Below are positions 1-64,000 of a stretch of 64,000 bases of DNA, piece after piece (within the stretch, counting starts at the first letter, position 1; each line of letters begins with the position of its first letter). The stretch is from positions 18,352,001 to 18,416,000 of the forward strand of contig OZ024766.1 in NCBI GenBank assembly GCA_964016885.1, given 5' to 3'. The position numbers were made by a program, and so were the translations under genes. The stretch comes from Eledone cirrhosa. Taxonomy: Eukaryota. The notes beneath the pieces are model-generated. The model saw nothing but the letters and a program-made list of their open reading frames with translations, had not been told where the DNA came from and ran no database searches.

Positions 1-30032: not shown

Positions 30033-32050
30033 CTATATATATACATCAATATAAACAGGCGTTTTTCAGCCCCGCCAAAAAGAGTGACTTTCTTTGATTC
30101 AGCTTATCTTGTAGACCCAGGGATGACAAACATACCACCACTGACACCCCTGCCACACCACCACCACTGCCACACCACCACCACCACCACTGCCACACCA
30201 CCACCACTGCCACACCACCACTGACACACCACACCACCACCACTGCCACACAACCACCACTGACACACCACCACCACCACCACTGCCACACCACCACCAC
30301 CACCACTGCCACACCACCACCACTGCCACACCACCACCACCACCACTGCCACACCACCACCACCACCACTGCCACACCACCACCACCACTGACACACCAC
30401 ACCACCACCACTGCCACACAACCACCACTGACACACCACCACCACCACCACTGCCACACCACCACCACCACTGACACACCACACCACCACCACCACTGCC
30501 ACACCACCACCAGTGACACACCACCACCACCACCACCACTGACACACCACCACCACCACTGCCACACCACCACCACTGACACACCACCACCACTGACACA
30601 CCACACCATCACCACTGCCACACCACCACCACCACCACCATCACCACCACCACTGACACCCCTGCCACACCACCACCCCTGCCACACCACCACCCCTGCC
30701 ACACCACCACCACTGCCACTGACAGTCCTAACACCACCACCACCACCACCCCTGCCACACCATCACCATCACCACCACTGACAGTCCTAGCACTGACACC
30801 ACACCAGCACCACCCCTGCTACTGACAGTCCCACTACCACTGGCACCACCACTGACACACCACCACCACTAACACCAGCACCTCCACCACTAGCACCACC
30901 ACTACCACTGGCACCACTGACACAACACCACTAACACCAGCACTACTACCACTACCACTGGCACCACCACCGACAGTCTTAGCACTACCACCACCACCAC
31001 CACTGCCACACCACCACCACTGACACACCACACCACCACCACTGACACACCACCACCACTAACACCAGCACTACTACCACTACCACTGGCACCACCACCG
31101 ACAGTCTTAGCACTACCACCACCACCACCACCACCACCACCACCACCACTGCCACACCACCACCACTGACACACCACACCACCACCACTAACACCAGCAC
31201 TACTACCACTACCACTGGCACCACTACCGACAGTCTTAGCACTACCACCACCACCACCACCATCACTGACACACCACACCACCACCACTGACACACCACA
31301 CCACCACCACTGACACAACACCACTAGCACCAGCACTACTACCACTACCACTGGCACCACCACCGACAGTCTTAGCACTACCACCACCACCACCACCACC
31401 ATCACTGAGAGTTCTACCCCTCTCACGACCCCCCCCCCCCCTCCCCGCCTCACTGACACTACCACCTTCACCGGCACCTACATTCAGAGGCGACAGCCCT
31501 ACCCCTGCCAACACCACCACCACCATCACTGGGAGTCCTAGCCCTATGAAAACCACCACACCACCACACCACCACCACCATCACCACCATCACTGGTAGT
31601 TCCACCAACTGACAGCCCCCCGCCCTGCCCTTCTACACCCAGGGAAGACAGCTTAACACCCACCTCCCTTCCAACCAACCAACAATCCACCCCCACAGAA
31701 GACACACACACACCAGCCCCCCCCCCCCATGTACCCTCTCCCCCACGAATCCACCCCCACAGAAGACACACAGACACCAGCAACTCCCCCACACCCCCGC
31801 CCGGTGCACCCCCACCGCCCCCCATGTACCCCCTCCCCCACGAATCCACCCCCACAGAAGACACACAGACACCAGCAACTCCCCCACACCCCCGCCCGGT
31901 GCACCCCCACCGCCCCCCCATGTACCCCCTCCCCCACGAATCCACACCCACAGAAGACAGACAGACACCAGCAAACCCCCCACACACCCCCGCCCGGTGC
32001 ACCCCCACCGCCCCCCATGTACCCCCTCCCCCACGAATCCACACCCGCAG
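27545..32050. repeat. Blocks of (GGT)n/(CAC)n/(AT)n low-complexity DNA with short unique islands; C-rich ~95-bp tandem at 31680-32050
   Basis: Direct reading. Confidence 0.75.
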
Positions 32051-32263
32051 ACGACAGACAGACAGACAAACAGACCAAGATAGATATTTACCAAGTTAAA
32101 GAGGAATTTGACATTTAATGTACAACATGGTTATTGTGGTGTTTATAGCAGACCCTCCACCCTGGACCACCACCTACCAACTGATGTCTCTCTGTGGTGG
32201 GGTGTTTGTTGGTTAAAATCATGCTATAAGTTTAAATTGGTTATTTACTCTTAATTTATTATA

Positions 32264-32615
32264 TCATCATCATCATCATCATCATCATTTTACGTCCACT
32301 TTTCCCTGCTTGCAAGGGTGGGACGGGAACTGATTCTGGCTTGATTTCTACAGCTGGATGCCCTTCCTAACACCAACCTCATTTACAGTGAGTGCTGGGT
32401 GCTTTTTTTTTTTGCTGTGGCACCTCCACGACCACTTTGCAGTGGAATGATAGGGACCCCAGTCCCTATCATCTCATTTCTACAGCTGAGTAAACTGGAG
32501 CAATGTGAAATAAAGTGTCTTGCTCAAGGAAACAACACATCACCCGGTCTGAGAATTGAACTCACAACCTTTCGATTGCAAGGCCAATGCTCTAACCACT
32601 AAGCCATGTGCCTCC
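32264..32615 (-). mobile_element. Full-length CORE-like SINE carrying a single 49-bp unit
   Basis: Complete tRNA head through (GAT)n tail; the shortest, probably ancestral-like, structure in the window. Confidence 0.85.
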
Positions 32616-32644
32616 TTATATACGAGTAATAAATTCTCTTAATT

Positions 32645-34399
32645 TATTATATACTGGCATAAATTCTATAAAATGCACACAATGCAGATCCTGGGTACAC
32701 AAGAGATGTAGCGGGGTAGCAGGCAAACTAACAGGTAGGGAGAAATATGTATGCAGTAGATGTACAGGGAAATTAGACAGAAGTCGCATTGATAAACACA
32801 TTTTTCAGATGCAGGAGGGCGCTATAGAAGTGGTGGATAGCTTCCGGTACCTAGGAGATCAGATTAGCATGGGAGGAGGGTGTTCCGAGGCCATAGTATC
32901 TAGAATAAGGACGGGTTGGAAGAAGTTTAGGGAGCTGCTTCCTCTGTTGACGAAGAAGGGTTTCTCCCTGCGTACGAAAGGGCGGTTGTATGATGCCTGT
33001 GTGAGGAGCGCGATGCTGCATGAGAGAAATGAGGCAAGCATGCTCCGTTGGATGTGCAGTGTAAATGTGCGTGAACGACCCAGCATAAATGTGTTGAGAG
33101 AGAAACTGTGTCTGAGAGGGATAGAATGTAGTGTATGGGAGAGGAGACAGGTGGTATGGACATGTGATGTGTTGAGAAACTGTGTCTGAGAGGGATAGAA
33201 TGTAGTGTGTGGGAGAGGAGACTGAGGAGGTATGGACATGTGATGTGTTGAGAGAGAAACTGTGTCTGAGAAGGATAGAATGTAGTGTACGAGAGAGGAG
33301 ACTGAGGTGGTATGGACATGTGATGTGTTGAGAGAGAAACTGTGTCTGAGAGGGATAGAATGTAGTGTACGGGAGAGGAGACAGGTGGTATGGACATGTG
33401 ATGTGTTGAGAGAGAAACTGTGTCTGAGAGGGATAGAATGTAGTGTACGGGAGAGGAGACTGAGGTGGTATGGACATGTGATGTGTTGAGAGAGAAACTG
33501 TCTGAGAGGGATAGAATGTAGTGTACGGGAGAGGAGACTGAGGTGGTATGGACATGTGATGTGTTGAGAGAGAAACTGTGTCTGAGAGGGATAGAATGTA
33601 GTGTACGGGAGAGGAGACTGAGGTGGTATGGACATGTGATGTGTTGAGAGAGAAAGTGTGTCTGAGAGGGATAGAATGTAGTGTACGGGAGAGGAGACTG
33701 AGGTGGTATGGACATGTGATGTGTTGAGAGAGAAACTGTGTCTGAGAGGGATAGAATGTAGTGTGTGGGAGAGGAGACTGAGGAGGTATGGACATGTGAT
33801 GTGTTGAGAGAGAAACTGTGTCTGAGAGGGATAGAATGTAGTGTACGGGAGAGGAGACTGAGGTGGTATGGACATGTGATGTGTTGAGAGAGAAACTGTG
33901 TCTGAGAGGGATAGAATGTAGTGTGTGGGAGAGGAGACTGAGATGGTATGGACATGTGATGTGTTGAGAGAGAAAGTGTGTCTGAGAGGGATAGAATGTA
34001 GTGTACGGGAGAGGAGACTGAGGTGGTATGGACATGTGATGTGTTGAGAGAGAAAGTGTGTCTGAGAGGGATAGAATGTAGTGTACGGGAGAGGAGACTG
34101 AGGTGGTATGGACATGTGATGTGTTGAGAGAGAAACTGTGTCTGAGAGGGATAGAATGTAGTGTACGGGAGAGGAGACTGAGGTGGTATGGACATGTGAT
34201 GTGTTGAGAGAGAAAGTGTGTCTGAGAGGGATAGAATGTAGTGTACGGGAGAGGTATGGACAGGTGGTATGGACATGTGATGTGCATGGAGGATGACCAT
34301 CGGTCATCCTCCATGCGCATCACATGTCCATACCACCTCAGTCTCCTCTCTCGCACACTACGTTCTATCCCTCTCAGACACAGTTTCTCTCTCAGCACA

Positions 34400-34402
<3 letters not shown>
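32645..34402 (+). mobile_element. RTE-like LINE fragment with an 80-bp internal tandem array and a terminal fold-back
   Basis: Translation includes CTQCRSWVHKRCSG...VDSFRYLGDQIS...RIRTGWKKFRELLPLL (RT-associated region); about 14 copies of the 80-bp unit. Confidence 0.85.
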
Positions 34403-34449
<47 letters not shown>

Positions 34450-34623
34450 CATCGTTTAACGTCTATATATATATGTGTGTGTGAAAATGTAGATGTATGT
34501 CTTGTAAAAAAAAAAGACAGGTTTTGAAAAGCTAATGGGGTGGGGATGTGTGGAGGGTCACACAAGACAATGGTGAATTGTTCCATATGTTTATATAGGG
34601 CATATCAATTATATATACACTCT

Positions 34624-34672
<49 letters not shown>

Positions 34673-34721
34673 CAGAGTGTATATATAGTTATGTTGGTGA
34701 CTGTATGTATGTATGTATGCA

Positions 34722-34773
<52 letters not shown>

Positions 34774-34933
34774 CACACATATACACACATATATATATAT
34801 ATATGTATGTGTATATATGTGTGTGTATATATATGTATGTATATATGTGTGTGTATATATATGTATATATGTATGTATATATGCGTGTGTATATATATAT
34901 GTGTATGTATATATATGTCTGTGTGTATATATA

Positions 34934-35752
34934 TGGAGGCGCATGGCTTAGTGGTTAGAGCATTGGGCTTGCAATCGAAAGGTTGTGAGTTCAATTCTCA
35001 GACCAGGTGATGTGTTGTTTCCTTGAGCAAGACACTTTATTTCACATTGCTCCAGTTTGCTCAGCTGTAGAAATGAGATGATAGGGACTGGGGTCCCTAT
35101 CATTCCACTGTAAAGTGGACGTGGAGGTGCCACGGCAAAAAAGCACACAGCCCACACTGTAAAAGTGGTCGTGGAGGTGCCACGGCAAAAAAGCACCCAG
35201 CACTCACTGTAAAGTGGTCGTGGAGGTGCCACAGCAAAAAAGCACCCAGCCTACACTGTAAAGTGGTCGTGGAGGTGCCACGGCAAAAAAGCACCCAGCA
35301 CTCACTGTAAAGTGGTCGTGGAGGTGCCACACAAAAAAAGCACCCAGCACTCACTGCAAAGTGGTCGTGGAGGTGCCACAGCAAAAAAGCACCCAGCACT
35401 CACTGTAAAGTGGTCGTGGAGGTGCCACGGCAAAAAAGCACCCAGCACTCACTGTAAAGTGGTCGTGGAGGTGCCACGGCAAAAAAGCACCCAGCACTCA
35501 CTGTAAAGTGGTCGTGGAGGTGCCACGGCAAAAAAGCACCCAGCACTCACTGTAAAGTGGTCGTGGAGGTGCCACGGCAAAAAAGCACCCAACACTCACT
35601 GAAAAGTGGTCGTGGAGGTGCCACGGCAAGAAAGCACCCAGCACTCACTGTAAATGAGGTTGGTGTTAGGAAGGGCATCCTGCTGTAGAAATCAAGCCAG
35701 AATCAGTTCCTGTCCCACCCTTGCAAGCAGGGAAAAGCAGACGGATGATGAT
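34934..35752 (+). mobile_element. Full-length CORE-like SINE with ~11 internal 49-bp units
   Basis: Head ggaggcgcatggcttagtgg through tail gatgatgat. Confidence 0.85.
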
Positions 35753-36082
35753 ATATATATATAGTGTGTTTGAGTATTTATATATGTATGTGTATGTATA
35801 TATATATATATATATACGTGTGTGTGTGTATGTGCTTGCATTTGTGTGTATATATATATACATTTATACACACATCCCCGCCTTTCCCAACACGCCTGGT
35901 CAAGATAATCCCCTCCTGCCAACATCAAAAGAAGTGATCCCTAACAGGAAGTATAACACAACAGGAAGTAGATCTCTAATGAGGTCACCATAATTTATCT
36001 TGACCTATAAATGTATGTATATATATGCCTGTAGATATATATATATATATATATATATATAGGCCTGTAGATATATATAGTT

Positions 36083-38212
36083 ATGTGTGAGGAGCACGAT
36101 GCTGCATGGTAGTGAGACATGGGCAGCAACTCCAGAGGATATGCGACGGCTGGAGAGAAATGAGGCAAGCATGCTCCGTTGGATGTGCAGTGTCAATGTG
36201 TGTGAACGACCCAGCATGGTTGTGTTGAGAGAGAAACTGTGTATAAGAGGGATAAGTTGTGGTGTGGGAGAGAAGACTGAGGTGGTATGGACATGTGATG
36301 TGTTGAGAGAGAAACTGGGTATAAGAGGGATAAGTTGTGGTGTGTGGGAGAGAAGACTGAGGTGGTATGGACATGTGATGTGTTGAGAGAGAAACTGTGT
36401 CTGAGAGGGATAAGTTGTAGTGTGTGGGAGAGAAGACTGAGATGGTATGGACATGTGATTAGTTGAGAGAGAAGCTGGGTATAAGAGGGATAAGTTGTGG
36501 TGTGTGGGAGAGGAGACTGAGATGGTATGGACATGTGATGTGTTGAGAGAGAAACTGTGTATAAGAGGGATAAGTTGTAGTGTGGGGGAGAGAAGACTGA
36601 GGTGGTATGGACATGTGATGTGTTGAGAGAGAAACTGTGTATAAGAGGGATAAGTTGTAGTGTGTGGGAGAGAAGACTGAGATGGTATGGACATGTGATG
36701 TGTTGAGAGACAAACTGGGTATAAGAGGGATAAGTTGTGGTGTGTGGGAGAGGAGACTGAGGTGGTATGGACATGTGATGTGTTGAGAGAGAAACTGTGT
36801 ATAAGAGGGATAAGTTGTGGTGTGTGGGAGAGGAGACTGAGATGGTATGGACATGTGATGTGTTGAGAGAGAAACTGTGTCTGAGAGGGATAAGTTGTGG
36901 TGTGTGGGAGAGAAGACTGAGAAGGTATGGACATGTGATGTGTTGAGAGAGAAACTGTGTATAAGAGGGATAAGTTGTGGTGTGTGGGAGAGAAGACTGA
37001 GATGGTATGGACATGTGATGTGTTGAGAGAGAAACTGTGTATAAGAGGGATAAGTTGTGGTGTGTGAAAGAGAAGACTGATATGGTATGGACATGTGATG
37101 TGTTGAGAGAGAAACTGTGTATAAGAGGGATAAGTTGTGGTGTGTGGGAGAGGAGACTGAGATGGTATGGACATGTGATGTGTTGAGAGAGAAACTGTGT
37201 ATAAGAGGGATAAGTTGTGGTGTGTGGGAGAGGAGACTGAGGTGGTATGGACATGTGATGTGTTGAGAGAGAAACTGTGTATAAGAGGGATAAGTTGTGG
37301 TGTGTGGGAGAGGAGACTGAGATGGTATGGACATGTGATGTGTTGAGAGAGAAACTGTGTATAAGAGGGATAAGTTGTGGTGTGTGGGAGAGGAGACTGA
37401 GGTGGTATGGACATGTGATGTGTTGAGAGAGAAACTGTGTATAAGAGGGATAAGTTGTGGTGTGTGGGAGAGGAGACTGAGATGGTATGGACATGTGATG
37501 TGTTGAGAGAGAAACTGTGTATAAGAGGGATAAGTTGTGGTGTGTGGGAGAGGAGACTGAGATGGTATGGACATGTGATGTGTTGAGAGAGAAACTGTGT
37601 ATAAGAGGGATAAGTTGTGGTGTGTGGGAGAGGAGACTGAGGTGGTATGGACATGTGATGTGTTGAGAGAGAAACTGTGTATAAGAGGGATAAGTTGTGG
37701 TGTGTGGGAGAGGAGACTGAGGTGGTATGGACATGTGATGTGTTGAGAGAGAAACTGTGTATAAGAGGGATAAGTTGTGGTGTGTGGGAGAGGAGACTGA
37801 GATGGTATGGACATGTGATGTGTTGAGAGAGAAACTGTGTATAAGAGGGATAAGTTGTGGTGTGTGGGAGAGGAGACTGAGGTGGTATGGACATGTGATG
37901 TGTTGAGAGAGAAACTGTGTATAAGAGGGATAAGTTGTGGTGTGTGGGAGAGGAGACTGAGATGGTATGGACATGTGATGTGCATGGAGGATGGCTGCTG
38001 GGTAAAGAAGTGCCAAGAAATCCCAGTTGAAGGAAGATGTGGTAGAGGTAGACCATGAAAAACATGGGCAGAGGTGGTGAGAACAGACCTCAGATCGCTG
38101 AAGCTCACGGTGGAGATGACGAAGGACCGTGACAAGTGGAGAGATGCTGTGCTGAATAGGACCCATCCCACCCTTGCAAGCAGGGAAAACGGACGTAAAA
38201 TGATGATGATGA
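36083..38212 (+). mobile_element. RTE-like LINE 3' fragment with ~22 copies of the 80-bp unit
   Basis: MLHGSETWA...RLERNEASMLRWMC...RLRWYGHVM...GRGRP; ends in ggacgtaaaatgatgatg. Confidence 0.85.
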
Positions 38213-38544
38213 TATATATATATGTGTGTATGTATATGTCTGTTTATGTATGTGTGTGTATATATCTGTATGTTTGTGTGTGTGTGTGTATGTGTAAGTA
38301 TATATATATATATATATATAAACGGAAAAAATGAAACAAAATTTCATTTCTCATACGTACATATATATATGTGTGCATGTATGTATATATATATATATAT
38401 ACATACTACTGTACGTCTATACATATATGTATGTACGTATACATACATACATATATATATATATAAATATATATATTCACTCGTGTTAGTACCCCACTGA
38501 AATACACCCAGTCCACTCTGTAAAGAGGTAGCAGCTTAGTATAG

Positions 38545-40675
38545 TTAGTATAGTAATGTGGTGTGGTGTTGGTGGCAGTGAAGAAGACAATAGTGTGATG
38601 GTGGTGGTGTTGGTGGTGTTGGTGGTGGTGTGGTGTGGTGAAGGAGAATTACAGATGGTCGTGTGGTGTGTTGGAGTGGTTTTGGTGCCATGGAGGAGAG
38701 ATAGTGGTGTGGTGGTGGTGTGGTGTAGATAGTGATGTAGTGGTTTTGGTGATATAGTGGTAGAGGTGGTGGAGAGACGGTGGTGGTGTGGAGGAGATAG
38801 TGGTACAGGTGGTGGTGGTGTAGAGGAGATAGTGCTGGTAGAGGTGGTGGTGGTGGTGGTAATGCTGTGATAGAGGTGGTGGTGTGGTAGAGGTGGTAGT
38901 AGTGCTGTGATAGAGGTGGTGGTGTGGTAGAGGTGGTAGTAGTGCTGTGATAGAGGTGGTGGTGTGGTAGTGCTGTGATAGAGGTGGTGGTGGTAGTAGT
39001 GCTGGTGCTGTGGTAGTAGTGCTGGTGCTGTGGTCGAGGTGGTAGTGCTGGTGGTGGTGGTGGTGGTAGTGCTGTGATAGAGGTGGTGGTGGTGGTAGAG
39101 GTGGTAGTAGTGCTGTGATAGTGGTGGTGGTGGTGGTGGTAGTGCTGTGATAGAGGTGGTGGTGGGGTAGAGGTGGTAGTAGTGCTGTGATAGAGGTGAT
39201 GGTGGTAGTAGTGCTGGTGCTGTGGTCGAGGTGGTGGTGTGGTAGAGGTGGCGGTGTGGTAGAGGTGGTGGTGGTGGTGTGGTAGAGGTGGTGGTTGTAG
39301 TAGTACTGGTGCTGTGGTAGTAGTGCTGGTGCTGTGGTAGTAGTGCTGGTGCTGTGGTCGAGGTGGTGGTTTGGTAGAGGTGGTAGTGCTGGTGGTGGTG
39401 GTGGTGGTAGTGCTGTGATAGAGGTGGTGGTGTGGTAGAGGTGGTAGTAGTGCCGTGATAGAGGTGGTGGTGGTGGTAGTGCTGTGATAGAGGTGGTGGT
39501 GTGGTAGAGGTGGTAGTAGTGCTGTGATAGAGGTGGTGGTGGTGGTGGTGGTAGTGCTGTGATAGAGGTGGTGGTGTGGTAGAGGTGGTAGTGCTGGTGG
39601 TATGGTAGTGGTGGTGGTGTGATAGAGGTGGTGGTGTGGTAGAAGTGGTGGTGGAGAAATGGTGGTGATAGTGGTGTGATAGAGGTGGTGGTGGTGTGGA
39701 GGAGATAGTGCTGGTAAAGGTGGTGGTGGTGGTGGTGGTGGTAGTGCTGTGATAGAGGTGGTGGTAGTGCTGTGATAGAGGTGGTAGTAGTGCTGTGATA
39801 GAGGTGGTGGTGGTGGTAGTGCTGTGATAGAGGTGGTAGTGGTGGTGGTGGTGGTAGTGCTGTGATAGAGGTGGTGGTGTGGTAGAAGTGGTAGTGCTGG
39901 TAGTGGTGGTGGTAGTGCTGTGATAGAGGTGGTGGTAGTGCTGGTGGTGGTGGTGTGTGTGTGAAAAAATCTGGAGAGTTTCCTAAGTAGCATATCTGTG
40001 TCACACACTTTTGACTCACTAATGGTGAGTGGTGTGGTGGTGGGGATGGTGTGGTGGTGTGTGTGTGTGTGGGGGTGTAGTGGTGACTGGTGGTGTGGTG
40101 GTGGTGGGGATGGTGTGGTGGTGGGGGAGGGGGTGTAGTGGTGACTGGAGGTGTGGTGGTGGTGGTGGTGGTGGGAGGTGTGTGTGTGTGTGAATATAGT
40201 GATGGAGACTGGTGTTATGGTGGTGTGTATGTGGTGGTGGTGGTGGCGTGGGGTGGTGTTGAATGTAGTGATGGTGGGGTGGGAGATGGCATGATGGTGA
40301 ATGGTGAGGGGTGGGGTGGGAGGTGGTGTTATTAAGTGTAGTGTGTGGGGGTGGGGTGTGAGGGGGGGGGGGGTGATGCTGGCAATAAGTGGGGTGGTGT
40401 TTGTAATGGAAGATGTGTTGGTCATATTATTGAATGTAGTGGTGTGGTGGTGGTGGTGGTGTGATGGTGGCGGTGGTGTGATGGTGGTGTTGAATGTGGT
40501 GGGGGTGTCTGTTGTGCAGGTGGTGTTCTTTGTATTGGTGGTGGTGTGATAATGATGTTGAGTGTAATGGTGGTGGGGGTGATGGTTGTGCAGGTGGTTT
40601 TCTTTATGGTGGTGGTGGTGGTGGTGATCTTGAATTGAGTGGTGGTGGTGGTGATGATGATGGTGATAGTGATAG
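38545..40675. repeat. (GGT)n-rich degenerate minisatellite with core 'agtgctgtgatagaggtgg'
   Basis: Direct reading. Confidence 0.8.
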
Positions 40676-40685
40676 TGCTTTAATT

Positions 40686-40767
<82 letters not shown>

Positions 40768-40771
40768 TGCA

Positions 40772-41150
40772 CATAAAGCAATGCCTGTGCCGTGAAGCTT
40801 TTATAGTGAGCAAAGGCACTGCACAAAGCCAGTCCCACTCTCTTAACCAAGATGATATTTACCAAAAAGAAGAACAAGTCAACATCATTGGATACCATCA
40901 GGGTTGCAGGTGTTATATCAGAGTTTTCCTTCTCCTAGAATTCTGCCTTGACAAAGGCTAAGGGGTCATCTCTCCCGGTGATTTTGGATGGCCATTGACT
41001 CTTAAGAGCTCCTTTGTCCCTTGACAGGTTTTGTTTTTAGTCCTGCAGGATGTCCAAAGTCACCCTCCTCACCAAGAAACCTTGGTGGGGTTGCCAGTTT
41101 AGTCGCCAACGACCCGACCATGAGACAGGTTGTACTGGAATACATGTTAC
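40772..41150 (-). mobile_element. Interspersed non-coding repeat, probably a non-autonomous RTE-derived element (copy 1)
   Basis: Reverse complement of 57063-57437; 'ctaggagaaggaaaactctga' recalls RTE 5' UTRs (class assignment is inference). Confidence 0.6.
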
Positions 41151-41180
41151 CAGTAGCATCAACTGGTGACCTGACATAGA

Positions 41181-41307
<127 letters not shown>

Positions 41308-41314
41308 ACATACA

Positions 41315-41979
41315 TCTATACTTATAAAGCTGATGGTCGTATGTATGTATGTAGGGAGAGATGACCCCTTAGGCTTTGTCAAGCAAAGAAAATCCAACTT
41401 TTTTATGGCCTAGGGGCCCGCGTTAGGTAAAAAACTTCATTTTTTTCCAGCTTTTTAGGGCTTTTTTGAGGAGTTACGTCTGGCCGATTTTCCCGAGATT
41501 TCAAGGCATATTATGCACATAAAAAAAATTTATTTTCTTGGCCCCCTAGGGCCCACATTAGGTGAAAACCTGCATTTTTCCTGCTTCATCGAGGAAAATC
41601 TTAAAGATTATCCAGCCATCAGAGTATTCGGTTTATTTTCTTTACATATTGTCCAGGCATGGAGTTCTTCCACGATTAGGTCTGTTGGCGGCCCGCGTTC
41701 CAAAATACCTTATCCCGTGCAACGCCGGGTACCACTGCTAGTAATATATATATATATATATATATATAATAAACATGACAGGCATGTAGTTCTTCCACGA
41801 TTAGGTCTGATGGCGGCCCGCGTTCCAAAATACCTTATCCCGTGCAACGCCGGGTACCACTGCTGGTTATATATATATATAATAAACATGACAGGCATGT
41901 AGTTCTTCCACGATTAGGTCTGATGGCGGCCCGCGTTCCAAAATACCTTATCCCGTGCAACGCCGGGTACCACTGCTAG

Positions 41980-42023
<44 letters not shown>

Positions 42024-42118
42024 AACATGACAGGCATGTAGTTCTTCCACGATGAGGTCTGTTGGCGGCCCGCGTTCCAAAATACCTTATCCTGTGCAAC
42101 GCCGGGTACCACTGCTGG
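41315..42118 (+). mobile_element. Non-autonomous Helitron with four tandem 3' termini
   Basis: a|TCtatacttataaag 5' end; 3' hairpin cccgtgcaacgccggg followed by CTAG|t at 41741; this terminus recurs ending at ~41866, 41979 and 42118 (CTGG/CTAG/CTGG). Confidence 0.8.
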
Positions 42119-42119
42119 T

Positions 42120-42153
<34 letters not shown>

Positions 42154-42184
42154 TAGTGTTAAGTATTTCCGTAGAAATTGTTAT

Positions 42185-42318
42185 GGTGATGGTGTTGGTG
42201 GTAGTGGAGGTGTGGTGTGGTGTGGTGGAGGTGTGGTGTGGTGGTGTTGGTGTTGGTGTTGGTGTTGGTGTTTGTGGTGTGGTGTGGTATGGTGGTAGTG
42301 GAGGTGTGGTGTGGTGTT

Positions 42319-42349
<31 letters not shown>

Positions 42350-45180
42350 GTGTGGTGTGGTGTGGTATGGTGGTGGTGGTAGTCATAGTATTAATGATAG
42401 TGGTAGATGGTATTAGGGGGAATCCTGGTGGTGGTGGTGTTGGTGTTAGTAGTAGGGGTAGTGGCGTTAATAGGGTGGCGGTATGGTAGTGGAGGTGGTG
42501 TGGTAATAGTGTAATGATGGTAGGTGTGGTGTGGTGTGGGTGTGGTGTGGTGGTGTGGTGTGGTGCTGGTGTGGTGTAGTGAGGTTGTGGTGGTGGTGTG
42601 GTGTAGTGCTGGTGTGGTGGTGGAGGTGTGGTGTGGTGGTGTGGTAGTGGAGGAGTGGTGTGGTGGAGGTGTGGTCTGGAGGTGGTGTCAGCCAGTTCAC
42701 AAAGTATGCCCTTGTACATGAATGAATAGTTGAGACATTGTGGTGGTGGTGGTAGTGGTGTGGTGGTGGTGGTGGTTGTTGTGTGGTGGTGGTAGTGGTG
42801 TGGTGGTGGTGGTGGTTGTGTGGTGGTGTAGTGATGATGATGATGGTGGTAGTGGTGTGGTGGTGGTGGTGGTTGTGTGGTGGTGTAGTGATGATGGTGG
42901 TGGTGGTGGTAGTGGTGTGGTGGTGGTGGTGGTTGTGTGGTGGTGGTAGTGGTGTGGTGGTGGTGGTGGTTGTGTGGTGGTGTAGTGATGATGATGATGG
43001 TGGTAGTGGTGTGGTGGTGGTGGTGGTTGTGTGGTGGTGTAGTGATGATGGTGGTGGTTGTTGTGTGGTGGTGGTGTGGTGTGGTGGTGGTTGTGTGGTG
43101 GTGTAGTGATGATGATGGTAGTGGTGTGGTGGTGGTGTTGGTATTGGTGGTGTGTTGGTGTGGTAGTAGTGGTGGAGGTGGTAGTGTTGTTGTTACAATG
43201 GTAATTATTGTGGTGGTGGTGGTGGTGGTGGTAGTAGTGATGTAATGGTGACGTGGTGGTGGTAGTGTGGGTGGTGTTAGCAATGGTGTTGGTGTTAGTG
43301 GTGTAGGTGGTGGTGTTGGTAATTTTGTGGTAGTGGTGGTGGTAGTAGTGATGGTGGTGGTGTTGTGGTAGGGGTGGTAGTAGTGGTAGTGTTGTGGTAG
43401 TTTAGTTAAATCTGTGTTCTGCAAAATGGTGATAGCAGGGTGGGGTGGGGGAGAGTGGAGGTTTCTGTGACATCATTGATGCCACCACACCACCACCTCA
43501 CCACCACATCAACACACCACCACACCAACACACCACCACCACCACCACATCTACACCACCACCACAAACACCACACCACCACCACCACCACCACCACCTC
43601 ACCAACACCACCACACCACCACATCAACACACCAACACCACCACACCACCACCACCACCTCACCCACACCACCCCTCCAGACCATCACTATCCCCCTCAC
43701 CACCCTAACCCCAACACCACCACCACCATCACCACCACAACACCACCACCACCCCTTACACCACCACCCCTCACTACCACCACAACACCACCACCACCCC
43801 TCACACTGCCACCACAACCCCACCACACCACAACACCACCACCACCTTACCAACACCACCACCACCTCGCCACCACCACCACCTCACCACCACACCAACA
43901 CACCACCACCACCTCGCCACCACCTCACCACCACCACCACGCCACACGAACACACCACCACCACCACCATCACAAACACCACCACCCCACCACCACCACA
44001 CCACTACCACCAACACCACCACACCACCTCACCAACACCACCACCACCTCGCCACCACCTCACCAACACACCACCACCACCTCGCCACCACCTCACCACC
44101 ACCACCACGCCACACGAACACACCACCACCACCACCACCACAAACACCACCACCCCACCACCACACCACTACCACCAACACCACCACCACCTCACCAACA
44201 CCACCACCACCACCTCGCCACCACCACCACCTCACCACCACACCAACACACCACCACCACCTCACCACCACCACCAACACCACCCCTCCAGACCATCCCC
44301 CCTCACACACACACACTGCCACCGCCACCACCACCACCCCTCACACTACCACCACCACCCCTCATACTGCCACCACAACACTACCACCACACACCCCACC
44401 ACCCCTCACACCACCACCATCACCACCGCCACTATAAACCCCAATGAGATAGAAAAGCTTGTGTGTGGTGCCTTGATTAGCTAAAAATAGCTGCTAATTT
44501 CCCCCCTCAAAACACAGCACACTCTCGGGTGGAGCACGTTGGCGGAATGTACTCCTAGATAGACTTGGCTTGTCTCAAATACTACAGGAAGGAGGGTCAT
44601 GGATGGAAATACTTTGATAGAGGTTGTCTGACCACTACTACCACTGCTACTGCTACTACCACTGCTACTGCTACTACCACTGCTACTACTACTACTACTA
44701 CCACCACTACACTACACTACAACACACTACAACACACTACACTACAACACACTACAACACACCACACTGCACTGCACCACACTACACCACACTACACTAC
44801 ACTACAACACACCACACTACAACACACCACACTACACTACACTACACTACAACACACCACACTACAACACACTACACTACACTATACCACACTACACCAC
44901 ACCACCACACCACACCACACCACACCACACTATACCACACTACACCACACCACCACACCACACCACACCACAACACACTACACTACACTACACTACACCA
45001 CACTACACACTACAACACAACACAACACACCACCACTACACCACACCACACACCACACTACACCACACCACACTACACAACACACCACACCACACTACAC
45101 AACACACCACACCACACCACACCACCACTACACTACACCACACCACCACACCACCACCACACCACACCACCACACCACTC
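42185..45180. repeat. (GGT)n, (CAC)n and pentameric (CACTA)n low-complexity blocks
   Basis: Direct reading. Confidence 0.8.
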
Positions 45181-45392
45181 CATCATATATTTTTATATTC
45201 TTTTAAAATATTTTCAACACAAATAATTTAAAATGGTTCCAGCTTTTTATCGGAGACGCTTTAAAGGTAAGGAATTAGAATTATCTTAATTATTATTATC
45301 ATTATCATAATTAGTATTATCATAATTAGTATTATCGTTATCATAATTAGTATTATCATAATTAGTATTATCGTTATCATAATTAGTATTAT

Positions 45393-46625
45393 AATAATTG
45401 TTGCTACTTTAGGCACAAGGCCAGCAATTACCCGAGTGTATTACTGGTACTTTATTTTATCGACCCTGTAATAATTGTTTCTACTTTTGGGGGGCACAAG
45501 GCCAGCAATTACCCCAGTGTATTACTGGTACTTTATTTTATCGACCCTGTAATAATTGTTTCTACTTTTGGGGGCACAAGGCCAGCAATTACCCCAGTGT
45601 ATTACTGGTACTTTATTTTATCGACCCTGTAATAATTGTTTCTACTTTTGGGGGCACAGGGCCAGCAATTACCCCAGTGTATTACTGGTACTTTATTTTA
45701 CTGACCCCTGTAATAATTGTTTCTACTTTTGGGGGCACAAGGCCAGCAATTACCCCAGTGTATTACTGGTACTTTATTTTATAGACCCTGTAATAAATGT
45801 TTCTACTTTTGGGGGGCACAAGGCCAGCAATTACCCCAGTGTATTACTGGTACTTTATTTTACCGACCCTGTAATAATTGTTTCTACTTTTGGGGGCACA
45901 AGGCCAGCAATTACCCCAGTGTATTACTGGTACTTTATTTTATAGACCCTGTAATAAATGTTTCTACTTTTGGGGGGCACAAGGCCAGCAATTACCCCAG
46001 TGTATTACTGGTACTTTATTTTACCGACCCTGTAATAAATGTTTCTACTTTTGGGGGGCACAAGGCCAGCAATTACCCCAGTGTATTACTGGTACTTTAT
46101 TTTATTGACCCCTGTAATAATTGTTTCTACTTTTGGGGGCACAAGGCCAGCAATTACCCCAGTGTATTACTGGTACTTTATTTTATTGACCCCTGTAATA
46201 ATTGTTTCTACTTTTGGGGGGGGCACAAGGCCAGCAATTACCCCAGTGTATTACTGGTACTTTATTTTACCAACCCTGTAATAAATGTTTCTACTTTTGG
46301 GGGCACAAGGCCAGTAATTACCCCAGTGTATTACTGGTACTTTATTTTACTGACCCCTGTAATAAATGTTTCTACTTTTGGGGGCACAAGGCCAGCAATT
46401 ACCCCAGTGTATTACTGGTACTTTATTTTACCAACCCCGTAATAAATGTTTCTACTTTTGGGGGCACAAGGCCAGCAATTACCCCAGTGTATTACTGGTA
46501 CTTTATTTTACCGACCCCCGTAAGGATGAAAGGCAAAGTTAACCTCGACGGGATTTTAACTCGGACCATAAAGGGCCGCAACTCTGTGCTGCAAGGCATG
46601 GCGTCTGACCCTCTACCGATACTGT
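45393..46625 (-). mobile_element. Nin/Deu-like SINE whose 3' ~80 bp is tandemly amplified ~14 times
   Basis: 46500-46620 is the reverse complement of 14720-14840; array unit gtttctacttttgggggcacaaggccagcaattaccccagtgtattactggtactttattttatcgaccctgtaataa. Confidence 0.8.
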
Positions 46626-46704
46626 ATAATTAGTAATATAATAATATGATGAAACTGTTGTGTACAGTGTTCAGGTGCACTACAACCCATCAAAGGTGCA
46701 TGTA

Positions 46705-46749
<45 letters not shown>

Positions 46750-48311
46750 TACATACCATTATATACATTCACCAACACCACTACTACTACCACCACCACA
46801 CCACCACTACCACTAGCCCTACCATCAACACTACCACTACACCAACACCACCACCAACACCACTACTACTACTACCACTACCACTAGCCCTACCATCAAC
46901 ACCACTACACCAACACCACTACACCACCACCACTACACCACCACCACTACACCACCACTACACCACCACCATCACACCACCACTACTACCACCACCACCA
47001 CCACTACCACTAGCCCTACCATCAACACCACCATCACCACTACACCAACACCACCACCACACCACCACCACTACACCAACACCAACACCACCACACAACC
47101 ACCACCACCACCAACACTAGCCCCACCACCACCACTACCACCACCACCACACCACCACTACTACCACAACCACCACCACTACCACTAGCCCTACCATCAA
47201 CACCACCATCACCACTACACCAACACCACCACCACACCACCACCACTACACCAACACCAACACCACCACACAACCACCACCACCACCAACACTAGCCCCA
47301 CCACCACCACTACCACCACCACCACACCACCACTACTACCACAACCACCACCACTACCACTAGCCCTACCATCAACACCACCATCACCACTACACCAACA
47401 CCACCACCACACCACCACCACTACACCAACACCAACACCACCACACAACCACCACCACCACCAACACTAGCCCTACCACCACCACTACTACCACCACCAC
47501 CATCACACCACCACTACTACCACCACCACCACCACTACCACTAGCCCTACCATCAACACCACCATCACCACTACACCAACACCACCACCACCACACCACC
47601 ACCACTACACCAACACCAACACCACCACTACACCAACACCACCACACCAACACCACCACACCACCACCACTACACCAACACCACCACCACTACACAACCA
47701 CCACCACCAACACTAGCCCTACCACCACCACTACACGACCACCACCACCACCACAACACTAGCCCTACCACCCACGAACCCCCCCTCACTCATCACCCCT
47801 CCCCCACGTCCCCTACCCCTCCCTCCATCACACTCCCCCCCCCCCCCCCAGTGACATACAGACAAGGAAGTGGTTGTCACGCTCTGGTGGAATCTGGGAG
47901 ATAATAAGAATATATGTAAGAGTACTGTTGGCATGGCGACTGGTGTAATGGTGGTGGTGTGTGTGTGTGGGGGGGGGGGGGGTAGTGGTGGTGGTGTTGT
48001 GGAGGTTGTAGTGGTGTGGCGGTGGATTGTACATGTGTGGGTGTTTGTAGTGGTGTGGTGGTGGAGTTAGCGACATGTTTTGTTTAGGTTTACTGATGTG
48101 TGTAATGGTGGTAGTAGTGGTGGTGGTGGTCATGGTGTTTGGGTTTGGCGGTGGTGATGTGAGGGTAGTAGTGGTGGTGGTGGTGTGTTTGGGTTTGGCG
48201 GTGGTGGTTGGCCAGTGGTGATGTGAGGGTAGTAGTGGTGGTGGTGGTGTGTTTATGAGGTGAAATGAAAAATGTTTGGCTACTGCTAATATTATTACAA
48301 CAACCAACATT

Positions 48312-49020
48312 ACTGTAATGTAGTCCTAGATACACCATGTCTGATAGCCACTAATACTAACTACTGTACTGTACATTAGATAATGTAGTCCTAGATACAC
48401 CATGTCTGATAGCCACTAATACTAACTACTGTACTGTACATTAGATAATGTAGTCCTAGATACACTATGTCTGATAGCCACTAATACTAACTACTGTACT
48501 GTACATTAGATAATGTAGTCCTAGATACACTGTCTGATAGCCACTAATACTAACTACTGTACTGTACATTAGATAATGTAGTCCTAGATATACTATGTCT
48601 GATAGCCACTAATACTAACTACTGTACTGTACATTAGATAATGTAGTCCTAGATATACTATGTCTGATAGCCACTAATACTAACTACTGTACTGTACAGT
48701 AGATAATGTAGTCCTAGGTACACTATGTCTGATAGCCACTAATACTAACTACTGTACTGTACATTAGATAATGTAGTCCTAGATACACTATGTCTGATAG
48801 CCACTAATACTAACTACTGTACTGTACATTAGATAATGTAGTCCTAGATACACTATGTCTGATAGCCACTAATACTAACTACTGTACTGTACATTAGATA
48901 ATGTAGTCCTAGATACACTATGTCTGATAGCCACTAATACTAACTACTGTACTGTACATTAGATAATGTAGTCCTAGATACACTATGTCTGATAGCCACT
49001 GATACTAACTACTATACTGT
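48312..49020. repeat. 65-bp minisatellite, ~11 copies
   Basis: Unit taatgtagtcctagatacactatgtctgatagccactaatactaactactgtactgtacattaga. Confidence 0.9.
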
Positions 49021-49021
49021 A

Positions 49022-49845
49022 CGTAGATTAGAAAGAAACGAAGCCTGCATGCTCCGATGGATGTGTAATAGTAATATATGCGAACGACAAAGCATAAATG
49101 AATTGAGAGAGAGACTGAGCATAAGAGGAATCAAATGCTGTGTGCAGGAGAGGAGGTTGCGTTGGTATGGAAATGTGATGCGTATGAAGGATGACGGCTG
49201 CATAAAAAGGTGCAGAGCACTATAAGTTAATGGAAACCGCGGAGTGGGGAGACCCAAGAAGACCTGGGATGAGGTGATAAAAGCCGACCTTACCCAATTA
49301 CACCTCTGGCGTCACGCAGTAATACAGAGTACCCGACCTCCCACGGGTACAAGCTGAAGCATATAGACAATATGCCCCCACACCCTCCCACTGTAAGGTG
49401 GTCGTGGAGGTGCCACGGCAAAAAGCACCCAGCCCACACTGTAAAGTGGACGTGTCGGCACCAAGGAAAAAGCACCCAGCCCACACTGTAAAGTGGACGT
49501 GTCGGCGCCAAGGAAAAAGCACCCAGCCCACACTGTAAAGTGGACATGTCGGCGCCACGGAAAAAGCACCCAGCCCACACTGTAAAGTGGACGTGTAGGC
49601 GCCACGGAAAAAGCACCCAGCCCACACTATAAAGTGGACGTGTAGGCGCCACGAAAAAGCACCCAGCACTCACTGTAAATGAGGTTGGTGTTAGGAAGGG
49701 CATCCATCTGTAGAAATCAAGCCAAAATCAGTTCCTGTATGAGCAAGGCATGGGCAGCCCACCAGACACTGCTCACAACAGGACAACCCGTCTAACCCAT
49801 GCTAGCATGGAAGAACGGACGTAAAACGCTGATGATGATGATGAT
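49022..49845 (+). mobile_element. RTE-like LINE 3' fragment plus ~48-bp array plus (GAT)n tail (homologue of 13597-14200)
   Basis: RLERNEACMLRWMC...RLRWYGNVM...GRPKKTW; shares its 3' module with the 13.6-kb copy. Confidence 0.75.
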
Positions 49846-49961
49846 ATTTATATATATCAAATTACAAAATATGAGGAAATAATAGACAAAAATATACCTA
49901 TTTTTTCTTCAAAGTACCAACTGCAGTTTCGCAGATCCGTGTGCAACAAGATATATATATC

Positions 49962-50835
49962 ACCAGAGGTCTCCACTGTTATGGGGTCCCGATGGTAGGG
50001 AGGTAGCCCTAGGGTCAAGGACACCAGAAGTCTCCACTGCTAGAGGTAGCCAGGTCTGTGGTGGTAAGTAGGGAGGTAGCCCTAGGGCCAAGGACCCCCA
50101 GAAGTCTCCACTGCTACAGGTAGCCAACACTGTACCTATGGTGGTAAGTAGGGGGGTAGCCCTAGGGCCAAGGACCCCCAGAAGTCTCCACAGCTACAGG
50201 TAGCCAACACTGTACCTATGGTGGTAAGTAGGGAGGCAGCCCTAGGGCCAAGGACCCCCAGAAGTCTCCACTGCTAGAGGTAGCCAACACTGTACCTATG
50301 GTGGCAAGTAGGGAGGTAGCCCTAGGGCCAAGGACCCCCAGAAGTCTCCACTGCTACAGGTAGCCAACACTGTACCTATGGTGGCAAGTAGGGAGGTAGC
50401 CCTAGGGCCAAGGACACCAGAGGTCTCCACTGCTACAGGTAGCCAGCTCAGCACCTATGGGGGTAAGTAGGGAGGTAGCCCTAGGGCCAAGGATCTCCAG
50501 AGGTCTCCACTGCTAGGGCTAGCCAGGTCTGTACCTATGGTGGTAAGTAGAGAGGTAGCCCTAGGGCCAAGGACCCCCAGAAGTCTCCACTGCTACAGGT
50601 AGCCAACACTGTACCTATGGTGGTAAGTAGGGAGGCAGCCCTAGGGCCAAGGACCCCCAGAAGTCTCCCCTGCTACAGGTAGCCAACACTGTACCTATGG
50701 TGGTAAGTAGGGAGGTAGCCCTAGGGCCAAGGACCCCCCAGAAGTCTCCACAGCTACAGGTAGCCAACACTGTACCTATGGTGGCAAGTAGGGAGGCAGC
50801 CCTAGGGCCAAGGACCCTCAGAGGTCTCCACTGTT
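49962..50835. repeat. 80-bp minisatellite, ~11 copies, just upstream of the first LIM coding exon
   Basis: Unit gtagggaggtagccctagggccaaggacccccagaagtctccactgctacaggtagccaacactgtacctatggtggtaa. Confidence 0.9.
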
Positions 50836-50899
50836 ATATCAATGTTGTCTGATGCTCTACCAACTCACAGACCTTATATTATATATTTCAGTTGTCGTC

Positions 50900-50996
50900 A
50901 TGTCTCACCTCTGCCCTCGCTGTGATAAAGCTGTTTATTTTGCGGAAGAGGTGCGAGCCCTAGGGAAGAAATGGCACAAGTTGTGTTTAAAGTGTG
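50900..50996 (+). CDS. CSRP: Cysteine/glycine-rich two-LIM protein (CRP/muscle LIM family), coding exon 1 ([32 protein letters not shown])
   Basis: tttcag| acceptor at 50891, ATG at 50900, G|gtaagt donor; LIM CxxC-x17-HxxC pattern. The upstream non-coding exon was not located. Confidence 0.92.
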
Positions 50997-51149
50997 GTAA
51001 GTTGTGAGGTTTATCTTATGGAGTGTGTGGTTGTGTGTGTGTGGGTCTATATATGTGTGTGTGGTTGTGTGTGTGGGTCTATATATGTGTGGGTGTGTGT
51101 GTGGTAAGTTGTGAGGTTTATGTTACGGAGTGTGTGTGTGTGTGTTTGG

Positions 51150-51196
<47 letters not shown>

Positions 51197-51530
51197 GGTC
51201 TGTATGTGTGTGTGTGTGTGTGTGTGTGGGTCTGTATGTGTGTGTGTGTGTGTGTGTGGGTCTGTATGTGTGGTTGTGTGTTTAAAGTGTGGTAAGTTGT
51301 GAGGTTTATGTTACGCAGTGTGTGGTTGTGTGTGTGTATGTTTGGTTGTATATGTGTGTGTGTGGGTCTGTGGTTCTGTGTGTGTGGGTGTTTGGGTCTG
51401 TGTGTGGTTCTGTGTGGGTGTGTGGTTCTGTGTGTGTGTGTGTTTGGGTGTGTGTGTGTTTGGGTGTGTGTGGGTCTATATATGTGTGTGGGTGTTTGGG
51501 TCTGTGTGTGTTTGGGTGTGTGTGTGGGTC

Positions 51531-51563
<33 letters not shown>

Positions 51564-51733
51564 CACCCCCACCAGCTAATGTGTCTCTCTCTCTCTTTAT
51601 CTCTCTCTCTGTCTCTCTCTCTCTCCCACCACCAACTCTCTCTCACCAACTAATGTCTCTCTCTCCCCCTCTCCCTCTCTCCCACCACCAACTAATGTCT
51701 CTCTGTCTCTCCTTCCATGACCACCACCAACAG

Positions 51734-51899
51734 CCAAGTGTAACAACCTGCTAGACAGTACCACATGTACAGACCACAACAACGAGGTTTACTGCCGGGC
51801 CTGTTACGCCAAGAATTTTGGCCCGAAAGGTTATGGGTTTGCTGGAGGTGCCTCAGGCCTTTCTATGGACACGGGCGATCCTGATGAGATCACACGCAA
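51734..51899 (+). CDS. CSRP: CRP/MLP coding exon 2 (AKCNNLLDSTTCTDHNNEVYCRACYAKNFGPKGYGFAGGASGLSMDTGDPDEITR)
   Basis: aacag| acceptor, AA|gtaagt donor; end of LIM1 plus the diagnostic glycine-rich GPKGYG motif. Confidence 0.93.
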
Positions 51900-51964
51900 G
51901 TAAGTAGACGCAGTCATTTCTCTATATACACACTCACGCTCGCTCGCTCACTCACTCACTCACT

Positions 51965-52741
51965 CATTTTACATCTGCTTTTCCCCTGCTCGCAAGGGTG
52001 GGACGGGTCCTATTCAGCACAGCATCTCTCTACTCGTCACGGTCCTTCGTCATCTCCTCCGTGAGCTTCAGCGATCTGAGGTCTGTTCTCACCACCTCCG
52101 CCAATGTTTTTCGTGGTCTACCTCTACCACGTCTTACTTCAACTGGCATTTCCTGGCACTTCTTTACCCATCGGTCATCCTCCATGCACATCACATGTCC
52201 ATACCACCTCAGTCTTCTCTCCCACACACTACATTCTATCCCTCTTATACACAGTTTCTCTCTCAACACATCACATGTCCATACCATCTCAGTCTTCTCT
52301 CCCGTACACTACATTCTATCCCTCTTATACACAGTTTCTCTCTCAACACATCACATGTCCATACCACCTCAGTCTCCTCTCCCGTACACTACATTCTATC
52401 CCTCTTATACACAGTTTCTCTCTCAACACATCACATGTCCATACCATCTCAGTCTTCTCTCCCACACACCACAACTTATCCCTCTTATACCCAGTTTCTC
52501 TCTCAATACATCACATGTCCATACCATCTCAGTCTTCTCTCCCACACACTACAACTTATCCCTCTTATACACAGTTTCTCTCTCAACACATCACATGTCC
52601 ATACCATCTCAGTCTTCTCTCCCACACACCACAACTTATCCCTCTTATACACAGTTACTCTCTCAATACATCCATGCTGGGTCGTTCACACACATTGACA
52701 TTGCACATCCAACGGAGCATGCTTGCCTCATTTCTCTCCAG
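51965..52741 (-). mobile_element. RTE-like LINE 3' fragment with ~6 copies of the 80-bp unit (LIM intron 2)
   Basis: RLRWYGHVMCMEDDRWVKKC...GRGRPRKT. Confidence 0.85.
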
Positions 52742-52769
52742 TGTTGTTATTTCTGTTTACCTTTTACAT

Positions 52770-52812
<43 letters not shown>

Positions 52813-52816
<4 letters not shown>

Positions 52817-53472
52817 CCGGGTGATGTGTTGTCTTGCTTAAGGAAACACATCACCCGGCTGAGAATTGAACTCACAACCTTGCAATCGAAAGGTTGTGAG
52901 TTCAATTCTCAGACCGGGTGATGTGTTGTTTCCTTGAGCAAGACACTTTATTTCACATTGCTCCAGTTTACTCAGCTGTAGAAATGAGATGATAGGGACT
53001 GGGGTCCCTATCATTCCACTGCAAAGTGGTTGTGGAGGTGCCACGGCAAAAAAGCACCCATCCCACACTGTAAAGTGGTCGTGGAGGCGCCACGGCAAAA
53101 AAGCACCCATCCCACACTGTAAAGTGGTCGTGGAGGCGCCACGGCAAAAAAAGCACCCATCCCACACTGTAAAGTGGCCGTGGAGGTGTCACGGCAAAAA
53201 AGCACCCAGCACTCACTGTAAAGTGGTCGTGGAGGTGCCACAGCAAAAAAGCACCCAGCACTCACTGTAAAGGGGTCGTGGAGGTGCAACGGCAAAAAAG
53301 CAACTAAGCCCACACTGTAAAGTGGTCGTGGAGGTGCCATGGCAAAAAAGCACCCAGCACTCTCTGTAAATGAGGTTGGTGTTAGGAAGGGCATCCAGCT
53401 GTAGAAATCAAGCCAGAATCAGTTCACATCCCACCCTTGCAAGCAGGGAAAAGCGGACGTAAAATGAAATGA
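52813..53472 (+). mobile_element. CORE-like SINE with a 5' fold-back and ~7 49-bp units
   Basis: Same family as 34934-35752. Confidence 0.8.
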
Positions 53473-53475
53473 TTC

Positions 53476-53762
53476 CTGGCCCTAATCTATGGTTTAATGG
53501 TAAGTCCAGCTCTGACTCCACTGAGGGTTTGTGACCCTAATCTTTGGTTTAAAGGTAGGTCCAGTTCTCACTACACTGAGGGTTTGTGGCCCTAATCTTT
53601 GGTTTAAAGGTAAGTCCAGCCCTGACTACACTGAGGGTTTGTGACCCTAATCTTTGGTTTAAAGGTAGGTCCAGCTCTCACTACACTGAGGGTTTGTGAC
53701 CCTAATCTTTGGTTTAAAGGTAGGTCCAGCTCTGACTACAATGAGGGGTTTGTGACCCTAAT
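53476..53762. repeat. 59-bp minisatellite, 5 copies, abutting the LIM exon-3 acceptor
   Basis: Unit ccctaatctttggtttaaaggtaggtccagctctgactacactgagggtttgtga. Confidence 0.85.
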
Positions 53763-53784
53763 ATATATTGTACTATATTTTCAG

Positions 53785-53938
53785 GAATGTGTCTCAGTTA
53801 GCTGTGGCTCACACTGCTCCAATTCTGGGGACCAATGGAACAGCAACAGCCACAAAACCTCGATGGGGAGGCAGTGACATCTGTCCCCGCTGTCAAAAAC
53901 CTGTGTATATGGCTGAGAAAGTGATGGGAGCTGGAAAG
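53785..53938 (+). CDS. CSRP: CRP/MLP coding exon 3 (KNVSQLAVAHTAPILGTNGTATATKPRWGGSDICPRCQKPVYMAEKVMGAGK)
   Basis: ttttcag| acceptor, AAG|gtgaga donor; GGSDxCPRC..VY.AEKV.GAGK is the CRP LIM2 start. Confidence 0.93.
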
Positions 53939-54712
53939 GTGAGATATGGTCCCTTTTAAACCCTAAACCCCTACTGGAAAGGTGAGATATGACCCCTTTT
54001 AAAATTTAATGGGAGCTGGAGAGGTGAGATATGGCCCCTTTTAAAATTTAATGGGAGCTGGAGAGGTGAGATATGACCCCTTTTAAAATTTAATGGGAGC
54101 TGGAGAGGTGAGATATGGCCCCTTTTAAAATTTAATGGGAGCTGGAAAGGTGAGATATGACCCCTTTTAAAATTTAATGGGAGCTGGAAAGGTGAGATGT
54201 GACCCCTTTTAAAATTTAATGGGAGCTGGAAAGGTGAGATATGACCCCTTTTAAAATTTAATGGGAGCTGGAAAGGTGAGATATGACCCCTTTTAAAATT
54301 TAATGGGAGCTGGAAAGGTGAGATATGACCCCTTTTAAAATTTAATGGGAGCTGGAAAGGTGAGATATGACCCCTTTTAAAATTTAATGGGAGCTGGAAA
54401 GGTGAGATAGGGTCCATTTTAAAATTTAATGGGAGCTGGAGAGGTGAGATATGGCCCCTTTTAAAATTTAATGGGAGCTGGAGAGGTGAGATATGGTCCC
54501 TTTTAAAATTTAATGGGAGCTGGAAAGGTGAGATAGGGTCCCTTTTAAAATTTAATGGGAGCTGGAAAGGTGAGATAGGGTCCCTTTTAAAATTTAATGG
54601 GAGCTGGAAAGGTGAGATATGGTGCCTTTTAAAATTTAAAGGGAGCTGGAAAGGTGAGATATGACCCCTTTTAAACCCTAAATCCCTACTGGAAAGGTGA
54701 GATATGGCCCCT
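53924..54712 (+). repeat. 42-bp minisatellite made of the LIM exon-3 end plus 5' splice site, ~18 copies
   Basis: Unit atgggagctggaaag|gtgagatatgaccccttttaaaattta; its first 15 nt are the last five codons of exon 3. Confidence 0.92.
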
Positions 54713-54715
54713 TTT

Positions 54716-56717
54716 TGTATTTTGGAACACGGGCCACCAACAGACCTAATCGTGGAAGAACTGCATGCCTGGACAATATGTAAAGAAAATAAACTGAATA
54801 CTCTGATGGCTGGATAATCTTTAAGATTTTCCTCGATGAAGCAGGAAAAGTGCAGGTTTTCACCTAATGTGGGCCCTAGGGGATCAAGAAAATGAATTTT
54901 TTTTTATGTGCATAATATGCCTTGAAATCTCGGGGAAAATCGGCTAGACGTAACGCCTCAAAAAAGCCATAAAAAGCTGAAAAGATGAAGTTTTTCACCT
55001 AGTGCGGGCCCTAGGCCATAAAAAAGTTGGATTTTCTTTGCTCACGGTATGAAGAAGAGACTGACTAATACATAGTTACAATTTCAAGGAAATCAGTCTG
55101 ACGTAACGCCTAAAAAAAACCCGTAAAAAGCTGAAAACACGCAGTTTTTCACCCTAATGCGGGGCCCTAGGCCATAAAAAAGTTGGATTTTCTTTGCTCA
55201 CGGTATGAAGAAGAGACTGACTAATACATAGTTACAATTTCAAGGAAATCAGTCTGACGTAACGCCTAAAAAAACCCCGTAAAAAGCTGAAAACACGCAG
55301 TTTTTCACCCTAATGCGGGGCCCTGGGCCATAAAAAAGTTGGATTTTCTTTGCTCACGGTATGAAGAAGAGACTGACTAATACATAGTTACAATTTCAAG
55401 GAAATCAGTCTGACGTAACGCCTAAAAAAACCCCGTAAAAAGCTGAAAACACGCAGTTTTTCACCCTAATGCGGGGCCCTAGGCCATAAAAAAGTTGGAT
55501 TTTCTTTGCTCACGGTATGAAGAAGAGACTGACTAATACATAGTTACAATTTCAAGGAAATCAGTCTGACGTAACGCCTAAAAAAACCCCGTAAAAAGCT
55601 GAAAACATGCAGTTTTTCACCCTAATGCGGGGCCCTAGGCCATAAAAAAGTTGGATTTTCTTTGCTCACGGTATGAAGAAGAGACTGACTAATACATAGT
55701 TACAATTTCAAGGAAATCAGTCTGACGTAACGCCTAAAAAAAACCCCGTAAAAAGCTGAAAACACGCAGTTTTTCACCCTAATGCGGGGCCCTGGGCCAT
55801 AAAAAAGTTGGATTTTCTTTGCTCACGGTATGAAGAAGAGACTGACTAATACATAGTTACAATTTCAAGGAAATCAGTCTGACGTAACGCCTAAAAAAAC
55901 CCCGTAAAAAGCTGAAAACATGCAGTTTTTCACCCTAATGCGGGGCCCTAGGCCATAAAAAAGTTGGATTTTCTTTGCTCACGGTATGAAGAAGAGACTG
56001 ACTAATACATAGTTACAATTTCAAGGAAATCAGTCTGACGTAACGCCTAAAAAAACCCCGTAAAAAGCTGAAAACACGCAGTTTTTCACCCTAATGCGGG
56101 GCCCTGGGCCATAAAAAAGTTGGATTTTCTTTGCTCACGGTATGAAGAAGAGACTGACTAATACATAGTTACAATTTCAAGGAAATCAGTCTGACGTAAC
56201 GCCTAAAAAAAACCCCGTAAAAAGCTGAAAACACGCAGTTTTTCACCCTAATGCGGGGCCCTAGGCCATAAAAAAGTTGGATTTTCTTTGCTCACGGTAT
56301 GAAGAAGAGACTGACTAATACATAGTTACAATTTCAAGGAAATCAGTCTGACGTAACGCCTAAAAAAAACCCCGTAAAAAGCTGAAAACACGCAGTTTTT
56401 CACCCTAATGCGGGGCCCTAGGCCATAAAAAAGTTGGATTTTCTTTGCTCACGGTATGAAGAAGAGACTGACTAATACATAGTTACAATTTCAAGGAAAT
56501 CAGTCTGACGTAACGCCTAAAAAAAAACCCCCTAAAAAGCTGAAAAAATGCAGTTTTTCACCTAATGCGGGTCCTAGGAGATCAAAAAGTTGCATAACAC
56601 TCCATGAAACATAAGTAATACACATGTAAAGTTTGAAAAAAGTTGGTTGGGTTCTTCTCGAGTTTTAGGGATACAAACTCACCCACACACAGACAGACTC
56701 TGTTTTATATATCTAGA
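54716..56717 (-). mobile_element. 3'-truncated Helitron with an internal 156-bp tandem array (~10 copies)
   Basis: 54716-55042 is the reverse complement of 41381-41709; minus-strand 5' end a|TCtagatatataaaac at 56717. Confidence 0.7.
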
Positions 56718-56739
56718 TAATCACCTCTTTTCTCTCCAG

Positions 56740-56833
56740 ACCTACCATAAGGTGTGTTTTCGATGTACCACCTGCAATAAAACATTGGATTCCACAACTT
56801 TGTGTGACAAGGAAAGTCAAATATACTGCAAAG
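56740..56833 (+). CDS. CSRP: CRP/MLP coding exon 4 ([31 protein letters not shown])
   Basis: ttctctccag| acceptor, G|gtaagt donor; LIM2 core. Confidence 0.93.
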
Positions 56834-56845
56834 GTAAGTGTGGGT

Positions 56846-57062
56846 ATCATCATCATCATCATCATCATCATTTTTATGTCCGCTTTTCCCTGCTTGCAAG
56901 GGTGGGATGGGAACTAATTCTGGTTTGATTTCTACAGCTGGATGCCCTTCCTAACACCAACCTCATTTACAGTGAGTGCTGGGTGCTTTTTTGCCGTGGC
57001 ACCTCCACGACCACTTTACAGTGGAATGATAGGGACCTCAGTCCCTATCATTCCACTGCAAA
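56846..57062 (-). mobile_element. 5'-truncated CORE-like SINE ending in a fold-back
   Basis: (CAT)n tail 12 nt after the exon-4 donor; cagtggaatgatagggac-ctca-gtccctatcattccactg. Confidence 0.8.
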
Positions 57063-57644
57063 GCATGTATTCCAGTACAACCTGTCCCATGGTCGGGTCG
57101 TTGGCGACTAAACTGGCAACCCCACCAAGGTTTCTTGGTGAGGAGGGTGACTTTGGACATCCTGCAGGACTAAAAACAAAACCTGTCAAAGGGCAAAGGA
57201 GCTCTTAAGAGTCAATGGCCATCCAAAATCACCGGGAGAGATGACCCCTTAGCCTTTGTCAAGGCAGAATTCTAGGAGAAGGAAAACTCTGATATAACAC
57301 CTGCAACCCTGATGGTATCCAATGATGTTGACTTGTTCTTCTTTTTGGTAAATATCATCTTGGTTAAGAGAGTGGGACTGGCTTTGTGCAGTGCCTTTGC
57401 TCACTATAAAAGCTTCACGGCACAGGCATTGCTTTATATCTGGAGATCTCTCTGCACTTGTCATCACATGGTACCATGGGCCCAGCACTATGCGTCAATA
57501 ATTGTCACAAGTGTAGTGTTTGTACCAGAGTTTTCAAGTCGCTGGCTGGACTAAAAAGTCACACTCGTTCAGCGCATCGGTGGGGGTTCTCCTACATGGA
57601 TATAAAGTAGTGGCCGTACTCGAAAACGAGTTGGCAGCCACCAT
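57063..57644 (+). mobile_element. Interspersed non-coding repeat (copy 2); a diverged relative follows at 57665-57970
   Basis: Near-identical to the reverse complements of 40772-41150 and 58627-59081. Confidence 0.65.
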
Positions 57645-57963
57645 ATATATATATATATATATATAAAACCACTGGGAATGAAGGACCCCTAGCCTTTGTC
57701 AGGGCATTCTTCTAGTAGAAGGCAACTCAGGAAACTGGGATAACTCCGATATAAAACCTGCAGCTCAGTAGTTACAGATGATGTTGATCTTTTCTTCTTT
57801 TCAGGTTATAGCTACTGTCGCTCAGAGAGTGGGATTGGCTCAGTGCACAGTCTTTCCTCACTTTAAAACATATTTTCACACACAGGCATTGCACGATGGA
57901 ATTAATTAATAATTATTAATAATGGTATATCGTGCAATGGCCATACTCGATAACGAGGGGGCA

Positions 57964-58007
<44 letters not shown>

Positions 58008-58277
58008 ATATATATATACACACACATATATACATACATAACCTGTATTTATTCTATACTCGATAACGAGGGGGCAGCCATCATATATATATATATATAT
58101 ATATATGTAGGAGGTGAGTTTTATTGTAGTACAATAAAGCAATGCAGATATCGGATAAGAAGCACTCTACAGTTTGTAGGACTGGAGTATACATAATATA
58201 TAAGAACAAAAGATGGTTAAAAGAGTTACATGGAACTCTTTTAACCATCTTTTGTTCTTATATATATATATATATAT

Positions 58278-58495
58278 ATATATAATAAATAACAAAGAAC
58301 GCTTATAGCATATGCATATCTTTACTTGCTAACATTGTTTCATCCGCACTATAAGTGGGACTCATCAGAGCATAAAGGTTAATTACATACCATTAACCTT
58401 TATGCTCTGATGAGTCCCACTTATAGTGTGGATGAAACAATGTTAGCAAGTAAAGATATGCATATGCTATAAGCGTTCTTTGTTATTTATTATAT
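58278..58495. mobile_element. Near-perfect palindrome (~105-bp arms), Penelope pLTR-like
   Basis: Arms are reverse complements with one visible mismatch and an 8-nt loop; each arm carries a hammerhead-like motif. Confidence 0.6.
58401..58450 (+). ncRNA. Minimal type I hammerhead-ribozyme-like motif (mirror copy on the minus strand at ~58327-58374)
   Basis: tgct-CTGATGA-gtcccac(ttata)gtgtggat-GAAAC-aat-GTT-agca: helix I tgct/agca, helix II, short helix III, GUU site. Confidence 0.6.
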
Positions 58496-58582
58496 TACGG
58501 CTCTGTCCTCAGACATTGAGCTAACCTTATACTGCCTGCTGGATAAGTGGAGTGTTATACACCCCTGATCCTTTCCCTAGTA

Positions 58583-58626
<44 letters not shown>

Positions 58627-58630
<4 letters not shown>

Positions 58631-59081
58631 TGGCTGCCAACTCGTTTTCGAGTACGGCCACTACTTTATATCCATCTAGGAGAACCCCTACCGATGCGCT
58701 GAACGAGTGTGACTTTTTAGTCCAGCCAGCGACTTGAAACCTCTGGTACAAACATTGCACTTGTGACAATTACTGACACATAGTGCTGGGCCCATGGTAC
58801 CATGTGAGGACAAGTGCAGAGAGATCTCCAGATATAAAGCAATGCCTGTGCCGTGAAGCTTTTATAGTGAGCAAAGGCACTGCACAAAGCCAGTCCCACT
58901 CTCTTAACCAAGATGATATTTACCAAAAAGAAGAACAAGTCAACATCATTGGATACCATCAGGGTTGCAGGTGTTATATCAGAGTTTTCCTTCTAGAATT
59001 CTGCCTTGACAAAGGCTAAGGGGTCATCTCTCCCGGTGATTTTGGATGGCCTTTGACTCTTAAGAGCTCCTTTGCCCTTTG
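58627..59081 (-). mobile_element. Interspersed non-coding repeat (copy 3), inverted relative to copy 2
   Basis: Reverse complement of 57187-57644. Confidence 0.65.
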
Positions 59082-59157
59082 TATATATATATATATATAT
59101 ATATATCTATACACACACATATATACACATACATAACCTGTATTTATTCTATTCCAG

Positions 59158-59225
59158 CTTGCTACAACAAACAATTCGGACCAAAGGGGTTTGGCTATGG
59201 TGCAGCGCTGCAGAGGACGACCTAG
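59158..59225 (+). CDS. CSRP: CRP/MLP last coding exon (ACYNKQFGPKGFGYGAALQRTT*)
   Basis: ttccag| acceptor, phase 1; FGPKGFGYG motif, then TAG. Total CDS 579 nt = 192 aa. Confidence 0.93.
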
Positions 59226-59339
59226 GGACATGAAGTCAACAACCACTCTTTCGATTATCTGATGCATTAAAAGCACTTTACTGCACTGCACAAAATGGGA
59301 CCTGCAAGATGTAATATGTGCACTTAAGTGCATAGTTTT

Positions 59340-60810
<1,471 letters not shown>

Positions 60811-61070
60811 ACTATATTAGTCTTTCAGGGATTAAATTGTACCAGATCTAGTCACACATATTTCTCCCTCACGAGACCCCACTAAAACTGTAGATATACT
60901 AGAGATAGCTAGAGTTGTCTGCTCTTTAATCGGTCCCCTAAATATGTACACTGCCCCCACCTCACCACCACCACCTCTCTCTCTCTCTCTCTCTCTCTCG
61001 CTCTCTCTCTCTCTCTGTGTCTCTCTCTCTCAAGACTTCTTTGATAAACCAAAAGTTAAGTATATATATA

Positions 61071-61266
61071 TATAACGAAGGAAATGTGATAAGGAACCAG
61101 GTGGACCATAACGCACCAAAGTACTCAATACTTAGGGTAGTAGAGTGGGTAATAGGAACGAGTAGGACCCCGACGGCTGAGCTCAAGCCGTTTCGACGGC
61201 TAGTTCTGGACTGAATTAGCCGTCGAAACGGCTTGAGCTCTGCCGTCGGGGTCTTACTTGTTCCTA
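61071..61266 (+). mobile_element. Short element with a ~115-nt terminal hairpin (homologue of 23036-23220)
   Basis: ataggaacgagtaggaccccgacggc...gccgtcggggtcttacttgttcctat. Confidence 0.6.
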
Positions 61267-61289
61267 TATATGTATATATATATATATAT

Positions 61290-62162
61290 ATTAATTCAAA
61301 TATTAACAAAATAGTCTTGTGGTCAATTAAATTTTATTATACATATTTCAGAGCTACTTGAATCAAAGTACGTCCTCATCAGATAAAATAAAATGATTCA
61401 TCACATACCCTGACATGGTAAGATTTAATCAAGTTAGGCACTACCTTGATTAAATCTTAACCATCTTTTAATCAAGGTAATCACTACCTTGATTAAATCT
61501 TAACCATCTTTTAATCAAGGTAATCACTACCTTGATTAAATCTTAACCATCTTTTAATCAAGGTAATCACTACCTTGATTAAATCTTAACCATCTTTTAA
61601 TCAAGTTAGGCACTACCTTGATTAAATCTTAACCATCTTTTAATCAAGGTAATCACTACCTTGATTAAATCTTAACCATCTTTTAATCAAGTTAGGCACT
61701 ACCTTGATTAAATCTTAACCATCTTTTAATCAAGGTAATCACTACCTTGATTAAATCTTAACCATCTTTTAATCAAGGTAATCACTACCTTGATTAAATC
61801 TTAACCATCTTTTAATCAAGTTAGGCACTACCTTGATTAAATCTTAACCATCTTTTAATCAAGGTAATCACTACCTTGATTAAATCTTAACCATCTTTTA
61901 ATCAAGGTAATCACTACCTTGATTAAATCTTAACCATCTTTTAATCAAGGTAATCACTACCTTGATTAAATCTTAACCATCTTTTAATCAAGGTAATCAC
62001 TACCTTCATTAAATCTTAACCATCTAACATGTCAGGGTATGTCATGTATCATTTTATTTTATCTGATGAGGACGTTCTTTGATTTAAGTGCCTCTGAAAT
62101 GTGTATAATAAAATTTAATTGATCACAAGACTATATATTTTGTTAATATTTTGAATTAATAT
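61290..62162. mobile_element. Inverted ~135-bp arms with degenerate hammerhead-like motifs enclosing a 42-bp palindromic tandem array (~14 copies)
   Basis: 61290-61420 is the approximate reverse complement of 62027-62162; ttttat-CTGATGAG...GAAAT..ATA-ataaaa; internal unit ccttgattaaatcttaaccatcttttaatcaaggtaatcacta. Confidence 0.6.
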
Positions 62163-62654
62163 ATACTCTGGAAAATAAGTATATATAGATTGAGGAAAAT
62201 GTGAAATTGTAGATGTTAAAAAAAGACCTTTACTAATAAAGCCCTGATACAAATTTCAATGACACTCTCGGGCCCCTTCTTTAACCAATACCTTGATCCC
62301 ATCAGACAGCTGTCTTGAGTAAAAGGTAAGATTCTGAGCTAGTCCTGGGTGGAACGGTGCAGACTAAAAAAAAAAAATGTTTAACATTGAAAGAGATAGA
62401 AGGCTAAACAATGCAAAAATGGACTGTGAGATGAGGTAACAAATGTTTAAAGTAACCCTTGTTTTGTTCTTTTATCTGTCCAATATTTTGAACCTAAAAG
62501 GCTCTTCATCAGGGTTTATCACTTTAACATTTAAACCAGCCATATCTGGCCACAATACACTCCTCTCTTTCAGTTCAAACCAGCTGTAACTGACCACTCA
62601 TACTGATGTTAAGGTATTTTTCTCAAAATATATAATATCAAAATCTCATAGATT

Positions 62655-64000
62655 CAATGTTATGCGAGATATTATGTGGTAAAGCCTTTACTGTGACAAT
62701 ACAATAGTATATATAGAGTAATGTAAATGTTATGTGAGATATTATGTGAGGTAAAGCCTTTACTGTGACAATACAATAGTATATATAGAGTAATGTAAAT
62801 GTTATGTGAGATATTATGTGAGGTAAAGCCTTTACTGTGACAATACAATAGTATATATAGAGTAATGTAAATGTTATGTGAGATATTATGTGAGGTAAAG
62901 CCTTTACTGTGACAATACAATAGTATATATAGAGTAATGTAAATGTTATGTGAGATATTATGTGAGGTAAAGCCTTTACTGTGACAATACAATAGTATAT
63001 ATAGAGTAATGTAAATGTTATGTGAGATATTATGTAAGGTAAAGCCTTTACTGTGACAATACAATAGTATATATAGAGTAATGTAAATGTTATGTGAGGT
63101 ATTATGTGAGGTAAAGCCTTTACTGTGACAATACAATAGTATATATAGAGTAATGTAAATGTTATGTGAGATATTATGTGAGGTAAAGCCTTTACTGTGA
63201 CAATACAATAGTATATATAGAGTAATGTAAATGTTATGCGAGATATTATGTGAGGTAAAGCCTTTACTGTGACAATACAATAGTATATATAGAGTAATGT
63301 AAATGTTATGTGAGATATTATGTAAGGTAAAGCCTTTACTGTGACAATACAATAGTATATATAGAGTAATGTAAATGTTATGTGAGGTATTATGTGAGGT
63401 AAAGCCTTTACTGTGACAATACAATAGTATATATAGAGTAATGTAAATGTTATGTGAGATATTATGTGAGGTAAAGCCTTTACTGTGACAATACAATAGT
63501 ATATATAGAGTAATGTAAATGTTATGCGAGATATTATGTGAGGTAAAGCCTTTACTGTGACAATACAATAGTATATATAGAGTAATGTAAATGTTATGTG
63601 AGGTAAAGCCTTTACTGTGACAATACAATAGTATATATAGAGTAATGTAAATGTTATGTGAGATATTATGTGAGGTAAAGCCTTTACTGTGACAATACAA
63701 TAGTATATATAGAGTAATGTAAATGTTATGTGAGATATTATGTGAGGTAAAGCCTTTACTGTGACAATACAATAGTATATATAGAGTAATGTAAATGTTA
63801 TGTGAGATATTATGTGAGGTAAAGCCTTTACTGTGACAATACAATAGTATATATAGAGTAATGTAAATGTTATGTGAGATATTATGTGAGGTAAAGCCTT
63901 TACTGTGACAATATAATAGTATATATAGAGTAATGTAAATGTTATGCGAGGTATTATGTGAGGTAAAGCCTTTACTGTGACAATACAATAGTATATATAG
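62655..64000. repeat. 72-bp minisatellite, ~18 copies, running off the right edge
   Basis: Unit aatgttatgtgagatattatgtgaggtaaagcctttactgtgacaatacaatagtatatatagagtaatgta. Confidence 0.92.

What the first reader, a model, noticed from the sequence alone, without database searches (positions are those of the whole stretch)
53924..54712. LIM exon-3 5' splice site amplified ~18 times as a 42-bp array directly behind the true donor
Seen: each unit repeats ATGGGAGCTGGAAAG|GTGAGAT, the last five codons plus the donor. The intron begins GTG AGA TAT GGT CCC TTT TAA, so any distal donor would include an in-frame stop. This mirrors the COPS4 acceptor array in an unrelated gene. Inference: a U1-binding cluster or set of competing donors. 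Intron-proximal donors are often favoured, so correct splicing here needs an explanation.
Basis: partly seen in the sequence, partly recalled or inferred. Interest (0 to 1): 0.7.

Follow-up and report, generated by a model that had tools for sequence, protein, structure and literature searches.

The report
Splice-donor minisatellite in octopod LIM gene
The end of one exon of an octopus-type muscle LIM (CRP) gene, splice signal included, is copied 18 times into the next intron, the one transcript piece seen still uses the first signal, and the repeat is likely a near-neutral by-product of a repeat-prone chromosome, of a kind already known from human, lancelet and chicken genes.

Summary
Real, but of a known kind. 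Exon 3 (53785-53938) of a CRP/muscle-LIM gene is followed by 18 further AG|GTGAGAT donors (to 54696): 16 units of 42 bp with 15 exon bases, and two 43-bp end units with 8. An exact 25-mer from the unit matches only here; read word depth fits the assembled copy number. A spliced contig (depth about 4) joins 53938 to exon 4, so the first donor is used; minor distal use is untested. Every distal donor would include a stop and shift the frame. Human F7, CBS, 6-16, LMNB2 and PDGF repeats, lancelet 'mirages' and chicken 'exon stuttering' share this layout, and F7 minigenes show that the most upstream donor wins. Splice sites are not preferred seeds: 4 of 18 junctions here have local copies, against 45 of 300 control positions (P=0.28). 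No selection on the copied donors and no masking fold were seen. The setting is more interesting: exon flanks on the smallest chromosomes are about 30% tandem repeat, against 8% on large ones. The scan noted such arrays before, in this and other genomes.

The parts
50900..50996 (+). CRP/muscle-LIM gene, first coding exon (ATG at 50900)
   Evidence: tblastn of relative P0001, 85%; GT donor
51099..51320 (+). Two further local copies of the exon-1 donor region (motif starts 51099 and 51287) inside GT/AT-rich repeats
51734..51899 (+). exon 2
   Evidence: tblastn 88%; its 3' end is the loose end joined to 53785 in run X4
53480..53762 (+). Unrelated 55-bp x 5 minisatellite just upstream of the exon-3 acceptor; no match elsewhere in the window or the fetched loci
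53785..53938 (+). exon 3 (154 bp), ends ...MGAGK; authentic donor AAG|GTGAGA at 53938
   Evidence: spliced contig of X4 covers 53791-53938 and continues with exon 4; single match in the genome
53924..54715 (+). Donor-spanning minisatellite: source unit plus 18 donor copies
53939..53981 (+). First unit, 43 bp, type A (8 exon bases, CCCTAA-containing filler); holds the in-frame TAA at 53957-53959
53982..54653 (+). 16 core units, 42 bp, type B (about 15 exon bases, filler AAAATTTA); 15 of them compared: mean pairwise identity 94.7%
54654..54696 (+). Last unit, 43 bp, type A again
54717..56720 (+). Very abundant interspersed element, cut at this end (lacks the roughly 35-base cap seen in 4 of 4 other matches in the window), with an internal 156-bp x 10.6 array at 54947-56592; begins where the 42-bp array ends. 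Right end approximate.
56740..56833 (+). exon 4
   Evidence: tblastn 81%; X4 contigs
59158..59225 (+). exon 5 to the stop codon
   Evidence: tblastn 100% over 22 aa

Best explanation
This is a locus-specific minisatellite whose first unit straddles the exon-3 donor of a CRP/muscle-LIM gene; the transcript piece seen splices at the first donor, and the array is most likely a near-neutral passenger. Shown: 18 extra donor copies, a unit found only here, first-donor splicing in one low-depth contig, and a stop plus frameshift for every distal donor. Inferred origin: a break about 20 bases into the intron, at the cut end of an abundant mobile element, was repaired by short copies of the neighbouring exon tail and donor with filler bases (two events, unit types A and B). 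Unequal exchange or slippage then expanded unit B, and a crossover with a short allele would give the A-B16-A order. Inferred splicing: exon definition or 5'-to-3' selection pairs the acceptor at 53785 with the nearest donor, 154 bases on, as reported for human F7. Rare distal products would likely be removed by nonsense-mediated decay, so selection tolerates the array.
For: Anatomy. Unit confined to this locus. Spliced contig 53938 to exon 4. A relative's protein P0001 reads MGAGK-TYHK with no insertion. The intron is old: a distant animal CRP gene has a phase-0 intron at the same codon and no array (L172). The array ends 1-2 bases before a 5'-cut element. The window is 72% tandem repeat. Locus-specific control positions are locally duplicated as often as splice junctions: 45 of 300 against 4 of 18, P=0.28; three or more copies, 26 of 300 against 2 of 18, P=0.47. 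No excess conservation of the donor core. No unusual fold (z +1.07 and +2.43). Precedents with first-donor use: F7, LMNB2, PDGF, lancelet mirages.
Against: RNA evidence is one run at depth about 4, held as contigs that drop rare variants, and its kind is inferred from spliced joins, not on record. All 18 copies keep AG|GTGAGAT intact, so they are probably usable. In human 6-16 and CBS, two pseudo-sites are used besides the true donor. The exon-3 donor is the weakest of the four donors in this gene by a crude U1 match count (6 of 11, against 7, 9, 9), so helper binding is conceivable. The origin model rests on one haplotype. Control positions overlap each other, and the window was chosen because it holds such arrays.
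Confidence: 0.8

Rival explanations
1. Leaky competing donors: the second or third donor is used at a low rate and gives NMD-bound transcripts, so array length acts as a small dial on CRP mRNA level (as reported for CBS and 6-16).
For: Identical donors 43 and 85 bases downstream would give exons of 197 and 239 bases. CBS and 6-16 use two pseudo-sites. The stop would lie 116 or more bases before the last junction, so the products would likely be degraded and hard to see (computed from exon coordinates).
Against: The only exon-3 3' loose end seen in X4 is the first-donor join. F7 minigenes gave no distal product in 50 extra clones per transfection.
Confidence: 0.12
2. Selected U1-binding cluster that strengthens a weak donor or protects the repeat-filled intron from premature cleavage.
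For: 19 intact sites in 760 bases; the authentic donor matches U1 least well of the gene's four.
Against: No sign of selection on the donor core (P=0.23). The same intron is spliced without an array in a distant homologue. Arrays of the same sort arise from acceptors, a tRNA end and plain intron sequence nearby.
Confidence: 0.04
3. A process that targets splice sites (for example repair or reverse splicing tied to spliceosome assembly) seeds arrays at exon ends in this genome.
For: 4 of 18 junctions in the two genes here carry local copies; two more in a myosin gene 0.3-0.4 Mb away.
Against: Control positions are duplicated as often in the window region, and more often than exon ends in the myosin region (29 of 300 against 2 of 68; Fisher P=0.09 in the direction of fewer at exons; myosin exon ends approximate). 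Among 182 Pfam-matched exons genome-wide none had a well-kept multi-copy array.
Confidence: 0.03
4. Assembly artefact.
For: Repeat-dense region; the DNA runs may be the assembled sample.
Against: Units carry 7 distinct variants in an ordered pattern. Word depth ratios are 7.6, 6.6 and 6.4 against 6.7 expected.
Confidence: 0.01

Closest known systems
Human F7 intron-7 37-bp VNTR, with CBS IVS13, 6-16, LMNB2 and PDGF minisatellites (PMC1557585: abstract, introduction, first results section and discussion read; CBS c.1444_1467+7(16_21) also in PMC2630376, passages)
   Same: First monomer spans the exon-intron boundary; identical donors are repeated in the intron; the most upstream donor is used; copy number (19 sites) is close to CBS (16-21) and PDGF (16-18).
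   Different: Mollusc instead of mammal; two unit types with filler; abuts a cut mobile element. Length polymorphism and minor pseudo-site use were not testable here.
Lancelet 'mirage' minisatellites: Adh3, troponin C, globins BflGb6/BflGb9, PGBD5 (PMC3087553 and PMC3902484, passages only)
   Same: Tandem copies of an exon-intron boundary, at 5' and 3' boundaries alike, without disturbing normal mRNA; the boundary units escape homogenisation.
   Different: Different phylum. Somatic instability was not testable. No sign of intron gain here, since the intron is old.
'Exon stuttering' on chicken dot chromosomes (Hron et al. 2026, PMC12954441: abstract, passages and second part of the discussion read; supplements not seen)
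   Same: Local origin; source at the exon border; introns filled with tandem repeats; lies on the smallest of the chromosome-scale contigs whose lengths I saw (22.4 Mb); repeat cover rises on small chromosomes.
   Different: The exon part here is 15 bases, under their 20-base hit limit. The region is not GC-rich (24-59% in 2-kb bins). Length variation between individuals and gene loss were not tested.
CRP1/CRP2/muscle LIM protein family (host gene)
   Same: Relative P0001 matches CRP1 (PDB 1b8t) at E=4e-54 over residues 4-187; two LIM domains with glycine-rich tails.
   Different: The protein is ordinary; the array is intronic and adds nothing to it.

Membership tests
Donor-spanning minisatellite (F7/CBS type) | First monomer spans an authentic exon-intron boundary | tested here: met
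   Array starts at 53924, 15 bases inside exon 3; donor 53938 confirmed by a spliced contig
Donor-spanning minisatellite (F7/CBS type) | Donor sequence repeated essentially unchanged in the intron | tested here: met
   18 of 18 copies keep AG|GTGAGAT; 13 are identical to the true donor at -3
Donor-spanning minisatellite (F7/CBS type) | Most upstream donor is the main one used | tested here: met
   One contig, depth 3.9, joins 53938 to 56740; shows use, not exclusivity
Donor-spanning minisatellite (F7/CBS type) | Copy number varies between individuals (VNTR) | not testable with these tools
   The three DNA-like holders are one sample
Lancelet-type 'mirage' | Locus-specific tandem repeat of an exon-intron boundary | tested here: met
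   7 of 7 exact 25-mer matches lie in the array; no match in the other fetched loci
Lancelet-type 'mirage' | Inner units homogenised, boundary units excluded | tested here: met
   15 core units are 94.7% alike; units 1 and 18 differ in length and filler
Lancelet-type 'mirage' | Length or somatic instability | not testable with these tools
   No second individual and no raw long reads
Avian exon stuttering | Lateral exon fragment copied in direct tandem into the adjacent intron | tested here: met
   18 hits in a BLAST screen modelled on theirs; the exon part (15 bases) is below their 20-base limit
Avian exon stuttering | Concentrated on the smallest, repeat-dense chromosomes | tested here: inconclusive
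   Repeat cover of exon flanks: median 0.31 (17 genes, C22-C27) against 0.08 (49 genes, C1-C12 and C28), P=5e-6. Junction copies by class were too few: 1 of 35, 2 of 44 and 2 of 97 exons
Avian exon stuttering | GC-rich sequence context | tested here: not met
   GC 0.23-0.59 across the window and 0.40-0.46 around the array
Avian exon stuttering | Large intron length variation within the species | not testable with these tools
   One sample only

The most novel reading that the evidence does not exclude
The smallest octopod chromosomes behave like avian dot chromosomes: they carry a general local 'stuttering' instability that copies any unique sequence, exon ends included, into tandem arrays, independently evolved and without high GC. 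This array, the 38-copy COPS4 acceptor array, the myosin acceptor array and the tRNA-end repeats would be samples of it. Support so far: exon-flank repeat cover is about four times higher on C22-C27; control positions are locally duplicated in 24 of 220 cases on C27 against 2 of 120 on C5 (one region each, P=0.001). No paper joining 'cephalopod' and 'exon stuttering' was found.
Probability: 0.35. Interest if true: 0.55.

Novelty: new member of a known kind. Interest (0 to 1): 0.17.

Why it matters
On its own it matters little: it adds a mollusc example to a known class and agrees with the rule that, of identical tandem donors, the one nearest the upstream exon start is used. It is a usable natural test of that rule outside vertebrates. 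The wider setting could matter more. If small octopod chromosomes stutter like bird dot chromosomes without being GC-rich, the GC/G-quadruplex explanation offered for birds would not be general, and small chromosome size or recombination rate would become the testable cause.

Tried and rejected
Sequencing-run search: no RNA holder listed. Run X4 was taken as RNA only because its contigs are spliced. X4 shows no cover over the first array units; this is not used as evidence. The second laying, at the exon-4 acceptor, was swamped by a very high-copy element; the single X4 contig on exon 4 starts 4 bases inside the exon, so it says nothing on donor choice. X1-X3 show no cover on exon 4 there; the tool warns that such holes prove nothing. 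RNA structure masking the distal donors: rejected, since folding is weaker than shuffles. Selection on the donor core: not detected, low power. Telomere-like CCCTAA filler as a general mark of these arrays: rejected, 3 of 57 units against 2.9 expected. Splice sites as preferred seeds: not supported. Intron gain by tandem duplication: rejected, because the intron position is shared with a distant homologue. Processed pseudogene as the source of the spliced contig: unlikely, exon 3 has one match in the genome. Screen bookkeeping: 184 of the 364 Pfam matches were listed, and 182 had DNA at hand. I added small-chromosome matches on purpose. 9 exons passed the threshold. By eye I kept 5 as junction copies (C22, C18, C19, C3, C5). 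I dropped 4: a mutually exclusive myosin exon, two short exon-internal hits and one marginal 35-base hit; the last three were judged alone. In the C27 myosin gene 6 of 34 exon matches had hits; 2 were kept, and 4 were dropped (two paralogous exons, one microsatellite, one marginal hit). A paper on human VNTRs with repeated splice sites, which I recalled, was not found and is not used. PMC10078293 (passages) gave nothing specific. The Helentron/HINE papers were seen only as a search listing.

Full report
Setting. The window lies at 18.35-18.42 Mb of contig C27 (22.4 Mb) of a 3.0-Gb animal genome. A myosin exon from the same contig is 100% identical over 97% of its 59 residues to an Octopus bimaculoides protein, so the organism is taken as an octopod. 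TRF masks 72% of the window.

The gene. Five coding exons at 50900-50996, 51734-51899, 53785-53938, 56740-56833 and 59158-59225 match the 193-residue relative P0001 exon by exon at 72-100%. P0001 matches CRP1 (PDB 1b8t, E=4e-54). The intron after exon 3 is old: locus L172, a distant animal CRP gene, has a phase-0 intron at the same codon (AEKMNAAGH|AWHK against AEKVMGAGK|TYHK) and no array.

The array. There are 19 AG|GTGAGAT sites from 53938 to 54696. Units 2-17 are 42 bp and carry about 15 exon bases, 19 intron bases and an 8-base filler. Units 1 and 18 are 43 bp, carry 8 exon bases and share a different filler. Fifteen core units are 94.7% alike, with 7 distinct variants, none in positions -2 to +6 (chance 0.23). 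An exact 25-mer occurs 7 times in the genome, all in the array. In three DNA-like runs of one sample, a 300-base contig spans exon 3 and the first two donors unchanged, and repeated words are 7.6, 6.6 and 6.4 times deeper than the flank, against 6.7 copies in the assembly. These runs may be the assembled sample, so this checks the assembly, not other individuals.

Splicing. Run X4 is not on record as RNA, but its contigs are spliced. One ends at 53785 and continues with the end of exon 2; another covers 53791-53938 and continues with the first 23 bases of exon 4. So the first donor is used. Depth is about 4 and contigs drop rare forms, so minor distal use is open. Any distal donor includes TAA at 53957-53959 and also shifts the frame (43+42n bases). 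The protein would stop at residue 145, inside the first zinc finger of LIM2, with the stop at least 116 bases before the last junction. By the usual 50-55-base rule (established in mammals, not tested in molluscs) that predicts decay. The array RNA folds no better than shuffles, so structure does not explain donor choice.

How the first donor wins. Borensztajn et al. (PMC1557585; abstract, introduction, first results section and discussion read) studied this layout in human F7. Only the most upstream donor was used; inactivating it activated the next; moving further away increased exon skipping. They list 6-16 and CBS (two pseudo-sites also used) and LMNB2 and PDGF (first only). Applying this to the octopod gene is inference, consistent.

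Origin (inferred). The array ends 1-2 bases before a very abundant element whose homology starts at 54717. All four other matches in the window carry a further cap of about 35 bases that is missing here, and the element's far end has word depths near 10^5 against about 6 for unique DNA. A break at this point, repaired with short copies of the adjacent exon tail and donor, would explain both the cut end and the two unit types. Later unequal exchange would expand unit B, and a crossover with a short allele would give A-B16-A. The Helitron/HINE label for the element is recalled and was not tested.

Is it special to splice sites? A BLAST screen (exon plus 25 bases against 1.5-kb flanks; threshold 30.1 bits, the maximum of 364 shuffles) finds the array (18 hits) and a copy of the exon-1 donor. 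In the two genes of the window, 4 of 18 junctions have local copies and 2 have three or more. Locus-specific control positions in the same 94 kb give 45 of 300 and 26 of 300; binomial P=0.28 and 0.47. In a C27 myosin gene 2 of 68 exon ends carried copies, against 29 of 300 controls. Among 182 Pfam-matched exons across the genome, 5 had a junction copy and none had a well-kept multi-copy array. The controls overlap, the myosin and Pfam exon ends are approximate, and the window was picked for having arrays. Still, nothing points to splice-site targeting; exon ends are caught by a general local duplication process.

Chromosome size. Tandem-repeat cover of exon flanks has a median of 0.31 on C22-C27 (17 genes), 0.06 on C13-C21 (20 genes) and 0.08 on C1-C12 and C28 (49 genes); small against large P=5e-6. 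Control positions are locally duplicated in 24 of 220 cases in the C27 myosin region and 2 of 120 in a C5 myosin region (P=0.001, one region each). This resembles 'sequence stuttering' on chicken dot chromosomes, where 190 of 5,572 introns hold exon copies (PMC12954441, passages), except that the octopod region is not GC-rich. Two searches found no paper on this in cephalopods. Junction copies per size class (1 of 35, 2 of 44, 2 of 97) are too few to show the same concentration.

Comparison and verdict. It works like, and by the tested features belongs with, donor-spanning minisatellites of the F7/CBS type and lancelet 'mirages' (PMC3087553, PMC3902484, passages). Length polymorphism could not be tested. 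I found the F7 precedent by my own search. The mirage and stuttering papers came as leads from earlier scan notes and were then read. Supplements of these papers were not seen. Verdict: a real feature, a new member of a known kind, most likely neutral; interest 0.17.

Noticed in passing
window 1-2140 (- strand) and L002 7430-10000: COPS4 acceptor array: 38 exon-head copies including the true exon, which starts about 2.5 kb left of the window; about 4.6 kb, units about 110-138 bp; 33 of 38 keep ACAG|G before the exon head.
   Followed up: partly
window 5654-5818 (- strand): Single near-identical copy of the acceptor and most of COPS4 exon 3, about 800 bases upstream of the real exon (4856-5007) and cut before the donor.
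   Followed up: partly
window 50992-51320: The exon-1 donor region of the LIM gene is itself copied twice downstream (motif starts 51099 and 51287).
   Followed up: partly
window 10753-10866 and 11156-12686: Intron-containing tRNA-Leu(CAA) gene followed by 164-bp and 217-bp arrays that repeat a degenerate copy of its 3' arm: the same stuttering at a non-splice element.
   Followed up: no
G000:C27 about 18037000-18037750 (L154): Acceptor-spanning 130-bp array, 5 copies, upstream of a striated-muscle myosin heavy chain exon; a single donor-region copy follows another exon near 18010330.
   Followed up: partly
G000:C27 17978500-17982600 and 17997200-18001500: Three paralogous versions of one myosin head exon and two of another, likely mutually exclusive exons.
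   Followed up: no
window 41315-42155 (- strand) and 54717-56720: Copies of a very high-copy non-coding element; near 41654-42145 its capped end is itself tandemly repeated four times, and the copy in LIM intron 3 holds a 156-bp array.
   Followed up: partly
window 62656-64000, L005, L002 58-919, L003 7297-10000: The same 72-bp minisatellite family lies on both sides of the COPS4-LIM block in opposite orientations; L004 is an unbroken 74-bp satellite over all 10 kb.
   Followed up: no
window 53480-53762: 55-bp array just before the exon-3 acceptor whose units hold donor-like AAAG|GTAGG/GTAAG; not derived from any exon of this gene that I could see.
   Followed up: partly
window 40768-41179, 57050-57600, 58629-59081: Dispersed copies of one unique-looking segment, two of them inverted to each other on either side of 57600-58600 in the last LIM intron (read).
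   Followed up: no
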